Shown: piece after piece, positions 1 through 64,000 of the stretch
How the letters are laid out: each line of letters opens with the position of its first letter
Position numbering within the stretch: position 1 is the first letter of the stretch
Sequence record: PQ356294.1
DNA length: 64,000 bases
Source of the DNA: Escherichia phage Ec_YwIITB1
Strand: one strand, 5' to 3'
Translations under genes and position numbers: made by a program
The notes under the pieces: generated by a model
What the model was told of the DNA's origin: nothing
The model's input: the letters and a program-made list of their open reading frames with translations, nothing else
Databases searched by the model: none

Positions 1-788
1 TCAATAGAATAAATTTCTTTACTACCGTACATATTTTGAATTAGTTTAGATTTTACTCGACCGATTGGAGAGAAACGTTTCATACTACGTTCACCGAGAA
101 CCATTTTAACGCGATTCATGATATACGGAACGTCAAATCCCTCAATATTCCAACCAGTAAAAATAGCAGGTCGTTTCTGTTCCCAAAGATTAATATATTC
201 CATGAGCATATCACGCTCATTATCAAATGGCATATAAATTACTCGGTCAAGAATTTCTTGAGGAACTTCATCACCACCTTCACAGTCAAGCTTAGCAGCT
301 AACTTTGCGTCCCATTTTGATACTGAACCGTACATTGAATTCAACAAATCAAAGACGTAAAAACGATCGTCAATTGAATCATAATGAGTGATAGCATCAA
401 TTTCATATTCTGCTTTCATTGGGTCAGGAAATTTATCACCAGTAACCTCAATGTCACAGTTAGCTACACGAACAAATTTTCGGTCATAAACAATTTCTGA
501 ACCATATGTATCACTGATATAAGCGAGTTTAAAATCGTTCATACCGAGAGCTTCGAGACCAATGTCTTCCATTCGTTTCATCCAGTCTCGTGCATCTTTC
601 ATTGATGGAAATTTTTGAGGAGCACAATTTTTACCATAAATGTCTTTGTATTTTGACTCTTCCTTACAATGCCTAAACATAGTCGGAAGATATTCTACTT
701 CGCGAGTACGTTCCTTTCCACTTTCATCAATATAACGCTCAACAATATTATTTCCGACTGTTTCGATAGAGATATAAAATTCTTTCAT
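1..788 (-). CDS. 43: DNA polymerase gp43, N-terminal portion (gene continues past window start)
   Basis: Open minus-strand frame from ATG at 786-788 to the window edge; translation MKEFYISIETVGNN... matches T-even family B polymerase N-terminus from recall. Confidence 0.9.
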   Translation of the reverse strand, partial: MKEFYISIETVGNNIVERYIDESGKERTREVEYLPTMFRHCKEESKYKDIYGKNCAPQKFPSMKDARDWMKRMEDIGLEALGMNDFKLAYISDTYGSEIVYDRKFVRVANCDIEVTGDKFPDPMKAEYEIDAITHYDSIDDRFYVFDLLNSMYGSVSKWDAKLAAKLDCEGGDEVPQEILDRVIYMPFDNERDMLMEYINLWEQKRPAIFTGWNIEGFDVPYIMNRVKMVLGERSMKRFSPIGRVKSKLIQNMYGSKEIYSI

Positions 789-806
789 AGATATTCCTTA
801 GTTTAT

Positions 807-824
807 AGCCCGAGTTATTAGGCT
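807..824 (-). promoter_or_regulatory. 5'UTR hairpin of gene 43 mRNA (AGCC-UAAUAACUCG-GGCU), candidate gp43 translational operator
   Basis: Inverted repeat just upstream of the gene 43 SD/ATG; T4 gp43 is known to autoregulate through an operator hairpin at this position. Confidence 0.5.
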
Positions 825-832
825 CTTGATAT

Positions 833-838
833 ATTATA
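833..838 (-). promoter_or_regulatory. -10 hexamer TATAAT upstream of gene 43
   Basis: Minus-strand TATAAT about 45 nt upstream of the gene 43 start. Confidence 0.35.
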
Positions 839-846
839 CTCCAAAT

Positions 847-864
847 AAGGGGCCGAAGCCCCTT
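847..864 (-). terminator. GC stem-loop with UUCG tetraloop downstream of regA
   Basis: aaggggc-cgaa-gcccctt inverted repeat; reads UUCG loop on minus strand; weak U tract. Confidence 0.45.
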
Positions 865-866
865 GC

Positions 867-1235
867 TTAATTGCCAATCGTATATTTTGGAACGAGTTTC
901 CATTCGTGTTTTTGTTTAAAAGAAATAACTCGGAAGTTATTAGTTAAATCTTTCATAAAAGTTCTTTGACCAGGAACGATTTCAATCAGTCCCCAATCTT
1001 CTAACAGCCATGCAATCGAATCACGACGAACTTCATCTTCTTCTGTCATTTCAACCTGACGGCCATCCATACGAAGCATTTCTTTAAAATGGACGATATA
1101 GTATAGTCCTTTTTTCTGAAGAATGTGGCAGGACTGATACAGAACTTTATCTTTATTATTAGCAATTCCCATACGAGTCAAGGTTTCTTTTACTTTCAGA
1201 AAATCTTCAGGTTTTTTAAGAGTAATTTCAATCAT
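867..1235 (-). CDS. regA: RegA translational repressor
   Basis: 122 aa ORF; sequence and position between 62 and 43 as in T4. Confidence 0.9.
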   Translation of the reverse strand: MIEITLKKPEDFLKVKETLTRMGIANNKDKVLYQSCHILQKKGLYYIVHFKEMLRMDGRQVEMTEEDEVRRDSIAWLLEDWGLIEIVPGQRTFMKDLTNNFRVISFKQKHEWKLVPKYTIGN

Positions 1236-1236
1236 T

Positions 1237-1800
1237 TTACCATTCCAATGCTAGTTTTTTGAGTTGTTTCTGTTCTTTTACATTCTTAGTCACTTCTTTT
1301 AAAAAATCATCCGTGACTAAACCTTTTAGTTCTTTTAATACTAAAGGAAGTTTTCCATTTTTAGCAAGAATTGATTTATAGTTAATTGCATCATTTGTAT
1401 TAACTTGATACCGCTTAGCAAGTAACTTAATAATCAATACTTCGGTAGAATCTTCGACAAGTTTTGCCCATTTACCGTATCTTTTGCCCCGAGGAACAGC
1501 AGCCATCAGATAATTAAAATGGGCTTCATCGCTTAAACCTGATCCAATTAAATTCATAGCATACACAGCTGGCATGCATTCAGGAAATTGTGATAATGCA
1601 TTCTCAACCATGTATTTTGAATAATCTTTTTGAGCAATAGAGCATTTAGTTTTATTATTAATAGCTCCAATTATTTCAAAAAATTCATTTTCAGCTTTTT
1701 CCTTAAAAGAATCAGCAGCAGATTGGACAGCTGTCCAATCTTTTGAATACCAAGCAACTTGATGCTCGTTTAATTGAATATCATCTTCAAATAAGCTCAT
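1237..1800 (-). CDS. 62: clamp loader small subunit gp62
   Basis: 187 aa, T4 gene order and length. Confidence 0.9.
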
Positions 1801-1801
1801 A

Positions 1802-2761
1802 TCACTTCCACTGCATTTCGCATGCTAATTGAATGAAAAGATATGCTAAATGTAATTCAGTATTAGCCGCAATTCCATGATACTGGTTATTTTCACCAAC
1901 AATTTCATACATACGAATAATACTTTGCGGAGTTACACGTGTATAGATTTCTTCGGCAAGTTTACCTACGAACCACGAATAATCAGCTGCATATTTTGGC
2001 GCTAAAGCTCTGAGCTGTTTAACATCTTTATTTTTGAGAGACTCAAGAACATCATCAATAGCACCACGATCGTTAGTAACCAGTGATAAAATACCAGCAT
2101 CCAAAACACCTTTAGATGAATAACTATCGAGCTCACCAATAGTTTTACGAAAATCCGGAAAATTCTTTTTAACCAAAGCTGCTACAACTTTCATATCAGC
2201 TATAGCAATTCCTTCATGCTTGCAGATTTCAGTCAATCGACGAATCATCTGCTTCATCATTTCAATTTTATCTTCATCAGTCGGTTGACCGAACGTAATA
2301 ACTCGGCAGCGTGACTGAAGCGGTTTAATAATACCATCAATATTGTTAGCAGTAATAATAATACTGCAGTTTGAACTATAAGCTTCCATAAAGGAACGAA
2401 GATGTCGTTGAGACTCTGCTAGCCCTGAACGGTCAAATTCATCAATAACGATTACTTTTTGACGACCATCAAATGAAGCTGCACTAGCAAAATTAGTCAA
2501 AGGACCACGAACGAAATCAATTTTACAGTCTGATCCATTCACAAACATCATATCAGCATTTACATCATGACACAATGCTTTTGCTACAGTTGTTTTACCT
2601 GTTCCTGGAGAAGGAGAATGAAGAATAATATGTGGAATCTTACCTTTACTTGTAATAGATTTAAAGGTTTCTTTATCAAAGGCGGGAAGAATACATTCAT
2701 CGATAGTAGATGGACGATATTTCTGTTCAAGAATGTGTTCTTTTTCATTTACAGTAATCAT
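1802..2761 (-). CDS. 44: clamp loader ATPase gp44
   Basis: Walker A GTGKT; start trimmed to ATG 2759-2761 (MITVNEK, 319 aa) with GAGGA RBS; ORF-track start is upstream. Confidence 0.9.
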
Positions 2762-2792
2762 AATTTCCTCATTCAAGTTTTAGTGTAAATTT

Positions 2793-2808
2793 AAGGGCCG
2801 AAGCCCTT
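2793..2808 (-). other. UUCG-tetraloop hairpin between genes 45 and 44
   Basis: aagggc-cgaa-gccctt inverted repeat in the 45-44 intergenic region. Confidence 0.4.
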
Positions 2809-2810
2809 TA

Positions 2811-3497
2811 TTAAAAGTCGTGGGTAGAATCAGCTTCAAGAGCTACTACATAATTCGCGTGTTCACCTTCAAATTTAGCAGCGCCTTGTTTGCCTTTTGC
2901 CCAAAGCAGAAGTTTATAATTTCCTGGTTGCATTTTCATATTTGCCATATTGATAATGAAATTAAATGTATTTTCACCGTCATAATCACCAAGAGTCAAA
3001 GAATATTTAACACGGGTCAAAGCAGAATCTTCTACTTTATTAAAACCGTTAATTACGATTTTACCTTCTTTTACTGTGATAGCAATTGTATCAATCTGCA
3101 GACCACGAGATACACGCAACAGTTGTTGAAGGTCTTCAGCTTTAATTTCAGTAACAACAGATGCTACCGGGAATGGAATTGGTTTATTAGGAGCCACTAC
3201 TGTGCTCGGATCAGCTGCTGGCCAAAAAATTGTTGAACGAGCATCAGCGATTTTAATATTTCCATCTTCTGACTGGGAAATTTCTGCATCGTCATTAACT
3301 AAGGACAGAATACCGAGAAAACCGTTCAAATCGTAAATTGCTACATCAAAATCAATAGTGTCAGAAATATTTGCTTCCGCATAAGTTGTACCATTAACTG
3401 CGCGAGTCATAATAAATTGACCAGATTTAAGCATAATGCCAGAGTTAATAGTAGCGAAATTTTTAAGCAGAGCAGTAGTATCTTTAGACAGTTTCAT
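2811..3497 (-). CDS. 45: sliding clamp gp45
   Basis: 228 aa ORF, T4 gp45 length and order. Confidence 0.9.
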   Translation of the reverse strand: MKLSKDTTALLKNFATINSGIMLKSGQFIMTRAVNGTTYAEANISDTIDFDVAIYDLNGFLGILSLVNDDAEISQSEDGNIKIADARSTIFWPAADPSTVVAPNKPIPFPVASVVTEIKAEDLQQLLRVSRGLQIDTIAITVKEGKIVINGFNKVEDSALTRVKYSLTLGDYDGENTFNFIINMANMKMQPGNYKLLLWAKGKQGAAKFEGEHANYVVALEADSTHDF

Positions 3498-3552
3498 GTA
3501 ATTTCCTTCAATTCAAGTGAGATTTAATTTTATAACTAATTTAATAAAGCAA

Positions 3553-3942
3553 TTAACGATTAAAATCGGCAGCAATTGTTTCCGCAACAAGTTGAGCAGC
3601 GACAATTAGGCGTTCATCTGCATTACCGCAATAATCGTCTTCAAGGCGCTCACCGCATGAAGTCATAATAAATTTAGCACCAGCATTTAAAGATTCTGTC
3701 GTATGTTTGCGCATTAGTTCAATCCATTTATTGCTTACTTCGCGATCGATAGCTTCATAATACGCATGACGAGCAGGTGCAGATTTAATTTTATTCTGAA
3801 TAACTTCCATTGCGTTATCAGAAAGAGACAAAACCCATGCTCGACGAATTTTATTTTGGTTTTGTGGATTTGAATCAGAACGCACATGTTTTGGCTGAAT
3901 ATCTTTTACATCAACAGTATAATTCACAGTAATTTTAGTCAT
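3553..3942 (-). CDS. rpbA: RNA polymerase binding protein RpbA-like
   Basis: 129 aa ORF between 45 and 46 as in T4. Confidence 0.6.
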
Positions 3943-3951
3943 AATACACCT

Positions 3952-4140
3952 TTAGTCATAATAATCAGTAACAGTCCAAGCTTCATTTCTGTTGGACATT
4001 ATTTTCGTATATTCTGCTTTAAATGCATTCTTAAGCATAGATTCAGTAACTATATGCTCTTCATTAGAAAAATTATTTCTCAGAATATATCGTTTTATTT
4101 CAGGAATAGTTAATAGATGCTGTCCAGTTGAATATTCCAT
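3952..4140 (-). CDS. small hypothetical protein (45.2 position)
   Basis: 62 aa ORF, T4 gene order. Confidence 0.6.
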   Translation of the reverse strand: MEYSTGQHLLTIPEIKRYILRNNFSNEEHIVTESMLKNAFKAEYTKIMSNRNEAWTVTDYYD

Positions 4141-4157
4141 GTTTTTCCTCCATAGAG

Positions 4158-4181
4158 ATTATACTCTAATAAATTAAAGCA
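4158..4181 (-). promoter_or_regulatory. MotA-type middle promoter (TGCTTTA box, 11 nt, TATAAT)
   Basis: Minus strand reads aTGCTTTAatttattagagTATAAT upstream of the 45.2/rpbA/45 block. Confidence 0.5.
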
Positions 4182-4195
4182 TAATCTCTTATAAA

Positions 4196-5878
4196 TTAAA
4201 CCATTACAGTAAATCGACCAACTTTCTTCATTTGAAGATGCTGACCATATTCTTGTGGGTCATGATCTTTATGTGAAATTATAAAAACATTAGTATTTTT
4301 TAAACTATCTAAAATAGTTGAAATAGCTTTTACACCTTCAACATCAGTTGCTGAATCAAAAACTTCATCGAGAATTAGTGTGTTTATTTTAACACCTGAA
4401 ACTTTTTCAGCAATATCACGCCAAGTAAATAAAAGAGCAATATCAATTCGTGCTTTTTCACCTTCACTAAATGAAGCATAACTAAAATCTTCACGACCAC
4501 GGGATTTAATTGTCTCATTAAATTCTTCATCTAATGTAAACACATAATCCGCTTCCATTATTTTAAGATAATGGTTAATCTGCTTATTAAATAATGGAAT
4601 GTACTTTTTAATAATAGCACCTTTAATACCAGAATCTTTGAGCATATCAGTCAAAATTCCTCTGTGGTATTTTTCCATTACCAAATTAGTTTTTGTCTTA
4701 ACAATTTTATCAAGTTCTTCTTGAAGCAGTGCTATTTCATCAGCATGGTCAATAAACTCAGATGATGCTTTTTCTATAGCTGCTTTAACTTTTTTAGCTT
4801 TATCTACAGTCGTGATTAGAGATTGCTTTTTATTGCGAATATCATTTGCCAACGTCTGCTGGGTTTTAATATTATCTCGGTATTCATCAACAAGAACTTT
4901 TAAATTATCACGATGTGTTGAAAGCTGTTCAAACGAATGTGTGCATTCAGAAACTTTATCTTTAATTTTAGAAACAACTTTATCACCGGAACTTAATTGT
5001 GACAAACAGGTTGGACATAATCCACCTTCGTGATACATATTAATGACTTTATTATACGAGTCAATTTTTGATTTAATTAAAAATGCTTCTTGACCGATTT
5101 TATTAAATGCATCAGTCGGGTCTTCATCCAAAACAATATTAACTAATCTTTCATTAGCTTCTTCTATTTCCGATTTTAGCGTTCTGGCTTCTTTTGCCAA
5201 ATCATCATACATATTCTGTAGACGAGTGAGGTTATCACCAGTTAATTTTTTCTGGCGTTCAACGTTATCATTATATATTTTAATTTGCTGGATAATACTA
5301 TCTTTTTTAACATCAAGCACTTGGTTTTGTGAATTTAATTCACGTATTAGTGCTTTATTGAGCTTATCCATTTCAGCTAATGTTCCTACTTCGAGCAGGT
5401 CTTCGACAAGCTTTCTTCTTGCAGGAGTGGATAGGCCCATAAAAGGGGTATATCCAGCCGTGCCGAGTACGACGATCTGTTTGAAACTGGCGTATGACAT
5501 TCCGATAAGCTGTTCAAATTCTGCTTGGAAATCTTTACTGCTGGCAGATTCATTAAGACGTGTACCGTTAACGGTGATTTCGAAAACATTCGGTTTTTGT
5601 CCTCTTTTGATGTAGTACTTTTTTTCATCATATTCCATCCACAGTTCAACTAAAAGTTCTTTCTTATTTGTGCTGTTTATTAATTGACCTTTCTTTACAT
5701 CACGAAATGGCTTGCCAAAAAGCCCAAATGTGATGGCTTCTAACATAGTAGACTTACCACCGCCATTTCGCCCGGTAATAAGAGTTTTTTGAACCTTATC
5801 TAGTTGAATGTCAATAGGATTTCCACCTACTGACATTATATTTTGATACCTAACTCGGTTTAATTTAAAATTCTTCAC
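4196..5878 (-). CDS. 46: recombination endonuclease subunit gp46 (Rad50/SbcC-like ATPase)
   Basis: 560 aa; Walker A GRNGGGKST; central coiled coil. Confidence 0.9.
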   Translation of the reverse strand: MKNFKLNRVRYQNIMSVGGNPIDIQLDKVQKTLITGRNGGGKSTMLEAITFGLFGKPFRDVKKGQLINSTNKKELLVELWMEYDEKKYYIKRGQKPNVFEITVNGTRLNESASSKDFQAEFEQLIGMSYASFKQIVVLGTAGYTPFMGLSTPARRKLVEDLLEVGTLAEMDKLNKALIRELNSQNQVLDVKKDSIIQQIKIYNDNVERQKKLTGDNLTRLQNMYDDLAKEARTLKSEIEEANERLVNIVLDEDPTDAFNKIGQEAFLIKSKIDSYNKVINMYHEGGLCPTCLSQLSSGDKVVSKIKDKVSECTHSFEQLSTHRDNLKVLVDEYRDNIKTQQTLANDIRNKKQSLITTVDKAKKVKAAIEKASSEFIDHADEIALLQEELDKIVKTKTNLVMEKYHRGILTDMLKDSGIKGAIIKKYIPLFNKQINHYLKIMEADYVFTLDEEFNETIKSRGREDFSYASFSEGEKARIDIALLFTWRDIAEKVSGVKINTLILDEVFDSATDVEGVKAISTILDSLKNTNVFIISHKDHDPQEYGQHLQMKKVGRFTVMV

Positions 5879-6090
5879 AAAAGATTCCTTTTAATGTATC
5901 TTTTAGACCATTCTATCATATCATCATAATCTAAAAAGTATTCATCAAATTCAGCCATGCAAACAACACCTTTCGCTGCTTTTGATGTGATATAAATTAT
6001 TCCAACATATCTAGAATCTTCTTCGGTGTAATCAATATTTGCTATGAATTCATCGTTAATGTCAAATGTCGAAAACTTCACAGTATGCAT
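5875..6090 (-). CDS. small hypothetical protein (46.1 position)
   Basis: Start trimmed to ATG 6088-6090 with TAAGGA RBS. Confidence 0.55.
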   Translation of the reverse strand: MHTVKFSTFDINDEFIANIDYTEEDSRYVGIIYITSKAAKGVVCMAEFDEYFLDYDDMIEWSKRYIKRNLL

Positions 6091-6325
6091 CCTTAATACA
6101 AGATACAGCCATATCTTGTAATGATTTAGGTGTGTCATTATCTAAAATGTTGAAGTTAAAAGATACAGCCCAATCAGTGCAGACCGTAACCTTTTTAATA
6201 CAATTATCTTCAATCTCTAGCGGTTCAAACCAATATTCAATAATTTCTTTATGCCCAATATCATCTTTTACTTCGCATTCAAAATGCTGACTCATCATAA
6301 CATTTTTAAATTCATCAAAAGTCAT
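6062..6325 (-). CDS. small hypothetical protein (46.2 position)
   Basis: 87 aa ORF overlapping neighbours. Confidence 0.55.
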   Translation of the reverse strand: MTFDEFKNVMMSQHFECEVKDDIGHKEIIEYWFEPLEIEDNCIKKVTVCTDWAVSFNFNILDNDTPKSLQDMAVSCIKDAYCEVFDI

Positions 6326-7341
6326 TGTGTTGCCTCTACATATAACTGATTTGCATATTGAATAAGTGCTTCGCGGTCAGAATCAGTGATGTCTGGAATT
6401 GCATTAATGTATTCTTCCATTAACGTCTGAAGAGATTGAACTTCAACTTCTTCGCTATCATCTGACTCGACAGAGTTATCAATCTTTGACACAACTCGTA
6501 ATGAATGCACAACTTTTTCTAGTTCAGATTCGAACTTCGTCAGATTTTTGTCTACTTCAGTTACTATAACACGTACTGATAGATTTGTAAAATCTTTATA
6601 GTCAATTTTTCCCTTAAATGGATATTGAATTCGACGATGCCAGGTAGTGCTGTTTGGAATAAATTCCATTCGTTCTGTTTCTGTATCAAACATCCAGAAC
6701 CCGCGAGGGTCATTCTCGTCACCTGCAGTTAGTGTCCATGGTGTCCCAATATATCTGACGTTAGCAGCCTCAGAGATAGTATGGAAGTGACCAGACCACA
6801 CCTCTTTATAAGTCTTAAGGAAATCAGGTTCAAGACCGTGAGATTTCATTCCTTTATAAAAATAAAATCCATTCAGCTCCCAGTGACCAACACAAAAAGA
6901 AGCAGATGAAGTTTTGATGTGCTCAAGAATTTCACCAGTATTTTCTTCACACATCCAAGGAATTAAATCAATCAAACATCCGTCAAAATCTACTGTAGTA
7001 GGCTTATCATATACTTTAACATTAGGATATTTAGCCAAAAGCTCAGTAGAAGCATTTGGATGCATTACATTTTTGTAGTGGAGATCGTGATTTCCTACAA
7101 TAGTATGTAATGTGATTCCAGCATCATCAAGCATTTGAACTATTTCACGAGCGAACTCCATAGTTTTATGTGTGATTGCTTTTCGCACATCAAAAATATC
7201 GCCGTATTGAATCCATACAGTAATTCCGTTTTTCTTAGAATATTCTATTGCTTGTTTAATTCCATCAATTTGAATACCGCGAATCCACTCATCATCAGCT
7301 TTAACGCCTAAATGCCAATCACCCAAGTTTAGTATTTTCAT
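6322..7341 (-). CDS. 47: recombination nuclease gp47 (Mre11/SbcD-like phosphoesterase)
   Basis: 339 aa; metallophosphoesterase motifs (GDWH, GNHD). Confidence 0.9.
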   Translation of the reverse strand: MKILNLGDWHLGVKADDEWIRGIQIDGIKQAIEYSKKNGITVWIQYGDIFDVRKAITHKTMEFAREIVQMLDDAGITLHTIVGNHDLHYKNVMHPNASTELLAKYPNVKVYDKPTTVDFDGCLIDLIPWMCEENTGEILEHIKTSSASFCVGHWELNGFYFYKGMKSHGLEPDFLKTYKEVWSGHFHTISEAANVRYIGTPWTLTAGDENDPRGFWMFDTETERMEFIPNSTTWHRRIQYPFKGKIDYKDFTNLSVRVIVTEVDKNLTKFESELEKVVHSLRVVSKIDNSVESDDSEEVEVQSLQTLMEEYINAIPDITDSDREALIQYANQLYVEATQ

Positions 7342-7476
7342 ATATCAAGAACCGTCATTGAAATGCAAAATAAAATTATTGAAATAAATCCATCTGGAGT
7401 GCTAAAGAACCCAATCCAGCATGCTCTAGTGAATAGATAAAACGCGAGAAAAAGTACCACATATCCAAGAAATATC

Positions 7477-7500
7477 ATTATATCAAACTCCGTATAAAGC
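7477..7500 (-). promoter_or_regulatory. MotA-type middle promoter upstream of gene 47
   Basis: Minus strand reads GCTTTA + 12 nt + TATAAT. Confidence 0.45.
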
Positions 7501-7501
7501 T

Positions 7502-7519
7502 AAAGGGCCGAAGCCCTTT
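7502..7519 (-). other. UUCG-tetraloop hairpin at the a-gt stop
   Basis: aaagggc-cgaa-gcccttt inverted repeat. Confidence 0.4.
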
Positions 7520-8720
7520 ATTTTGTAATAATGTCAAACTGTTCTTTAAAGCAGAAGCTTGAATCTTGATGCTGATACAAAAATTCATAAGCTTTTTCGC
7601 GTTCACGGTCATAAAGATTTCGGTCAGATGACAGTTCTTTAATACGCTCAAATGTTGATTCCATGTCATTTTCATCAAACCAAACGATACCGCTATCATG
7701 AGAAATTAACGGAGTATTATCAACACGGAATTTTAAATTTTCACCAGTAGATTTCCAAAATACTGGAATTGTTCCGCATGCACCAAGCTCGAGATGAGTA
7801 TATTCTAAAGAACGCTGTAGATATTTTTTATCCAACTTACTCAGCTGATAACCAAATCCGGATTTACTCATGCGTTCAAGCATTTCGCTATTTACATAAC
7901 GGTCAAGAATTTGCGTTGGCAAATTAGGAGCAATTTTAATTTGGTCTACTTGATGAAGACGATAATACTCGTATGGAATTCCTTTTTCTTTAATAGGAAT
8001 GAACGCTGGAGAACGTTCCAGACCTTCCATAATAGTACTTAATCCCGCAGGTTTAAGATGTTTTTCGTGAAAATCAAACATCTGATAAAAACCTTTCCAT
8101 GTAGTCGTACGACCGATCCAACGGTTGACATTCACATTAATTTCAGAAACATCTTTCCAGTAGGTTGATCGAACCTTCGCAATATCCATAGGAGGCTGAA
8201 AGTTGTATACGGTCGGTGCTTCTTCAATATCATCAAATAGAGAAACTGTTTCTGGATACCATTCTTTCATCAGAACTTTATTAAAATCACCATTATCAGA
8301 ATGACTAAAAATAACATCAGCTCGACGAACAGTTTCTTCTAATCCCAAATTTCGGCGCAAAGAAAGAGAAGAATGGTCATGTTGATAAACTACAACACGA
8401 ACCGAAGGTTTAATGTTATCAATAATTTTTTTATAGTTATTAATAGTGTCTTCTTCTACTGAAGTAGCAGGAACTGAATTGATAATTAGAATATCACAAT
8501 CATTTACCAGCTTAAGTGTTTTATCGTATTCTTTTGCCAATAAAACCGGAATTGAAAATGATTTATAATCATGCGCGCAATTACGGGTAAATGATTTATC
8601 TTTAGCATAAACCAAAGTTACTTCATGACCATTTTTAATAAACCAATCACGCTGCTCGAGAGAAAATTTAGTTACGCCGCAACCTTCAAGACCTCGAGCC
8701 ATAAAAATGCATACTTTCAT
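7518..8720 (-). CDS. a-gt: DNA alpha-glucosyltransferase
   Basis: 400 aa; recognisable T4 AGT; position between 47 and 55. Confidence 0.85.
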   Translation of the reverse strand: MKVCIFMARGLEGCGVTKFSLEQRDWFIKNGHEVTLVYAKDKSFTRNCAHDYKSFSIPVLLAKEYDKTLKLVNDCDILIINSVPATSVEEDTINNYKKIIDNIKPSVRVVVYQHDHSSLSLRRNLGLEETVRRADVIFSHSDNGDFNKVLMKEWYPETVSLFDDIEEAPTVYNFQPPMDIAKVRSTYWKDVSEINVNVNRWIGRTTTWKGFYQMFDFHEKHLKPAGLSTIMEGLERSPAFIPIKEKGIPYEYYRLHQVDQIKIAPNLPTQILDRYVNSEMLERMSKSGFGYQLSKLDKKYLQRSLEYTHLELGACGTIPVFWKSTGENLKFRVDNTPLISHDSGIVWFDENDMESTFERIKELSSDRNLYDREREKAYEFLYQHQDSSFCFKEQFDIITK

Positions 8721-8786
8721 TTAATATCCTCATTGTTTTGGTTTATTTTACCAAAAATTTATAAAGCAATATAGGGGCCGAAGCTC

Positions 8787-8978
8787 CTATCCGCATAATA
8801 CACCATACAGAGGCTCATTAGAGCTTCTAAATTTTATACGCTTATATGTTATAGTTCCTTCTGCTTTAGCTTTATCATGAGACTCTTTAAAGAGTCTCAT
8901 CATTTCTGCTTTAGAGGAACGAATTTTATTATAATCTATTTCAGAAGTCTGGTGTTCATCTTTCACAGTTGCCACCAT
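8787..8978 (-). CDS. hypothetical protein
   Basis: 63 aa ORF, compact minus-strand array. Confidence 0.5.
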   Translation of the reverse strand: MVATVKDEHQTSEIDYNKIRSSKAEMMRLFKESHDKAKAEGTITYKRIKFRSSNEPLYGVLCG

Positions 8979-9169
8979 TTTTTGACTTGATAGGAATCAA
9001 CCCACACTTTCATATTAGGGTCTGCTCTTACAATAGGAGGATTAACTTCTTTAATTGAACTATCATGGTATTCTTTTTCAGAAATTTTCACACAAAGATG
9101 ACCGTTCAAAGATTCAGTAAATCCTGCATTAATTTTAAGACGCTTGAATTTTACGTTTGTAAGCATCAA
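8963..9169 (-). CDS. hypothetical protein
   Basis: 68 aa ORF. Confidence 0.5.
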   Translation of the reverse strand: MMLTNVKFKRLKINAGFTESLNGHLCVKISEKEYHDSSIKEVNPPIVRADPNMKVWVDSYQVKKWWQL

Positions 9170-9452
9170 TCATATCCTCAATCTGCGATCTAGTAGTCTT
9201 CCAAAGAATACTAATGAGTTCATCGTTATATGGCTGTTTTAGAATATCCCGACTTTTCTTGATAGCATATTCGTATTGAGCAAAATTATTGTTTTCAGCT
9301 GCAATCTGAGCGTGCTTATAAAGACGGTTCAGTTCGCGTTTATTTTTAGACAATAACTTATTTGCTTTTCTTTCTGCTTCAAGACGGTTCTTTTCTTCAA
9401 TAGAAGAAATAAGCTTTTCCACTTCATCATTAATTTCGGGTTTATCAGTCAT
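9135..9452 (-). CDS. hypothetical protein
   Basis: 105 aa ORF. Confidence 0.55.
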   Translation of the reverse strand: MTDKPEINDEVEKLISSIEEKNRLEAERKANKLLSKNKRELNRLYKHAQIAAENNNFAQYEYAIKKSRDILKQPYNDELISILWKTTRSQIEDMIDAYKRKIQAS

Positions 9453-9453
9453 A

Positions 9454-9672
9454 TTATTTCTCTAATATAAAATAAAAATCATCATCTGTTAAATGATACC
9501 GATAGTTTAATTCTACACCATTAGATTTAAAAGCGGTATCGTACGGATTTTCTGGATCAATATCAATGTCAAGAGCTAAAACTTCCCTGAGATACATTTT
9601 AAGTAAATAGGGAATAGCTTCAACTTCAGGTATTTCTTCCAAGAATCCGGAGAGGTTAATCGTTAGCCTCAT
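9454..9672 (-). CDS. hypothetical protein
   Basis: 72 aa ORF with ATG start. Confidence 0.55.
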
Positions 9673-10213
9673 ATAAAAAATCCAAACTAGGAGAATCGTC
9701 TACAACACTTTTCTTTTCAGCCCCCGGTGTTCTATAGGTTGATTCTTCGTAATGCGTCATTTTATCGTAGATGTCTTGAATAAAAGTTTCATCCACTAAC
9801 GCAACCATATCGTCGTCACGACTGTCATAGACATTGTGAACGAAGTAACTGTATTTCTTTGCAACTTCCTTACGTTCTTTTTTAATACGTTGGACGAATG
9901 CATTAAAACAAGCTTGAGTTATATATGCATGCGGGTTTTTATATTTCGTTTCATCAAAATTATGAAGCCCCTTAATAGAAGCTTCTATACCATCTGCAAT
10001 CATTTCTTGTTTCCAGGATTGGGTGTATCCTGAAAAGTTGAAACGTTTAGATAAGCCTTCTGCAATAAGCATAATGGCTAATCCGATAGTATCATTCTGA
10101 CGAACTACTTTATTTGGGTCTTTATTATTTGCTAATTCTGTTTTCCAATCAATAATAGCTTGTAAAAGCTCTTTATTGTTTACGTAATTATATTTAGGCT
10201 TAGTTTCTGACAT
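9656..10213 (-). CDS. 55: late sigma factor gp55
   Basis: Start trimmed to ATG 10211-10213 (MSETK, 185 aa) with GAGGTGA RBS; T4 order after a-gt. Confidence 0.85.
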
Positions 10214-10291
10214 TTTCACCTCTTAGCTCAATTCATAGATCTATTATATCATAATATTTGAAGATCTATCTTAAAGCATAGAGGATATCAA

Positions 10292-10561
10292 TTATCTAAG
10301 TAAGCAGTATGCCTGGAATACTTTTTCCATCATCTTTTTAAATTCATGAATATCTATATAATGACTAGTTAAATCAGCATGATATAAAAAGTCTAAAAAC
10401 TTTTCATGCGTGCTAGCATATTCGCTTTCATTTAATTCAGAAACATGACTTTCCCAATATCCAACACCAGTCTTATTTGGGAAAAATGAAATTTTCATGT
10501 ATTGATCAACATAGAAAATGCCATAATTTTCAATAGTAATAGAAATATTAATAAATTTCAT
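10292..10561 (-). CDS. hypothetical protein
   Basis: 89 aa ORF. Confidence 0.5.
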   Translation of the reverse strand: MKFINISITIENYGIFYVDQYMKISFFPNKTGVGYWESHVSELNESEYASTHEKFLDFLYHADLTSHYIDIHEFKKMMEKVFQAYCLLR

Positions 10562-10779
10562 GCATTCATCAACTTAGCCGCTTCAAGAGCTGCATCTAGT
10601 GAATCAAACTGGTCAACGTATTCAATCAATTCGCCATAATTAGCGTATAACCACCATTGGCTAAATTCATACTCAAGGATAAATCCATTTCCTTCAATTT
10701 GAGTTAAACCAATGCCATTTGTATTTACTTCATATCCGGCAAGACGTAAATCGTTAATAAGAGCTTCGTTCATATTCAT
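10558..10779 (-). CDS. hypothetical protein
   Basis: 73 aa ORF. Confidence 0.5.
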   Translation of the reverse strand: MNMNEALINDLRLAGYEVNTNGIGLTQIEGNGFILEYEFSQWWLYANYGELIEYVDQFDSLDAALEAAKLMNA

Positions 10780-11102
10780 ACCTTAGCAATTTTCAGGTCA
10801 GCAAATTTTTTCTTGCGTTGATTTTTCATACGACGAATAGTTTTATCGGAAATTTCATGCTTTTGATAAGCTTTAGATTCTACACCAAAAGCTTTAACAT
10901 CAAATTCTGACAAGATATATTGAACCAACAATTCGCGGACAGTATTGCGTCCAATCTTCTGATCGTTTTGTTTCATCGTCTGATGAAGCTCTTTTTCCCA
11001 TTTATCCAAAATTTGAGGAGTTACAATATCTCCTTTTTCTAGCAAAGAAACCACTTTATCATATGCATAAGAATTGATGGCGTTTTTAATTTGAATAGTC
11101 AT
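10776..11102 (-). CDS. hypothetical protein
   Basis: 108 aa ORF. Confidence 0.55.
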   Translation of the reverse strand: MTIQIKNAINSYAYDKVVSLLEKGDIVTPQILDKWEKELHQTMKQNDQKIGRNTVRELLVQYILSEFDVKAFGVESKAYQKHEISDKTIRRMKNQRKKKFADLKIAKV

Positions 11103-11132
11103 ACATTATCCTCAATTGCGTTAAAATTTTAT

Positions 11133-11156
11133 TATCCAAAAAGGGCCGAAGCCCTT
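11133..11156 (-). terminator. UUCG hairpin plus U run (intrinsic terminator)
   Basis: aagggc-cgaa-gccctt followed on minus strand by UUUUGG. Confidence 0.5.
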
Positions 11157-11355
11157 AGCTAAACTGTTTGGCGCCCTTCCAGCCTTCGTACATCATTGCG
11201 GCTGATATTAATATTGCTCCTGCGCATTTTGAATATTTGTGATTCCAAAACCAGTTTAGAAAAACTTCGTCATCAATACCTTGAGCTATCATATTTTCAA
11301 AGAACTGACGACGAGCTTCAGCAATTCGTTGCGATAATTTAGATTCGGGATTCAT
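11155..11355 (-). CDS. hypothetical protein
   Basis: 66 aa ORF. Confidence 0.5.
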   Translation of the reverse strand: MNPESKLSQRIAEARRQFFENMIAQGIDDEVFLNWFWNHKYSKCAGAILISAAMMYEGWKGAKQFS

Positions 11356-11487
11356 TTAAATTTTCCAGTTACCATTTTCATCAATAAATTTAATCCAGTC
11401 ATTTACTGACCACTTGGTCGTATCGCCTTTTGGAGTAACATTTAAAGTGTATAATCCTTGTTTAAAAAGCGTGCGTTTGATATTCAT
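11356..11487 (-). CDS. small hypothetical protein
   Basis: ATG 11485-11487 with GAGGAAAA RBS; 43 aa; track ORF 11356..11571 trimmed. Confidence 0.35.
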   Translation of the reverse strand: MNIKRTLFKQGLYTLNVTPKGDTTKWSVNDWIKFIDENGNWKI

Positions 11488-11494
11488 ATTTTCC

Positions 11495-11788
11495 TCAGCT
11501 GTAACGATAACACTCGTTTGATTTGCGCTTAGCAACTCGTTGAGAAGTATTATAATCAAAATCATCATCAATGTAAACTGATTTTTTCAACTTTCTTACT
11601 TCACCGCGTAATTGACGATTTAGCTCATCTTTAACTTCTGAATCGATGCCTTTCATTCTACGCCATTTATCAGAGCGAAAAATGTTTTCGACCATATCTT
11701 TATGACTTACACCATCAGGAGCTTTACGCTTTCCAAAATAGTCATAATCACGCACTTTTAAATCTTTACGACGATACGTTTTACCCAT
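11495..11788 (-). CDS. basic hypothetical protein
   Basis: ATG 11786-11788 with AAGGAAA RBS; the track start at 11809 is TTG. Confidence 0.55.
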   Translation of the reverse strand: MGKTYRRKDLKVRDYDYFGKRKAPDGVSHKDMVENIFRSDKWRRMKGIDSEVKDELNRQLRGEVRKLKKSVYIDDDFDYNTSQRVAKRKSNECYRYS

Positions 11789-12080
11789 GGAGTTTAATTT
11801 CCTTAGCAACTAAACTAAATACGGCACGATCGCAAATCAAGCGTTTATTCCATTTAAGTAAGGATAGTGAACCTCTAGATCATCTACTGCTGTAACAATA
11901 ACAATATGTCCGTTCAATAATACTGATCTCTTTTAATCTCTTTATCAACCATATCAAATCCTCAAAGGCAATTCATATGTTAATAATACCACAGTTTGAA
12001 CTTGTTGTAAACAACTTTGTGAAAATTATTTTAGGGAACGATAAGAAGGGAACGATAGCTTAGAATGGTAATATACAGAA

Positions 12081-12106
12081 TGTGAGAAAGAAAGGCCCAG
12101 AGGGCC
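12081..12106 (-). terminator. intrinsic terminator after nrdH
   Basis: GGGCC/GGCCC hairpin followed by UUUCUUUCU on minus strand. Confidence 0.5.
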
Positions 12107-12110
12107 CGTC

Positions 12111-12419
12111 TTAATCTTCTATGATATCTCTATCATATCCAAGTGAAATGAGAGTTTCTTTGAAGTGTTTAATGTTCTTTTGTCTAGAATCATTGATGAA
12201 AATGACTGGATAACGAATGTTAAGAGATGTGAATCCAGCGCGTTTAGCAAGAGATACAATCAGTGGACGATCATACTCAATCTTACCATTATTTGTAAGA
12301 ACTTTATAGAAAGTAAAAGGAGCATTAAGCTCCTTTAGAAGTTTTGTAACTGATTGACATCCAGGACAACGACCAACTTCATCTGGAATTCCATAGACTT
12401 CAATCTTGTTCTGTTTCAC
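12111..12419 (-). CDS. nrdH: glutaredoxin-like protein
   Basis: 102 aa; CPGC redox motif; adjacent to nrdG/nrdD. Confidence 0.6.
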   Translation of the reverse strand: MKQNKIEVYGIPDEVGRCPGCQSVTKLLKELNAPFTFYKVLTNNGKIEYDRPLIVSLAKRAGFTSLNIRYPVIFINDSRQKNIKHFKETLISLGYDRDIIED

Positions 12420-12421
12420 AA

Positions 12422-12634
12422 CTATTCCTTACTAAGAGCAGCATTCAGCTTATTAGTAATTTTATCCAGACGCTCATTGAACTCACTAGAAGATAGTCCT
12501 TTTTCTGGAGAAATTAAGCTAATCACGAAAAATATAACAATAAAAGGAATAAGGAAAATAGCACCAACTGCCATAAACAGAAAGAACGTTACGGTTGTAA
12601 GAAAATCAGCTAAACCTTTGCGAAATTTATACAT
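12422..12634 (-). CDS. small membrane protein
   Basis: One hydrophobic helix; start trimmed to ATG 12632-12634. Confidence 0.5.
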   Translation of the reverse strand: MYKFRKGLADFLTTVTFFLFMAVGAIFLIPFIVIFFVISLISPEKGLSSSEFNERLDKITNKLNAALSKE

Positions 12635-12748
12635 ATTTACCCTTAATTGATTAACCAAGCATTGATAAGCACTAAACTATATTGTGAATAAAATTCTGGA
12701 CCAAAATGAAAAATCATATCATTTATAGTATCCATAATGTAATTCAAT

Positions 12749-13219
12749 TTAATCATGTTTCCACACCCCATCGGTATTTGACCAAAGTCGCTGATTATCT
12801 GATCCTCGCCACAGCTTTTTGGTCGGAAGATTTTTCTCATACTTCCCATCAATAATAACATCAACATATTTAAGCATTTCTAGTTGTTTAATATCCTCAA
12901 ATTTATATCCTGTCCACAACCAAATGCTTTTATTTGGATAAAGATTTTTTACTGTTTGAACAATGCAATGAATAACATCTCTATTATCAGGATAGAGGGG
13001 GTCTCCCCCAGTTATAGTCAATCCTTCTGTATAATCATTATTCAAACATTCAATTAATTGTTCTAGTGTTTCACCGGTGAATGGAACACCATTTCTAGCG
13101 TTCCATGTTGATTTATTATAACACCCTTCGCATTTATGCAAACAACCTGTAACGAAAAGAACGACCCTGCATCCAGGGCCATTCACAAAATCGCAAGGAT
13201 AAAATCTATCATAATTCAT
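12749..13219 (-). CDS. nrdG: anaerobic ribonucleotide reductase activating protein (radical SAM)
   Basis: 156 aa; Cys-rich CxxxCxxC N-terminus. Confidence 0.85.
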   Translation of the reverse strand: MNYDRFYPCDFVNGPGCRVVLFVTGCLHKCEGCYNKSTWNARNGVPFTGETLEQLIECLNNDYTEGLTITGGDPLYPDNRDVIHCIVQTVKNLYPNKSIWLWTGYKFEDIKQLEMLKYVDVIIDGKYEKNLPTKKLWRGSDNQRLWSNTDGVWKHD

Positions 13220-15033
13220 TGGTGTTTAACCCTATGCATGATTTCTTTATTTTTGCCAAGATTAAATCCACGTTCATTCGGATTTCCCAAATAGCCACAA
13301 GTTCTTCTTATTGTGTTCATCTTTTTAGGATCAGTTTCTTCACAAATAGAACAAACAAACCCGTTTTCAGTAGGAGTCATTTCATGGGTACTTCCGCATG
13401 TAAAACATTTATCTACTGGCATGTTAACGCCAAAATAATCTAAATGTTGTGCAGCATAATCCCATACAGCCTCAAGACCTTTTAAGTTATTTTTCATATC
13501 AGGAAGTTCAACATAAGAAATGTGACCACCTGTCGCAATGAAATGATATGGTGCTTCTCGAGAAATCTTTTCAAACGGAGTGATATTTTCTTCTACTGAA
13601 ACATGGAAACTATTAGTGTACCAGCCTTTATCAGTAACATCTTTTACACTTCCATATTTCTCAGTATCAAGTTTACAGAAGCGATAGCACAGGTTTTCAG
13701 CAGGAGTAGAATATAAGCTAAAAGCAAAACCGGTTCTTTCAGTCCACTGCTTAAGACGAGCATTCATTTTAGTTAAAATTTCCTGTCCAATATCACGACC
13801 GACAAGAATATTCAATTCGTGAATACCAATGTATCCTAAGGACACTGAACTTCTACCGTTTTTAAATAACTCAATTATGTCATCATCAGGTTTAAGACGA
13901 ACCCCGAATGCACCTTCTTGATAAAGAATAGGAGCAACGGTCGCTTTAATTCCTTTTAAGGAACTAATTCTACACATCAAAGCTTCAAAACACAAATCCA
14001 TTCGTTCATTGAACAATTCGGCAAATTTCTGTTCATTGAATTGTGTTCCAATATAAGAATCTAACGCAATGCGAGGAAGATTCAGTGTTACAACGCCAAG
14101 ATTATTACGTCCATCAAGAATTTCATTACCAGTCGAATCTTTCCATACACTCAAGAAACTACGACAACCCATTGGAGAAACAGGAATAGATGAACCGGTG
14201 ATAACTTTATTGTTCTTAACTGAAATAATATCAGGATACATTCTTTTGCTTGCACATTCTAACGCAAGCTGCTTAATATCATAGTTTGGGTCGTCTTTAT
14301 AAAGATTAACGCCTTCTTCAACGAACATAACAAGCTTAGGGAAAATAGGAGTTATCCCATCGCGACCAAGACCTTTAATACGATTTTTCAGAATTGCCTT
14401 CTGAATCATTCGTTCAGTCCAGTCAGTTCCCGTACCGAATGTAATTGTTACAAAAGGTGTTTGTCCGTTTGAACTAAAGAGAGTATTTACTTCATATTCA
14501 TAAGCTTGGAATGCATCGTATACGTCTTTTTCTGTTTTAGATTGGGCATAATTCAACGCATCAGCGATTTGCCATTTTTCTGCATCTTCAATATGTTTTG
14601 CATAGGTGCGTTTAACATAAGGAGAAAGTATTTTATCTACATTAGCAAAAGTCGTTCCGCCATACTGATGTGAAGCGACTTGTGCAGTAATTTGTGCCAT
14701 AATTGCAGTAGCAACACCGATTGATTTAGGAGTTTCAATCTGTGCATTTCCAAGCTTAAATCCGTTCTCAAGCATTCCTTTTAAATCTACTAAACAGCAA
14801 TTAGTAAATGGAAGAGCAGGGGAATAATCAATATCATGGAAATGAATAATTCCGCTTTCATGTGCTTTCATAATAAAAGACGGGACCATATTTTTGGCAA
14901 TGTGTTTAGACACAATACCAGCCATAAGGTCCCGTTGAGTTGGAAAAACACGAGAATCTTTATTAGCATTCTCGTTTAAAAGGTCTTTATTAGTTTTATG
15001 AATCAATCCTTCAATTTCTTTTTCAATTGTCAT
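13216..15033 (-). CDS. nrdD: anaerobic ribonucleoside-triphosphate reductase, intronless
   Basis: 605 aa uninterrupted ORF; C-terminal Cys cluster and glycyl-radical region. Confidence 0.9.
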   Translation of the reverse strand: MTIEKEIEGLIHKTNKDLLNENANKDSRVFPTQRDLMAGIVSKHIAKNMVPSFIMKAHESGIIHFHDIDYSPALPFTNCCLVDLKGMLENGFKLGNAQIETPKSIGVATAIMAQITAQVASHQYGGTTFANVDKILSPYVKRTYAKHIEDAEKWQIADALNYAQSKTEKDVYDAFQAYEYEVNTLFSSNGQTPFVTITFGTGTDWTERMIQKAILKNRIKGLGRDGITPIFPKLVMFVEEGVNLYKDDPNYDIKQLALECASKRMYPDIISVKNNKVITGSSIPVSPMGCRSFLSVWKDSTGNEILDGRNNLGVVTLNLPRIALDSYIGTQFNEQKFAELFNERMDLCFEALMCRISSLKGIKATVAPILYQEGAFGVRLKPDDDIIELFKNGRSSVSLGYIGIHELNILVGRDIGQEILTKMNARLKQWTERTGFAFSLYSTPAENLCYRFCKLDTEKYGSVKDVTDKGWYTNSFHVSVEENITPFEKISREAPYHFIATGGHISYVELPDMKNNLKGLEAVWDYAAQHLDYFGVNMPVDKCFTCGSTHEMTPTENGFVCSICEETDPKKMNTIRRTCGYLGNPNERGFNLGKNKEIMHRVKHQ

Positions 15034-15503
15034 TTTAAACTCTTTCTAAGCTGCTTCTTAAATGAAGCTATTAATTGTGTTTTAGTGCCAGATTCATTAT
15101 ATTCAAATCCTCTTTGAAGCATCTCAGCCATCATTTCCTCTTTTCCCAAACGAGAAAATTCCTTTGATTTATCTCCAACGAAGTTAGGGTGAATATTATT
15201 TTGGGTGTAATCGGATTTTAAATAAGTAAGTAAATTTTCTAACCATTCAAGATAATCAACGCCTTGCCCCTTTAAGCCAGAACGATTAAATTTGTGCTTC
15301 ATTTGACCTTCCGCTGCATTGCAGAGATTACAGAGCAATCCACGCACCTTTCCTGCTTTTGGTCCATTTAATTCATGGTCATGGTCAAGGTGATTAGCTT
15401 GAACATCAGGATTTAGTTCTCGTTGGCAAATTAAGCATTTACCATTTTGTGCGTCATAAAATTTCTGTTTTTCTTCTTTATATAATTTGCCAGTCAATAA
15501 CAT
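15030..15503 (-). CDS. 49: endonuclease VII (Holliday junction resolvase)
   Basis: 157 aa, Zn-binding Cys motifs, T4 gp49. Confidence 0.9.
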   Translation of the reverse strand: MLLTGKLYKEEKQKFYDAQNGKCLICQRELNPDVQANHLDHDHELNGPKAGKVRGLLCNLCNAAEGQMKHKFNRSGLKGQGVDYLEWLENLLTYLKSDYTQNNIHPNFVGDKSKEFSRLGKEEMMAEMLQRGFEYNESGTKTQLIASFKKQLRKSLK

Positions 15504-15738
15504 AATAAACCCTTACCTTAAATAGATAAGGGTATTTATTATTTTCAAGTATTGTAAAACATTTGATGCAATCGCTTATATTGCCGAATCGTTTGGTCAG
15601 AAAAAGAATCTTTTTAGTAGGACGAGAATAAGTTCCTACACAAGTGGTCATATTAGAGTCGGTAGGACTTCCTTTAATAAAAAGTTTCCAAACCTTACCA
15701 CCATTTAACTTTTCAGTATAAATTAATTCGGTTTTCAT
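15478..15738 (-). CDS. hypothetical protein
   Basis: 86 aa ORF overlapping the gene 49 start. Confidence 0.45.
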   Translation of the reverse strand: MKTELIYTEKLNGGKVWKLFIKGSPTDSNMTTCVGTYSRPTKKILFLTKRFGNISDCIKCFTILENNKYPYLFKVRVYYVIDWQII

Positions 15739-16202
15739 TAAAACGCTCGGTCAGAAAAAGAATTTTGAGTTTCAAGCCATTCAATATATTCTGCTGCAGC
15801 TTGCATTAAATTACCTTCATAGCCATCATTATTTTCTTGTGCAGCTAATTTAGCTAATGCATATGAAATACGTTCACCTTGAAAATCAGCTTTAGGCTTA
15901 TGAAGAGCTTGATCAACTCTCTCTACAACTTCTTCAATTTCGCCATTTTCCACTGATTCAATATTCCACAAGCACCAATACGTAATTGGCTTATCATAGA
16001 TGTTAATAATCTTTCCATCAGAAAGTTCAATTTCAATAATTCCAGTATCAGGTTCTATATCATCTTCGCATTCTTTTGCAAGTTCACGAACTTTAAAGAC
16101 AGTACCTGCACTAAGTTCCGGCCAATAATTACACAGCCCTTTATCAGCACGATTAATTCTAAACCACTTATCTACTGTAATCATGTCCCATCTCCATATC
16201 AA
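15738..16202 (-). CDS. hypothetical protein (pin position in T4 order)
   Basis: 154 aa ORF; name not assigned. Confidence 0.55.
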   Translation of the reverse strand: MIWRWDMITVDKWFRINRADKGLCNYWPELSAGTVFKVRELAKECEDDIEPDTGIIEIELSDGKIINIYDKPITYWCLWNIESVENGEIEEVVERVDQALHKPKADFQGERISYALAKLAAQENNDGYEGNLMQAAAEYIEWLETQNSFSDRAF

Positions 16203-16307
16203 TTAAGTCATTTATCGTTGGTTCATTATATACTGTTTCTTCATCAGTGTAAACCGGTTCTTCCGGCTCTGGCTCTACTGTTTCCCATCTAGCCGCCCAC
16301 CAAGGTT

Positions 16308-16628
16308 TTATAGCGTAATCCATTCTCGTATTGTCTGAGTTACTACACGTTCACGAGGCTCGACTAGTTCAACAGTCGGAACTGCATAATACCAGTCAGA
16401 ATGATAAGAACCTGAGCGAGTTTCATTTACAGACACATGAACGTTATGTTTTGGACTAAAATAAACACACTGACGATATTGGCATTTACCATCTTGCACC
16501 CAGTCTTCTATTTCGATAGGTTTAAGATAATCCGAAAAATCGAAATCATAATTTTCTGAAAATGCATCATGGTCTTCGATGATTTCGCTCAGAACTGCAT
16601 CAACATCTAATTTATTTTCAATAGTCAT
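16308..16628 (-). CDS. hypothetical protein
   Basis: 106 aa ORF. Confidence 0.55.
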   Translation of the reverse strand: MTIENKLDVDAVLSEIIEDHDAFSENYDFDFSDYLKPIEIEDWVQDGKCQYRQCVYFSPKHNVHVSVNETRSGSYHSDWYYAVPTVELVEPRERVVTQTIREWITL

Positions 16629-16638
16629 TTTTCACCAA

Positions 16639-17028
16639 TTAATTTCGCAATTTATTAAGTTCTTCGTAATCAATCCAGGATTCTAGTCCTGATGGCAAAT
16701 CAGATTCAATTTCCCAAAGAAGCTCTTCAATTTTCTGAAGACGATCTAATTCTTCAGCAGGAATAGTAACCATTGACGGAGTTCTTGATACGCTAATATC
16801 GTAAATCATATTTACCCCCAGTTTGACCATACAATCGCCGTATTTCCATTTAGAAATAGACTTTTCACCATTAGAATAATAAACTTCGAGTTTAGCACGG
16901 TTATTTTTAATTTGAATAACCTTTGCTGTCATCAAAGTTCCATACCCATAGTAAACTGCGACTTCATCACCTACATATACCGCGCTTCCGCGGTAGTCAT
17001 GGATATAATCAGTTCCTTCGAGCATCAT
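16639..17028 (-). CDS. hypothetical protein
   Basis: 129 aa ORF. Confidence 0.55.
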   Translation of the reverse strand: MMLEGTDYIHDYRGSAVYVGDEVAVYYGYGTLMTAKVIQIKNNRAKLEVYYSNGEKSISKWKYGDCMVKLGVNMIYDISVSRTPSMVTIPAEELDRLQKIEELLWEIESDLPSGLESWIDYEELNKLRN

Positions 17029-17288
17029 TTAAAGTATTCCCGCAATTGGTCAAATCCACCAATATGACTTCCATCAGGAGCAAATACTTGCGGCATTGTC
17101 AGACCAATTTGAGTATCACGACCTAGTTTCGTCAGAAGCTCAGCGATTTTCTCATCATCAAAAACACCTTTTTCTGGCATAATGTTGATAAATTCAAACG
17201 GATGTTTCTTTACGGTCAAAAGACGTTTTGCATTATCACAATACACGCATTTATGGATACTGCTATCATAACCATATACTTTAAACAT
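17025..17288 (-). CDS. nrdC: phage thioredoxin/glutaredoxin
   Basis: 87 aa; CVYC active site. Confidence 0.85.
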   Translation of the reverse strand: MFKVYGYDSSIHKCVYCDNAKRLLTVKKHPFEFINIMPEKGVFDDEKIAELLTKLGRDTQIGLTMPQVFAPDGSHIGGFDQLREYFK

Positions 17289-17289
17289 A

Positions 17290-17532
17290 TTATTCCTTAA
17301 TTCCTAGTACTTGTTTAAAAGTCTCGTCGTAATCAAGACTTTGGCCAGTTTGTTCTTTATGTTTGTATATAATATCACTTACTTCTGATAGCATATTTTT
17401 ATATGAACGAGTTAAAGCAGATTTAAGCACGCTGTATCTATCAGGAAATTTACCATGTTCATTATAATACGCTATTGCTAATTCACGGACTGCCTTTTCA
17501 GCAGTCTCCATATATTCTTTACGCTTGGTCAT
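17290..17532 (-). CDS. hypothetical protein
   Basis: Start trimmed to ATG 17530-17532. Confidence 0.5.
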
Positions 17533-17533
17533 T

Positions 17534-17875
17534 TTAATCCAAAATATTATTAGGCATTGGTTGAACACTCGCAAGTTCTTCTCGGTCAAATCTGTGTTTA
17601 CAATGGCGACATTTATAACGAAGATTATTAGTCTGCCAATGGACTAATTGCACCTGTTCAGTTCCACACTCAGGGCAATTAGGAACGTTTTTAGAAGCCC
17701 TTTCGCGACGTTCAACCATGACCATTACGGAATCCCAATTAATAGGGCTGCTATAATCATCACAACCGTGAATCTTTCCACGCATTTCCAGATCGTCTTC
17801 TTCACCAGCCATAATAATTTTAATTAGACTAGAATTACTTGAAGTTGCAATGTCTTCTAATAGACGCTTTTTCAT
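17534..17875 (-). CDS. zinc-ribbon protein
   Basis: 113 aa; CPECG...CRHC motifs. Confidence 0.55.
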
Positions 17876-18801
17876 TTCAATACCTCAATAGCATTACGTA
17901 AACCATTTGCTTTTGCATTAAGAGCTTTTAACAATTTGGTGTGTTCTGCAATTTGGGCTTCAACTTCAATTAAACGAGCATTGAGATATTCGCGTTCTTC
18001 GCTCAGGTTATCAACCTTTTCTACTTTAGGTTCTTTTACAGCTGTCTTATATGTATTAGGGTTCTTCAGTTTAATTAGAATGCGTGAACTGTATAACATT
18101 GAACCATTATCTTCGGTTTCATCATACATTTCTACTACGTCCATGATTTTTAACATCATGCGAAGTTTATAAGACAACGAACGAATAGTTTTGTTGTGCT
18201 TATTAATTTCTTTAGCGTTCATGGTGCCAAGATTACGTGAGTAATAATAAGGAACCTGGATATTAATTAGTACTGATGAACCACCTGGCTTATGTGTTAC
18301 TTCATCAGCAATAACCCAGTCCTTAACATGAACTGTATTTGTACGGTCATCGCCCATGGTAAACAGTTTGCGAGCATGCTTAAAAAGCATATTCACTTGG
18401 TCATTGAATTGACAAGCGAATTTATCAGCAAATTTAGTTTCAGGAATGGTAGATAACCAATCAGCCAAGTGGGTCTTTTTAACATCGTTAACAATAGTAA
18501 ATTCAACCAAATCGGTTATAGATGTTGCAGATTTAATGAAGCTTGGCTTCATAAAGTTTTTAATGTTCTCGTGAGCTACAGTAGAAGATAACATACGAGA
18601 ACGTTTAAACCATTCAAGCAAATTGCCCAACGAATGAGAATAAGCGTTCTGAGTATCTTTACAGATATGATTTTCCTGGCCAACATATTGAAGGAAATCA
18701 CGAAGAATATTATTGATTACTGCTCTGTGTCCGATATTATAATTACGATGTTTAGTAATAAGGCTGTCAAAATAATCAATATAATGTTTACGAGTTTTCA
18801 T
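17872..18801 (-). CDS. hypothetical protein, paralog family member
   Basis: 309 aa; C-terminal coiled coil; shares motifs with 18854.., 20212.., 20948.. Confidence 0.6.
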   Translation of the reverse strand: MKTRKHYIDYFDSLITKHRNYNIGHRAVINNILRDFLQYVGQENHICKDTQNAYSHSLGNLLEWFKRSRMLSSTVAHENIKNFMKPSFIKSATSITDLVEFTIVNDVKKTHLADWLSTIPETKFADKFACQFNDQVNMLFKHARKLFTMGDDRTNTVHVKDWVIADEVTHKPGGSSVLINIQVPYYYSRNLGTMNAKEINKHNKTIRSLSYKLRMMLKIMDVVEMYDETEDNGSMLYSSRILIKLKNPNTYKTAVKEPKVEKVDNLSEEREYLNARLIEVEAQIAEHTKLLKALNAKANGLRNAIEVLK

Positions 18802-18853
18802 GTTCTTCTCACTTGGTTAATGATTTATACTCCGAGCCATCCTTGGCTTTAAA

Positions 18854-19855
18854 TTACTTAATTAACTGTAAAGCTTGTTCTAGACGATCCAGATGATTAA
18901 CAGATTCTTCCCAAATCCTTTTAGCTTGCTCATATTCTTTCTGCGCTTTATTAGAAATTTCTAGAGCTTCTTTATAAGCTTTTTCTAGTGCAATAACTTC
19001 TGGACGAATTTCTACAGGTTCAGGCGAATCGTCAAGACATTCCATTAGTTCCTCAAGTGTAATTTCTTCTTTAGGAGTATTCACAATTTCATCACATTTT
19101 TGTTGATAAATTTCTTTATCAGTCGGTGAGTACGCACATTTCACTTCACGGAGACTAACTACAATTTTATATCCTTCCCAACCGCATATATTCTTAAAAG
19201 GATACGTATGAATATTTTCTACTGTTTCCATACAAAGTAATGCGGTTTCTAATTGACGAGTTATAGTGCTAGCAATTGAGAAAAATTTATTAATGTTCTT
19301 TTGGTTAGTTTCTGGTGTAAAAAATCCATAATTCACAAAAATAGATACTTTATTTTTATCAAGTTCATATTCTTTTATGATAATCATATCAGAAGCCAAA
19401 GGATGAATTTGACGATAATCGCCATAGCATAATTTAGAAGCTGATTTTAGAATTTGCTTTTTGAAAAGTCTGAAATTACTAATCCAACGACGAGTAAAAA
19501 TATTCTCAGGGTCTTCTTTATTATTAAGATGATATGAATTAACATCACCGAACCAATTATATCCTACTACATCTTTAGTTCGTTTAATTTCTTTCCCAAA
19601 TTTACCGAGAATATCTTGGTTAACTAAATATGAAAGAAGACGAGAACCTTTGAAGGTTTCCTTAATATCATCTTTATATTCGCGACTAGAAATTTTATGA
19701 ACTTCATGAATAAATTTGTTGGAAGAGACAATACTTGCATCAGTATTATTGAGCCATTGATTGATAATGGAAATAACACTATTCTGACTAGACACAGGTT
19801 TAACTTTATCATCAATAACGCTATTGAATGATTTGATATATTCGTTACGAGTCAT
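18854..19855 (-). CDS. hypothetical protein, paralog family member
   Basis: Start trimmed to ATG 19853-19855 (MTRNEY) with GAGGAG RBS; 333 aa. Confidence 0.6.
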   Translation of the reverse strand: MTRNEYIKSFNSVIDDKVKPVSSQNSVISIINQWLNNTDASIVSSNKFIHEVHKISSREYKDDIKETFKGSRLLSYLVNQDILGKFGKEIKRTKDVVGYNWFGDVNSYHLNNKEDPENIFTRRWISNFRLFKKQILKSASKLCYGDYRQIHPLASDMIIIKEYELDKNKVSIFVNYGFFTPETNQKNINKFFSIASTITRQLETALLCMETVENIHTYPFKNICGWEGYKIVVSLREVKCAYSPTDKEIYQQKCDEIVNTPKEEITLEELMECLDDSPEPVEIRPEVIALEKAYKEALEISNKAQKEYEQAKRIWEESVNHLDRLEQALQLIK

Positions 19856-19883
19856 ATTAATCTCCTCAGTAGAAAGTAAGAAC

Positions 19884-19913
19884 ATTATACCACATCCTTG
19901 TGGCAAAGTAAAC
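19884..19913 (-). promoter_or_regulatory. early-type promoter (GTTTAC, 18 nt, TATAAT)
   Basis: Minus strand GTTTAC at 19908-19913 and TATAAT at 19884-19889 upstream of 18854..19855. Confidence 0.5.
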
Positions 19914-20173
19914 TAGTTTAGTGCATTTAGTGCATTGTTCAGTTTAGAACGTTGCTTCGTAAGATTTTTGACTTTTTCTTGAGCTTTTTCTAGCATCTTT
20001 TCAGCTTCTAACACTTCATTAGTTGCTTTAACGAGTTCATCATCTACTGCCTTGATGGACTTCTCAATCGCATCCGCATGCCATTTTTCAACAGGTTTAA
20101 GACTCGGATTTTCAACAGGAAGAAAATTCGCTTTATTGAATTTCCATGCATCTTCATTACCTGAACTATACAT
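19913..20173 (-). CDS. hypothetical coiled-coil protein
   Basis: 86 aa ORF. Confidence 0.5.
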   Translation of the reverse strand: MYSSGNEDAWKFNKANFLPVENPSLKPVEKWHADAIEKSIKAVDDELVKATNEVLEAEKMLEKAQEKVKNLTKQRSKLNNALNALN

Positions 20174-20211
20174 CCAAAATTTAGGATCGTTTGATGAGTA
20201 ATTGGATAAAT

Positions 20212-20877
20212 TTAAGTTATCTTGTACTTCATGCTTTTTCTCTTGAACGGAACTTCATCCTTTCTCAAAAAATCGTATTTAAATGAAACGATCATATCAA
20301 GTTCATACGTTGTTGTATGTTCCCAATTTCGCTCAAAATGAGGTAAAATCTTAGACTGAACTGCGGCAACAACATCCATATACTTAAATGCTTCTGTCAA
20401 CTGTGATTTAAGGCATTCGCAAATTGAAAGAGAATTTTTTGTATTAGGTTTAAAGCTAATTCGCGCAGTTCTGCTATTTTCTTTTAATGGTCTTACTTCC
20501 ATCTGAAGAGTATAACCATCAAATTTCAGATTCTTTAAGTTAATATCAGAACCTTTTAATCGACTCGCAATTGATAAAATTTGTTTTAATTGTTTACGGA
20601 ATAGAGCAATAAATCTCCATTCAATACGATAATGATTTGGATTGAAAAATCCAGATGATAAATCGACCTTACTTTGGCCGACACCTTGAACAAATAGAGG
20701 ATTTTTATAATTAATGGTTTTACAGAAATCAGTGAGCTGCTCACGAGCAGTCATTTGTGTAATATATCCTGCTTGGTTAAAATTGCGCACCCATTCACTG
20801 CTGTTCAGATGTTTAAAGGCATGAATGGAACAATTAACTTTACCAAGGTCTAAATTATTTTGACACAAAAACGTCAT
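20212..20877 (-). CDS. hypothetical protein, paralog family member, preceded by a coupled leader ORF
   Basis: 221 aa; ATG overlaps the leader stop as ATGA. Confidence 0.55.
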   Translation of the reverse strand: MTFLCQNNLDLGKVNCSIHAFKHLNSSEWVRNFNQAGYITQMTAREQLTDFCKTINYKNPLFVQGVGQSKVDLSSGFFNPNHYRIEWRFIALFRKQLKQILSIASRLKGSDINLKNLKFDGYTLQMEVRPLKENSRTARISFKPNTKNSLSICECLKSQLTEAFKYMDVVAAVQSKILPHFERNWEHTTTYELDMIVSFKYDFLRKDEVPFKRKSMKYKIT

Positions 20878-20939
20878 AGCATCACGAGTATAGCTGGCAT
20901 TACGAGAACCATATCTTCAATTTGAGAACGAGTTTTCAT
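20874..20939 (-). CDS. 21-codon leader ORF (MKTRSQIEDMVLVMPAILVML)
   Basis: Strong AAGGAATA RBS and ATG at 20937-20939; stop overlaps the next ATG. Confidence 0.35.
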   Translation of the reverse strand: MKTRSQIEDMVLVMPAILVML

Positions 20940-20947
20940 GGTATTCC

Positions 20948-21853
20948 TTAAGATTTAAGTAAATCGACAATTTTAATTAACTTTTCACGCTCAGATTTAG
21001 CTTTACTACTCAGTCCAGATAGTCTGAAAATTTCATCATCATATTGTTGAATAGAAATATTCAGCTCTTCAATCTGTTTATTAAAATAATCAATTTGTTC
21101 AGAATGTTTTTCGTTACTACGAACCGGTACAGGTTTTGTAGGCAATGTAGTTGAACTGGATTCATTCGGGCGATAAATTAAAATACAACTTGAACCAATA
21201 GGACATTTTGCCCCAGATGAATATTCTAATGTTCCAGCTTCTTTTAAAACTTCAAAAGCTAAACATAGATGATGGCCCATATTGACATAATCTGTAGAGT
21301 GAGCTCTGATGTAATAATCATCTCCACGAATACTAAATTTAAAGCATTTAAGGTCTTCTGTATTATTGGTCTTAAAAATCATTTGTTTATCTAGACCTTT
21401 AGCTAATCGAGCGCCTAATGCTAATAATCGGCGTTGATTTTCCCACAAATCCGTAATCATTTGATCGAATGATAATTTTGGCATTAGTCGACCATAAAGG
21501 TCATATCCTTTATTATAATTACGAAGGATTTCACTCGCGTTAATACGAGATAATGCTCCAATTTTATTAAGGGCTTTCATAATGCGATTAGATAAACTCA
21601 TTCCAGATCCGTTTGTTCGCTGCAAATGTTTTTCTAATCCAAATCCAATATCAACTTTAAACTTATCTAAAATTTCGGCATGAACATCTTTATCAATAAC
21701 ATCCAAATCCAGAGCTGAGTTAAATCTATGAAAAAATTTATCTGGCTCTGCACTGCGAAATACAGTCCATTCATTCATCATTTTTTTATTAACTAAAGAT
21801 TTAATTACTGCATTGACATTATTAATTACTACTGACATACTTTCCTCACTCAA
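20948..21853 (-). CDS. hypothetical protein
   Basis: 301 aa ORF. Confidence 0.6.
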   Translation of the reverse strand: MSEESMSVVINNVNAVIKSLVNKKMMNEWTVFRSAEPDKFFHRFNSALDLDVIDKDVHAEILDKFKVDIGFGLEKHLQRTNGSGMSLSNRIMKALNKIGALSRINASEILRNYNKGYDLYGRLMPKLSFDQMITDLWENQRRLLALGARLAKGLDKQMIFKTNNTEDLKCFKFSIRGDDYYIRAHSTDYVNMGHHLCLAFEVLKEAGTLEYSSGAKCPIGSSCILIYRPNESSSTTLPTKPVPVRSNEKHSEQIDYFNKQIEELNISIQQYDDEIFRLSGLSSKAKSEREKLIKIVDLLKS

Positions 21854-22247
21854 TTTTACTAAATATACAGAATAAGATGGAACAGACTATATAAGCACCA
21901 CACACAGATTGAACTAATACCATTCCAAAGAACCAAACAATATTATCAAACAATGTCTGTTTTACGTCGAAAGGACGTAAACTTACAGTAATATTATCAC
22001 CTTTTTCTATTGAAGAATACATCTCTGGGGAAATATATTCACTAAATCTATAACCGTCTTTGAGTTCATATACGGCAATAAACGATAAATTAGACCCTTT
22101 TCCTTGTGTTCCTGTAATGGTATTAACTACAGTAACACCATAATCTTTATAATGCATATAATCATTAATTGCGTAATAACCATATGCAATTACTACACAT
22201 AAACAACATATCAATAAATTCAATCTTTTAATTATCAACCGTTTCAT
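21846..22247 (-). CDS. membrane protein
   Basis: N-terminal and C-terminal hydrophobic helices; start trimmed to ATG 22245-22247. Confidence 0.55.
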   Translation of the reverse strand: MKRLIIKRLNLLICCLCVVIAYGYYAINDYMHYKDYGVTVVNTITGTQGKGSNLSFIAVYELKDGYRFSEYISPEMYSSIEKGDNITVSLRPFDVKQTLFDNIVWFFGMVLVQSVCGAYIVCSILFCIFSKIE

Positions 22248-22275
22248 AATAATCTCAATTAAAGGGCTTAGAACC

Positions 22276-22299
22276 ATTATACCATCCTTGGTATAAAGC
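22276..22299 (-). promoter_or_regulatory. MotA-type middle promoter
   Basis: Minus strand GCTTTA + 12 nt + TATAAT. Confidence 0.45.
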
Positions 22300-22301
22300 G
22301 G

Positions 22302-22829
22302 TTATGCGAGTACCGTCTTTAACCGTTCTTCAAACTTCCGAAGAGTATTTTGGCGTTCAGCTCTTTGCTTTTTGTAAGTTTCAATACGCTCTGAAATGAG
22401 AGTGTATCGTTCATTTACCGATTCTTTCATAAAATCAGGAATTTCACGAGAAGCTTTAATCTCGTCAAATTTATCAATAACAGCTTGCTCTTCAGCAATT
22501 AAATTATCATACATTAAAATATCTTTCTTGATGAACTCAATATCTTCTTGAGTTACACGAGATAATTTAGATGCTTTATCCTTTTTGTACTGTTTATTAG
22601 TATCACGAGACCAGTGCAATGTACGATTTTTATTCGTATTTTTGTAAATTTCTACAATACCGATCTCATCAATAATAACGATCCAATTCCAACGGGATTT
22701 GTAAATTTGTCCTCCATCAACAGTGATTTCACCTCCGATTGAGATGTCGTTAAAGAACTTGCTTTGTGCTTCAGATTTAAATTTACCATCGTTGTAATTT
22801 ACCAAGTTGAAAATATCTTTAGCGTTCAT
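22302..22829 (-). CDS. hypothetical protein
   Basis: 175 aa; GGAGG RBS. Confidence 0.6.
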   Translation of the reverse strand: MNAKDIFNLVNYNDGKFKSEAQSKFFNDISIGGEITVDGGQIYKSRWNWIVIIDEIGIVEIYKNTNKNRTLHWSRDTNKQYKKDKASKLSRVTQEDIEFIKKDILMYDNLIAEEQAVIDKFDEIKASREIPDFMKESVNERYTLISERIETYKKQRAERQNTLRKFEERLKTVLA

Positions 22830-22857
22830 TTTGTGTTCCTCCGTAGTTGATAGTTGT

Positions 22858-22887
22858 ATAGTACCACAGAGGAACAGTCTTGTAAAC
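22858..22887 (-). promoter_or_regulatory. early-type promoter module (GTTTAC -35, TACTAT -10, conserved 20-mer)
   Basis: One of three copies of agttgatagttgtatagtac, each 17-18 nt from a GTTTAC. Confidence 0.45.
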
Positions 22888-22889
22888 CA

Positions 22890-23204
22890 CTAAAAGAAAC
22901 TTCTTTCACAATTTTTTCCACTGAACCATGCACTTACCGCTTTCTTGGTCTCAGGAGCAGTGTTATCCATAAACCATTCAAAGGCAGCCTTTTTATGATT
23001 CTGGAGGGCTTCTCGGGCTTTAATCTGCTCACGGTCTATTAACACTAGCATGTGAGCCTTTCTTGTCACCATGGGCTTCTTATGATTTTTTGAATACTCC
23101 CAGTCATTTGTCCATCGCATTGTTGTTGCGAACTGAAATACTGCTTCTTTAATTTTAGTTTCGTAAATTTCACGAGCCTTTGAGTATAACATCATTACCT
23201 CCAT
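22890..23204 (-). CDS. hypothetical protein
   Basis: 104 aa ORF. Confidence 0.5.
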   Translation of the reverse strand: MEVMMLYSKAREIYETKIKEAVFQFATTMRWTNDWEYSKNHKKPMVTRKAHMLVLIDREQIKAREALQNHKKAAFEWFMDNTAPETKKAVSAWFSGKNCERSFF

Positions 23205-23293
23205 TCACCGGTTTAATTCTAGTCATCTTTTTAATGGCAGTCCATATAATCTATTTCTGAACTGCCTTTTTGTCATAGAAGTCCTCTTATGAA

Positions 23294-24262
23294 TTATTTC
23301 AGAAGAGTAACCTCAGCGATTTCTTCCCAACCGTTTTTGTCGGTCATAATAAAGTCAGCAAGATAAAGAGCAGTACGCAGTGAAACATTGCGCAAACGGT
23401 TAACATTAACTTTCATCCATGATAATGCTTTATAAGTTTCTTCATCAGAAAGACCGCGCTTTTGCATCATGTCAGTTGAAAGAATAACATCTTCAACCCT
23501 GACCATAATTTCTTCATTAGTGTGAACACCCAAATCCAAATAAACCGAGCGGGACACTAATGCTTGTAAGTGTGGAGCAAGTTTAGTACCACGGTCTAAT
23601 TCGCGGTCAATGTCAACGTTTGTGATAAAAACAATCGTTCCTTTAAATTCAAACTCACGCTCAATGCCTTTTTCTTCTAAGAAAGAAGATGCAGTGCTCC
23701 AGCAGACTTTACGGGTCTCTCCAGTGTCCAGAGCGGCTTTTAGAAGATTAAGAATATCCATATCAGAGAAAACATCCACATCATCAATCAAAAGGACAGA
23801 ATTCTCTTCACGATTATTCCAAAGCTGCTCATAAAGACCAATACCAGAGATTTTACCATTAATACTTTTATATTCAATGTATCCAATATCATTTGCTTTA
23901 TTCAAAGCTTTATCTAAAGAATACGTTTTACCAATACCTGCTGCGCCAGAGATAATCAATGAACGAATATTTCCATTAATAATACCATTCGTCATCATTC
24001 CCATAACATTAAATCTTTTATTAATGCGGGTTTTCATATCTTCATATGATTCTTTAACTTCTTCAACTTTTACACCATCATATGAAATATCTGATTTGTA
24101 AACCCAAACACCGCGGCGCTTACCGTCAATTTCAACAAAAACTTTACCATCTCCTTGTGCATCTACCGGAGCATTATCTGGGAACCATTCGCCTAAAAGC
24201 TCAAAAGTTCCAGAGATTTCTTTACCGAAGTAGATACCCTTATTGATAGTTACAGTTTTCAT
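23294..24262 (-). CDS. P-loop NTPase
   Basis: Walker A GAAGIGKT and Walker B LLIDDVD; start trimmed to ATG 24260-24262. Confidence 0.65.
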   Translation of the reverse strand: MKTVTINKGIYFGKEISGTFELLGEWFPDNAPVDAQGDGKVFVEIDGKRRGVWVYKSDISYDGVKVEEVKESYEDMKTRINKRFNVMGMMTNGIINGNIRSLIISGAAGIGKTYSLDKALNKANDIGYIEYKSINGKISGIGLYEQLWNNREENSVLLIDDVDVFSDMDILNLLKAALDTGETRKVCWSTASSFLEEKGIEREFEFKGTIVFITNVDIDRELDRGTKLAPHLQALVSRSVYLDLGVHTNEEIMVRVEDVILSTDMMQKRGLSDEETYKALSWMKVNVNRLRNVSLRTALYLADFIMTDKNGWEEIAEVTLLK

Positions 24263-24296
24263 TTTATTCCCCAAATCCGTATCAGTTGATAGTTGT

Positions 24297-24326
24297 ATAG
24301 TACAATAAAGCTTTATGCTTGTAAAC
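24297..24326 (-). promoter_or_regulatory. early-type promoter module (second copy of the conserved 20-mer)
   Basis: GTTTAC at 24321-24326; TACTAT at 24297-24302. Confidence 0.45.
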
Positions 24327-24344
24327 CGTTTTGCGAAAAATTTT

Positions 24345-24374
24345 TAAAATAAAAAAGGGAGCCCGAAGGCTCCC
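24345..24374 (-). terminator. intrinsic terminator (7 bp GC stem, UUCG loop, U run)
   Basis: gggagcc-cgaa-ggctccc followed on minus strand by UUUUUU; downstream of 24377..25390. Confidence 0.7.
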
Positions 24375-24376
24375 TA

Positions 24377-25390
24377 TCATTTATAATAACTTCGGTGGTT
24401 TTCAAGATAAACCCTCTCAAGGAAGTCATCCCAGAAACCCATGTCTACTTTTTGCTGCATACCGTTCTTAGAAGCTTCAATGGATGCTGCTTCTACTTGA
24501 TCGACCACATCTTCCAAAAACTCTTGAACAGTTTTAAATGGATGTTTACCCAACTTCACGTCGAGAATAAATGGAGCGTCTTGAAGTGGATAGACTAGGT
24601 CACCAGTTTTGTAAATTTCCAATAGTTGGAGTCCACCACGACAAGCATGACTCAGAGCTTTCCAGTCAATGCCCTCATTAGCTTCGGCCTTACGAGCGCG
24701 TTCGCCATATTCAGCATCTAATTTATTCAGTGACTGCTTAAGCTCAATAAGAGAAAGTGTTGTTTGATATTTACGACCCAACACGGTGTAGAACGTTTGT
24801 GGACCTGTTTTCTCATGATTATGGAATACCCATTCACAGAATTCGTTCTCTGGAAGACGATGCTTAATATCTTCAACTTTAGTTCGACGTTGCTTAATGG
24901 AACCGTCTTCTTGGTAATCAACCCATTGCTCAGGGATTTGATTAACTACTTTCAATACATCACGTAATGCGGCCAAACGAGAACCCTTAACACCATATTT
25001 AGAAGCTTGCTTGCGAACATATCCTAAATAGGATTTCATGTTAGTCGTATAAAAACGAGAACGATTGTCTTGAATAAACTTCCATACATCAGGCAAATCA
25101 GATTTAACTACCAGTTCAGGTGGAGTGTGGAGCATATCCAATGCTACAGTTTCACCATCTGCTGCTAATTTAAAGAAATACTTAAGACTGTATAGTTCAT
25201 GGTCAATATCATCTTTAGTGTTTTTAGATGATGTGCTGTTAGTGTTTTTACTCATATGCTCTTTAACATTTCCGATAAGAATATCACGAGCAGGAGGAAC
25301 AAAGATTTCTTTAAAATCTACATCAGATTCTGGAGTAGAAGTTCCATAAAGATGACTACCAAAATAGCTTTTCATTACTGTTTTCATCAT
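24377..25390 (-). CDS. Pol-beta-type nucleotidyltransferase-fold protein
   Basis: N-terminal GS-x9-SDVD motif (YFGSHLYGTSTPESDVDF) and a downstream hDh (VALDM). Confidence 0.6.
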   Translation of the reverse strand: MMKTVMKSYFGSHLYGTSTPESDVDFKEIFVPPARDILIGNVKEHMSKNTNSTSSKNTKDDIDHELYSLKYFFKLAADGETVALDMLHTPPELVVKSDLPDVWKFIQDNRSRFYTTNMKSYLGYVRKQASKYGVKGSRLAALRDVLKVVNQIPEQWVDYQEDGSIKQRRTKVEDIKHRLPENEFCEWVFHNHEKTGPQTFYTVLGRKYQTTLSLIELKQSLNKLDAEYGERARKAEANEGIDWKALSHACRGGLQLLEIYKTGDLVYPLQDAPFILDVKLGKHPFKTVQEFLEDVVDQVEAASIEASKNGMQQKVDMGFWDDFLERVYLENHRSYYK

Positions 25391-25848
25391 TCAGCCTTAT
25401 ATTCAATAACAGGACATACTTTAGCTTTACGCGCTTTTAAAAATTCGACGATAATAGATTTCTTGGGTTGAATAGGAGGTAAACCTTTATACGCTCTATC
25501 AATATTTTCTACATGTAAAGCATAATCCTTTTTCCATTTATAATCTTTATATTTTTCATGCAGTTGTGCAGGAATAACAAATGAACCAATAATAAGTAAA
25601 ACAAGCAAAATGGCAAGTATAAATGCTGATGGAATAAGAGTCCATAAACTACCAAAAATAAGCCATTTCTGTATGATTTCTGCGCAGATGATAGTTAGAC
25701 CTGCGAGCATAGTACATCCGAATAAAGAAACGAAAAATGTAGGGATAACAATAGACCAAAAATACGCGCACAGTGTCTTAGGTCGTTTCCATTCGTCGTT
25801 AAACATTTTGAATAATTTATAATGCCAAGAGTTTTCATTAATAACCAT
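25387..25848 (-). CDS. membrane protein
   Basis: Three hydrophobic segments. Confidence 0.6.
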   Translation of the reverse strand: MVINENSWHYKLFKMFNDEWKRPKTLCAYFWSIVIPTFFVSLFGCTMLAGLTIICAEIIQKWLIFGSLWTLIPSAFILAILLVLLIIGSFVIPAQLHEKYKDYKWKKDYALHVENIDRAYKGLPPIQPKKSIIVEFLKARKAKVCPVIEYKAE

Positions 25849-25850
25849 AA

Positions 25851-26372
25851 TTATCCTTTCATTGAAGGTGTAACAGTTGTTAAATACTTAATCATAGCTT
25901 CAGCTTCTGATTTTGATAATGAAATTTCTCCATTGTTTTGACGAATAGAAATAAAATCCGGATGACGGTCACCACCAGCTTTTAAAATACACATATAAGT
26001 ATCAGTTTCATCTTCAATATCTGAAATAATTGAAGCAGTTCCACATGAATGTGGTTTTTGATAAATCAATGCAGCTTTTCTTCCACCGTTTGACTGTTCA
26101 TAAACTTTTAACACATCAAACAAATCGCTTCTTTTATCAATAGCTAAGATGTTGTTTTCATCTTCAATATTAAATCCTTCGGATACTTCATAAAGTGTCA
26201 CCCATAAATCACCTATATCGATAGTAGCATTTCCTTTTCCACGACTTTCAAGAATATGACAAATTTTCTTGATTTCGTCATAACTCATTTTAATAATATC
26301 ATCTCCTTGAATAAGGAAGATGTCATTTTTAAATTCAACACGAATTAAACCACTTCCACTTGAAATAAACAT
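25851..26372 (-). CDS. hypothetical protein, tandem paralog A
   Basis: 173 aa; C-terminal region similar to 26379..26933. Confidence 0.6.
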   Translation of the reverse strand: MFISSGSGLIRVEFKNDIFLIQGDDIIKMSYDEIKKICHILESRGKGNATIDIGDLWVTLYEVSEGFNIEDENNILAIDKRSDLFDVLKVYEQSNGGRKAALIYQKPHSCGTASIISDIEDETDTYMCILKAGGDRHPDFISIRQNNGEISLSKSEAEAMIKYLTTVTPSMKG

Positions 26373-26378
26373 ATTTCC

Positions 26379-26933
26379 TCACTTTGAAATCATAGTTGGA
26401 ATGACAGAATCGAGATAAGTCTTTAGCGCAATAGCTTCGTCTTTGGTAAATGTGACAATATGCGATCGAAAATCATCAATTTGACGAATAGTTAAGACAT
26501 CACCATCTTCATAGCATTTTGATATGTTTAAAACAGTTTCATCATTCTGATTGCAAGCGTTAGTAATAATAGCATTGCAATTTTTGAGCCATTTTAAACT
26601 ATGTTTTCTTTCATTAGAATAATAAAAATATTTAATCTTATCTATAAAACTATCCCAATGAATAACTGATAGGCATATTGACTCACTTTTAATATTAAAT
26701 CCTGGGCATGAAGAATAAAAATGAATTTTGTGCTCATCATTGATGCTTACTATTTTATCAGTATAAGGATATTCAATTTGGGTTAAATGAATGATTTCAC
26801 TAGGCGTAAAATATAGCATATCGTCTTCTTGCGTCAAACGATACATATTATTTACTTTTTCTATAGCTAATTCACCAAAAAGCGGACTAACTTCTAATAC
26901 TAATCGTTTCATATTAATCCTTTTTATTGGCAT
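26379..26933 (-). CDS. hypothetical protein, tandem paralog B
   Basis: 184 aa. Confidence 0.6.
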   Translation of the reverse strand: MPIKRINMKRLVLEVSPLFGELAIEKVNNMYRLTQEDDMLYFTPSEIIHLTQIEYPYTDKIVSINDEHKIHFYSSCPGFNIKSESICLSVIHWDSFIDKIKYFYYSNERKHSLKWLKNCNAIITNACNQNDETVLNISKCYEDGDVLTIRQIDDFRSHIVTFTKDEAIALKTYLDSVIPTMISK

Positions 26934-27192
26934 GAATTTGTTTTAAAATTTTAGAGTATTCCTTTGTATCAGATTTACGTACAATCGATACACTATAAGG
27001 CATACTATCTGTGTCTTTTATAAAACGTTCCAAATGACACTCTAACAAAATTTCTGGATTATAAATCGTGTACATCAAATTACCTGTTGCTCCACGATAT
27101 TGGCAGATTTCTACTGATTGAGCATCATTCCACAATTTTGTTAAGACTAAATCACCTACTTCTAATTTCGGAAAGCTCACATTATTCACCAA
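26914..27192 (-). CDS. hypothetical protein
   Basis: 92 aa ORF. Confidence 0.5.
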   Translation of the reverse strand: MVNNVSFPKLEVGDLVLTKLWNDAQSVEICQYRGATGNLMYTIYNPEILLECHLERFIKDTDSMPYSVSIVRKSDTKEYSKILKQIHANKKD

Positions 27193-27367
27193 TTAAAGTT
27201 TCAATATAAGAATCAAGATTTACTTTAGCTTCTTCCATAAGAGTTTTGTATTTAATCTTGTTAGCATATCCAGAGAAAGCTGATTCATCAATAACTGTTG
27301 ATGTATGAACAGCTTTACTATACATCTCAATTAATTCTCTTAATTTAAAAGCCTGCTCACTTGTCAT
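27182..27367 (-). CDS. small acidic protein, family member 1
   Basis: 61 aa; shares N-terminal T/S-x-EQ..K and C-terminal Y-I/L-E motifs with five other small ORFs. Confidence 0.5.
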   Translation of the reverse strand: MTSEQAFKLRELIEMYSKAVHTSTVIDESAFSGYANKIKYKTLMEEAKVNLDSYIETLIGE

Positions 27368-27499
27368 TACATACTCCTTTGAATAATATCAATAATGTTG
27401 TTCACCAGATTATAAGTAAACATTGGATAATTATATTGAATCATCACATACACAACAAACAAAACTTTCATTCTCTTCTCCTTGACAGTTGACAAGATT

Positions 27500-27529
27500 A
27501 CTATACCATAACCTTGCCAACTTGTAAAC
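27500..27529 (-). promoter_or_regulatory. early-type promoter (GTTTAC, 18 nt, TATAGT)
   Basis: Hexamers with sigma70 spacing in the 27368-27531 gap. Confidence 0.4.
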
Positions 27530-27531
27530 CA

Positions 27532-27705
27532 TTAAATGACGTTTTCAATAAAATTCTGAAGCTTTGTGTGAGCATCAACCATGATTTTCATTTCTTCCTT
27601 TGCGAAAGCTGTACCTCTTTCCCGAGCAGAATACTCATAATCAGAAACTGCATTAGCATATTCTTCAATTAGCTTCATTAAAAACATCTGCTTTTCAGTT
27701 TTCAT
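27532..27705 (-). CDS. small acidic protein, family member 2 (absent from the ORF track)
   Basis: 57 aa ORF MKTEKQMFLMKLIEEYANAVS...; ATG overlaps the stop of 27695..27889. Confidence 0.45.
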   Translation of the reverse strand: MKTEKQMFLMKLIEEYANAVSDYEYSARERGTAFAKEEMKIMVDAHTKLQNFIENVI

Positions 27706-27889
27706 TATTCCACCTAATCATTTCAAGATATTGAACTAACTTAGCTTTGGATTTATCCAAATCCTTTTTAGCTGCTTCTATACCATCGTATGAATATCCT
27801 TCACAATGCTCAACTGCCAATTGGTATGAATCTATTTCAATATCACGTGCTAATTTAATGATTTTTTCAAACTGTTCACGTGTTAGCAT
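27695..27889 (-). CDS. small acidic protein, family member 3
   Basis: 64 aa ORF. Confidence 0.5.
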   Translation of the reverse strand: MLTREQFEKIIKLARDIEIDSYQLAVEHCEGYSYDGIEAAKKDLDKSKAKLVQYLEMIRWNNEN

Positions 27890-27891
27890 AC

Positions 27892-28131
27892 TTAAACTCT
27901 CGTATTATGATCGATAATTTCATCAAGAAACATATCTAAAGCTTCTACAGCATTATCAACTTTAGCTTCAAGTTCTTCAGCACCTTTATTTGCAATGCCC
28001 GACGAAAACCAAGCAAAGTCACTAAGTTCCTCATCTGCTTTGCGAATTAAAGCTACCAATTCTTTAATTTTATCTGCTTGTTCAATGCTAATCATTATTC
28101 CACCACATATGAAAGAGAGAATATTGCACAC
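27892..28131 (-). CDS. small acidic protein, family member 4
   Basis: 79 aa ORF; true start may be an internal Met. Confidence 0.5.
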
Positions 28132-28283
28132 GCCATATGAGTTGCAGCTTCATCACACATATCATAACGTTTCTTAAGAAGTTCTACAAGTTCTTCACTA
28201 GTAACTTCATCCATGTCGACGAAAAAATCACCATTAATGATGACGTAGATATTTCCTTCTTGATTGAGTGCTTCAATTTTCAT
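28095..28283 (-). CDS. small hypothetical protein
   Basis: Start trimmed to ATG 28281-28283 with GAGGAG RBS. Confidence 0.5.
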
Positions 28284-28347
28284 GATGTTCTCCTCTTTAT
28301 CCGATGGTTGTATAGTATCACAGCTCAAATTGAAAGTAAACCGGTAA

Positions 28348-28374
28348 AATGAAAAAAGTCTCCCGAAGGAGACT
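28348..28374 (-). terminator. intrinsic terminator (UUCG loop, U run)
   Basis: agtctcc-cgaa-ggagact followed on minus strand by UUUUU. Confidence 0.65.
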
Positions 28375-28378
28375 AATG

Positions 28379-28765
28379 TTATTCGAGTGAAAGAAGATAT
28401 TTGCTCTGGTAAAACATCCCAGTGATATCATCTATCGTGCTTTGAATGGCTGGAGGCATTTCTTTATAAATGCTGTTAGATTGATCTAGTATGTGATCAA
28501 TCATTTTAATTGTATCGGTAGGAAGTTTACTGGCGTCTGGAATAGAAGGCGTGTATTTTCTACCAGAATACCCTAAATATTGCTCACCAAATTTATCAAT
28601 CAAATCTGGCAATTCAGAGAAAATAAAATCGTATGCTTTGTGTCTAGCATAACTTTTAGTTTCAAAATGTGCAGAATGAAAATAAGCTTGTGCAGCCATT
28701 AATAAACCTAAGTATTCATCTGCCTTTGAAGGTTTTCCACTTTGTGAAAAGTCGCTGAATTTCAT
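28379..28765 (-). CDS. hypothetical protein (rI.-1 position)
   Basis: 128 aa, directly upstream of rI. Confidence 0.6.
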
Positions 28766-29055
28766 TCAGTCTCCAATTTAATGTTCATAATTCTAGCGTA
28801 TGATTGTGCCATCTCCGCGCCTCGCTCTATACATTCAAAATCGGAAGAGCACGGGTCATTTTTATAAGTCGTTCGCATAAAACTATAGAACTGTTCAGAT
28901 GATTCTACGCTTTTATTTTCAAAAAGCATATAAACGTGTCTAATACCAGATTCCATAAATTTATCAAAATGAAGATCGACATTCGCTTCAATTGGTGGAG
29001 ATAAAGCAAATGCTAATCCTAGCATGGCAAATAGTGCCGTTGCTTTTAAGGCCAT
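28762..29055 (-). CDS. rI: lysis inhibition regulator RI (membrane-anchored)
   Basis: 97 aa; N-terminal anchor MALKATALFAMLGLAF. Confidence 0.85.
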   Translation of the reverse strand: MALKATALFAMLGLAFALSPPIEANVDLHFDKFMESGIRHVYMLFENKSVESSEQFYSFMRTTYKNDPCSSDFECIERGAEMAQSYARIMNIKLETE

Positions 29056-29067
29056 AAAGGCCTCCTA

Positions 29068-29280
29068 TCATTTTTGTCCTGTATTTACTTTATGCCGATG
29101 CACGGCCTTAACTTTATCAAGGTATTTTTCAAAATTTCGCAATCTAGTATAGTCTGCCGGAGATTGGTTGAGTGATACTTCTCGACGCAAAGCTGAAATG
29201 ATATTTCCAACTTCCCTACGAATTTCATCTAATTGAAGAACAGTAAGATTGCGAAGTTGCTTTTCAGTTAATTGTAGCAT
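29068..29280 (-). CDS. hypothetical protein (rI.1 position)
   Basis: 70 aa ORF. Confidence 0.55.
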
Positions 29281-29322
29281 ATATACCCCTTTAGTTAGAT
29301 AAACCTATTTATAACTTTTGCA

Positions 29323-29904
29323 CTAACCAAGCTTTTTAGTTAATTCATTCCAATGTTTTCTACACAAAGAAACATAAATTTCATCACCAATACAGATTTG
29401 ATTACCTTCTTTAACTGGCGTTCCATCTTCCATTAATCGAGCTGTCATAATAGCTTTTTTACCACAATGACAAACTGCTTTTAGTTCAATAAGTTTATCT
29501 GCAATCGCCAAAAGTTCTTTAGAACCTTCAAATAATTTTCCAGCGAAATCAGTCCTTAGTCCATAAGCCATAACAGGAACATTATATGTATCGACAATTC
29601 GGCTTAATTGATGCACCTGTTCAGTTTTTAAAAACTGGGCTTCATCTACAAATACACAATGAATATCTTTTTGTGCTTCAGCCCATTTATAGAACTCAAA
29701 AATATCCATATCATCCGTAATAATATTCGCTTCCTGCTTAATTCCAATGCGAGAAACGACTTCACAGACAGAATCACGAGTATCAATAGCAGGCTTAAGA
29801 ACTAATACACCCATTCCGCGTTCTTTATAATTATGCGCAGCAGTCAAAAGAGAAGCAGATTTTCCAGCATTCATTGCTGCGTAAGTAAAAATTAAACTCG
29901 CCAT
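29323..29904 (-). CDS. tk: thymidine kinase
   Basis: 193 aa; P-loop NAGKS; C-terminal Zn-ribbon cysteines. Confidence 0.9.
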   Translation of the reverse strand: MASLIFTYAAMNAGKSASLLTAAHNYKERGMGVLVLKPAIDTRDSVCEVVSRIGIKQEANIITDDMDIFEFYKWAEAQKDIHCVFVDEAQFLKTEQVHQLSRIVDTYNVPVMAYGLRTDFAGKLFEGSKELLAIADKLIELKAVCHCGKKAIMTARLMEDGTPVKEGNQICIGDEIYVSLCRKHWNELTKKLG

Positions 29905-29905
29905 C

Positions 29906-30094
29906 TTAGTCCTTAGTTAAATTTTCTAAATATGTTTCTAAATCATTTTCAGCTTTATCGATAGATTTTACTAATTCGTAATATGTTTCGGCATCTCCGT
30001 ATTCAGAAGATATTTCAAAAGACAAATCCTTTTCTAAACTAATAATTTCACCAACTAAAAATAATATTTCGTTCTTTTGTTCGCGAGTAATCAT
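29906..30094 (-). CDS. small acidic protein, family member 5
   Basis: 62 aa ORF. Confidence 0.55.
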   Translation of the reverse strand: MITREQKNEILFLVGEIISLEKDLSFEISSEYGDAETYYELVKSIDKAENDLETYLENLTKD

Positions 30095-30276
30095 AAGGAA
30101 TTTATATAATTAATAAGTTCTTGTTCTTTATCGTCGAAATCTTTACACAGTTCTTCGTATTCGTCGGTATTAAAAGGACCGCATTCATCACAAACTTTTT
30201 CCAATTCGCTATTTTTATCCATAACTTCGTGAATAAGAGAAAATAGTCTGTCTTTTTGTTCTTTGCTTAGGCTCAC
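30091..30276 (-). CDS. small acidic protein, family member 6; apparent GTG start
   Basis: 61 aa; start codon at 30274-30276 is GTG overlapping the stop of an upstream 56-aa ORF. Confidence 0.5.
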   Translation of the reverse strand: MSLSKEQKDRLFSLIHEVMDKNSELEKVCDECGPFNTDEYEELCKDFDDKEQELINYINSL

Positions 30277-30279
30277 AGT

Positions 30280-30450
30280 ATGTCAATCCCCAAAAGTTTT
30301 AAAATGACTCGTTTCTGATTCATAACCGCTACGATTGAATGACCGTTGGGGTCTTTTTGACCTGATCCAATTATAAATCCTTTTTGTGCGGAAAGTTCAA
30401 TCAAAACATCAAGTTCACGTAATAATTGATATTTTAAATCATCGTTCATT
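30280..30450 (-). CDS. small hypothetical protein (absent from the ORF track)
   Basis: 56 aa ORF; ATG 30448-30450 with GAAGG RBS. Confidence 0.4.
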
Positions 30451-30673
30451 TTGGTTTACCTTCTTTAACGAAATCGGGATAAGGATAAAATCCTGAATAA
30501 AATCCTTCACCTTTATGATTGATACATCCTTTATTAGAACAATAGCACCAATAATCGAAATCACAAGCCATTTCATCATTACATAAAGCAAAAACAACTG
30601 GCCATTTACACTTTTCGCAGTGGGCATTTTTAAGAATACTAGTTTGGCTCATAACCATGTAACCTTTAAACAA
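30446..30673 (-). CDS. cysteine-rich small protein
   Basis: 75 aa with multiple Cys/His; preferred over the overlapping frame 30439..30627. Confidence 0.45.
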   Translation of the reverse strand: MFKGYMVMSQTSILKNAHCEKCKWPVVFALCNDEMACDFDYWCYCSNKGCINHKGEGFYSGFYPYPDFVKEGKPK

Positions 30674-30861
30674 TATTCTTCTACGTGCTGTTTACGACCT
30701 TTCTTATCAATAAAGGTATATTCAACGAATGTTCCAATATAGTCTTTATCTACACCATGCGGACTATTAATTGGACATTTAGTACGGCAAATGCGTTCCC
30801 ATTGACGAATAATTTCCACTTTGTTTTTAGGATCAAACGGATGCGGGTAATGTACTTTCAT
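30649..30861 (-). CDS. hypothetical protein
   Basis: 70 aa ORF. Confidence 0.5.
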   Translation of the reverse strand: MKVHYPHPFDPKNKVEIIRQWERICRTKCPINSPHGVDKDYIGTFVEYTFIDKKGRKQHVEEYCLKVTWL

Positions 30862-31312
30862 AATCCACCACTATTAAATCAATATCAGGAGTAAACATGT
30901 CGATTAATTTAGAAACCTTATCCCAATCGCCGCCTGCAATACCACAACCGATACGTGGAATGTAAATTACTGGTTTAAACAAAAGGGTTTCTGCCTGTAG
31001 ATTTAATTCTATCATGCAGTTTACTAAAGCACCATAATCAAGATTAGGACCCGGTTCGTATTGTGTATACAAATTATAGCACATACTAAATCCTGTAGGA
31101 TTATGTTTAAAAACAATAGACATATCACCTAATTTATCACGAGAACCGTACTCGGTAGTGGTTTTATCTATTTCTAAAATTTTGGGATAGGCTCTTGCTA
31201 ATTGACCTGCTACGCCAGAGCCCATTGTGTGGAAGCAATTACACCCGTGCGCAATAATATTACCTTGAAGAAATAGGGCGACAATATCGCCCTTGATATA
31301 TTTTACAATCAT
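30833..31312 (-). CDS. macro-domain-like protein
   Basis: Motifs GDIV, MGSGVAGQLARA and IPRIGCGIAGG resemble macrodomain signatures. Confidence 0.55.
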   Translation of the reverse strand: MIVKYIKGDIVALFLQGNIIAHGCNCFHTMGSGVAGQLARAYPKILEIDKTTTEYGSRDKLGDMSIVFKHNPTGFSMCYNLYTQYEPGPNLDYGALVNCMIELNLQAETLLFKPVIYIPRIGCGIAGGDWDKVSKLIDMFTPDIDLIVVDYESTLPASV

Positions 31313-31650
31313 CTAGTACTCAATCCTCGATTATAAGAATCTACTAAACGGTCAACCATTGAATGACAAGCGGCTTTATCTTTCTCCTCCGCAACTGAAC
31401 ATTCTAAGGTATTCCACTTTTTAGCATATCGTTTTAACAATGTATCATTTTTGTATCTGCTTGATTTATCTCTTTCTCCGTCTTTATATGCATATATTAA
31501 TTTCTGCGCAAATTCAGCTTGGCATGCTTTATTTTTCCCACAATAATCCGCGGCAGTACGGTTTACATACTCTCTAATTTCAGTATATGATGTATCTGCT
31601 AACGCAGAAAATGAAATTAATCCTATACATAAAACCAAAATTTTAGTCAT
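31309..31650 (-). CDS. secreted/periplasmic small protein
   Basis: N-terminal signal peptide MTKILVLCIGLISFSALA; four Cys. Confidence 0.55.
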   Translation of the reverse strand: MTKILVLCIGLISFSALADTSYTEIREYVNRTAADYCGKNKACQAEFAQKLIYAYKDGERDKSSRYKNDTLLKRYAKKWNTLECSVAEEKDKAACHSMVDRLVDSYNRGLSTR

Positions 31651-32188
31651 TTACTATTTCCAAAAGTTTATTGTTTTTAAGGTAATTAGCCTTTTCTAGG
31701 ACTTCAGAAGCATATTTAGAACCTGCTTTAACATTCCATCCCGAATTATAAGAGGATATCGCCTTTCTTATATCACCCTTATGTATATTTAACCAATAAG
31801 AAAGTTCAATGTACGCCCAGGAAGCTGAATTGGACCGTTTATTCAACATTCTTTTTATTTCAGCATCGGTCATATTATAACCAAGTTCCTTGACTCTCGC
31901 TCGCATAGTAGGCAAATAATTTTGGAACATTCCATAGGCATGATGCTTTGGTTTAGATTTTAAATTAACTCCGGCAGAGCTTTCTTGCCACAAAATAGCA
32001 GCCATTATATGACCTAATCCGCTCTTGTGGATATTTTTGTGTGTTTTATATTTTCCATCCTTAGAAAATTGTTCCCCGAATTGATACGCGTAGCGCATGT
32101 TATCGAGTTGGACATTACTGAAAGTATGCTCGGAGCTATGTGCCATCATTGAAATGGCCAATAGACCAGCGAGTAGTGCTTTTCTCAT
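31643..32188 (-). CDS. secreted lytic transglycosylase-like protein
   Basis: Signal peptide; SLT-like motifs WQESS, GMFQ, YNSG. Confidence 0.55.
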   Translation of the reverse strand: MRKALLAGLLAISMMAHSSEHTFSNVQLDNMRYAYQFGEQFSKDGKYKTHKNIHKSGLGHIMAAILWQESSAGVNLKSKPKHHAYGMFQNYLPTMRARVKELGYNMTDAEIKRMLNKRSNSASWAYIELSYWLNIHKGDIRKAISSYNSGWNVKAGSKYASEVLEKANYLKNNKLLEIVND

Positions 32189-32195
32189 GCTTACC

Positions 32196-32657
32196 TCATT
32201 GAGTTTTAATTACTGCTTTAGAAGCCTTTCCTGGTAAACGACGACTGTTAATAATTGCCATCCTACATTGAAGTGACGGGTCTTTGAACTTCGCATTAGG
32301 TTTACAAACTGTAAATCCAAGCCAAAGATTTCCATCTGTGATTTCTAAACGTCCAGGACGGTATTCAACCCCATCAATAAAATCCTCATCAATGTCAGGA
32401 CGTGGAGGCATACTCAGGAATTCATTAACTTCTAAAACATGGTCTTTTATTTTGTGGAATAATTCAAAAACATATGTCTCATCAATCTCCCGTTGAATTG
32501 CACGATCAAGAAGATGCTGAGAATATTTTAGATGAAACGATGAGACCCCTGCTGCTTTTGATGCCTCACGAATCTCATTGTTAATTTGACGAAACTCCGA
32601 CTCAAAGTGACGACGAAGCTTATTTCGACGGATAAAAACTTCTGTGTTGATAGTCAT
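32196..32657 (-). CDS. regB: RegB endoribonuclease
   Basis: 153 aa, T4 RegB. Confidence 0.85.
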   Translation of the reverse strand: MTINTEVFIRRNKLRRHFESEFRQINNEIREASKAAGVSSFHLKYSQHLLDRAIQREIDETYVFELFHKIKDHVLEVNEFLSMPPRPDIDEDFIDGVEYRPGRLEITDGNLWLGFTVCKPNAKFKDPSLQCRMAIINSRRLPGKASKAVIKTQ

Positions 32658-32684
32658 GTTATTCTCCTCTTAACTGATAGAAAA

Positions 32685-32714
32685 ATTATACCACAGTCAA
32701 GAGGAAAAGTAAAC
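32685..32714 (-). promoter_or_regulatory. early promoter upstream of regB
   Basis: Minus strand GTTTAC at 32709-32714, TATAAT at 32685-32690. Confidence 0.55.
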
Positions 32715-32716
32715 AG

Positions 32717-33037
32717 TTATTCTTTAAATCTAATCAATTTATTCATAGACTTTGAAACTTCTGCACGGACCTCATGTAGGTTTTTAAGCTGTTCAAGACG
32801 TTGCTCATAGTAAGCAATTTCATCTTCTTCAAGACAGTCCTGTGAATCTTCTTTAAGATAACGTGCATAGTCCTGGAAAGCTTTACGGACTACTTCCTGG
32901 AAATCATCAAGACTTTGAATTTTCTTAGGAGCAACAGATACACGACGAGGGGCAGTATAATACTCATAACCAAACCCTGCGCTTAATTGAGCCATTAATA
33001 TTTTTCCTCTGGTTGGAACACAGCACGACAAGCCCAC
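32717..33037 (-). CDS. hypothetical protein
   Basis: 106 aa ORF. Confidence 0.5.
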
Positions 33038-33261
33038 ATACTAGCTTCTTTGAGTTTCGTTTTAGCAATAGTTAACTGATCTAGGCTTTCAGCATAATTC
33101 TTTGCGAATTCGTAGTCTTCACAATTATCTAGTGCTTCCCAAAATTCGTCATATAAAGCATCAAAGATAAGTCCTAAACGAACTTCAGCGTCTTTGATAG
33201 CATTCACTTTATCGATTTTCTCTTCAGTGTGCGGCTTATAACCTTTAATGTCTTCAATCAT
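32995..33261 (-). CDS. hypothetical protein
   Basis: 88 aa ORF. Confidence 0.5.
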
Positions 33262-33475
33262 ATTCTACTTCCTCGCCCGTTCCCAAATCATATTCAACTA
33301 AACGAATAGGTTCATGAATGCCATATCCCTGAACAGAAATTTCTGTCGTAGGATAAATTCCACTAATATCACCCATATTCCACGCTTCATTAAATTGCTG
33401 TTCGCCTGAATTACTAAACCATTCTGCGAAAGCATTTAACACATCTTCAGAACCTTCAATAATTATCTTTGCCAT
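33254..33475 (-). CDS. hypothetical acidic protein
   Basis: 73 aa ORF. Confidence 0.5.
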   Translation of the reverse strand: MAKIIIEGSEDVLNAFAEWFSNSGEQQFNEAWNMGDISGIYPTTEISVQGYGIHEPIRLVEYDLGTGEEVEYD

Positions 33476-33837
33476 TACAAGCTCTCAGTAAAGGTACGAG
33501 CGATAACATCGCGCTGCTGTTCCGGAGTCAGAGAGTTAAAGCGAACTGCATAACCGGATACACGGATGGTCAGCTGCGGATATTTTTCCGGATGCTTAAC
33601 TGCATCTTCCAGCGTTTCACGACGCAGAACGTTAACGTTCAAGTGCTGACCACCTTCAATTTTAACTGTAGGCTGTGATTCAATTTCAATTTCACGGGCG
33701 TGCAAACCGTAGAAAATTTCTGGGTCTACAAAAGAGTCCTCTTTAAAGGTTTTAGAAACAATAATTCGTGCTTGAATACCATCTTCAAAATAAATAGTAC
33801 CTTTATGTGTGCCTTCAAGAATTTGATATGCTTTCAT
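33475..33837 (-). CDS. autonomous glycyl radical cofactor (GrcA/YfiD-like)
   Basis: C-terminal RVSGYAVRF glycyl-radical signature, as in pyruvate formate-lyase C-terminus. Confidence 0.8.
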
Positions 33838-33843
33838 ATAACC

Positions 33844-34224
33844 TCAATTAGAAAATAAATTTATCCAAGATTGTTCTTTAATTAAAAATGGCTCAGAATC
33901 ATATGCCATTAAACTTTGGGTGATTAGTCCTTTAAAAGGCCCATCAATAAATTCCATGGTAAAATATGGAATTTTATTCATTAGTCGTGCATTAGGAGCA
34001 GTGCACAAAACTCTGCATCCTTTGAATACGCCTTTTTGTAATTTGTATTGCTTAGGATAAAATTCGCTCAAGACGTTGTTATTTGCCAAAATTTCAAAAT
34101 GATTCACCAATTTATTTTTAATAGTTTTTGGCGAAAAATAAAGATATTCGAAAAGCTGTGTGTCTGTCATCATTGCATTCCGATTACGAAAAACTGCGGA
34201 CGAGTAATACCACCAATGCAACAT
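33844..34224 (-). CDS. hypothetical protein
   Basis: 126 aa ORF; start likely an internal Met. Confidence 0.5.
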   Translation of the reverse strand: MLHWWYYSSAVFRNRNAMMTDTQLFEYLYFSPKTIKNKLVNHFEILANNNVLSEFYPKQYKLQKGVFKGCRVLCTAPNARLMNKIPYFTMEFIDGPFKGLITQSLMAYDSEPFLIKEQSWINLFSN

Positions 34225-34757
34225 TTAATATTACAGCAGTGTTGCACAGTTTCAATATGAATATCGTAAATTTTATCCATATCAGGAGATTTAACAGGCT
34301 CATCGATTATATACAAAATTCGCGAAAGAGATAAACCTCTGAACTTGCTTCCTTTATTACCGATAAAACTACGGACAGAATCAGTAAATAAGCGGAATCG
34401 AATATCATCGCTAGAATAACGAGAAAATTCTTTTTTAATGTGGTCCGCAGAAATTTTAGCGTAAGATGAAGTATTAGAAAGAACAATAACTGTTCCACCG
34501 TCATACAACCAATTAGCAGCAAAGTTAGTCACAGCAATTGATTTACCGGATTGACGTCCACCATCTAGTCGAAGTGTGCAGTATTCTTTAAATAAATGTG
34601 GCGGATCAGGTACATAAAATCTATTACAAATTTCTTCTACTCTAGCATCAGAATGGTGTGTAAAAGCATTCATCAGGGATAGATAAGGACCAGTTAAAAA
34701 TGTTCTCATTTTGTTATCTCTAAATTTGGGCCATTCCATGGCGCATGAATTTTCCAT
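34170..34757 (-). CDS. P-loop NTPase-like protein
   Basis: Walker A GGRQSGKS; Walker B-like LYIIDEP. Confidence 0.55.
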   Translation of the reverse strand: MENSCAMEWPKFRDNKMRTFLTGPYLSLMNAFTHHSDARVEEICNRFYVPDPPHLFKEYCTLRLDGGRQSGKSIAVTNFAANWLYDGGTVIVLSNTSSYAKISADHIKKEFSRYSSDDIRFRLFTDSVRSFIGNKGSKFRGLSLSRILYIIDEPVKSPDMDKIYDIHIETVQHCCNIKCCIGGITRPQFFVIGMQ

Positions 34758-34862
34758 TTCTGTATTTACCCATTACCGCGCTCAGGCTCGACCTTATTAC
34801 AGGTTGGCGGGAATCCCTCATAGAATCATGAGGTCCAGCTTGTTCCCATATTTCTTATTTGC

Positions 34863-35336
34863 TTATTTGAATGATTTGACGTACTGAATAGAGCCTTTGC
34901 TATTCACGAAAGCGATTTTACCATTTTTGTTATACATGGTAGCAGTACGCTGATAACCATAAGTTTGTTTACCAGATTGATAACCAACTAATGCGAAATT
35001 ATCTTCACCCATTTTATTCTGCTTAGCGCGGATACGTTCATGACCGTGTGCCATAAGAACCTTAGCGTCGCCAGTTGCAATGGATCTACGAGTTTTTTCA
35101 TCTTCAACTGTATTAACAAAATCGTCAAATGAATCAAATTTAGCATGAGATTTATTATACAGTTTTCCATCTACTGCATAATTATATCCCTGTACATCCA
35201 TCTCAACTTCTGTACCATCATCCAATACAGCAGTGATTTTTTGACCTTTTTTAAATTTCAAAAGATCAGTAAAAGATTCAGCGATAATTTGAGAATTAAT
35301 AGCTGCTTCAGTGATAAATTCTTGATATGTTTTCAT
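34863..35336 (-). CDS. internal-protein-like capsid-targeted protein
   Basis: N-terminus MKTYQEFITE-AA matches the T4 capsid targeting sequence. Confidence 0.6.
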   Translation of the reverse strand: MKTYQEFITEAAINSQIIAESFTDLLKFKKGQKITAVLDDGTEVEMDVQGYNYAVDGKLYNKSHAKFDSFDDFVNTVEDEKTRRSIATGDAKVLMAHGHERIRAKQNKMGEDNFALVGYQSGKQTYGYQRTATMYNKNGKIAFVNSKGSIQYVKSFK

Positions 35337-35345
35337 GTGTTTCCT

Positions 35346-35762
35346 TTAAATGTAAATAGTTTTACCGTAGTATTTATACCAGTATGGCTTCATTAAAATT
35401 TTTTCATAGAGTCGTTGTTGACTCAATTTAATAGCTGATTTGCATGGATTATAATCATTTTTCCATTCTGCTGGAATATCGCTGATGTCAGGAACTTCAG
35501 TATCTTTTATACTAAACCCACGTTTTAAGCATTCCATTATAATGTCTGATTGACGCTTTCGCAAAAATTCTAACTTATCGTAAAAGAACGTGACATGACC
35601 AGAACCTAAAATAAACTCGGAAGATATTTTAAAATCTTTAACCCGTTTACCATTTGCCACGTGTTTACGAACTATACCAAAAACACGTGGCAATTCACGG
35701 TATTCCGCAATTAAATGTTGGTCAGCAAGTTCAGATACTAAAGTCAAATTAATACGAGTCAT
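35346..35762 (-). CDS. denV: endonuclease V (pyrimidine dimer glycosylase)
   Basis: 138 aa, T4 DenV. Confidence 0.9.
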
Positions 35763-35821
35763 TTTATCTCTCCAAGTAACTGTGAATATACTATCGCAGT
35801 TTTAGGAGAAAATAAATAACT

Positions 35822-36352
<531 letters not shown>

Positions 36353-36808
36353 TTAAAAGAGGCTGTTCATTATTCGGTAAAGTGAAGGGCCCATCACATA
36401 TTGCCACTGAGTACGAGGAATAAGAGCAAAAGCATCCATCTCTGGAATCATAACGCCATCTTTATTTTCAAAATAAGACTCACAACAGCAATTTCTAAAC
36501 ATCTCATGCTCTACTGGAATCGTATAGTAAAATAACTGTAAGTCTTTATTACTAGAATATTTAAATACACCTAAGTCTTCTAGAAGGTCTGGATTATAAT
36601 TGCTAAAGCCAGTCTCTTCTAAGCATTCTCTTCGTGCTGCATCTAGCGCGCTTAAATCAGAATTTTCTACACGCCCCTTTGGAATATCCCAGCGATGTGC
36701 CATCATTCCATGCTTACGAGAACCAGTAACTCGTCCCATAAATAAATCTTTATCTTCTGTCATAAAGATAATACCAGCTGATAGTGTTTTCATTTTAATT
36801 TCCTGCAT
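36353..36808 (-). CDS. nudE: Nudix hydrolase
   Basis: Nudix box GRVENSDLSALDAARRECLEETG; start may be the second ATG at 36791-36793, which overlaps the upstream stop. Confidence 0.8.
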   Translation of the reverse strand: MQEIKMKTLSAGIIFMTEDKDLFMGRVTGSRKHGMMAHRWDIPKGRVENSDLSALDAARRECLEETGFSNYNPDLLEDLGVFKYSSNKDLQLFYYTIPVEHEMFRNCCCESYFENKDGVMIPEMDAFALIPRTQWQYVMGPSLYRIMNSLF

Positions 36809-37278
36809 TCAGTGATAAAATTATTTAAATTTTGAGCATATTTCTTTTCATCAAAAATCTTTTGTTGCCTGCGCATCCGCCATGGCATTTCAATGAACAT
36901 GTACCATATTCCTGATAATATTGATGCTGTAAAAATATTAACAAGTATGATTAAAAGAATCCAATCTTCCGTTCTGCCTACTGGACTTTCTATAAAAAAG
37001 CAAAATACAAATGATGACACAGGAAAACTAATGATATACCACAGAATCATAATCTTATCTGTGAACCATTCAGCATTCGTTAACTTAGCACGGCCATTAT
37101 GAATACACACGAATTTATCATCTGTTACAGTAGATGGCTTAACTGCTTGATATCCCATTCTAAACTCCCTAATTAATCGTTTCTTTGTATCTTCAGAACA
37201 GCCGCTCCAGTCAACTCTATCAACTGAAATGCCATCGTCCCCATCATCTAAATCATACCAGTGAGTTTTTAAAATCAT
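36790..37278 (-). CDS. membrane protein (tail ...ECRKLK)
   Basis: 162 aa; two TM helices; translationally coupled. Confidence 0.6.
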   Translation of the reverse strand: MILKTHWYDLDDGDDGISVDRVDWSGCSEDTKKRLIREFRMGYQAVKPSTVTDDKFVCIHNGRAKLTNAEWFTDKIMILWYIISFPVSSFVFCFFIESPVGRTEDWILLIILVNIFTASILSGIWYMFIEMPWRMRRQQKIFDEKKYAQNLNNFITECRKLK

Positions 37279-37592
37279 TTAATTTTCCTACAATCACTCA
37301 CAAACTCTTCCATTGATTCTTTTTCAATATAAGACATATAGCTATTATATTCCTTTAATTGTATTTTGTAATCCTTTTTTCTTTGCCAATTTATTTTAAA
37401 ATTATCATAATGAAAATATAACATGGTACCAAAGAATGAAAATAATGAAATCGCTATAGTATAATGAAGTTCACTCCAAACTTCTATTATATCTACTATA
37501 CCGCTGACGTTACTGCGGATGTTTAAAATAAAACAGTCAATTAACAATCCAATAAAAACTACCCGCAAGAGCTGCAGCCAATGCCACAGCAA
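37275..37592 (-). CDS. membrane protein (tail ...DCRKIK)
   Basis: 105 aa; two N-terminal TM helices; stop overlaps the next ATG. Confidence 0.6.
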   Translation of the reverse strand: MLWHWLQLLRVVFIGLLIDCFILNIRSNVSGIVDIIEVWSELHYTIAISLFSFFGTMLYFHYDNFKINWQRKKDYKIQLKEYNSYMSYIEKESMEEFVSDCRKIK

Positions 37593-37631
37593 AAATTGAA
37601 AATGACTCAGAAAAAGAATATTTGACTTTAT

Positions 37632-38045
37632 TTAGTTTTGGCTTTTGCATCGTGATTCCTTAACAAATTTCATAATTTCATCAAATTCATACATATCTAG
37701 CTTAAGCTGGTGTTCCTTTTTAATCTTTTTACACTGAGCTTTCCAATCACGTACGCGTTTACGATAATGTCTTCCTTGATACCAGTATCCTACCCAATTT
37801 ACAGGTACTAATAAAAGCGGAACTACCAATGGAAGAATTAGTGTTGCTCCAAATATTACACCAGATTCAATATCAGTCATAACGTCTATAACCATTCCAG
37901 CAATCACCAAAATCACAAATGATACAGCTACCACAGGACCTATTAACACATCAGTAGAAATTAGCTGACGCTTTGGTTCATACTTCACGGGTTTACTTGG
38001 AAGGTATAGTGATGGCTTTGACATATTCTCTACATTCCTTAACAA
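37632..38045 (-). CDS. membrane protein
   Basis: 137 aa; TM hairpin; basic C-terminal helix. Confidence 0.6.
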   Translation of the reverse strand: MLRNVENMSKPSLYLPSKPVKYEPKRQLISTDVLIGPVVAVSFVILVIAGMVIDVMTDIESGVIFGATLILPLVVPLLLVPVNWVGYWYQGRHYRKRVRDWKAQCKKIKKEHQLKLDMYEFDEIMKFVKESRCKSQN

Positions 38046-38601
38046 ATTTTTCTAATAATAAATCGCTTTCAAAATTGGGATTTTCTACGAATTTATCAAA
38101 AAGATCATCAACAATAGTTAAGATATTCTTTTTACTAAGAATACGCTTATTTTCATATTTTGTTTCAGAGTCAACTATAAGAGTAAAGAAATATTTCTTT
38201 CCCTGAAATTTTACCGTAGTATCAATATAAAATAAATTTGATTTTTGTAAATTACGTTTAAACCATGCATCACTTAAACTATAAACGCCAAGATAATCAT
38301 AATCGTCGTTTAAATAACAAACCGTCCATTCAGGAGAAATGAAATCAGTAAATTCAACATCAAAATCACATGTCAATGAATGAATTGATTCAATACTGTT
38401 AATGAGTATTCCAGGACGTATTAAAGACTTTTTACCTCTATAAAATCTTCCAGAAAGACTTTCATCAGTTTCATATGAAGACCCCCTATAGTAATTACGT
38501 CCTTCTGCCATACGTTTAAGAGCATTTAGTAATTGGTCTGGAACATCAACCTGTCTTTGGAACTCTTCAAACATTGAATTGAAATCACTTTGCATTTTCA
38601 T
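37993..38601 (-). CDS. hypothetical protein
   Basis: 202 aa ORF. Confidence 0.6.
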   Translation of the reverse strand: MKMQSDFNSMFEEFQRQVDVPDQLLNALKRMAEGRNYYRGSSYETDESLSGRFYRGKKSLIRPGILINSIESIHSLTCDFDVEFTDFISPEWTVCYLNDDYDYLGVYSLSDAWFKRNLQKSNLFYIDTTVKFQGKKYFFTLIVDSETKYENKRILSKKNILTIVDDLFDKFVENPNFESDLLLEKFVKECREYVKAITIPSK

Positions 38602-38619
38602 TCCTATTTACTCCAAGTA

Positions 38620-38639
38620 TAAGGGGCCGAAGCCCCTTA
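38620..38639 (-). other. UUCG-tetraloop hairpin
   Basis: taaggggc-cgaa-gcccctta in the intergenic region. Confidence 0.45.
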
Positions 38640-38642
38640 TCA

Positions 38643-39236
38643 TTATTTCAGAGAATTAATGTATTCCTGAACATCGGCAGAGGTAGTTTCAACCCCGGAA
38701 ATATTACCATTAAAGGTTTCAACTCGAGCAAGAGTATCTTCAATATCAACCTTAGTCAGCGCTGCAATTTCAACTACATCATCGGCAGTACTAATTCCAA
38801 GGGCATTTGCCGCACGAGTTTCACGGATATATTCCAATTTAACTGCAAGCTCTTGACGAGCATCATCTAACTCAACTACTTTCTTGGCGATTTCAATTCG
38901 CATTTCAGCATAACCGTCAGCTTTAGTAGTCAACTGCTCAGCTGTTCGACGATATAGCAAGCCGAGTTTAGCGTGCATTGTTACATCTTGACCTTCGGAA
39001 AGAAGTTTACGAATTTCACGCTCTTTTGATTCAGCCTGTCGATTCTTTTCGACAATAAGTTCACGAATACGTTTTTCTTCATTAATAGATTTAACAGAAG
39101 CAGTTTTTAGATCTTTAATTTTATCAAGCAGTTTTGCCGCCGCAGCAGTATACTGTTCTTCAACAGATAGATTTTTAGCCATAGCAGAACCAAGTTTAGT
39201 GCGAATAAACTCAACAATTTTCTTTAGTGTGTTCAT
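38643..39236 (-). CDS. coiled-coil protein (weak PspA/IM30-like resemblance)
   Basis: 197 aa, heptad-rich charged helices; family assignment speculative. Confidence 0.55.
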
Positions 39237-39278
39237 AGTATTTCCTTAGGTTGATTAAAAATAAAATCTGTGGAAGAA

Positions 39279-39824
39279 TTATATCATACTATTTAAGAGA
39301 TGTAAACTATTTTTAATTTTACAAATTCGTTCAGCTTCTTCAACGGCGGCGGCGATAATGCTTTTAGCTATAGGAGTACTAATACTAGTAGCTTTTACAC
39401 TTAACACGATTTCTTTATCTTTACTAGGCCAACCCCATGATTTTTCACCATGAGTGCCTTTAATTACAGCAGACACCTCAAGTGAGCATCCACTGTCACA
39501 TGTTTTTACATTAACAACCCAAGGGTCACTTTTCTCAACCGATTTCTCAGCCGGTTTATCCCAGTAAATATTAAGAATACGTGGGACATCAAATTTAGCA
39601 GGGCAAATCTTAACTGTAAGACCTTCGCTTTCTAGCCAATTAATAAGAGGGCGTTCATACATGCGGCGATGTGGGCTTTGGACTCGACAAGCCTTGTGCC
39701 CATTGCTTGCGGCTTCACTAAGCTGTTCTAATACCTGTTTTTGCATTATTGATAAGATATCATCAAAAGATTTTTCGGAAGTTTCATTCAGTTCGGTATA
39801 AAGAGACATAGCGGTTTTCCTCAA
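39279..39824 (-). CDS. hypothetical protein
   Basis: 181 aa ORF. Confidence 0.6.
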   Translation of the reverse strand: MRKTAMSLYTELNETSEKSFDDILSIMQKQVLEQLSEAASNGHKACRVQSPHRRMYERPLINWLESEGLTVKICPAKFDVPRILNIYWDKPAEKSVEKSDPWVVNVKTCDSGCSLEVSAVIKGTHGEKSWGWPSKDKEIVLSVKATSISTPIAKSIIAAAVEEAERICKIKNSLHLLNSMI

Positions 39825-39865
39825 ATTGTAGGCTCATAATATCTCAATCATGAGCCTGTGTAAAC

Positions 39866-40129
39866 TTATTTCATATTATTGAAATATTCTTCTGCGATTT
39901 CGTCGTTATCGTGGTAAACTTTAGAAGACAGTTTAACATAACCTTCTGCTGTAAACATATTAATCACAACTTTTACAGTATACCACTGACCATCTTCATT
40001 ACCCATTACTGCGTAAGTTTCAAACATCGGATGATCAGGACCGATAACTTTAATATCATTCACTGTACGACCGAAATCTTCTGAAACGCATTTCATAAAG
40101 AAGTTGAACAGTTCGCCGTAATTATCCAT
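39866..40129 (-). CDS. hypothetical protein
   Basis: Start trimmed to ATG 40127-40129 with GGAGAA RBS. Confidence 0.55.
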   Translation of the reverse strand: MDNYGELFNFFMKCVSEDFGRTVNDIKVIGPDHPMFETYAVMGNEDGQWYTVKVVINMFTAEGYVKLSSKVYHDNDEIAEEYFNNMK

Positions 40130-40172
40130 TTCATTCTCCAAGTTGTTTTCTATATCAGTAGTTGATAGTTGT

Positions 40173-40202
40173 ATAGTACCATGGAAGAACAGAGATGTAA
40201 AC
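40173..40202 (-). promoter_or_regulatory. early-type promoter module (third copy of the conserved 20-mer)
   Basis: GTTTAC at 40197-40202; TACTAT at 40173-40178. Confidence 0.45.
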
Positions 40203-40325
40203 CGTTTTGTGAAAAAAAGTTTTAGGGAATTCTGGGGCAGGGAGGGGCAATTAAAAGGTAGGATAATATATTATAAAGGGTATAAACTAAATGATGCCTA
40301 GAAAGGCCCAGAAAGGCCTAGATAC

Positions 40326-40351
40326 CAAAAAGCCCTATCATTTAGATAGGG
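40326..40351 (-). terminator. intrinsic terminator downstream of 40360..40923
   Basis: ccctatc-attta-gataggg hairpin followed on minus strand by CUUUUUGG. Confidence 0.55.
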
Positions 40352-40359
40352 ATTTAAAA

Positions 40360-40923
40360 TTATTTATCTAGTTTAGTTATTATAGCTTCTGCAGCAGCTT
40401 TTAGCTTAGATGCGGTGTTAATACGATTTTTAATTTCAGTATACGCGTCGCCAAGAACATCAAGGCTATCAGAATAAACACTTACACTATTGCGTTCGCT
40501 ATTTGAAATAGAACCTTTAGTTTTGCGGTCAAAATCGGTGTACACGTCTTGAAGATCGCGGGCTGCCTTCTTTGCATCATCCAATGCATCAAGAGCTTTA
40601 TTCAAAGCATTAACGTATTTTTTAGTGTCGAACATATTCTTAGAAATTTTAACAGGTGCGCGTTCAGGAGTAGCTAACACAGATTTAGGAACCTGAGCAC
40701 CAGATGCCAATTTCTTGGAAATTTTGAAAAATGCTTTATTGAATTTATTTTCTTGACTCATTGTAAAAGAACTATTATCGATGTTGTACATTTCAATAGC
40801 TTTAGCTTTCCACTTAAGAAAATCGCCGCGGTCTTTTGGGTCCAAGTGGAAGAATACTTTAGTAAGATCTGCTTCAGATGGTAATTTTGCTGCTTCGGTT
40901 AAAAATTCGGCATAGGTTTTCAT
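40360..40923 (-). CDS. internal-protein-like capsid-targeted protein
   Basis: N-terminus MKTYAEFLTE-AA; 187 aa. Confidence 0.6.
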   Translation of the reverse strand: MKTYAEFLTEAAKLPSEADLTKVFFHLDPKDRGDFLKWKAKAIEMYNIDNSSFTMSQENKFNKAFFKISKKLASGAQVPKSVLATPERAPVKISKNMFDTKKYVNALNKALDALDDAKKAARDLQDVYTDFDRKTKGSISNSERNSVSVYSDSLDVLGDAYTEIKNRINTASKLKAAAEAIITKLDK

Positions 40924-41011
40924 TTAAAATCCTTGAAATAATTTATCGGTTGGTTATTAATTATTTATTACTTTGTTATTATCCGTAACAGCATTCTATA
41001 TGTGATTCAAA

Positions 41012-41041
41012 CTAAAAAGCCCCAACCTTTTGGTCAGGGCT
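41012..41041 (-). terminator. intrinsic terminator, repeat copy 1
   Basis: agcccc..aacc-tttt-ggt..ggggct hairpin plus U run. Confidence 0.55.
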
Positions 41042-41048
41042 AAGAATG

Positions 41049-41522
41049 TTATTTGATTTGTTTAGCAGACCAAATGCGGTCTTTAATAATTTTTTGGATG
41101 TCTTCAACATACTCAAGAGAGTGAACATGTGGATTATCTTTGAAACTATAAGCACGGGCTAGCTTTTGGCCTTCGGTTTTGATTACTAAAAGCTCTTTAA
41201 GGATAGCTTCATATTTAGAGATAATTCCTTTAACGATATTTTTTTCTTGTGCAGCTTTAGGATCTGCTTTAGGAGCAGGTTTACCCGAAGCCTTTGCAAA
41301 AGCAGCGCCAGTAGCAACTAAACTTTTCCAGGCCATACTAACTGCATTTCCAGTAAATCCTTCTGCTTTCATGTCGCGAGCAAATTGGAATCGTGATTCG
41401 TCAGAAGCATCTTTATAGGAATATTTACCCGCTGCAATGGCTGCTTTTGCGACAGCTTGAATTTCGGTGCTAGATGCTTCATTTAACACCGCTTCATTTA
41501 AAAATTGAGCATATGATTTCAT
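41049..41522 (-). CDS. internal-protein-like capsid-targeted protein
   Basis: N-terminus MKSYAQFLNE-AV; 157 aa; Ala/Lys-rich. Confidence 0.6.
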   Translation of the reverse strand: MKSYAQFLNEAVLNEASSTEIQAVAKAAIAAGKYSYKDASDESRFQFARDMKAEGFTGNAVSMAWKSLVATGAAFAKASGKPAPKADPKAAQEKNIVKGIISKYEAILKELLVIKTEGQKLARAYSFKDNPHVHSLEYVEDIQKIIKDRIWSAKQIK

Positions 41523-41562
41523 CTTATTTCCTGTTTTAATTCGTGGATTTAATATACTACTG

Positions 41563-41570
41563 TATTTATA
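41563..41570 (-). promoter_or_regulatory. late promoter TATAAATA
   Basis: Plus-strand tatttata about 40 nt upstream of the 41522 start. Confidence 0.55.
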
Positions 41571-41600
41571 CTAAAAAGCCCCAACCTTTCGGTCGGGGCT
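41571..41600 (-). terminator. intrinsic terminator, repeat copy 2 (10 bp stem, GAAA loop, U5)
   Basis: Minus strand AGCCCCGACC-GAAA-GGUUGGGGCU then UUUUU; terminates tRNA-cluster transcripts. Confidence 0.7.
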
Positions 41601-41652
41601 AAGCCTTGCGGCAACCTTGTCGGGGTTCCACCTGCTAAGGCAAGTGTTTGTA

Positions 41653-41743
41653 CGAAACGCCGGGATTTGAACCCGGTTATTAAGCAGTTGACGCTACTCA
41701 ATATTTTTAAAAGGCCATATCTCAACCATATCCGAACGTTCCG
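41653..41743 (-). ncRNA. tRNA-like structured RNA (candidate stable-RNA equivalent)
   Basis: 7 bp acceptor-like stem CGGAACG/CGUUUCG and a perfect T-arm CCGGG-UUCAAAU-CCCGG, but no canonical anticodon arm. Confidence 0.3.
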
Positions 41744-41916
41744 TCAAAAACGCTACTCGGCTTACAGCAAAAATATTTCCTCGAATCGATAATTCTGTGC
41801 GCCGTTTCAGCTGTGATGTAAGGGGACATTAACAGATCGTAAAGATTTGTTAATGCCAGTCCTTACCCAGGGAACATCAGTCCGACGACTTACCGGTAGC
41901 GACCCGGTTTCTTGTT

Positions 41917-41992
41917 TGGTCGAGGCAGTAGGGATCGAACCTACGACCTAGGACTTAGAAGGTCCTTGCTCTTCCTTCTGAGCTATGCCTCG
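41917..41992 (-). tRNA. tRNA-Arg (anticodon UCU)
   Basis: Manual cloverleaf: acceptor CGAGGCA/UGCCUCG, loop CUUCUAA, T-loop UUCGAUC, CCA encoded. Confidence 0.8.
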
Positions 41993-42047
41993 AACCCATG
42001 ACTACGAGAATCACAATCTCGAGTTCTACCAACTGAACTACGGCCAC
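41993..42047 (-). pseudogene. 3'-truncated tRNA-His-like gene (GUG anticodon arm intact) fused to the tRNA-Arg 5' end
   Basis: Acceptor 5' strand, D-arm and CGAGA-UUGUGAU-UCUCG anticodon arm present; T-arm 3' half and acceptor 3' strand absent. Confidence 0.5.
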
Positions 42048-42141
42048 ATTAATACCTACTCCAACAATCAAGATGTCTTCACACGAAATTAAGAGAAGAG
42101 TGATCAGTTCAACCCCTATAATCGCGTCAAGTAGATATTAA

Positions 42142-42157
42142 TGTGACAGTTGTCACA
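42142..42157. repeat. 16 bp near-perfect palindrome tgtgacagttgtcaca
   Basis: Inverted repeat between the tRNA-His remnant and tRNA-Asn. Confidence 0.5.
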
Positions 42158-42161
42158 AATT

Positions 42162-42236
42162 TGGCGGACGTGATAGGATTCGAACCTATAACCAATCGCT
42201 TAACAGGCGATCGCTCTGCCATTGAGCTACACATCC
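42162..42236 (-). tRNA. tRNA-Asn (anticodon GUU)
   Basis: Manual cloverleaf: acceptor GGAUGUG/CACGUCC, loop CUGUUAA, CCA encoded. Confidence 0.75.
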
Positions 42237-42240
42237 AAAT

Positions 42241-42327
42241 TGGTGGGGAGTGGTGGAGTCGAACCACCCGAGTCGCAATGACAATGGATTTACAGTCCAC
42301 ACCGCTACCTCTACGGGATAACTCCCC
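42241..42327 (-). tRNA. tRNA-Tyr (anticodon GUA), class II with long variable arm
   Basis: Manual cloverleaf: acceptor GGGGAGU/ACUCCCC, loop CUGUAAA, T-arm GGUGG-UUCGACU-CCACC, CCA encoded. Confidence 0.7.
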
Positions 42328-42340
42328 TTAATTCTTAATT

Positions 42341-42415
42341 TGGTGGCCCTGGGTGGAATTGAACCACCATCTGGCGATTATGAGTCGCTTGCTTGAACCT
42401 TCCAGCTACAGGGCC
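42341..42415 (-). tRNA. tRNA-Ile/Met type (anticodon CAU)
   Basis: Manual cloverleaf: acceptor GGCCCUG/CAGGGCC, loop CUCAUAA, CCA encoded. Confidence 0.75.
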
Positions 42416-42416
42416 T

Positions 42417-42492
42417 TGGTGCTGATTGACGGAATTGAACCGCCGACCTTCCCATTACAAGTGAGTTGCTCTACCTACTGAGCTAAATCAGC
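42417..42492 (-). tRNA. tRNA-Thr (anticodon UGU)
   Basis: Manual cloverleaf, loop CUUGUAA, CCA encoded. Confidence 0.8.
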
Positions 42493-42497
42493 AAAAC

Positions 42498-42587
42498 TGG
42501 CGGAGGCGATAGGATTTGAACCTATGAGTCGCCGGAGCGACTGCCGGTTTTCAAGACCGGTGCATTAAACCACTCTGCCACGCCTCC
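42498..42587 (-). tRNA. tRNA-Ser (anticodon UGA), long variable arm
   Basis: Manual cloverleaf: acceptor GGAGGCG/CGCCUCC, loop CUUGAAA, CCA encoded. Confidence 0.8.
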
Positions 42588-42589
42588 AG

Positions 42590-42663
42590 TCTCCATACAA
42601 GGATTTGAACCTTGGACCTCCTGATCCCAAATCAGGCGCTCTACCAAACTGAGCTACACGGAG
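42590..42663 (-). tRNA. tRNA-Pro (anticodon UGG)
   Basis: Manual cloverleaf, loop UUUGGGA; CCA not encoded. Confidence 0.8.
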
Positions 42664-42673
42664 TAAATTAAAT

Positions 42674-42747
<74 letters not shown>

Positions 42748-42752
42748 AAATT

Positions 42753-42839
42753 TGGTGCGAGAAGTGGGACTCGAACCCACAAGGAAATCATTCCGCAGCA
42801 TTTTAAGTGCTGTGCCTTTACCAATTTGACCATTCTCGC
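42753..42839 (-). tRNA. tRNA-Leu (anticodon UAA), long variable arm
   Basis: Manual cloverleaf: acceptor GCGAGAA/UUCUCGC, loop CUUAAAA, CCA encoded. Confidence 0.8.
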
Positions 42840-42840
42840 G

Positions 42841-42913
42841 CTGGGAATAAAGGACTCGAACCTTTGCATCCTGGAATCAAAATCCAGTGCCTTACCAACT
42901 TGGCTAATTCCCA
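42841..42913 (-). tRNA. tRNA-Gln (anticodon UUG)
   Basis: Manual cloverleaf: acceptor UGGGAAU/AUUCCCA, loop UUUUGAU; CCA not encoded. Confidence 0.8.
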
Positions 42914-43017
42914 ATTATTAACAAAGGCTCTCAAGCAAGAACCCTTGATGATAGAGGGTATTAATCAGTGCGGTATGAGTTAATAATAACAAATAATTCT
43001 TAAAGCATATTTACCAT

Positions 43018-43302
43018 TTATGATAATACATATTTAATGCATTCAAGACCCAAAGGATTCTTGAAAATATCATATTCAAGAGGACCTTTTTCTGTTTCAA
43101 TAAAGAAATCAAAATTTACTGTATTAAATTTACGGTCTTCCTTTACTAATTTAACTTGAGAAGATGAACGGTCAATGTAAACCTTTTCAACTTCAAAATA
43201 TGTTAAAATGCCATAATCATCAATCAAAGCTTTAGCTGCTTCTTGATCATATTTATATCCATTTTCAATGGATGATACTTTCGCATAAAGAATCACTATC
43301 AA
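43018..43302 (-). CDS. hypothetical protein
   Basis: 94 aa ORF. Confidence 0.55.
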   Translation of the reverse strand: MIVILYAKVSSIENGYKYDQEAAKALIDDYGILTYFEVEKVYIDRSSSQVKLVKEDRKFNTVNFDFFIETEKGPLEYDIFKNPLGLECIKYVLS

Positions 43303-43709
43303 CCTCTATCAACAATAACATGAGTATGGGCATTTACAATTTGCCACCAATCGAAACGATTGGAACCATAATCTGGTTTATTTTCATTTTCTTTAATGAT
43401 ATCACGCAGTTTATCTTCTGTTTCAGCATACGCAATTAAATCATCATATCCACCACAAGGATAATAATTATCACCTGCGAATAAAAGAAAATTTACCTTA
43501 GATGGATTTACGTAATAATGGTCTTTAGGATATTTAGTTCCTCTCCAATCAATTACTTCAACATAACGATAAGAAAATCCATTTTTACTTTCAATCCAAC
43601 TCCACGCTTCAAAAGGAGTATTAAAAACTTTATCAGGTATTAAATTACCTTCAAAATGAGAAGGATTTGCATAATCCCCAGCATAAACATAGTATTCGTT
43701 AATACTCAT
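43299..43709 (-). CDS. hypothetical protein
   Basis: Start trimmed to ATG 43707-43709 with AAAGGTGA RBS. Confidence 0.55.
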   Translation of the reverse strand: MSINEYYVYAGDYANPSHFEGNLIPDKVFNTPFEAWSWIESKNGFSYRYVEVIDWRGTKYPKDHYYVNPSKVNFLLFAGDNYYPCGGYDDLIAYAETEDKLRDIIKENENKPDYGSNRFDWWQIVNAHTHVIVDRG

Positions 43710-43710
43710 A

Positions 43711-43896
43711 CTATTCACCTTTAGAAATTTTATCCATAACAATAGCAATTAAACCAATTAAAAATGCTACTACAAGTGAAAAAACATTTTCTGCCGTAGT
43801 CAATAATCCACATATAAATCCAACAAACATTGAAAAACTGAAAGCGGAAGCAGAAATTGCAATAGCAACATTTCGAATTAATTCACAACGTTTCAT
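43711..43896 (-). CDS. small membrane protein
   Basis: 61 aa, two hydrophobic helices. Confidence 0.5.
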   Translation of the reverse strand: MKRCELIRNVAIAISASAFSFSMFVGFICGLLTTAENVFSLVVAFLIGLIAIVMDKISKGE

Positions 43897-43966
43897 TTTA
43901 TTCTCCTCGGTAGTTGATAGGGTAATAGTATCACAACTAAAACCCTATGTAAACAACTTTGTGAAA

Positions 43967-44224
43967 TTATTTTAAATCTTCTAATCGTTTCTTCATCTTA
44001 GAACCATTTTTAGCAATTTCTCCTGCATCGGAGCATAACGCTAAAAGTGCTTTAACTTTAGTTTGGTCTCCTTTAAAAGATGAAGGATTGACCGCAGCAG
44101 CAAGTTCTTTAATACGAGAGAAAAGACGCTCAGCTTCAGCTAAAGCCATTCCAAGCTTTACTTCCATACCGTGGGAAGATTCAGTGATAGTAGTTTTTGT
44201 AGCAAACTCTTTGAAAGTTTTCAT
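43967..44224 (-). CDS. internal protein I-like small protein
   Basis: 85 aa; N-terminus MKTFKEFATK resembles the capsid targeting sequence; sits upstream of 57B as ipI does in T4. Confidence 0.5.
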   Translation of the reverse strand: MKTFKEFATKTTITESSHGMEVKLGMALAEAERLFSRIKELAAAVNPSSFKGDQTKVKALLALCSDAGEIAKNGSKMKKRLEDLK

Positions 44225-44296
44225 TTTATTTTCCTAATTAATTTTGATGAGGTAATAGTATCACTACCTCATCAGCATGTAAACAACTTTGTGAAA

Positions 44297-44981
<685 letters not shown>

Positions 44982-44982
<1 letters not shown>

Positions 44983-45707
44983 TATAGTACCTTTAGTGTA
45001 TTTTTAATTTTAGAAAAAAGTTCTTCAAGAGAACCATCGTTTGTAATTACTAAATCGCCATCACGAATTGGCAATCCAGCTTCTGTAATATGTGTATCAT
45101 TGGATTTTTGACCAGGACGAACTACATGAATTACTGTAGCACCCATCGCCCTAGCCGCATCCATTTCATGATCTTGACGGGTATCAGGAACGATATAATA
45201 ATCATAACCTGAGTTAAATTTATCAAGATAATCTAAAGCAAATAATTTTACCCAATACATGCGGTCGAAGTTATTAACAATCAAATCCGTACCTAGGGCT
45301 TGCATCAGACGACGGATTGACCATTGATCTTCAATATTATTTATAACGTCAGCAATCTTGTTAAATGCTACGAAATTAATTGATTCTTTTCCTTCGTCGT
45401 CAAAAACAAACACACCTTTAATCGGGCTTTTACTATTAAGATAGCAAAATGCTTGTTCCATAATCGTAATTACTTCTAATTTAGTCAGATTTAAATTAGT
45501 CTCACGATCATAGTCAATTCCTTCAAACTCTCTACGAGTTAAGCAAGGATAGTCAGTGTTTGCTGCAAATACACCCCATGCATAGGCCAATGCATCCTTA
45601 ATAGGACCAGCAAGTTGATATTTAACTGCAGAATAATTATTCATGATAAAATCTGCAGTAGTATCTTTTCCACTACGCTTTACACCACTTAAAAAGATCA
45701 GTTTCAT
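44982..45707 (-). CDS. 1: deoxynucleoside monophosphate kinase gp1
   Basis: 241 aa; P-loop GVKRSGKDT. Confidence 0.9.
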
Positions 45708-45756
45708 ATGTTTCTCCTCAAATTTAGTTAAGATTATAACACATGAAACTGAAGCA

Positions 45757-46287
45757 TTAAACTTCTGCTATAATTTTACCATCTTTTTCTACTTGAAAAT
45801 ACGTATAAGGAATCGTTGCTGTGCATACTAAGGCTGGGTCTGAATCTTCCGTGTAGCTAAATTCTACTTCAGACAGGTCAGAAACCCAAGGCTTATAAAA
45901 ATTTATTGACATCACGATTTCAGTTTTGCTATTATCTAAAATGTAAAGCGTAATGTATTCAGGACCTGTTTTTTGGGCAGTATTTTCGCCTGTAAGATAG
46001 TTACTAGTTCCTAGCATCCATTCATACATTCCTATCCACGACTTAAGCTCTTCGTCAACTATAAATCTCACGATGAGTGGATCGTATTCAAATGTAACTC
46101 CTGGACGTTGTGCTCTGCCTAGTCCAAACGGCCCAGTCACGGTATCAGTAACAGGTATCCTAATTCCTGGAATAGGAACTGACTGAGCATTTAAAGTAAA
46201 AGCAGATGTAGTATTACTATGTGGTATTGATACTACAAAGTTAGTTGTATTTGCTTGGTTAAAAATTTGTTGCAGTGCTTGCGACAT
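45757..46287 (-). CDS. 3: tail tube terminator / sheath stabiliser gp3
   Basis: Start trimmed to ATG 46285-46287 (MSQALQQ, 176 aa) with GAGGA RBS. Confidence 0.85.
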   Translation of the reverse strand: MSQALQQIFNQANTTNFVVSIPHSNTTSAFTLNAQSVPIPGIRIPVTDTVTGPFGLGRAQRPGVTFEYDPLIVRFIVDEELKSWIGMYEWMLGTSNYLTGENTAQKTGPEYITLYILDNSKTEIVMSINFYKPWVSDLSEVEFSYTEDSDPALVCTATIPYTYFQVEKDGKIIAEV

Positions 46288-46393
46288 ATATTCCTCATAA
46301 TGCTTTATAAATGTTGGTGGTATAATGGGTCTAAGTCCCTTCCATTCAATTCCAATTAGAACAAACAATAGAAAAGAATGGAAGATAATAGAA

Positions 46394-47218
46394 TTAGATA
46401 TTTGACCAGACTTTGTTTGCAGAGAAACGTTTTCCTTTTGAAACGAACTGCTGAAGCGGCATTAATACAACGTTCGCCCAGTCTTTCGGGGCGATTTCAA
46501 CGAGGCTACCCATAATATTACCGGGGATATATGCCTTAATCATTTGGTCTGCACCCCTAAATCCTTTCACTTGACTCCAATCAATTTTTAATTTCGTTTT
46601 ATTAGTAATAGTAGGTGTATTTGAATATTGCTTTAAAAGCTCTTCTAGAAATTGCTGACGAGCTTTAGGTGGAATATAGTGCAAGTTCAATCCATACATT
46701 AAATTATGTTTACCTAAACCAAGGTAAATTATCAAAGGAAATTTATCCCAGTAAGGAAGAGTTTCCTTGTGTTTAGCATCATAAGCAAAAGCATATATTC
46801 GTCCCGGCTGCGGGCGAACAACTTTATGTCCTTTTACTTGCTTAATAGTTTCAGCAAACCACTTTCTGGTTTTATTATTAATTGCTGCACCTTCATTACG
46901 AATTTTATCACGCAATGTTTGCCTGAATGAATTTATCATAAGCAGTTGTCTTTCTTGCTTATTGAGTTTATTCATTGGTTTTGATTCAAGCTTTTGAATC
47001 TTTTCAGCTGTTTTAATTCCTGAAGCATATTTTGACATTGCTGAAGTAAACGTAGAGTATTTGATTCCTCTTTCTTCAGCAAATTGCTTTCCTGTCATTC
47101 CTTTTGCTTTGGCCTTTTTATATTCAAGACCTATCTGAATCCATTTCTTTTCGTTTAATGATTGCTTAACCTTTGGAACTTGGGGAGTGCTTTCATTAAT
47201 TATTTGAAAAATAGCCAT
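46394..47218 (-). CDS. 2: DNA end protector gp2
   Basis: 274 aa, T4 order. Confidence 0.85.
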
Positions 47219-47670
47219 TATGCCCCCTTAAAGCCAAGAGCTCGTAATCCATCTTCTGTTAAAATTCTAAATTTTATTCCACGCTTTTCAGCTAAAGCTT
47301 GTGCTGCTTTCCATTTGTCAGTATTAACGGAATATGTATAAATTTCATTCATAAATCTTTTCTTCGCTGCAGTTGTTAGATGTGCTGGTTTAACTGGTGG
47401 TTGTGTTTCTTTTTTAGGTTTTATTTCAATAAAAAATTCTTGTCCAGAAGAATCTTTCATCCAAATATCCATGAAGTATCTACGTTTTTTCCCTTCTGCA
47501 TTACAAAAATAAGGAATTACTGCTGTTTCACTACCCCATGCAATAATTTCTGGATTTTTATCTAACCATTCAAAAAAGAATTTTTCCCAATTTGATCTAT
47601 ACGTAATTTTTTTAGGGTCACCTCTATATTTTGATATATTTTTAGGAACCCATTTTCCAGAATATGCCAT
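47218..47670 (-). CDS. 4: head completion protein gp4
   Basis: 150 aa, T4 order. Confidence 0.85.
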
Positions 47671-47681
47671 TGGATTCTCCT

Positions 47682-47689
47682 TATAAATA
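47682..47689 (+). promoter_or_regulatory. late promoter TATAAATA for gene 53
   Basis: Exact TATAAATA about 29 nt upstream of the gene 53 ATG. Confidence 0.7.
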
Positions 47690-47696
47690 GATAATA

Positions 47697-47704
47697 TATT
47701 TATA
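47697..47704 (-). promoter_or_regulatory. late promoter TATAAATA for gene 4 (divergent)
   Basis: Minus-strand TATAAATA about 26 nt upstream of the gene 4 ATG. Confidence 0.65.
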
Positions 47705-47717
47705 AACAGGAGGGCCC

Positions 47718-48308
47718 ATGCTCTTTACATTTTTTGATCCGATTGAATATGCGGCCAAAACGGTGAATAAAAACGCGCCGACTATTCCTATGACAGATAT
47801 TTTTAGAAACTATAAAGGTTATTTCAAACGTGCTCTTGCGGGGTACCGCTTACGTACTTATTATATTAAAGGTTCACCGCGCCCGGAAGAATTAGCAAAT
47901 GCTATATATGGAAATCCGCAGTTGTATTGGGTTTTATTGATGTGTAATGATAATTATGATCCGTATTATGGATGGATTACTTCGCAAGAAGCTGCTTATC
48001 AAGCATCTATACAAAAATACAAAAATATAGGTGGAGACCAAATAGTATATCATGTGAATGAGAACGGTGAAAAATTTTATAATTTAATATCATACGATGA
48101 TAATCCACATATTTGGTACGATAAAGGTGATAAAGCTAGAAAATATCCTCAGTATAAAGGTGCACTTGCCGCAGTCGATACGTATGAAGCTTCTGTTCTT
48201 GAAAATGAAAAACTTCGTCAAATAAAAATAATAGCAAAATCAGACATTAATTCATTTATGAACGACCTTATGCGTATAATGGAGAAATCTTATGGAAATG
48301 ATAAGTAA
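47718..48308 (+). CDS. 53: baseplate wedge protein gp53
   Basis: 196 aa; GGAGGG RBS. Confidence 0.9.
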   Translation: MLFTFFDPIEYAAKTVNKNAPTIPMTDIFRNYKGYFKRALAGYRLRTYYIKGSPRPEELANAIYGNPQLYWVLLMCNDNYDPYYGWITSQEAAYQASIQKYKNIGGDQIVYHVNENGEKFYNLISYDDNPHIWYDKGDKARKYPQYKGALAAVDTYEASVLENEKLRQIKIIAKSDINSFMNDLMRIMEKSYGNDK

Positions 48309-50019
48309 TAACCTTAATTGGTTTGTTGGTGTTGTTGAAGATAGAATGGACCCATTAAAATTAGGTCGTGTTCGTGTTCGTGTAGTTGGTCTGCATCCAC
48401 CTCAAAGAGCACAAGGCGATGTAATGGGTATTCCAACTGATAAATTACCGTGGATGTCAGTTATTCAACCCATAACTTCCGCAGCAATGTCTGGAATTGG
48501 AGGCTCCGTTACTGGTCCGGTGGAAGGAACTAGAGTCTATGGTCATTTTTTAGACAAATGGAAAACTAACGGAATTGTCCTTGGCACGTATGGCGGAATA
48601 GTTCGTGAAAAACCTAATAGACTTGAAGGATTTTCTGATCCGACTGGACAGTATCCTAGACGTTTAGGAAATGATACTAACGTATTAAACCAAGGCGGAG
48701 AAGTAGGATATGATTCGTCTTCTAATATTATCCAAGATAGCAATCTAGATACTGCGATAAATCCTGATGATAGACCACTATCAGAGATTCCAACTGATGA
48801 TAATCCAAATATGTCAATGGCTGAAATGCTTCGCCGCGATGAAGGATTAAGACTAAAGGTTTATTGGGATACTGAAGGATATCCGACAATTGGTATTGGT
48901 CATCTTATCATGAAGCAGCCAGTTCGTGATATGACTCAAATTAATAAAGTTTTATCAAAACAAGTTGGTCGTGAAATTACCGGAAATCCGGGTTCTATTA
49001 CAATGGAAGAAGCAGTAACTTTATTTGAACGTGATTTGGCTGATATGCAACGTGACATTAAATCACATTCTAAAGTTGGCCCAGTTTGGCAAGCAGTTAA
49101 TCGTTCTCGTCAAATGGCATTAGAAAATATGGCATTTCAGATGGGCGTTGGTGGTGTAGCTAAATTTAACACAATGTTAACTGCTATGTTAGCCGGAGAT
49201 TGGGAAAAAGCATATAAAGCTGGTCGTGATTCATTGTGGTATCAACAAACAAAAGGCCGTGCATCTCGTGTTACCATGATTATTCTTACAGGTAATTTGG
49301 AATCATACGGTATTGAAGTGAAAACACCGTCTAGGTCTTTGTCAGCAATGGCTGCTACTGTAGCAAAGTCTTCTGATCCAGCTGATCCTCCTATTCCGAA
49401 TGATTCGAGAATTTTATTTAAAGAACCTGTTTCTTCATATAAAGGTGAATATCCGTATGTTCACACAATGGAAACTGAAAGCGGTCATATTCAGGAATTT
49501 GATGATACCCCTGGGCAAGAACGATACAGATTAGTTCATCCGACTGGAACATATGAGGAAGTATCGCCCTCAGGAAGAAGAACAAGAAAAACTGTTGATA
49601 ATTTGTATGATATAACAAATGCTGATGGTAATTTTTTGGTAGCCGGTGATAAAAAGACTAACGTCGGTGGGTCAGAAATTTATTACAACATGGATAATCG
49701 TCTTCACCAAATAGATGGAAGCAATACAATATTTGTACGTGGCGATGAAACTAAGACGGTTGAAGGTAATGGAACTATCCTAGTCAAAGGTAATGTTACT
49801 ATTGTAGTTGAAGGTAATGCTGACATTACAGTTAAAGGAGATGCTACTACTTTAGTTGAAGGAAACCAGACTAATACAGTAAATGGAAATCTTTCTTGGA
49901 AAGTTGCTGGGACAGTTGATTGGGACGTTGGTGGTGATTGGACGGAAAAAATGGCATCTATGAGTTCTATTTCATCTGGTCAATACACAATTGATGGATC
50001 GAGGATTGACATTGGCTAA
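48292..50019 (+). CDS. 5: baseplate central spike with lysozyme domain gp5
   Basis: 575 aa; internal T4-lysozyme-like domain; C-terminal VxGxxxxx beta-helix repeats. Confidence 0.95.
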   Translation: MEMISNNLNWFVGVVEDRMDPLKLGRVRVRVVGLHPPQRAQGDVMGIPTDKLPWMSVIQPITSAAMSGIGGSVTGPVEGTRVYGHFLDKWKTNGIVLGTYGGIVREKPNRLEGFSDPTGQYPRRLGNDTNVLNQGGEVGYDSSSNIIQDSNLDTAINPDDRPLSEIPTDDNPNMSMAEMLRRDEGLRLKVYWDTEGYPTIGIGHLIMKQPVRDMTQINKVLSKQVGREITGNPGSITMEEAVTLFERDLADMQRDIKSHSKVGPVWQAVNRSRQMALENMAFQMGVGGVAKFNTMLTAMLAGDWEKAYKAGRDSLWYQQTKGRASRVTMIILTGNLESYGIEVKTPSRSLSAMAATVAKSSDPADPPIPNDSRILFKEPVSSYKGEYPYVHTMETESGHIQEFDDTPGQERYRLVHPTGTYEEVSPSGRRTRKTVDNLYDITNADGNFLVAGDKKTNVGGSEIYYNMDNRLHQIDGSNTIFVRGDETKTVEGNGTILVKGNVTIVVEGNADITVKGDATTLVEGNQTNTVNGNLSWKVAGTVDWDVGGDWTEKMASMSSISSGQYTIDGSRIDIG

Positions 50020-50029
50020 TATACTTCCA

Positions 50030-50548
50030 ATGAGCGCTGATTTAGGAGAATCCATGGAAGGTTCTTCTATCGACGTCACCTTTACCGCTCAATTAGAAAC
50101 AGGTGAAACGTTAGTATCTATAAATATAACTAGTTACGAAGAAACTCCTGGGGTTTTAGTAGAAGAAAATCGTTTATATGGAACGTATGAATCTGTGTTT
50201 GGATTTGGAAATGATGCGTTGAAATATCGTTTAGATAATGAATTTAAAACTGCTGCTTCATGGGAAGACCTTCCAACTGATTCTAATACCCAATTGTATT
50301 TATGGAAAGCTCCTCAGAACCTCCAGAAGACATTCACTTACGAAGTAACATTAATATATGACTACCAAGAACAAAGTGAATCTGGAGGTTCTGGTAGTAA
50401 TTCTAGGTCGTCTTCTGATACCACTGAACCAACGAATCCTCCAGCTCCAATAAGAAAAACTCTTGTTAAAAATTACACAAAAACTATAGTTGGAAATTGG
50501 AGTCGTTGGGCTAATAAATTGAGAAGCTACGTGTATGAGAGGCAATAA
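50030..50548 (+). CDS. hypothetical protein (5.1 position)
   Basis: Start trimmed to ATG 50030. Confidence 0.6.
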   Translation: MSADLGESMEGSSIDVTFTAQLETGETLVSINITSYEETPGVLVEENRLYGTYESVFGFGNDALKYRLDNEFKTAASWEDLPTDSNTQLYLWKAPQNLQKTFTYEVTLIYDYQEQSESGGSGSNSRSSSDTTEPTNPPAPIRKTLVKNYTKTIVGNWSRWANKLRSYVYERQ

Positions 50549-50842
50549 ATGTCAGGATTAAGCTATGATAAGTGTGTTACTGCTGGCCATGAAGCATGGC
50601 CTCCAACAGTTGTGAATGCTACACAAAGTAAAGTATTCACTGGAGGAATTGCTGTTCTCGTAGCAGGCGATCCAATTACAGAACATACAGAAATTAAAAA
50701 GCCATATGAAACACATGGCGGAGTGGCACAACCTAGAACTTCTAAGGTATATGTCACTGGAAAGAAAGCTGTTCAAATGGCTGATCCAATATCATGCGGT
50801 GATACAGTGGCTCAGGCATCATCTAAAGTATTCATTAAATAG
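50549..50842 (+). CDS. 5.4: PAAR-repeat spike tip protein gp5.4
   Basis: 97 aa; position after gene 5. Confidence 0.8.
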
Positions 50843-50850
50843 GATTTAAA

Positions 50851-52833
50851 ATGGCAAATACCCCTGTAAATTATCAATTAACAAGAACAGCAAATGCTAT
50901 TCCCGAGATATTCGTCGGGGGTACATTTGCTGAAATAAAACAAAACCTCATTGAGTGGCTTAATGGCCAAAATGAATTTTTGGATTATGATTTTGAAGGC
51001 TCAAGATTAAACGTTCTGTGTGACCTTTTGGCTTATAATACATTGTACATTCAGCAGTTTGGTAATGCTGCCTTGTATGAAAGCTTTATGCGTACTGCTA
51101 ATTTACGTAGTTCAGTAGTTCAAGCTGCACAAGATAATGGATATTTACCTACTTCAAAATCAGCTGCTCAAACTGAAATTATGCTAACTTGTACAGATGC
51201 ATTGAATAGAAATTACATTACTATTCCTCGTGGTACTCGCTTTTTAGCATATGCAAAGGATACTTCCGTTAATCCTTACAACTTTGTATCTACCGAAGAT
51301 GTTATTGCTATTCGTGATAAAAATAACCAATATTTTCCACGTTTAAAATTGGCCCAGGGGCGTATAGTAAGAACTGAAATCATTTATGATAAATTAACAC
51401 CTATTATCATTTATGACAAAAATATAGATAGAAACCAAGTTAAACTATACGTCGATGGAGCAGAATGGATTAACTGGACAAGAAAGTCAATGGTTCATGC
51501 TGGTTCTACATCAACAATTTACTACATGCGTGAAACTATTGATGGAAATACTGAGTTTTATTTTGGTGAAGGCGAGATTTCTGTTAATGCGGCAGAAGGA
51601 GCATTGACTGCTAATTATATTGGAGGTCTTAAACCTACCCAGAACTCTACGATTGTTATTGAGTACATCAGTACTAACGGTGCAGATGCGAATGGCGCAG
51701 TCGGATTTTCATATGCAGATACATTAACAAATATAACTGTCATCAACATTAATGAAAATCCAAACGATGACCCAGATTTTGTTGGGGCAGATGGCGGCGG
51801 TGATCCAGAAGATATTGAACGTATTCGCGAATTGGGTACTATTAAACGCGAAACCCAGCAACGCTGCGTAACTGCGACTGACTATGATACATTCGTTTCA
51901 GAGAGATTTGGTTCTATTATTCAAGCAGTTCAGACGTTCACTGATTCTACTAAACCTGGTTATGCATTTATTGCTGCTAAACCTAAATCAGGTCTGTATT
52001 TAACTACTGTACAGCGCGAAGATATTAAAAATTATCTCAAAGACTATAATTTAGCTCCTATTACGCCATCAATTATTTCTCCTAATTACCTTTTTATTAA
52101 GACTAATTTAAAAGTCACATATGCTTTAAATAAGCTGCAAGAATCCGAACAGTGGCTCGAAGGTCAAATAATTGATAAAATTGATCGTTATTATACCGAA
52201 GATGTAGAAATTTTTAACTCATCTTTCGCTAAATCTAAGATGTTGACATATGTAGATGATGCAGATCATTCTATCATTGGCTCATCCGCGACAATTCAAA
52301 TTGTTCGTGAAGTACAAAACTTCTATAAAACGCCTGAAGCAGGTATTAAATACAATAATCAAATAAAAGATCGTTCTATGGAATCTAATACGTTTTCATT
52401 TAATTCTGGACGAAAGGTTGTAAATCCTGATACTGGTTTAGAAGAAGATGTATTATATGACGTTCGCATAGTATCAACAGACCGAAATTCTAAAGGAATT
52501 GGTAAAGTTATTATTGGTCCATTTGCTTCTGGCGATGTTACAGAAAATAAAAACATTCGTCCGTATACAGGAAACGATTTTAACAAATTAGCAAATTCTG
52601 ATGGACGCGACAAATACTATGTTATCGGTGAAATAAATTATCCAGCTGATGTGATTTATTGGAATATCGCTAAAATTAATTTAACATCTGAAAAATTTGA
52701 AGTTCAGACCATCGAATTATATTCTGACCCAACCGATGATGTTATCTTTACTCGCGACGGTTCACTGATTGTATTTGAAAATGACTTACGTCCACAATAC
52801 TTAACTATCGATTTGGAGCCTATATCACAATGA
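50851..52833 (+). CDS. 6: baseplate wedge protein gp6
   Basis: 660 aa, T4 order and length. Confidence 0.9.
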   Translation: MANTPVNYQLTRTANAIPEIFVGGTFAEIKQNLIEWLNGQNEFLDYDFEGSRLNVLCDLLAYNTLYIQQFGNAALYESFMRTANLRSSVVQAAQDNGYLPTSKSAAQTEIMLTCTDALNRNYITIPRGTRFLAYAKDTSVNPYNFVSTEDVIAIRDKNNQYFPRLKLAQGRIVRTEIIYDKLTPIIIYDKNIDRNQVKLYVDGAEWINWTRKSMVHAGSTSTIYYMRETIDGNTEFYFGEGEISVNAAEGALTANYIGGLKPTQNSTIVIEYISTNGADANGAVGFSYADTLTNITVININENPNDDPDFVGADGGGDPEDIERIRELGTIKRETQQRCVTATDYDTFVSERFGSIIQAVQTFTDSTKPGYAFIAAKPKSGLYLTTVQREDIKNYLKDYNLAPITPSIISPNYLFIKTNLKVTYALNKLQESEQWLEGQIIDKIDRYYTEDVEIFNSSFAKSKMLTYVDDADHSIIGSSATIQIVREVQNFYKTPEAGIKYNNQIKDRSMESNTFSFNSGRKVVNPDTGLEEDVLYDVRIVSTDRNSKGIGKVIIGPFASGDVTENKNIRPYTGNDFNKLANSDGRDKYYVIGEINYPADVIYWNIAKINLTSEKFEVQTIELYSDPTDDVIFTRDGSLIVFENDLRPQYLTIDLEPISQ

Positions 52834-55800
52834 CAGTAAAAGCACCTTCAGTCACTAGTCTCAGAATTTCCAAGTTATCCGCAAATCAGGTGCAAGTACG
52901 CTGGGATGACGTTGGTGCTAATTTCTACTATTTTGTAGAAATCGCTGAGACAAAGACGAACTCGGGGGAAAATCTCCCGAGTAATCAATATAGATGGATT
53001 AACTTAGGATATACTGCAAATAACAGCTTCTTTTTTGATGATGCTGACCCATTGACATCATACGTTATTAGAGTAGCTACAGCTGCACAAGATTTTGAGC
53101 AGTCTGATTGGATTTATACCGAAGAGTTTGAAACTTTTGCTACAAATGCTTATACATTTCAAAACATGATTGAAATGCAATTAGCCAATAAATTCATTCA
53201 GGAAAAATTTACTCTTAATAATTCTGATTATGTCAATTTTAATAATGACACTATAATGGCTGCATTGATGAATGAATCATTTCAGTTCAGTCCATCATAT
53301 GCTGATGTTTCATCAATAAGTAATTTTATTATTGGCGAAAATGAGTATCATGAAATACAAGGTTCTATTCAGCAAGTATGTAAGGATATTAATCGAGTTT
53401 ATTTGATGGAATCAGAAGGGATTTTATACCTTTTTGAGCGTTATCAACCTGTAGTTAAAGTATCCAATGATAAAGGTCAAACTTGGAAAGCTGTAAAGCT
53501 CTTCAATGACCGCGTAGGATATCCTTTATCTAAGACTGTATATTACCAATCTGCGAGCACAACATACGTTCTAGGATACGACAAGATTTTCTATGGCCGC
53601 AAATCGACTGATGTTAGATGGTCAGCTGACGATGTCAGATTTAGTTCGCAGGACATAACATTCGCTAAACTTGGTGATCAACTTCATTTGGGATTTGATG
53701 TTGAAATCTTTGGTACTTATGCTACATTACCTGCAAATGTGTATCGTATAGCTGAAGCTATTACTTGCACCGATGATTACATTTACGTTGTCGCCAGAGA
53801 CAAAGTTAGATACATAAAAACGAGCAATGCACCTATAGATTCTGATCCATTATCTCCAACATATTCAGAAAGGCTATTTGAACCTGATACAATGACTATA
53901 ACCGGAAATCCTAAAGCAGTATGCTATAAAATGGATTCTATTGGTGATAAAGTTTTTGCTCTTATTATCGGCGAAGTTGAAACATTAAATGCTAATCCTA
54001 GAACGTCAAAAATAATTGATTCTGCTGATAAAGGAATATATGTTTTAAATCACGACACAAAAACGTGGAAAAGAGTTTTTGGCAACACTGAAGAAGAAAG
54101 AAGACGTATTCAACCTGGGTACGCGAATATGTCAACTGATGGTAAATTAGTTTCTCTATCTTCGAGTAATTTTAAATTTTTAAGTGATAATGTTGTTAAT
54201 GACTCTGAAACTGTCGCAAAATATCAGTTAATCGGTGCTGTTAAATATGAATTTCCTCGTGAATGGTTAGCTGATAAGCATTATCATATGATGGCATTTA
54301 TAGCAGATGAAAAGTCTGATTGGGAAACTTTTACGCCTCAGCCGATGAAATACTACGCAGAACCATTCTTTAACTGGTCTAAAAAGTCTAATACACGGTG
54401 CTGGATAAACAACTCTAATAGGGTTGTGGTAGTTTATGCAGATTTAAAATATACTAAAGTTATAGAAAATATTCCGGAAACATCGCCAGATAGATTAGTT
54501 CATGAATACTGGGATGATGGCGATTGTACTATAGTAATGCCAAACGTTAAATTCACGGGATTTAAAAAATATGCGTCTGGGATGCTTTTTTATAAATCCT
54601 CTGGTGAAATAATTTCTTATTATGATTTTAACTATCGAGTGAGAGACACGGTTGAAATAATTTGGAAGCCAACTGAAATATTTTTAAAAGCATTTTTACA
54701 AAACCAAGAGCATGAAACTCCTTGGTCACCAGAAGAAGAGCATGGATTAGCTGACCCTGATTTAAGACCATTGATTGGCACAATGATGCCTGATTCTTAT
54801 TTACTACAAGATTCGAATTTTGAGGCATTTTGCGAAGCATATATTCAATATCTTTCTGATGGATATGGAACTCAGTATAACAATTTACGAAATTTAATTC
54901 GTAACAAATATCCACGAGAAGAGCATGCGTGGGAGTATTTGTGGTCAGAGATATATAAAAGAAACATTTATTTAAATGCTGACAAACGTGATGCTGTTGC
55001 AAGATTTTTCGAATCACGTAGCTATGATTTTTATTCTACTAAAGGAATTGAAGCATCATATAAATTTCTTTTTAAAGTTCTTTATAATGAAGAGGTTGAA
55101 ATTGAAATTGAATCTGGTGCTGGTACTGAATACGATATAATCGTTCAATCTGATTCTTTAACTGAAGACTTGGTAGGACAAACGATTTATACAGCTACAG
55201 GAAGATGTAATGTTACTTATATAGAAAGAAGTTATTCTAATGGTAAATTGCAATGGACCGTAACTATTCATAATCTTTTGGGAAGATTAATTGCTGGTCA
55301 AGAAGTTAAAGCAGAAAGACTCCCTAGTTTTGAAGGCGAAATTATTCGTGGAGTTAAAGGAAAGGATTTGCTTCAAAACAATATAGACTATATTAATAGA
55401 AGTAGATCATACTATGTAATGAAAATTAAATCCAATTTACCTTCTTCCCGCTGGAAATCTGACGTTATTCGTTTTGTTCATCCAGTAGGATTTGGATTTA
55501 TAGCAATTACCCTTTTAACGATGTTTATTAATGTTGGTTTAACTCTTAAACATACAGAGACCATAATTAATAAATACAAAAACTATAAATGGGATTCTGG
55601 ATTGCCTACTGAATATGCTGATAGAGTAGCTAAATTAACTCCAACCGGTGAAATTGAGTATGATTCAGTAACAGGCGAAGCAATTTATGAGCCTGGCCCA
55701 ATGGCTGGTGTAGAATATCCTCTTCCTGATGACTATAATGCTGAAAATAATAATTCAATATTTCAAGGTCAATTGCCTTCTGAACGACGCAAGTTAATGA

Positions 55801-55928
55801 GTCCTCTATTTGACGCATCTGGAACAACATTTGCACAGTTTAGGGATTTAGTTAATAAACGTCTAAAAGATAATATAGGAAATCCAAGAGACCCTGAAAA
55901 TCCAACACAGGTTAAAATAGATGAATGA
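52830..55928 (+). CDS. 7: baseplate wedge protein gp7
   Basis: 1032 aa. Confidence 0.9.
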   Translation: MTVKAPSVTSLRISKLSANQVQVRWDDVGANFYYFVEIAETKTNSGENLPSNQYRWINLGYTANNSFFFDDADPLTSYVIRVATAAQDFEQSDWIYTEEFETFATNAYTFQNMIEMQLANKFIQEKFTLNNSDYVNFNNDTIMAALMNESFQFSPSYADVSSISNFIIGENEYHEIQGSIQQVCKDINRVYLMESEGILYLFERYQPVVKVSNDKGQTWKAVKLFNDRVGYPLSKTVYYQSASTTYVLGYDKIFYGRKSTDVRWSADDVRFSSQDITFAKLGDQLHLGFDVEIFGTYATLPANVYRIAEAITCTDDYIYVVARDKVRYIKTSNAPIDSDPLSPTYSERLFEPDTMTITGNPKAVCYKMDSIGDKVFALIIGEVETLNANPRTSKIIDSADKGIYVLNHDTKTWKRVFGNTEEERRRIQPGYANMSTDGKLVSLSSSNFKFLSDNVVNDSETVAKYQLIGAVKYEFPREWLADKHYHMMAFIADEKSDWETFTPQPMKYYAEPFFNWSKKSNTRCWINNSNRVVVVYADLKYTKVIENIPETSPDRLVHEYWDDGDCTIVMPNVKFTGFKKYASGMLFYKSSGEIISYYDFNYRVRDTVEIIWKPTEIFLKAFLQNQEHETPWSPEEEHGLADPDLRPLIGTMMPDSYLLQDSNFEAFCEAYIQYLSDGYGTQYNNLRNLIRNKYPREEHAWEYLWSEIYKRNIYLNADKRDAVARFFESRSYDFYSTKGIEASYKFLFKVLYNEEVEIEIESGAGTEYDIIVQSDSLTEDLVGQTIYTATGRCNVTYIERSYSNGKLQWTVTIHNLLGRLIAGQEVKAERLPSFEGEIIRGVKGKDLLQNNIDYINRSRSYYVMKIKSNLPSSRWKSDVIRFVHPVGFGFIAITLLTMFINVGLTLKHTETIINKYKNYKWDSGLPTEYADRVAKLTPTGEIEYDSVTGEAIYEPGPMAGVEYPLPDDYNAENNNSIFQGQLPSERRKLMSPLFDASGTTFAQFRDLVNKRLKDNIGNPRDPENPTQVKIDE

Positions 55929-56925
55929 TTCAAGTGTTATCTATCGTGCGATAGTTACTTCAAAATTTAGAACAGAAAAAATGTTGAATTTTTATAATTC
56001 AATTGGGAGTGGTCCGGATAAAAACACTATCTTTATCACATTTGGAAGATCAGAACCGTGGTCATCAAATGAAAATGAGGTGGGCTTTGCTCCACCTTAT
56101 CCTACCGATTCCGTATTAGGTGTAACTGACATGTGGACTCATATGATGGGAACCGTAAAGGTTCTTCCATCTATGCTTGATGCGGTTATTCCTCGTAGAG
56201 ATTGGGGAGATACTAGATATCCGGATCCATACACATTTAGAATTAACGATATTGTAGTATGTAACTCAGCTCCTTACAATGCTACTGAATCAGGCGCAGG
56301 CTGGCTAGTATATCGTTGTTTAGATGTTCCTGACACAGGAATATGCTCAATAACATCTTTGACTGACAAAGATGAATGCATTAAGTTAGGTGGAAAATGG
56401 ACTCCTTCTGTTAGGTCAATGACTCCTCCTGAAGGTCGAGGAGACGCGGAAGGAACAATCGAACCTGGAGACGGATATGTTTGGGAATATCTTTTTGAGA
56501 TTCCGCCTGATGTATCTATAAATAGATGCACAAATGAATATATCGTGGTTCCTTGGCCTGAGGAATTAAAAGAAGACCCAACTAGATGGGGGTATGAAGA
56601 TAATCTCACTTGGCAACAAGATGATTTTGGATTAATTTATCGCGTTAAGGCAAATACTATCCGTTTTAAAGCATATTTAGATTCAGTTTATTTTCCTGAG
56701 GCTGCATTGCCGGGAAATAAAGGATTTAGACAAATATCAATAATCACGAATCCTCTTGAAGCTAAAGCTCATCCAAATGACCCAAACGTTAAAGCTGAAA
56801 AAGATTATTATGATCCGGAAGATTTAATGAGGCATTCGGGCGAAATGATTTATATGGAAAATAGGCCACCTATTATCATGGCAATGGATCAAACAGAAGA
56901 AATCAATATTCTGTTTACATTTTAA
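55921..56925 (+). CDS. 8: baseplate wedge protein gp8
   Basis: 334 aa. Confidence 0.9.
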   Translation: MNDSSVIYRAIVTSKFRTEKMLNFYNSIGSGPDKNTIFITFGRSEPWSSNENEVGFAPPYPTDSVLGVTDMWTHMMGTVKVLPSMLDAVIPRRDWGDTRYPDPYTFRINDIVVCNSAPYNATESGAGWLVYRCLDVPDTGICSITSLTDKDECIKLGGKWTPSVRSMTPPEGRGDAEGTIEPGDGYVWEYLFEIPPDVSINRCTNEYIVVPWPEELKEDPTRWGYEDNLTWQQDDFGLIYRVKANTIRFKAYLDSVYFPEAALPGNKGFRQISIITNPLEAKAHPNDPNVKAEKDYYDPEDLMRHSGEMIYMENRPPIIMAMDQTEEINILFTF

Positions 56926-56930
56926 ATTAA

Positions 56931-56956
56931 GGGAGCCCATGGGCTCCCTTTTTTCT
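56931..56956 (+). terminator. intrinsic terminator after gene 8
   Basis: gggagccc-at-gggctccc hairpin followed by TTTTTTC. Confidence 0.7.
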
Positions 56957-56957
56957 T

Positions 56958-56965
56958 TATAAATA
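56958..56965 (+). promoter_or_regulatory. late promoter TATAAATA for gene 9
   Basis: Exact TATAAATA 25 nt upstream of the gene 9 ATG. Confidence 0.7.
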
Positions 56966-56989
56966 CTATAAACTCATAAGGAAACCGCT

Positions 56990-57856
56990 ATGTTCATTCA
57001 AGAACCAAAGAAATTGATTGATACCGGCGAAATTGGTAACGCTTCTACTGGTGATATCTTATTCGACGGTGGTAATAAAATTAATAGTGATTTTAACGCA
57101 ATTTATAATGCGTTTGGCGATCAGCGCAAAATGGCAGTAGCAAATGGAACTGGAGCAAATGGCCAAATTATCCATGCTACTGGATATTATCAAAAGCACT
57201 CTATAGCAGAGTACGCAACTCCAGTAAAAGTTGGCACTAGACATGATATTGATACCTCTACTGTAGGTGTTAAAGTTATCATTGAAAAAGGCGAACTTGG
57301 CGACTGTGTTGAATTTATTAACTCAAATGGATCAATATCAGTTACTAATCCTTTAACAATTCAGGCTATTGATTCAATCAAAGGCGTTTCGGGTAATTTG
57401 GTAGTAACTAGCCCATACAGTAAAGTTACTTTACGATGTATTTCATCTGATAATTCTACATCGGTTTGGAATTATTCTATTGAAAGCATGTTTGGACAAA
57501 AGGAATCACCAGCTGAAGGTACATGGAATATTTCTACATCTGGATCAGTTGACATTCCACTATTTCACCGCACTGAATATAACATGGCTAAATTGTTAGT
57601 TACGTGCCAATCAATAGATGGAAGAAAAATTAAAACAGCAGAAATAAATATTCTTGTGGATAATGTTAATTCAGAGGTCATTTCTTCTGAATATGCTGTC
57701 ATGCGAGTTGGGAATGAAACTGAAGAAGACGAAATCGCTAATATTGCATTTAGTATTAAAGAAAATTATGTAACGGCGACTATAAGTTCTCCAACTGTCG
57801 GTATGAGAGCAGCAGTTAAAGTTATCGCTACGCAGAAAATCGGGGTGGCTCAATAA
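56990..57856 (+). CDS. 9: baseplate protein gp9 (long tail fiber socket)
   Basis: 288 aa. Confidence 0.9.
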   Translation: MFIQEPKKLIDTGEIGNASTGDILFDGGNKINSDFNAIYNAFGDQRKMAVANGTGANGQIIHATGYYQKHSIAEYATPVKVGTRHDIDTSTVGVKVIIEKGELGDCVEFINSNGSISVTNPLTIQAIDSIKGVSGNLVVTSPYSKVTLRCISSDNSTSVWNYSIESMFGQKESPAEGTWNISTSGSVDIPLFHRTEYNMAKLLVTCQSIDGRKIKTAEINILVDNVNSEVISSEYAVMRVGNETEEDEIANIAFSIKENYVTATISSPTVGMRAAVKVIATQKIGVAQ

Positions 57857-59664
57857 TGAAACAAAATATTAATATCGGTAATGTTGTTGATGATGGTACC
57901 GGTGACTACCTGCGTAAAGGTGGTATAAAAATAAATGAAAACTTTGATGAACTTTATTATGAGCTTGGCGATGGAGATGTTCCATATTCAGCCGGTGCCT
58001 GGAAAACTTATGATGCTTCATCCGGTCAAACACTAAAAGCTATGTGGGGGAAATCATACGCTATTAATACCTCTTCTGGAAGAGTATTTATAAATCTTCC
58101 AAAAGGAACTGTCAATGATTATAATAAAGTAATTAGAGCTAGGGATGTATTTGCAACATGGAACGTTAACCCAGTTACTTTGGTAGCTGCTTCCGGGGAT
58201 ACAATTAAAGGGTCTGCAGTACCATCAGTTGAAATTAATGTTCAATTCAGTGATTTAGAGCTCGTTTATTGCGCTCCAGGACGTTGGGAGTATGTCAAAA
58301 ACAAACAAATTGATAAAATTATTAGTTCAGATATTAGTAATGTAGCTCGCAAAGAATTTTTAGTAGAAGTCCAAGGGCAAACAGACTTTTTAGATGTTTT
58401 CCATGGAACTAGTTATAACGTAAATAACATCAGAGTAAAACACCGCGGTAACGAATTATATTACGGCGATGTATTTAGTGAAAACAGTGACTTTGGCTCT
58501 CCGGGGGAAAATGAAGGAGAATTAATTCCTCTTGATGGATTTAATATTCGATTAAGACAGCCTTGTAATATTGGCGATACTGTTCAAATTGAAACGTTTA
58601 TGGATGGCGTATCACAGTGGAGAAGTTCATATACAAGACGTCAAATTAGAGTGTTAGATTCAAAATTAACGTCAAAGACTTCTTTAGAAGGAAGCATTTA
58701 CGTTACTGATTTATCAGCGATGAAATCAATTCCATTCTCTGCGTTTGGATTAATTCCTGGCGAACCCATTAATCCTAATTCTCTCGAGGTTCGTTTTAAT
58801 GGAATTTTACAGCAACAGGCTGGAACAGCTGGGTATCCTCTGTTTTTGTGCGAAGGCGCTAATTCAGATACGCAAGAAGGATGTATATCTCTTGGTGGCG
58901 AATGGAAAGAATCAAACACAGATTATTCTATAGAATATGAAGATGGAAAACCTACAAGTCTTTTATTTGATAGAAAATTTGAATCAGGCGATATAATCGT
59001 TATAACGTGGTTCAATAATGATTTAGGAACTCTTTTAGAAAAAGATGACATCATTGAATTAACGGATGACCGTTATGTTAGTAAAGGATCATCTACCGAA
59101 GTTACTGGTGATGTAGCCTTAACGGATTTTGATAAAATCGGTTGGCCAAATGTTGAAAAAGTTGATTCTTATACTAGAACGTATAATTCAATATCATCTA
59201 TTTTCGATAGCATTTATCCTGTAGGTTCAATTTATGAAAATGCTATAAACCCAAATAATCCGGTGACTTATATGGGGTTTGGTTCGTGGAAATTATTTGG
59301 TAAAGGACAAGTTTTAGTAGGATGGAATGATGATGTTACAGATCCAAACTTTGCATTAAACAATAATGATTTAGATTCTAGCGGAAATCCTTCACATACT
59401 GCCGGTGGAACAGTTGGAACAACGTCAGTAACGCTTGAAAATGCAAATCTTCCTGCGACTAAAACTGACGAAAGAGTTTTAATTGAAGATGAAAATGGAT
59501 CAGTTATTATTGGAGGTTGTCAATATGACCCAGATGAAACTGGTCCTATATATACAAAATATCGTGAAGACTATGCAACAACAAACTCTTCACATACTCC
59601 TCCTGCTAATATTAGTAATATTCAACCGTCTATTACTGTATACCGTTGGATAAGGATTGCATAA
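57856..59664 (+). CDS. 10: baseplate wedge protein gp10
   Basis: 602 aa. Confidence 0.9.
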
Positions 59665-60323
59665 TGAGTTTACTTAATAATAAAGCGGGAGTTATTTCCC
59701 GCTTAGCAGATTTTCTTGGTTTTAGAACTAAGAAAAATGATATTTCGGTTATGAATAATCAGCCAGTAGGTGCTGTAACAATTTCACAAATAGCAAAAGG
59801 GTTTTATGACCCAAATGTAGAATCTGCTATTAATGATGTTAGAAATATGGCAGAGCAACAGGTTGGAGCTGTATTAGTTAATATAAGTGGCGTATCTCCT
59901 ACTGGCGTGCAGCAAACAGACTATTGGTCATTTGAAGGAACTGTCAATGATACTTCAGCCAAACCAGGTGACCCGGTTATTGTTAACATGTTTGGCATTC
60001 CTGTTAAAGCTACTAATGGAATGACTTCAATCGAATTTACCAGTGCCGTTAGAACAGCTCTACAGGAAATGGTTGCAAAATTTATTGCAATTGATTCATT
60101 TGAAGACCATCCTACCATAGGAAATAAAATACAAGTTAAGTATTTAGATAACCAAGAACATATCTTAGAACAATACTCTGATAAAGGAATTACTTTCAAA
60201 CAAGAAATAATTTCTCCTTCTAAACCTGGGTATGGAACTTGGCAATTATTAGGTGCGCAAACTGTTACGCTAGATAGTCACACACAACCTACAGTATTTT
60301 ATTATTTTGAGAGAATAGCATGA
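59664..60323 (+). CDS. 11: baseplate wedge protein gp11
   Basis: Start at ATG 59664 (MSLLNNK, 219 aa), overlapping the gene 10 stop as TAATG. Confidence 0.9.
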
Positions 60324-61870
60324 GTAACAATACATATCAGCACGTATCAAATGAATCAAAATATGTTAAATTCGATCCTACTGGATCGAATTTTCCTGAC
60401 ACTGTCACGACAGTGCAGTCTGCATTATCAAAAATAAGTAATATCGGCGTAAATGGTATTCCTGATGCAACTATGGAAGTTAAAGGAATAGCAATGATTG
60501 CGTCAGAACAAGAGGTTTTAGATGGAACTAATAACTCTAAAATCGTTACACCAGCTACATTAGCAACAAGATTATTGTATCCAAATGCTACTGAAACTAA
60601 ATATGGTTTAACGCGCTATTCAACAAATGAAGAAACTTTAGAAGGCTCAGATAATAATTCGTCGATAACTCCACAAAAATTGAAATACCATACTGACGAT
60701 GTATTCCAAAACAGGTATTCATCTGAATCATCAAATGGAGTTATTAAAATATCATCTACACCTGCGGCTTTGGCTGGTGTAGATGATACTACGGCAATGA
60801 CTCCATTAAAAACCCAAAAACTTGCAATAAAATTAATTTCACAAATAGCTCCTTCAGAAGACACAGCATCAGAATCTGTTAGAGGTGTAGTTCAGTTATC
60901 AACTGTCGCTCAAACTCGTCAAGGAACTCTTCGCGAAGGATATGCAATTTCCCCATATACCTTTATGAATTCCGTTGCAACACAAGAATATAAGGGTGTT
61001 ATACGTTTAGGAACGCAGTCGGAAATTAACAGTAATTTGGGAGATGTTGCAGTAACAGGCGAAACATTAAATGGTCGAGGAGCTACTGGTTCTATGCGCG
61101 GTGTAGTAAAATTAACGACGCAAGCCGGTATTGCCCCTGAAGGTGATAGCTCTGGAGCATTAGCGTGGAACGCAGATGTAATTAATACTCGTGGTGGACA
61201 AACTATTAATGGTTCTTTAAATTTAGACCATCTTACAGCAAATGGAATTTGGTCACGCGGTGGAATGTGGAAAAATGGCGATCAACCTGTTGCCACTGAA
61301 AGATATGCGTCCGAAAGGGTTCCAGTTGGAACTATTATGATGTTTGCGGGTGATTCAGCACCTCCAGGTTGGATTATGTGTCACGGTGGAACCGTGTCAG
61401 GTGACCAATTTCCTGATTATAGAAACGTAGTTGGATCAAGATTTGGTGGTGATTGGAATAATCCTGGTATTCCTGATATGCGAGGTCTTTTCGTCAGAGG
61501 AGCCGGTACTGGCGGTCATATTTTAAATCAACGAGGACAAGATGGTTATGGAAAGGATAGACTTGGTGTAGGATGTGACGGAATGCATGTTGGTGGTGTC
61601 CAGGCACAACAAATGTCATACCATAAACACGCCGGTGGTTGGGGAGAACATAACAGAAGTGAAGGCCCATTTGGCGCGTCAGTTTATCAAGGATATCTTG
61701 GAACTAGAAAATATGCCGACTGGGATAATGCTTCATACTTCACTAATGATGGATTTGAATTAGGTGGACCGAGAGATGCTCATGGTACACTTAATCGTGA
61801 AGGATTAATTGGTTATGAAACTAGACCATGGAATATATCATTAAACTATATTATTAAAATTCATTACTAA
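60320..61870 (+). CDS. 12: short tail fiber gp12
   Basis: 516 aa. Confidence 0.9.
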
Positions 61871-61879
61871 GGATTACAA

Positions 61880-63091
61880 ATGATTGAATTAAAAGAGTTA
61901 CCTTTTGTTGATAGCGCTCCTGACGAAGGTCAAGAGCGTATTTCATGGATTAAAAATGGTGAAGAAATATTAGGAGCTAGTACTAAGTATGGAAATGATG
62001 GATCAATGAATAGACCTATTGTTTCCGTGTTTAAAAATGTCGAAGTTCTTGATGAAAATGTGGGAATTCTTAAAACTGCCATTGAAACATCACAGAAAGA
62101 TATTAAAACAATTCAAGGAGTTTTAGATGTATCAGGAGATATAGAAGCGCTATCACAGATCAGCGTTAATAAAAATGATATATCAAGTTTAAAGACGCTC
62201 ACAAGTGAACATACTGATATATTAAATGGTACAAATACTACGGTTGATAATATTCTTTCTGATATTGGTCCATTTAATTCGCAAGCAAATTCAGTTTATA
62301 GAACGATTAGAAATGATTTGCTGTGGATTAAAAGGGAACTAGGACAATATGCTGGACAAGATATTAATGGTCTTCCTGTTGTAGGAAATCCTAGCACAGG
62401 AATGAAGCATCGCATTATTAATAATACTGATGTCATCACTTCACAAGGAATACGTTTAAGCGAATTAGAAACAAAATTTATTGAATCTGATGTAGGTTCG
62501 CTTACAATCGAAGTAGGAAATCTTAGACAGGAATTAGGACAAAGACCGCCTTCATTTAGTGAAAGTATATATTCGCGTGTGCATAATTTAGATCAATCAC
62601 AAATTAATCTTAATTCCGAAATTAAATCTATCAAAACTTCTATTGGATATCCAGGAAATACTTCAATAATCACAGATGTTAACACTAATACACGAGAAAT
62701 TTCAGCTTTAACTGATGAGCTAAATAAAAGCGGAGGTGTTAAACAGCGATTAACTGTCATTGAAACATCAATTGGCTCAGATGATATTCCTTCTAGTATT
62801 AAAGGACAAATCAAAAATCACACAACTTCAATCGAAGCTCTAAATGGAATCGTCGGTGAAAACACTTCGTCTGGTTTAAGAGCGAATGTTTCATGGTTAA
62901 ATCAAATTGTTGGAACTGACTCCAGCGGAGGACAACCGTCTCCTTCTGGATCTCTATTAAACCGAGTTTCAGTTGAAGGAGAAGTTTCTGTTTTTAGGCT
63001 GAATAATGTTCAAAATCTACAAGTAGAGATAGGAAATAATAGAACAATTCAGGAATTAAAGGGCAAGTTATTGAGCTTACTTCCTTTATAA
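61880..63091 (+). CDS. wac: fibritin (wac), N-terminal 403 codons ending at a premature in-frame stop
   Basis: Coiled-coil whisker protein; ORF stops at 63089-63091, well before the encoded C-terminal foldon. Confidence 0.8.
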   Translation: MIELKELPFVDSAPDEGQERISWIKNGEEILGASTKYGNDGSMNRPIVSVFKNVEVLDENVGILKTAIETSQKDIKTIQGVLDVSGDIEALSQISVNKNDISSLKTLTSEHTDILNGTNTTVDNILSDIGPFNSQANSVYRTIRNDLLWIKRELGQYAGQDINGLPVVGNPSTGMKHRIINNTDVITSQGIRLSELETKFIESDVGSLTIEVGNLRQELGQRPPSFSESIYSRVHNLDQSQINLNSEIKSIKTSIGYPGNTSIITDVNTNTREISALTDELNKSGGVKQRLTVIETSIGSDDIPSSIKGQIKNHTTSIEALNGIVGENTSSGLRANVSWLNQIVGTDSSGGQPSPSGSLLNRVSVEGEVSVFRLNNVQNLQVEIGNNRTIQELKGKLLSLLPL

Positions 63092-63349
63092 ATGGAAATA
63101 ATCCTGACGGATCAACTGTTGAAGAACGCGGATTAACCAATTCTGTAAAAACGAACGAAACCAACATTGCAGCACACACACAGGAAGTAAGTAGTAATAC
63201 AGCCAAGAAGTAGTATATCTTCATTACAGGCGGATGTTCAGACTTTACAGGAAGCAGGTTATATTCCTGAAGCTCCAAAAGATGGCCAAGCTTACGTTCG
63301 TAAAGACGGCGAATGGGTATTACTTTCTACCTTTTTATCACCAGCATAA
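63046..63349 (+). pseudogene. wac: out-of-frame wac C-terminal segment including the foldon
   Basis: Frame -1 encodes IKGQVIELTSFINGNNPDGSTVEERGLTNS...; the original frame resumes and encodes ...[34 protein letters not shown]. Confidence 0.6.
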
Positions 63350-63352
63350 CAT

Positions 63353-63368
63353 GGGGCCGCAAGGCCCC
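63353..63368 (+). other. GC hairpin with GCAA tetraloop between wac and 13
   Basis: ggggcc-gcaa-ggcccc; no clear U tract. Confidence 0.45.
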
Positions 63369-63380
63369 AAAGGATTTTAA

Positions 63381-64000
<620 letters not shown>

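Follow-up and report, generated by a model that had tools for sequence, protein, structure and literature searches.

Conserved, structured rnaD and rnaC RNAs, the latter a tRNA look-alike, follow the tRNA genes of a T4-type phage

The two elements described here are already known from phage T4, whose species 2 (rnaD, T4s002) and species 1 (rnaC, T4s001) RNAs have been known since the 1970s and have appeared as annotated features of T4 records from 1985 on. The T4 reference record NC_000866 places rnaD (species 2 RNA, 119 nt) and rnaC (species 1 RNA, 139 nt) straight after tRNA-Arg, and the 1985 record X03016 gives species 2 as 4615..4734 and species 1 as 4741..4877. Read against the sequence, species 2 in X03016 begins one base past the tRNA-Arg CCA and terminates ...GCGCACCA; species 1 has the C of CGAUUCG as its first base and the U next after CGUUUCG as its last. 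The T4 cluster transcript has been modeled as one transcript of ∼1.75 kb ending after species I (PMC2330249). RNAC was confirmed in T4 by Northern blotting at ∼140 nt, and both RNAs were classed as late (PMC9697503). Their roles were stated to be unknown in 2010 (PMC3014915), 2022 (PMC9697503), and 2025 (PMC12685909), and no functional study of rnaC or rnaD was found in the literature searched, which covered 2010–2025.

We compared with these RNAs an interval in a 64,000-nt stretch (the window) of the genome of Escherichia phage Ec_YwIITB1 (PQ356294.1), which is of T4 type (Tequatrovirus) and carries its tRNA cluster on the minus strand. ARAGORN located 11 tRNA genes on that strand at 41917-42913, 10 of them confirmed by Rfam, and the cluster, with Met, Tyr, Asn, and Arg genes and no segB, is of the T2L/RB3 type described in PMC2330249. 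The interval, 41601-41916, is bounded by tRNA-Arg (41992..41917) and the intrinsic terminator on the strand that is transcribed (minus), and is read here from 41916 downwards, downstream of tRNA-Arg. A near-identical copy of the terminator is present at 41018-41041, after the next ORF; the two downstream ORFs, 41049-41522 (157 aa) and 40360-40923 (187 aa), are paralogues belonging to the same PHROG, phrog_2280, which has no assigned function.

A BLAST search of the interval against 50,697 phage records returned 804 matching records at 90–99% identity, nearly all of which belong to T4-type phages infecting Escherichia, Shigella, Yersinia, or Salmonella; rnaD is matched in 734 phage records. GiZh, RB3, RB5, and other records label the same stretch rnaC or rnaD, and GiZh carries rnaC and the terminator at the matching place. 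When aligned with T4, the window is identical at 103/118 positions in rnaD (87%), 135/139 in rnaC (97%), and 75/79 in the trailer and terminator, whereas tRNA-Arg itself matches at only 40/75 (53%). A covariance-model search, proposed in an earlier note on this DNA and performed with a family-built model, gave a single match in the window (41788..41649, 151.7 bits), and nhmmer also matches rnaC. Because of the alignment with the T4 reference, the annotated relatives, and the covariance-model match, we conclude that the interval very probably encodes orthologues of the two small stable RNAs of T4, as the earlier note had suggested they might be, and in the same place after tRNA-Arg. The window copy of rnaC, on the same strand as the tRNAs of the cluster, differs from that of T4 by four bases, none of which makes it different in kind (the T-loop reads UUCAAAU rather than UUCGAAU in T4), and it shares with the T4 copy its location between rnaD and the tRNA-operon terminator and, by homology, its ends. 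That the sequence ahead of the cluster terminator is structured, also stated in the earlier note, agrees with the folding results: every piece folds better than its dinucleotide-shuffled counterparts, z lying between about -2.8 and -4.8 (rnaD, -2.96; rnaC, -3.27; trailer, -4.47; full 349 nt, -4.77). The features of the interval are collected in Table 1. As a separate observation, the change from tRNA-Arg(UCU) at 41917-41992 to the much more T4-like rnaD and rnaC beside it forms a sharp mosaic boundary.

Table 1. Positions of the rnaD, rnaC, and operon-end features in the window
Feature	Position	Strand	Basis or remark
rnaD (species 2 RNA) orthologue	41795..41915	-	Alignment with NC_000866 and X03016; 103/118
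rnaD helix P1, A-CCGG / CCGG-U, invariant 7-nt loop GUCGCUA	41892..41908	-	100% paired in 20 copies
rnaD helix P2, long-range, encloses P3	41801..41889 (5' strand 41889..41878, 3' strand 41813..41801)	-	All bases invariant
rnaD helix P3, hairpin	41814..41869	-	Sequence replaced between lineages, pairing kept; 9 pairs change on both sides
Spacer rnaD-rnaC, 6 nt, GAAUUA-U	41789..41794	-	U precedes C1 of rnaC
rnaC (species 1 RNA) orthologue, 137 encoded nt, C1 to discriminator U	41652..41788	-	135/139 against T4; ends as X03016 4741..4877
rnaC acceptor stem, 5' strand CGAUUCG	41782..41788	-	Pairs with 41659..41653
rnaC hairpin H1, 70 nt	41712..41781	-	Base AGG/CCU stacks on acceptor stem; apical loop with UUGACG
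rnaC loop 1 (H1), UUGACG	41742..41747	-	Invariant except UUGGCG in Marfavirus-type copies
rnaC hairpin H2, 10 bp + 6-nt loop, anticodon-arm position	41678..41703	-	7/10 pairs change on both sides
rnaC loop 2 (H2), CGUCAA	41688..41693	-	Complementary to loop 1
rnaC T-arm, CCGGG-UUCAAAU-CCCGG	41660..41676	-	Middle pair varies G-C, U-A, A-U
rnaC acceptor stem, 3' strand CGUUUCG	41653..41659	-	Followed by discriminator U (41652) and ACA (41651..41649)
Trailer hairpin, CACUUGC-CUUA-GCAGGUG	41629..41646	-	Fold; kept beside rnaD in phages without rnaC
Intrinsic terminator of tRNA operon, 10-bp stem then UUUUU	41577..41600	-	Annotated terminator in X03016 and GiZh

The interval had been described as free of ORFs, which is literally incorrect, as ORFs of 58, 41, 35, and 34 aa overlap it, and correct in substance, as their frames are not conserved and Pfam gave no match for these small ORFs. 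In divergent copies the frames contain stop codons and are shifted by length differences not divisible by three, and the TTG start of the 58-aa ORF is TCG in most close relatives; the interval is non-coding. Small ORFs over rnaC and rnaD at 41549-41725 and 41722-41829 of the window are matched by two PHROG families without assigned function, phrog_28391 (7.6e-35) and phrog_24262 (8.6e-26), and many GenBank records annotate hypothetical proteins here, so these matches and annotations speak for the 58-aa and 35-aa ORFs encoding small proteins. We give that reading next to no credence, in view of the broken frames, the prevailing TCG, the empty Pfam search, and substitutions that follow an RNA-helix pattern. 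The two PHROG families and the many GenBank 'hypothetical protein' features are probably gene-calling artefacts over RNA genes. Correct annotation matters, as most deposited genomes are blank here or carry spurious 'hypothetical proteins', on which the two PHROG families were apparently built.

The secondary structure of rnaC was examined with copies drawn from nine genera: Tequatrovirus, Mosigvirus, Gaprivervirus, Kanagawavirus, Winklervirus, Moonvirus, Karamvirus, Marfavirus, and Gelderlandvirus. We tested a four-helix model with an added loop-loop pairing on a MAFFT alignment of 19 distinct copies that had not been fitted to structure. Paired combinations filled 94.9% of the cells, and 23 pairs change on both sides, compared with 13.1 ± 2.1 in shuffled alignments (0/500 reach 23) and 3–8 in slid registers. 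After covariance-model realignment of 28 distinct copies, 95.0% of the cells are paired and 29/52 pairs change on both sides, compared with 19 ± 2 in shuffles (0/500 reach 29) and 5–9 in slid registers. The window sequence fits every helix of the family model. As predicted from this comparison, rnaC is a four-way junction of cloverleaf topology composed of an acceptor stem, the hairpins H1 and H2, and a T-arm.

The earlier note had outlined a tRNA-like element at 41653..41743 whose 7-bp acceptor-like stem paired 41743..41737 with 41659..41653. This stem shows no compensatory change, falls below its own shuffles, and has one pair broken in 11/19 copies. The 5' partner was rejected, as covariation puts the 5' end of the RNA, 41788..41782, opposite 41659..41653, so that the element measures 137 nt (41788..41652) rather than 91 nt. 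The 3' acceptor strand and the T-arm of the original outline both stand, the T-arm being confirmed at 41676..41660 and directly adjoined by the 3' strand. Within the acceptor stem of the 28 copies, pair 3 is A-U in 12 (the T4 group) and G-C in 16 (elsewhere), the other four Watson-Crick pairs are invariant, and so are two U-U oppositions. Changes on both sides are found at 19/26 pairs of H1, the stem sequence of which is wholly replaced, with pairing kept, in the Karamvirus, Kanagawavirus, Marfavirus, and Gelderlandvirus copies. The T-arm loop has a tRNA T-loop sequence in most copies. Because the loop does not match tRNA (UGCAUGC or UGCAUC) in the ZX14 group and Virsaitis27, four copies in all, the canonical T-loop is not strictly required. 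The same four copies (three in the ZX14 group, one in Virsaitis27) also carry CG in place of GG immediately ahead of the CCU strand of H1; this co-change, which amounts to one or two events, may reflect a contact akin to the D-loop/T-loop pair of tRNA. A resemblance of CUUUUAA in the H1-H2 linker to the anticodon loop of tRNA-Lys was dropped, since the motif is unconserved in other genera.

The apical loops of H1 and H2 are complementary over six bases. UUGACG and CGUCAA are present in 25/28 copies while the underlying stems vary freely, and the three Marfavirus-type copies (3/28) have UUGGCG with CGCCAA, that is, a double change from A-U to G-C, so that the six pairs are 100% paired over the 28 copies. 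A complementary 6-mer is expected about twice by chance within 137 nt. The compensatory change, which comes from one lineage and is probably one event, supports a six-base-pair contact between the two loops, although the loop invariance could alternatively reflect binding to something else. The sequence is compatible with pairing within or between molecules, and we consider an intramolecular contact the simplest arrangement; it would require a sharp bend, because H1 has about three times the length of H2.

Complementary loops with covariation are also a property of the phi29 packaging RNA (pRNA), likewise a phage RNA of ∼120–170 nt, and rnaC might by analogy pair 'hand in hand' between molecules to form dimers or rings. 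The compensatory loop change would fit such an assembly, as would the geometric demands that the much longer H1 places on an intramolecular contact and the late accumulation of the RNA in T4 (PMC9697503). However, rnaC has no sequence or model similarity to pRNA, the pRNA family model of Rfam has no match in the interval, and pRNA has no counterpart to the tRNA-like half of rnaC. T4 DNA packaging in vitro is not known to need RNA, and no packaging role is known for the T4 RNAs; the viability of tRNA-region deletions points the same way. We therefore regard intermolecular rings as highly unlikely.

The conserved single-stranded loops might instead mark rnaC and rnaD as regulatory small RNAs that control host or phage mRNAs by pairing with them. 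UUGACG, CGUCAA, and the rnaD loop GUCGCUA are invariant while stems vary, and 'small regulatory RNAs' is the label used, without evidence, in PMC9697503. The rnaC loops, however, are complementary to one another and changed together in the Marfavirus-type copies, which fits mutual pairing and not a shared outside target; because the two loops covary, pairing with outside RNAs is disfavoured. In addition, no target is known, and according to a 2010 review no T4 RNA had yet been characterised as a trans-acting regulator (PMC3014915). This alternative is thus unlikely, and we retain the mutual pairing of the two rnaC loops as the preferred arrangement.

The predicted architecture of rnaC can be set against that of canonical tRNA. 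Both have a four-helix junction, an acceptor stem that continues without a gap into a 5-bp T-stem with a UUCRAAU loop, and a single discriminator base; moreover, CCA is encoded in one rnaC lineage, and rnaC can occupy tRNA arrays with tRNA-like spacers. The array placement is found in Winklervirus, Moonvirus, Karamvirus, and Gelderlandvirus, where tRNAs lie 5–12 nt off on each side. (The record of Citrobacter phage Moon, NC_027331, puts its tRNA genes on the strand opposite to that called by ARAGORN.) The differences are considerable: rnaC is 137 nt long, has a 70-nt hairpin in place of the D-arm, and has 8 nt between H1 and H2, and its 'anticodon' loop has 6 nt rather than 7 and is complementary to the H1 loop. 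Measured against the 7-bp acceptor and 5-bp T-stem of tRNA, the T-arm and the contiguity are present, and the acceptor consists of five Watson-Crick pairs and two U-U oppositions. With discriminator U and a first pair C1-G72, no known aminoacylation identity set was recognised. ARAGORN and the Rfam tRNA (RF00005) and tmRNA models made no call within 41601-41916, whether the gathering threshold or an E-value limit of 10 was applied. Under the same two settings, no Rfam family covers the interval, the weak hits to isrK, anti-hemB, and others being chance matches far below threshold.

Two other tRNA-like RNAs were considered. The tRNA-like domain of tmRNA resembles rnaC in that it has an acceptor stem and a T-arm but lacks an anticodon for decoding, and in that a large insertion separates the 5' acceptor strand from the T-arm. 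In contrast to tmRNA, rnaC lacks the G3-U70 pair (pair 3 is A-U or G-C), a tag reading frame, and the series of pseudoknots, and neither ARAGORN nor Rfam calls a tmRNA. The YrlA RNAs, Y-RNA-like tRNA mimics of bacteria and phages that work with the Rsr (Ro) protein, are likewise stable non-coding RNAs with a tRNA-like module and no anticodon; the interval has no Rfam match, and we take this likeness as a lead only.

Comparison of the ends bears on how rnaC would be completed. In Marfavirus-type copies the acceptor 3' strand is followed at once by an encoded U-CCA, where the other copies have U-ACA. In 1975 Paddock and Abelson reportedly gave species 1 a length of 140 nt, which together with the 137-nt feature of the 1985 record suggests that CCA is added after trimming. 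The tRNA-Pro (42589-42663) and tRNA-Gln (42840-42913) genes of the window have no encoded CCA, as in T4, and the operon therefore already relies on CCA addition by the host. For T4 Pro-Ser, the CCA is not encoded and is added by the host (PMC11143913).

The tRNA-type T-arm, acceptor stem, and cloverleaf topology of rnaC, its occurrence in tRNA arrays, and the presence of a real truncated tRNA-His nearby (42048..41976) could be taken to mean that the interval holds decaying tRNA genes with no function of their own, an option that the earlier note had raised as 'tRNA remnants'. This does not fit the pattern of conservation. The 97% identity of rnaC to the T4 copy far exceeds the 53% of the adjacent functional tRNA-Arg, 29 pairs have been kept by compensatory change across about nine genera, rnaC is retained where tRNAs are absent, and a stable RNA accumulates in T4 (PMC9697503). 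Furthermore, no parent tRNA of rnaC was identifiable: identity over the acceptor and T-arm reaches ∼50% at best and is due to the universal T-loop. We accordingly give pseudo-tRNAs almost no credence as an account of the interval. Taken together, rnaD and rnaC of this phage are real, conserved, and structured, and rnaC is a tRNA look-alike.

Outside the interval there is a true tRNA remnant. The tRNA-His called by ARAGORN at 42048..41976 (minus strand; no Rfam call) overlaps tRNA-Arg by 17 nt and matches intact phage tRNA-His up to the T-loop (GGGTTCGA), after which its sequence becomes that of the tRNA-Arg 5' end; it is thus a truncated tRNA-His fused at the T-loop. A T-loop fusion point is the kind of site cut by SegB-type endonucleases (PMC2330249). 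Between tRNA-Asn and this remnant is a 113-nt spacer (42049-42161) with the inverted repeat TTGTGACAACTGTCACA and no tRNA or Rfam hit.

The 24 distinct copies of rnaD show a different organization, in which invariant blocks on the 5' side (∼45 nt) and the 3' side (UCACAGCNGAAACGGCGCAC, ∼20 nt) surround a hairpin that is replaced between lineages. The window contains both the 5' block AGAARCCGGGUCGCUACCGGYAAGUCGUCGGACUGA and the 3' block UCACAGCNGAAACGGCGCAC. The pair at the base of P1 varies (A-U, G-U, and G-C). Two registers of P2 fit equally well and neither has covariation; they are indistinguishable because all P2 bases are invariant. The window copy resembles that of T4 in its 87% identity, its identical invariant 5' and 3' blocks, its P1 and P3 architecture, and its 5' end, one spacer base past the tRNA-Arg CCA. 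It differs in the variable hairpin and at the 3' end, which was set by homology to T4 ...GCGCACCA: T4 encodes a terminal CCA there, whereas the window reads GCGCACAG, and CCA is therefore not fully encoded. The final triplet is CAG in the window, CCA in T4, and CCA, CCG, CAG, or CCU across the family, and from this range the encoded CCA of rnaD appears to be a T4 detail, not a family requirement. We consider rnaD a separate module, the two invariant blocks of which, on either side of a hairpin that is free to vary, probably form a binding surface. When a T4-like phage was adapted to a semi-permissive host, three lines acquired an identical SNP in the rnaD region (PMC12685909).

Some short complementarities between rnaD and rnaC were also seen. 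UGAAACG in the rnaD 3' block (41809-41803) is complementary to the acceptor 3' strand CGUUUCG of rnaC (41659-41653), a pairing that appears in the full-length fold. Only genomes that also have rnaD carry the U-containing variant of that acceptor strand. These matches of 6–7 nt (UGAAACG/CGUUUCG and CGCUAC/GUAGCG) were not built on, about four of the kind being expected by chance.

Distribution among relatives separates the two RNAs. The rnaC module is cleanly absent from JS10 (L025, 560-690) and from five IMG/VR contigs (L032, L038, L039, L042, and L044); in the JS10 group, rnaD is joined straight to the CACUUGCC trailer, and the missing module consists of UUAU, then 137 nt, then ACAAA. Conversely, rnaC occurs without rnaD in copies from five genera (Moonvirus, Karamvirus, Kanagawavirus, Marfavirus, and Gelderlandvirus) and is kept with no tRNA nearby in VR7, PEi20, and MY02. 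Because each RNA occurs without the other and rnaC persists away from tRNAs, rnaC and rnaD are independent units, each kept for its own sake. A metagenome scan using a pattern anchored on both rnaC ends was too loose, with only one (L065) of its 120 loci being real, and the viral-contig matches L011 and L019 were chance hits in coding DNA.

This modularity bears on whether the structures act only in cis, in the processing, stability, or termination of the tRNA operon transcript, with the stable RNAs as by-products. The operon-terminal location (3' end), immediately ahead of the terminator, would suit such a role, as would the ability of the rnaD 3' end to pair with the rnaC acceptor 3' strand in the full-length fold and the retention of the trailer hairpin even without rnaC. 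In other genera, however, rnaC lies in the middle of a tRNA array or far from any tRNA, and rnaD follows an ORF, not a tRNA, in NBEco003, Sfk20, and P479. The ∼65 invariant bases of rnaD and the invariant junction and loops of rnaC also exceed what processing signals need. A purely cis-acting role is decidedly unlikely on these grounds, and independent RNAs remain the preferred reading.

From sequence and from T4, the following course can be proposed. Both rnaD and rnaC would be cut from the long tRNA-operon transcript by host tRNA-processing enzymes, with RNase P cutting before C1 of rnaC and the rnaC 3' end being trimmed to the discriminator before CCA is added. The two rnaC loops would then pair, most simply within one molecule, and lock away the anticodon-equivalent loop. 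Mature rnaC may occupy or divert a host or phage protein that recognises the acceptor end, acceptor stem, or T-arm of tRNA, in a role that would be accessory, host-dependent, and late in infection. T4 deletions of the whole tRNA region, including both RNAs, grow on laboratory strains, which fits an accessory role and is silent on which.

Judging from its anatomy, rnaC possibly imitates the upper half of a tRNA, does no decoding, and engages a tRNA-binding protein, a reading that we offer tentatively. A more specific version, which we hold to be doubtful, is that rnaC is a tRNA-derived cloverleaf rebuilt as a rigid non-decoding decoy, which late in infection would absorb or misdirect a host acceptor-end factor such as a tRNA-targeting defence toxin. 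The anticodon-equivalent loop would be locked by the six-base-pair kissing contact with the extended D-arm, leaving the acceptor stem, T-arm, and CCA exposed, and rnaD would be a second, independent module of the accessory toolkit.

As a genome feature the pair is ordinary, since any T4-type genome is expected to carry rnaC and rnaD. On the long-standing question of what the species 1 and 2 RNAs do, the comparative model gives experimental handles: the true acceptor stem, the cloverleaf-like junction, the covarying loop-loop contact, the CCA-type end, and modular gain and loss across genera. If the decoy reading were true, it would provide a function for two RNAs that have been without one for fifty years.

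Follow-up and report, generated by a model that had tools for sequence, protein, structure and literature searches.

A probable tRNA-His pseudogene formed by a 25-bp deletion beside tRNA-Arg in a Tequatrovirus genome

Introduction

In the tRNA cluster of Escherichia phage Ec_YwIITB1, a sequence resembling the 5′ part of tRNA-His runs straight into tRNA-Arg. Is it a working gene, an RNA element with some other role, or what is left of a gene that has been lost? We analyzed a 64,000-nt stretch of DNA from this phage (sequence record PQ356294.1), referred to here as the window. A first-pass annotation made from the sequence had described the 55 nt at 41993-42047 as a truncated tRNA-His half abutting tRNA-Arg, interpreted it as a deletion scar, and suggested that it could affect RNase P processing or act as a decoy.

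The window is Tequatrovirus DNA (T4-like coliphage, Straboviridae); over the 12 kb around the His remnant, it shares 97% identity with phages such as UGKSEcP2 and pSs-1. A single tRNA cluster was found by ARAGORN, entirely on the minus strand and running from 42913 to 41917, with the order Gln, Leu, Gly, Pro, Ser, Thr, Met/Ile(CAU), Tyr, Asn, a gap, the His remnant and Arg. For these minus-strand genes, ‘upstream of tRNA-Arg’ means higher window coordinates. The features at the Arg end of the cluster, listed in the direction of transcription, are:

42162-42236, minus strand: tRNA-Asn(GUU), with an intact 27-bp preferred SegB site, GGTTCGAATCCTATCACGTCCGCCAAA, at 42186-42160 (ARAGORN and Rfam; site definition from PMC2330249)
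42048-42161, minus strand: 114-nt structured spacer from tRNA-Asn to the His remnant (predicted fold; inverted repeat I1; same sequence in relatives)
41990-42047, minus strand: probable tRNA-His(GUG) pseudogene, nt 1-58 of 76 (3′-truncated Rfam match of 36.7 bits; 100% identity to the intact His of relatives)
41989-41990, minus strand: deletion junction TTCGA/GGCA (alignment to intact relatives; 25 nt missing, namely CTCCCATCGGTCACCCCA, ATTA and CGG)
41917-41992, minus strand: tRNA-Arg(UCU), intact, with CCA encoded, 5′ end CGAGGCA and A3-U70 (ARAGORN, TCT; full-length Rfam match of 68.1 bits; 5′ end as in the T2 allele)
41796-41915, minus strand: homologue of rnaD (species 2 stable RNA), just 3′ of tRNA-Arg in a common transcription unit (103 of 121 positions identical to T4)
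41651-41789, minus strand: homologue of rnaC (species 1 stable RNA; 135 of 139 positions identical to T4 rnaC)
41577-41600, minus strand: intrinsic-terminator-like hairpin and T run, 3′ of the rnaC homologue (10-bp stem with 7 G-C pairs, then TTTTT)

Results

A tRNA-His gene that ends in its T-loop

Scanned alone, 41993-42047 (minus strand) matches positions 1-53 of the 71 in the Rfam tRNA model (RF00005) with 36.7 bits and an E-value of 1.2e-6, and the match is flagged as cut at its 3′ end. The gathering threshold of this model is 29 bits. The remnant retains the acceptor 5′ strand GUGGCCG, the D-arm, the anticodon arm, the variable loop, the T-stem 5′ strand and T-loop U54-A58. Its anticodon arm is perfect (CGAGA-UUGUGAU-UCUCG), with GUG in a 7-nt loop closed by a 5-bp stem. 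The resemblance is not fortuitous: over its whole length, the remnant shows 100% identity to the 5′ part of an intact 76-nt tRNA-His carried by phages FriedrichZschokke and UGKSEcP2. The intact tRNA-His of a relative scores 65.1 bits with the same model.

The homology to tRNA-His extends 3 nt past 41993 to position 41990. These three bases, T-loop C56, G57 and A58, double as nucleotides 1-3 of tRNA-Arg. Because the homology reaches 41990, 58 nt of His have been kept and the remnant overlaps tRNA-Arg by 3 nt instead of merely abutting it. The first-pass description of a His-like half is therefore retained, with its extent corrected from 55 to 58 nt and its boundary moved into tRNA-Arg. As that description also held, the 3′ half of the T-arm and the acceptor 3′ strand are missing, which is borne out by the truncated Rfam match and by the identity to the relatives. 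His 59-76 is gone, leaving the acceptor stem and the T-stem without their second strands, and the remnant does not make up a complete cloverleaf. The discriminator base C73 and the 3′ CCA were lost with the deletion.

Position -1 of the remnant (42048) is T, as it is in all nine intact copies examined; the missing encoded G-1 is a trait of the phage tRNA-His family and was not caused by the deletion. G-1 is the main identity element of bacterial HisRS. In this phage tRNA-His family, T at -1 plus C73 was seen in 10 of 10 copies (the window; L001-L003 and L007-L012), none with an encoded G-1, and a literature search on phage tRNA-His without G-1 gave nothing relevant.

A single deletion relative to intact relatives

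In FriedrichZschokke and UGKSEcP2, the intact 76-nt tRNA-His is followed by a 4-nt spacer, ATTA, and then by tRNA-Arg. Compared with these relatives, exactly 25 nt are absent from the window, namely CTCCCATCGGTCACCCCA-ATTA-CGG, which corresponds to His 59-76, the spacer and Arg 1-3. This gap is the sole indel in the alignment of 41560-42170. Aligning the locus to relatives with an intact tRNA-His was the check that the first-pass annotation had asked for, and the outcome favors its deletion scar: the relatives have the full gene and the 4-nt spacer, and the window is short by exactly the bases that separate the two arrangements. The comparison shows the ancestral arrangement to have been Asn, the 114-nt spacer, His (76 nt), ATTA and Arg. 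An intact orthologue is thus present at the same position in close relatives and the lesion is defined, as is looked for in a pseudogene formed by deletion. We conclude with high confidence that the remnant is a tRNA-His pseudogene that arose by one 25-bp deletion, private to this Tequatrovirus genome.

The spacer upstream of the remnant is itself structured. Together with the start of His (42037-42161, minus strand), its predicted fold reaches -40.6 kcal/mol (z -4.21), a stability matched by 0 of 200 shuffles. The fold includes a predicted helix of about 19 bp in which 42130-42153 pairs with 42037-42060, corresponding to inverted repeat I1 and including the first tRNA-His bases. The 114-nt spacer is identical in the relatives and could be an RNase III-type processing element or the remnant of a mobile cassette. 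Spacer and His are jointly missing from T2-type phages.

tRNA-Arg rebuilt from T-loop bases

ARAGORN predicts tRNA-Arg(TCT) at 41917-41992 (minus strand) with a length of 76 nt. Although the deletion took Arg 1-3, the length of the gene is unchanged, with His T-loop C56-G57-A58 now supplying these three nucleotides. The acceptor stem consists of 7 bp, all Watson-Crick (CGAGGCA with UGCCUCG, including A3-U70), and the Rfam score of 68.1 bits over model positions 1-71 exceeds the 63.9 bits of the relative's tRNA-Arg. The new 5′ end, CGAGGCA, is the natural one in T2, T2L, RB3, RB5 and RB6. In this T2-type arrangement, Asn is followed directly by AATA and then by Arg, and the T2 Asn-Arg junction recurs at 99% identity or more in 125 records. 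The window tRNA-Arg is one base apart from that of T2 (CCTAGG versus CCTGGG), a variant that is also present in UGKSEcP2 and L009.

Nucleotide -1 of tRNA-Arg is U, and U at this position is preferred by E. coli RNase P. In a fold prediction of the precursor of His remnant and Arg, the Arg acceptor stem forms with pair probabilities of 0.82-1.0, and the 3′ ACC is paired in the mutant and in the intact relative alike. The same folding missed the cloverleaves of the intact relative and so carries no weight for RNase P access. Judged from its sequence features, tRNA-Arg should be functional. The suggestion that the remnant affects RNase P processing finds no support in a tRNA-Arg that has a fully paired acceptor stem, a covariance score above that of its intact relative, and the natural 5′ end of T2, T2L and RB3.

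Position 3 differs between the groups of phages. The tRNA-Arg(UCU) genes of His-bearing relatives (L001 568-643, L002 931-1006 and L003 932-1007) have a G3:U70 wobble pair, versus A3:U70 in T2-type phages and in the window. A G3:U70 pair is the hallmark determinant of AlaRS.

We infer that the cluster is still transcribed as one unit, with the hairpin at 41577-41600 probably marking the end of the tRNA/stable-RNA transcription unit. RNase P would be expected to cut at the Arg 5′ end, after U -1, and free mature tRNA-Arg, because the acceptor and T-arm of Arg are intact and -1 is U. The His stub would not be maturable, CCA-tailed or chargeable, since it has neither an acceptor helix nor a T-arm. 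It would stay, with the 114-nt spacer, in a tRNA-Asn trailer of roughly 170 nt and would probably be degraded. The phage would then be without a tRNA-His of its own and dependent on that of the host. This loss should be cheap, as tRNA-His is naturally absent from T4 and T2.

Origin of the deletion

T4 SegB has a 27-bp site composed of GGTTCRANTCC, a degenerate middle of about 11 nt and CCAR, and cuts just 3′ of CCAR (PMC2330249). The intact His gene of the relatives fits this pattern, reading GGTTCGACTCC-CATCGGTCACC-CCAA/TTACGG with an N11 middle and the predicted cut at the slash, and its spacing is that of the preferred Asn site. It differs from the preferred SegB site at three of the five positions singled out in PMC2330249. 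SegB cutting of this His gene is putative, as read from the match to the consensus. The deletion starts after GGTTCGA and ends 6 nt past the predicted cut. It thus runs across the cut point and takes 20 of the 27 bp of the site with it. In the window, GGTTCGA alone remains of the SegB consensus at His, which is no longer a target site. The consensus is kept in eight other tRNA genes of the window, the preferred Asn site included, and therefore the deletion confers no general resistance. A T-arm-like GGTTCAAATCC motif in the rnaC homologue, at 41673, also fits the SegB consensus core.

A tblastn search of the whole window with T4 SegB and its 11B_SA_NWU homologue found no SegB-like gene (E at least 0.18). 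No ORF lies between the His remnant and Arg or nearby, and Pfam searches of the neighboring ORFs returned nothing. The relative 11B_SA_NWU carries a gene for a 206-aa GIY-YIG protein inserted exactly at the boundary between the His CCA and the spacer. This protein has 51% identity to T4 SegB (E 9e-69), with a C-terminal block of about 32 residues identical, and has weak GIY-YIG matches in Pfam. In T4 and G10400 as well, segB lies directly upstream of Arg. There are at least five architectures beside tRNA-Arg:

Architecture 1: Asn, spacer, His, ATTA, Arg(G3); the commonest His-bearing arrangement
Architecture 2: as architecture 1, with a GIY-YIG gene at the boundary of His CCA and spacer; 11B_SA_NWU
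Architecture 3: Asn, AATA, Arg(A3); T2
Architecture 4: Ile, segB, Arg; T4 and G10400
Architecture 5: Asn, spacer, His remnant, Arg; the window

The SegB homologue of 11B_SA_NWU (L003 1011-1631) is rare, with one record at least 99% identical and five at 80-90%. The His gene of this phage has no encoded CCA (GGTCACC, then TTTTTT), so the CCAR cut signal is gone from its own copy.

These observations are consistent with a nuclease-induced deletion. A co-infecting relative may have delivered a SegB-family GIY-YIG endonuclease that cut both strands of the His gene after the CCAA of GGTTCGACTCC-N11-CCAA. If about 19 nt were then resected on the left and 6 nt on the right before the ends were joined, the observed 25-nt deletion would result. 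Relative to the G3 allele of Arg, microhomology at the junction is zero, and the junction therefore suits end joining. A break by a SegB-family nuclease with imprecise repair is a plausible origin on circumstantial grounds, and we propose it tentatively, as possible rather than probable.

Alternatively, the 25 nt may have been lost by spontaneous slippage or by microhomology joining on CGA, for which no nuclease is needed. This route supposes an ancestor with an A3 (T2-type) Arg, which would give a 3-nt CGA microhomology at the junction. However, an intact-His ancestor with A3 Arg is not present in the databases, where the best full-length matches all have the single G3 mismatch. As the A3 allele of Arg occurs only in the His-less T2-type arrangement and the best full-length matches are all G3, the blunt-join and microhomology routes are inseparable.

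Two other routes were considered and rejected. A crossover of His with the Asn T-arm of a T2-type phage predicts a His/Asn hybrid followed by CCAAATA-Arg, and the window sequence differs from this. An 11B-like allele that lost its resident endonuclease gene would end up with the same endpoints, but that allele has GGTTCAA versus GGTTCGA in the window, which is weak evidence against it.

An allele found in one genome

A 36-nt query across the junction had no match in 50,697 phage records and none in E. coli complete genomes, and a 29-nt junction pattern had no match in IMG/VR, JGI metagenomes or GTDB genomes. The uninterrupted His-spacer-Arg block is present in 185 phage records, counting those that cover at least 80% of the query, while a 62-nt junction query retrieves 382 records, divergent matches at 80-90% identity included. 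Nine other copies of this His gene were read (three from GenBank phages and six from IMG/VR), and all nine have an intact 3′ end. On the basis of these matches, the deletion appears private to one genome among the collections searched.

A junction seen in no other record of any collection, and known from the assembled sequence of one genome, raises the question of whether the 25 nt went missing in silico or while the library was being prepared, so that the real phage would have an intact His-ATTA-Arg. We consider such a sequencing, assembly or cloning artefact unlikely. A clean 25-nt loss without a further indel in about 600 aligned bases is atypical of platform error, and the flanks share at most 3 nt (CGA), which is far too short for assembler collapse. 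In addition, the product is a well-formed tRNA-Arg with the 5′ end of a natural allele, as expected of a viable phage under selection.

Possible functions of the stub

The stub could also be more than a remnant of the deletion, either as a leader that influences how RNase P processes tRNA-Arg or as a GUG stem-loop decoy for a host anticodon nuclease or tRNA-modifying enzyme. Its D-arm and anticodon arm are intact, and it lies inside the transcribed cluster, between the promoter-side tRNAs and the terminator. GUN-anticodon (queuosine) tRNAs are targets of colicin-E5-type anticodon nucleases, and Tyr, Asn and His belong to this set. Phage tRNA dosage is also known to counter a tRNA-cleaving defence (PMC13096335). 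However, a decoy role such as the first-pass annotation had raised would predict recurrence or conservation, and neither is seen: the allele is unique, its junction was found nowhere else in the collections searched, and no other His copy examined is truncated. As a decoy, a complete tRNA-His would serve at least as well, and no feature separates the stub from a neutral remnant. We therefore regard a functional stub as very unlikely. In its most specific form, the stub would be a stable RNA of at least 58 nt that serves as a decoy for a GUN-anticodon (Tyr, His, Asn, Asp) nuclease or tunes RNase P maturation of tRNA-Arg, with the allele being adaptive and not a product of decay, and this we find highly improbable.

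Compared with T4, this phage group has additional tRNAs, namely Tyr and Asn (42162-42327) and His (41990-42047), all on the minus strand, which represent three of the four GUN-anticodon tRNAs. These extra tRNAs fit with phage tRNAs countering tRNA-cleaving defences (PMC13096335).

ARAGORN additionally reports a 73-nt tRNA-His(gtg) at 41976-42048 (minus strand) that shares 17 nt with tRNA-Arg. The call is an artefact, a forced cloverleaf. Apart from this report, a functional tRNA-His overlapping tRNA-Arg by 17 nt, in the manner of overlapping mitochondrial tRNA genes, is extremely improbable: Rfam gives a 3′-truncated match only and no full-length His, the 73-nt stretch has no cloverleaf fold (MFE -18.5 kcal/mol, z -0.74), the would-be acceptor (GCUCAGA versus UGUGGCC) is mismatched at two of seven pairs, the would-be T-stem has 3 pairs, and the bases taken from Arg are those of its acceptor and D-arm. 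Annotation pipelines based on ARAGORN are likely to include this spurious tRNA-His overlapping tRNA-Arg and to overcount the tRNA repertoire accordingly.

Discussion

The allele is new but its type is familiar: a phage tRNA pseudogene, here in a gene that the phage can do without and at a site already known as a recombination hot spot. The lesion is private and neutral-looking. It offers a small, datable case of erosion in a T-even tRNA array, with one endpoint in the T-loop recognition motif of the SegB family and a lost segment that spans the insertion point of a relative's SegB-type gene. If the link to a nuclease is true, endonuclease attack would remove tRNA genes piecemeal too, besides swapping whole cassettes, and the survivors would be only those outcomes that keep the neighboring tRNA.

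The classical psu deletion mutants of the T4 tRNA cluster are viable; on laboratory hosts, phages can do without their tRNA genes, and deletions within the cluster arise readily. The psu deletions were selected in the laboratory and are mostly larger than 25 nt, and we know of none that rebuilt the 5′ end of a neighboring tRNA from T-loop bases. Overlapping mitochondrial tRNA genes resemble the window in that adjacent tRNAs share a few nucleotides, 3 nt in this case. In those overlaps, each of the two tRNAs works, editing or polyadenylation making up what the shorter one lacks, whereas the upstream partner in the window is dead and lacks 18 nt.

Among the closest counterparts are the tRNA regions of T-even phages (T4, T2L, RB1 and RB3; Brok-Volchanskaya et al. 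2008, PMC2330249), which share the locus and the gene order with the window. In those alleles, whole tRNA genes beside tRNA-Arg are present or absent, with boundaries at tRNA 3′ ends, the position of the SegB cut. segB or a homologue lies directly upstream of Arg in T4, G10400 and 11B_SA_NWU, whereas the window has no endonuclease gene. The alleles of PMC2330249 also differ from one another by whole genes or by a homing-endonuclease gene, while the endpoint in the window lies within a T-loop and leaves a 58-nt stub.

Another parallel is the tRNA-Tyr/segB segment of T6 (Chihara et al. 2026, PMC13096335), where SegB breaks in tRNA genes and short-homology repair reshape the array and leave truncated genes at the junctions. 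The T6 case is a tandem amplification that is selected by Septu immunity and depends on UvsX/UvsY; in contrast, the window has a small deletion with no evidence of selection. Decayed tRNA genes within clusters have also been recorded in T4-like phages (Nolan et al. 2006, PMC1524935). Those cases are tRNAscan ‘pseudo’ calls without a mutational history, whereas the tRNA-His remnant of the window can be traced to an exact lesion of 25 nt in a known intact ancestor.

Follow-up and report, generated by a model that had tools for sequence, protein, structure and literature searches.

A broken fibritin gene (wac) in the sequence record of the T4-like Escherichia phage Ec_YwIITB1

The fibritin gene wac of Escherichia phage Ec_YwIITB1 (PQ356294.1), as written in the 64,000-nt stretch of DNA analysed here (the window), stops before its C-terminal foldon, which raises the question of whether this phage has lost its whiskers or whether the sequence record is at fault. 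The segment belongs to a Tequatrovirus (T4-like) genome with 96-97% identity over 25 kb to phages UGKSEcP2, PBM-1 and sb1. The gene lies between gene 12 (short tail fibre) and gene 13 (neck), an order kept in the relatives, and this position, together with fibritin alignments and Pfam matches, bears out the earlier note's naming of it as wac. Its surroundings are as follows.

60320-61870: gene 12 (gp12), an exact match to Logan contigs
63353-63368, + strand: GC hairpin GGGGCC-GCAA-GGCCCC between wac and gene 13, identical in relatives
63381-64000, + strand: start of gene 13 (neck protein), intact, with 99.5% identity to UGKSEcP2 gp13 over 206 aa

The gp12 sequence is identical on two Logan contigs, and the contig that reaches wac carries an ordinary RB32-type wac. 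In phage SA20RB the annotation marks the homologous site as a rho-independent terminator; the hairpin itself did not appear in the output of a simple terminator scan. Within wac, residues 1-100 align as nearly identical to those of four fibritins, and the N-terminal neck-attachment domain is present, the corresponding fibritin domain of about 50 aa being the one that attaches the fibre to the neck (PMC3797505). The first 1081 nt contain no indel and no stop, and comparison with 11 alleles revealed 8 private substitutions there, most of them synonymous. Over its whole length (61880-63349) the gene is a fine mosaic of alleles, in which the first two thirds are sb1-like, 62975-63210 resembles RB32/SHFML-11 with some T4-type states, and the sequence from 63216 matches sb1-type alleles exactly for 106 nt.

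The coding sequence as recorded falls into three parts.

61880-63091, + strand: wac ORF as written by frame translation, 403 codons plus TAA (63089-91), with the N-terminal two thirds intact and sb1-like
63043-63214, + strand: out-of-phase fibritin-coding stretch, open between TAG 63040-42 and TAG 63212-14, start mod 3 = 1
63257-63349, + strand: back in the original wac frame, the foldon (63257-63337) followed by SPA and a TAA stop at 63347-49

Three-frame translation reproduced the premature stop at 63089-63091 after 403 codons that had been described from the letters of the sequence. It likewise recovered the fibritin-like continuation in another frame (63043-63214) and the return of the original frame, which is open again from 63191, after a TAA at 63188-90, encodes the foldon and ends at 63349. 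Against Pfam Fibritin_C the shifted piece scores 54.5 bits and the foldon piece 42.8 bits, while the conceptually repaired 489-aa protein reaches 107 bits. Since both out-of-phase pieces match this family, their fibritin-like reading is not due to chance, and the foldon piece also matches the fibritin structures 1AA0/1AVY. Altogether, about 165-170 nt of wac coding sequence (63047 to 63211) lie off-frame. From the wac start as written the foldon is unreachable, with four wac-frame stops upstream of it and no ATG in its frame. The 403-aa product has no hit to Fibritin_C (PF07921), and its last 14 residues (IQELKGKLLSLLPL) are unrelated to fibritin. Two hallmarks of a fibritin are accordingly missing as written, namely a Fibritin_C foldon fused in frame to the shaft and a continuous segmented coiled coil at a fixed spacing from the foldon. 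As the earlier note had held, the recorded wac product ends early and lacks its trimerisation foldon.

One way to rescue a full-length fibritin from this arrangement would be programmed recoding, with a -1 slip followed by a +1 slip at AAG_UAG (63209-14). The following element is present.

63058-63064, + strand: formal X_XXY_YYZ heptamer A_AAG_GGC in the as-written frame, where a -1 slip would enter the fibritin frame

The heptamer is in the right frame and lies between the stop codons of both frames, and the second switch would occur at an in-frame UAG, as at prfB-type +1 sites. However, the 86 nt that follow (63065-63150) fold with a minimum free energy of -11.2 kcal/mol, where shuffled sequences average -10.8 (z = -0.15), indicating no stimulatory structure, and by codon-anticodon rules a tRNA-Lys on AAG should be unable to re-pair on AGU for the +1 slip. 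Two efficient events in series would also be required, and the two-frame arrangement occurs in none of roughly 500-840 relatives. Recoding was rejected for want of a downstream structure and of conservation and is considered highly improbable, and the heptamer is judged incidental, since the conserved IKG motif is itself encoded by AAA GGN. Equally improbable is a split architecture, in which a shortened 403-aa fibritin would be accompanied by a separately translated foldon peptide. The foldon frame is indeed open from 63191 to 63349, but it has no ATG start, and the + strand ORFs listed over 63200-63350 are all in other frames. Moreover, the shortened product carries its unrelated 14-residue tail with no Fibritin_C hit, and such an arrangement is conserved neither in 844 records nor in the best 120 listed fibritin representatives.

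Two other readings, between which the earlier note did not choose, carry most of the weight. According to the first, to which we give slightly better than even confidence, the wac lesions are an assembly or consensus artefact of the sequence record, the technical origin being inferred. Consensus or assembly trouble may have arisen where the gene is most divergent, perhaps through mixed alleles or reference-guided reconstruction; two of five length changes (+5 nt at 63045-49 and +7 nt at 63191-63212) would then have put about 165 nt out of phase, and the phage itself would make a normal fibritin of about 485 aa. According to the second, held at somewhat under even confidence, the gene is a genuine and recent loss-of-function allele that yields only a 403-aa fragment without foldon, hence no trimer and a whiskerless phage. 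On this account the cluster of lesions would stem from a single complex event, for instance repair that was error-prone or switched templates as a divergent RB32/T4-type patch recombined into an sb1-type gene, and the phage would survive because wac is non-essential.

The lesions were mapped by alignment to 16 alleles combined with a diagonal-offset analysis, which together uncovered five private register changes within 240 nt (62973-63212), in the order -3, +3, +5, +6 and +1. The sites, with one further private change, are these.

62973-63003, + strand: two in-frame changes, one codon lost at about 62973 (VIEGEV to VEGEV) and one gained at about 62994-63001 (SVLNNN to SVFRLNN); diagonal offsets +2, +5, -1, +2
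63043-63051, + strand: site 1, five extra bases (CAATT/AATTC) at 63045-49 relative to every allele compared, moving the wac frame to start mod 3 = 1
63173-63182, + strand: (CA)5 run produced by a private GT-to-CA double change, which replaces a core Val of the last coiled-coil segment with His
63191-63196, + strand: six extra bases AGTAGT, read as SS in the frame of the shifted stretch and lying within the last coiled-coil segment; offset -3 to -9
63207-63212, + strand: site 2, one extra base (CCAAGAAGTAGT versus T4-type CCAAAGGTAGT), returning to the wac frame; offset -9 to -10

These positions modify the earlier account of a 1-nt loss followed by a 1-nt gain, which is correct modulo 3 only, as the actual changes relative to the relatives are +5 nt and +7 nt; the second site, formerly put at 63218-63222, lies some 8-10 nt further upstream, at about 63207-12. 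All five length changes fall inside the mosaic patch or at its edges. Site 1 reads RB32-type AGA ACA (RT) and then sb1-type (A)AT TCA (NS), its extra bases recreating the sb1-type string AACAATTC beside the RB32-type AGAACA, and site 2 coincides with the switch to sb1-identical sequence. This placement speaks for the loss-of-function reading, in which the lesions would mark the joints of a recombinant patch. A more specific version, given clearly less than even confidence, holds that the sequence is correct and that a natural or laboratory Tequatrovirus lost its whiskers through one complex templated event, in which homeologous recombination between sb1-type and RB32/T4-type alleles left small out-of-register duplications at the junctions.

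The stretch homologous to 62940-63260 measures 321 nt here and 309 nt in 39 of 39 full-length relatives, a sample drawn evenly across 511 matching records at 69-83% identity. Such strict conservation of length in the relatives favours an artefact, as does the concentration of five register changes in 240 nt when the other 1081 nt of wac have none. Within the patch, indels are about as numerous as private substitutions, which is unlike natural divergence; this excess of length changes over almost no private substitutions again favours an artefact and is hard to reconcile with a real allele undergoing normal decay. A consensus drawn 50:50 from RB32-type and T4-type reads was also considered for the patch and is not needed, as the T4-type matches fall at isolated synonymous sites and are equally well explained by a sister allele keeping ancestral states. 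The sizes of the changes do not point to a simple cause, since insertions of 5, 6 and 2 nt across the affected genes are mostly not homopolymer slips and fit no simple platform error profile, which counts against an artefact. Because simple platform error does not explain these sizes, a mixed-allele or reference-guided consensus would be needed.

Restoring the frame does not restore an ordinary fibritin. The earlier note had named, as what would refute its reading, indel errors at both sites whose correction restores a single continuous ORF of about 487 codons; the ORF does become continuous on repair, but it counts 489 codons and its product is abnormal, so that the repair is no clean rescue. 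Aligned to T4 fibritin E (1AA0), the repaired C-terminus gives E = 2e-48 and shows two 2-residue insertions. The heptad phase of the 489-aa protein moves from 4 to 6 at the SS insertion, whereas RB32-type and T4 sequences keep one phase, and the upstream -3/+3 pair removes a core Ile. The repaired fibritin is still abnormal in its length (489 aa), its heptad shift at SS and its core Val-to-His change, and this persistence favours an artefact. The lesions therefore seem better read as out-of-frame insertions in an allele of canonical length than as a pair of 1-nt errors in one that is longer and functional.

The same features appear to be unique to this record. In all 844 of 844 matching phage records the segment corresponding to the repaired C-terminus is a single in-frame piece, indicating that wac is kept under selection in nature and weighing against a genuine knockout. 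A database of 5.8 billion proteins was searched with the full-length query, and the best 120 cluster representatives listed served as fibritin relatives; 77 of these 120 are 485 aa long, and the best match shares 89% identity, whereas the C-terminal 157-aa query returned only fragments from the protein database. None of the peptides RTNSG, EVSSNT, SSNTAK, TAKSS, VFRLNN, SVEGEV and AAHTQ occurs in the best 120 listed representatives, nor does either of the two 2-residue insertions of the repaired protein. The 403-aa product had no match in an exact-protein index, and exact-pattern scans of IMG/VR, JGI metagenomes and GTDB genomes did not find the wac allele; a single IMG/VR pattern match lay in an unrelated gene and was rejected as chance. 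A literature search on fibritin, wac and frameshift returned nothing relevant. Junction peptides and frames seen nowhere else favour an artefact, and so does the lack of an independent sighting of the allele in the collections searched, which at the same time tells against a knockout.

The base changes within the shifted stretch bear on the age of the break. Where that stretch aligns without gaps, it differs from the RB32-type allele at 11 sites, 8 of which are third positions of the fibritin frame (p = 0.009), corresponding to position 2 of the frame as written, and counted by codon the differences comprise 9 synonymous and 6 non-synonymous changes. This third-position bias implies a break that is recent or artefactual, and, as far as the pattern of substitutions can tell, wac was until very recently evolving as an intact fibritin gene. 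An old pseudogene was rejected on the same bias and on the first 1081 nt without indel or stop. The retained coding signature leaves the break without evolutionary age, which favours an artefact, although it demonstrates recency only and is compatible with a real mutation as well.

Further frameshifts were sought across the window with UGKSEcP2 ORFs and nucleotide alignments, and two additional genes were found to be affected.

19916-20939, - strand: nrdC.5-like gene of 340 aa, whose reading is broken across three frames by private 2-nt insertions at 20246-47 and at 20904-05 (a GA tandem duplication)
37278-37650, - strand: hypothetical gene of 124 aa near e/nudE, frameshifted by an extra A at 37554 (A5 versus A4)

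The nrdC.5-like gene is intact in about 490 relatives, each of its insertions is unique among about 490 records, and 8 of its 12 private substitutions are at third positions. The extra A in the 124-aa gene is private among 498 records, with flanks that are 100% identical at the protein level. In a leave-one-out comparison restricted to high-identity context, private frameshifts numbered 3 in the window, 0 in UGKSEcP2, 1 in PBM-1 and 1 in pSs-1; this comparison misses the wac lesions, where the comparators differ among themselves. The window therefore carries an excess of private coding frameshifts, clustered as 2+2+1 in three genes. That other private frameshifts exist, with a second gene hit twice, favours an artefact, since a real knockout would have to be accompanied by several independent recent hits.

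Among the relatives, a T-run indel splits a 930-nt gene in PBM-1 (L023, about 19832), a nucleotidyltransferase is split in pSs-1 (L025, 25115-26124), and gp12 is annotated as two CDS in sb1 (L001, 1-1488). The occasional private frameshift occurs in GenBank relatives too, a point against an artefact. Three intergenic 1-nt indels were tested, of which two are common to a few other phages and one is private. As two of the three are shared, the record is not riddled with random homopolymer errors and appears otherwise accurate, again counting against an artefact. An intergenic enrichment of indels had also been considered as proof of a clean record with real frameshifts, an argument weakened by the finding that two of the tested sites are shared polymorphisms and one is private.

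Three other differences from UGKSEcP2 were noted in the window.

41917-42048, - strand: 25-nt deletion at about 41990 that fuses tRNA-Arg and tRNA-His genes
15548-15747: 3' end of the pin (Lon protease inhibitor) region, differing by about 140 nt
34863-35336, - strand: 157-aa ORF just downstream of denV, where UGKSEcP2 annotates a longer, 183-aa 'endonuclease V'

ARAGORN predicts the two tRNA genes to overlap by 17 nt, and at least one of them is probably defective. The arrangement of the pin region differs in pSs-1 and PBM-1 as well, and the difference probably represents natural variation. A disruption of denV relative to UGKSEcP2 was rejected, as a normal 138-aa denV is present beside the separate 157-aa ORF; the difference is one of annotation and allele.

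The disrupted features (wac, the nrdC.5-like gene, the small gene near e and the tRNA junction) are all dispensable in T4. Private frameshifts confined to dispensable genes support the loss-of-function reading, and the all-dispensable pattern, which resembles real mutations filtered by selection, was roughly estimated to have a chance of about one in five under random errors. The window also contains no ambiguous bases, a further point against an artefact. Fibritin is known not to be absolutely essential, long tail fibres attaching slowly in its absence (PMC3004832), and this dispensability is in keeping with a viable knockout. T4-type fibritins fold through the small foldon motif (PMC3797505), so that loss of the foldon would amount to a clean null.

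The consequences differ between the two readings. If the lesions are an artefact, the record needs correction at wac and probably also at the nrdC.5-like gene and the 124-aa gene, and automatic annotation would call a truncated fibritin from it. If the sequence is real, the phage would be a natural whiskerless relative of T4 and a rare case in which error-prone recombination between diverged alleles can be read directly from the sequence; it would also offer a wild-type background for asking what whiskers do. Either way, the finding is an ordinary one, a broken copy of a well-known gene that is most likely a flaw in the record.

Comparison with known systems places the locus in context. Programmed -1/+1 frameshifting, as in dnaX, prfB and the phage tail chaperone G/GT, shares with wac a formal slippery heptamer and a stop codon at the second switch, but in wac both a stimulator and conservation are missing, and +1 re-pairing is implausible. 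Classical T4 wac mutants are laboratory amber and other point mutants, and their whiskerless phenotype has been known since the 1970s. If the sequence is real, the present allele would resemble them as a wac null, although the recorded lesion consists of small indels clustered within the mosaic patch, in a T4 relative that is itself uncharacterised. Such T4 mutants remain viable; their tail fibres attach slowly, and environmental fibre retraction is lost (PMC3004832). T4 fibritin itself (gp wac; PDB 1AA0, 1AVY, 2BSG; Pfam PF07921 Fibritin_C) is likewise encoded between gene 12 and gene 13, and its N-terminal neck-binding region and segmented coiled coil are conserved here, at 89% identity to the closest fibritins of 485 aa, along with an essentially identical foldon sequence. 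Unlike in T4, the last coiled-coil segments are off-frame as written and the foldon is not joined to the protein, and the repaired version departs from T4 fibritin and its relatives in its 489 aa, two 2-residue insertions and heptad break. Compensating-frameshift errors in deposited sequences are pairs of neighbouring indel miscalls that put a short part of a conserved ORF out of frame. The indels seen here are of 5, 6+1 and 2 nt and not single homopolymer miscalls; like such errors, the wac lesions leave a short internal stretch off-frame between correct flanks with its coding signature kept, in a record whose other genes carry private frameshifts as well.
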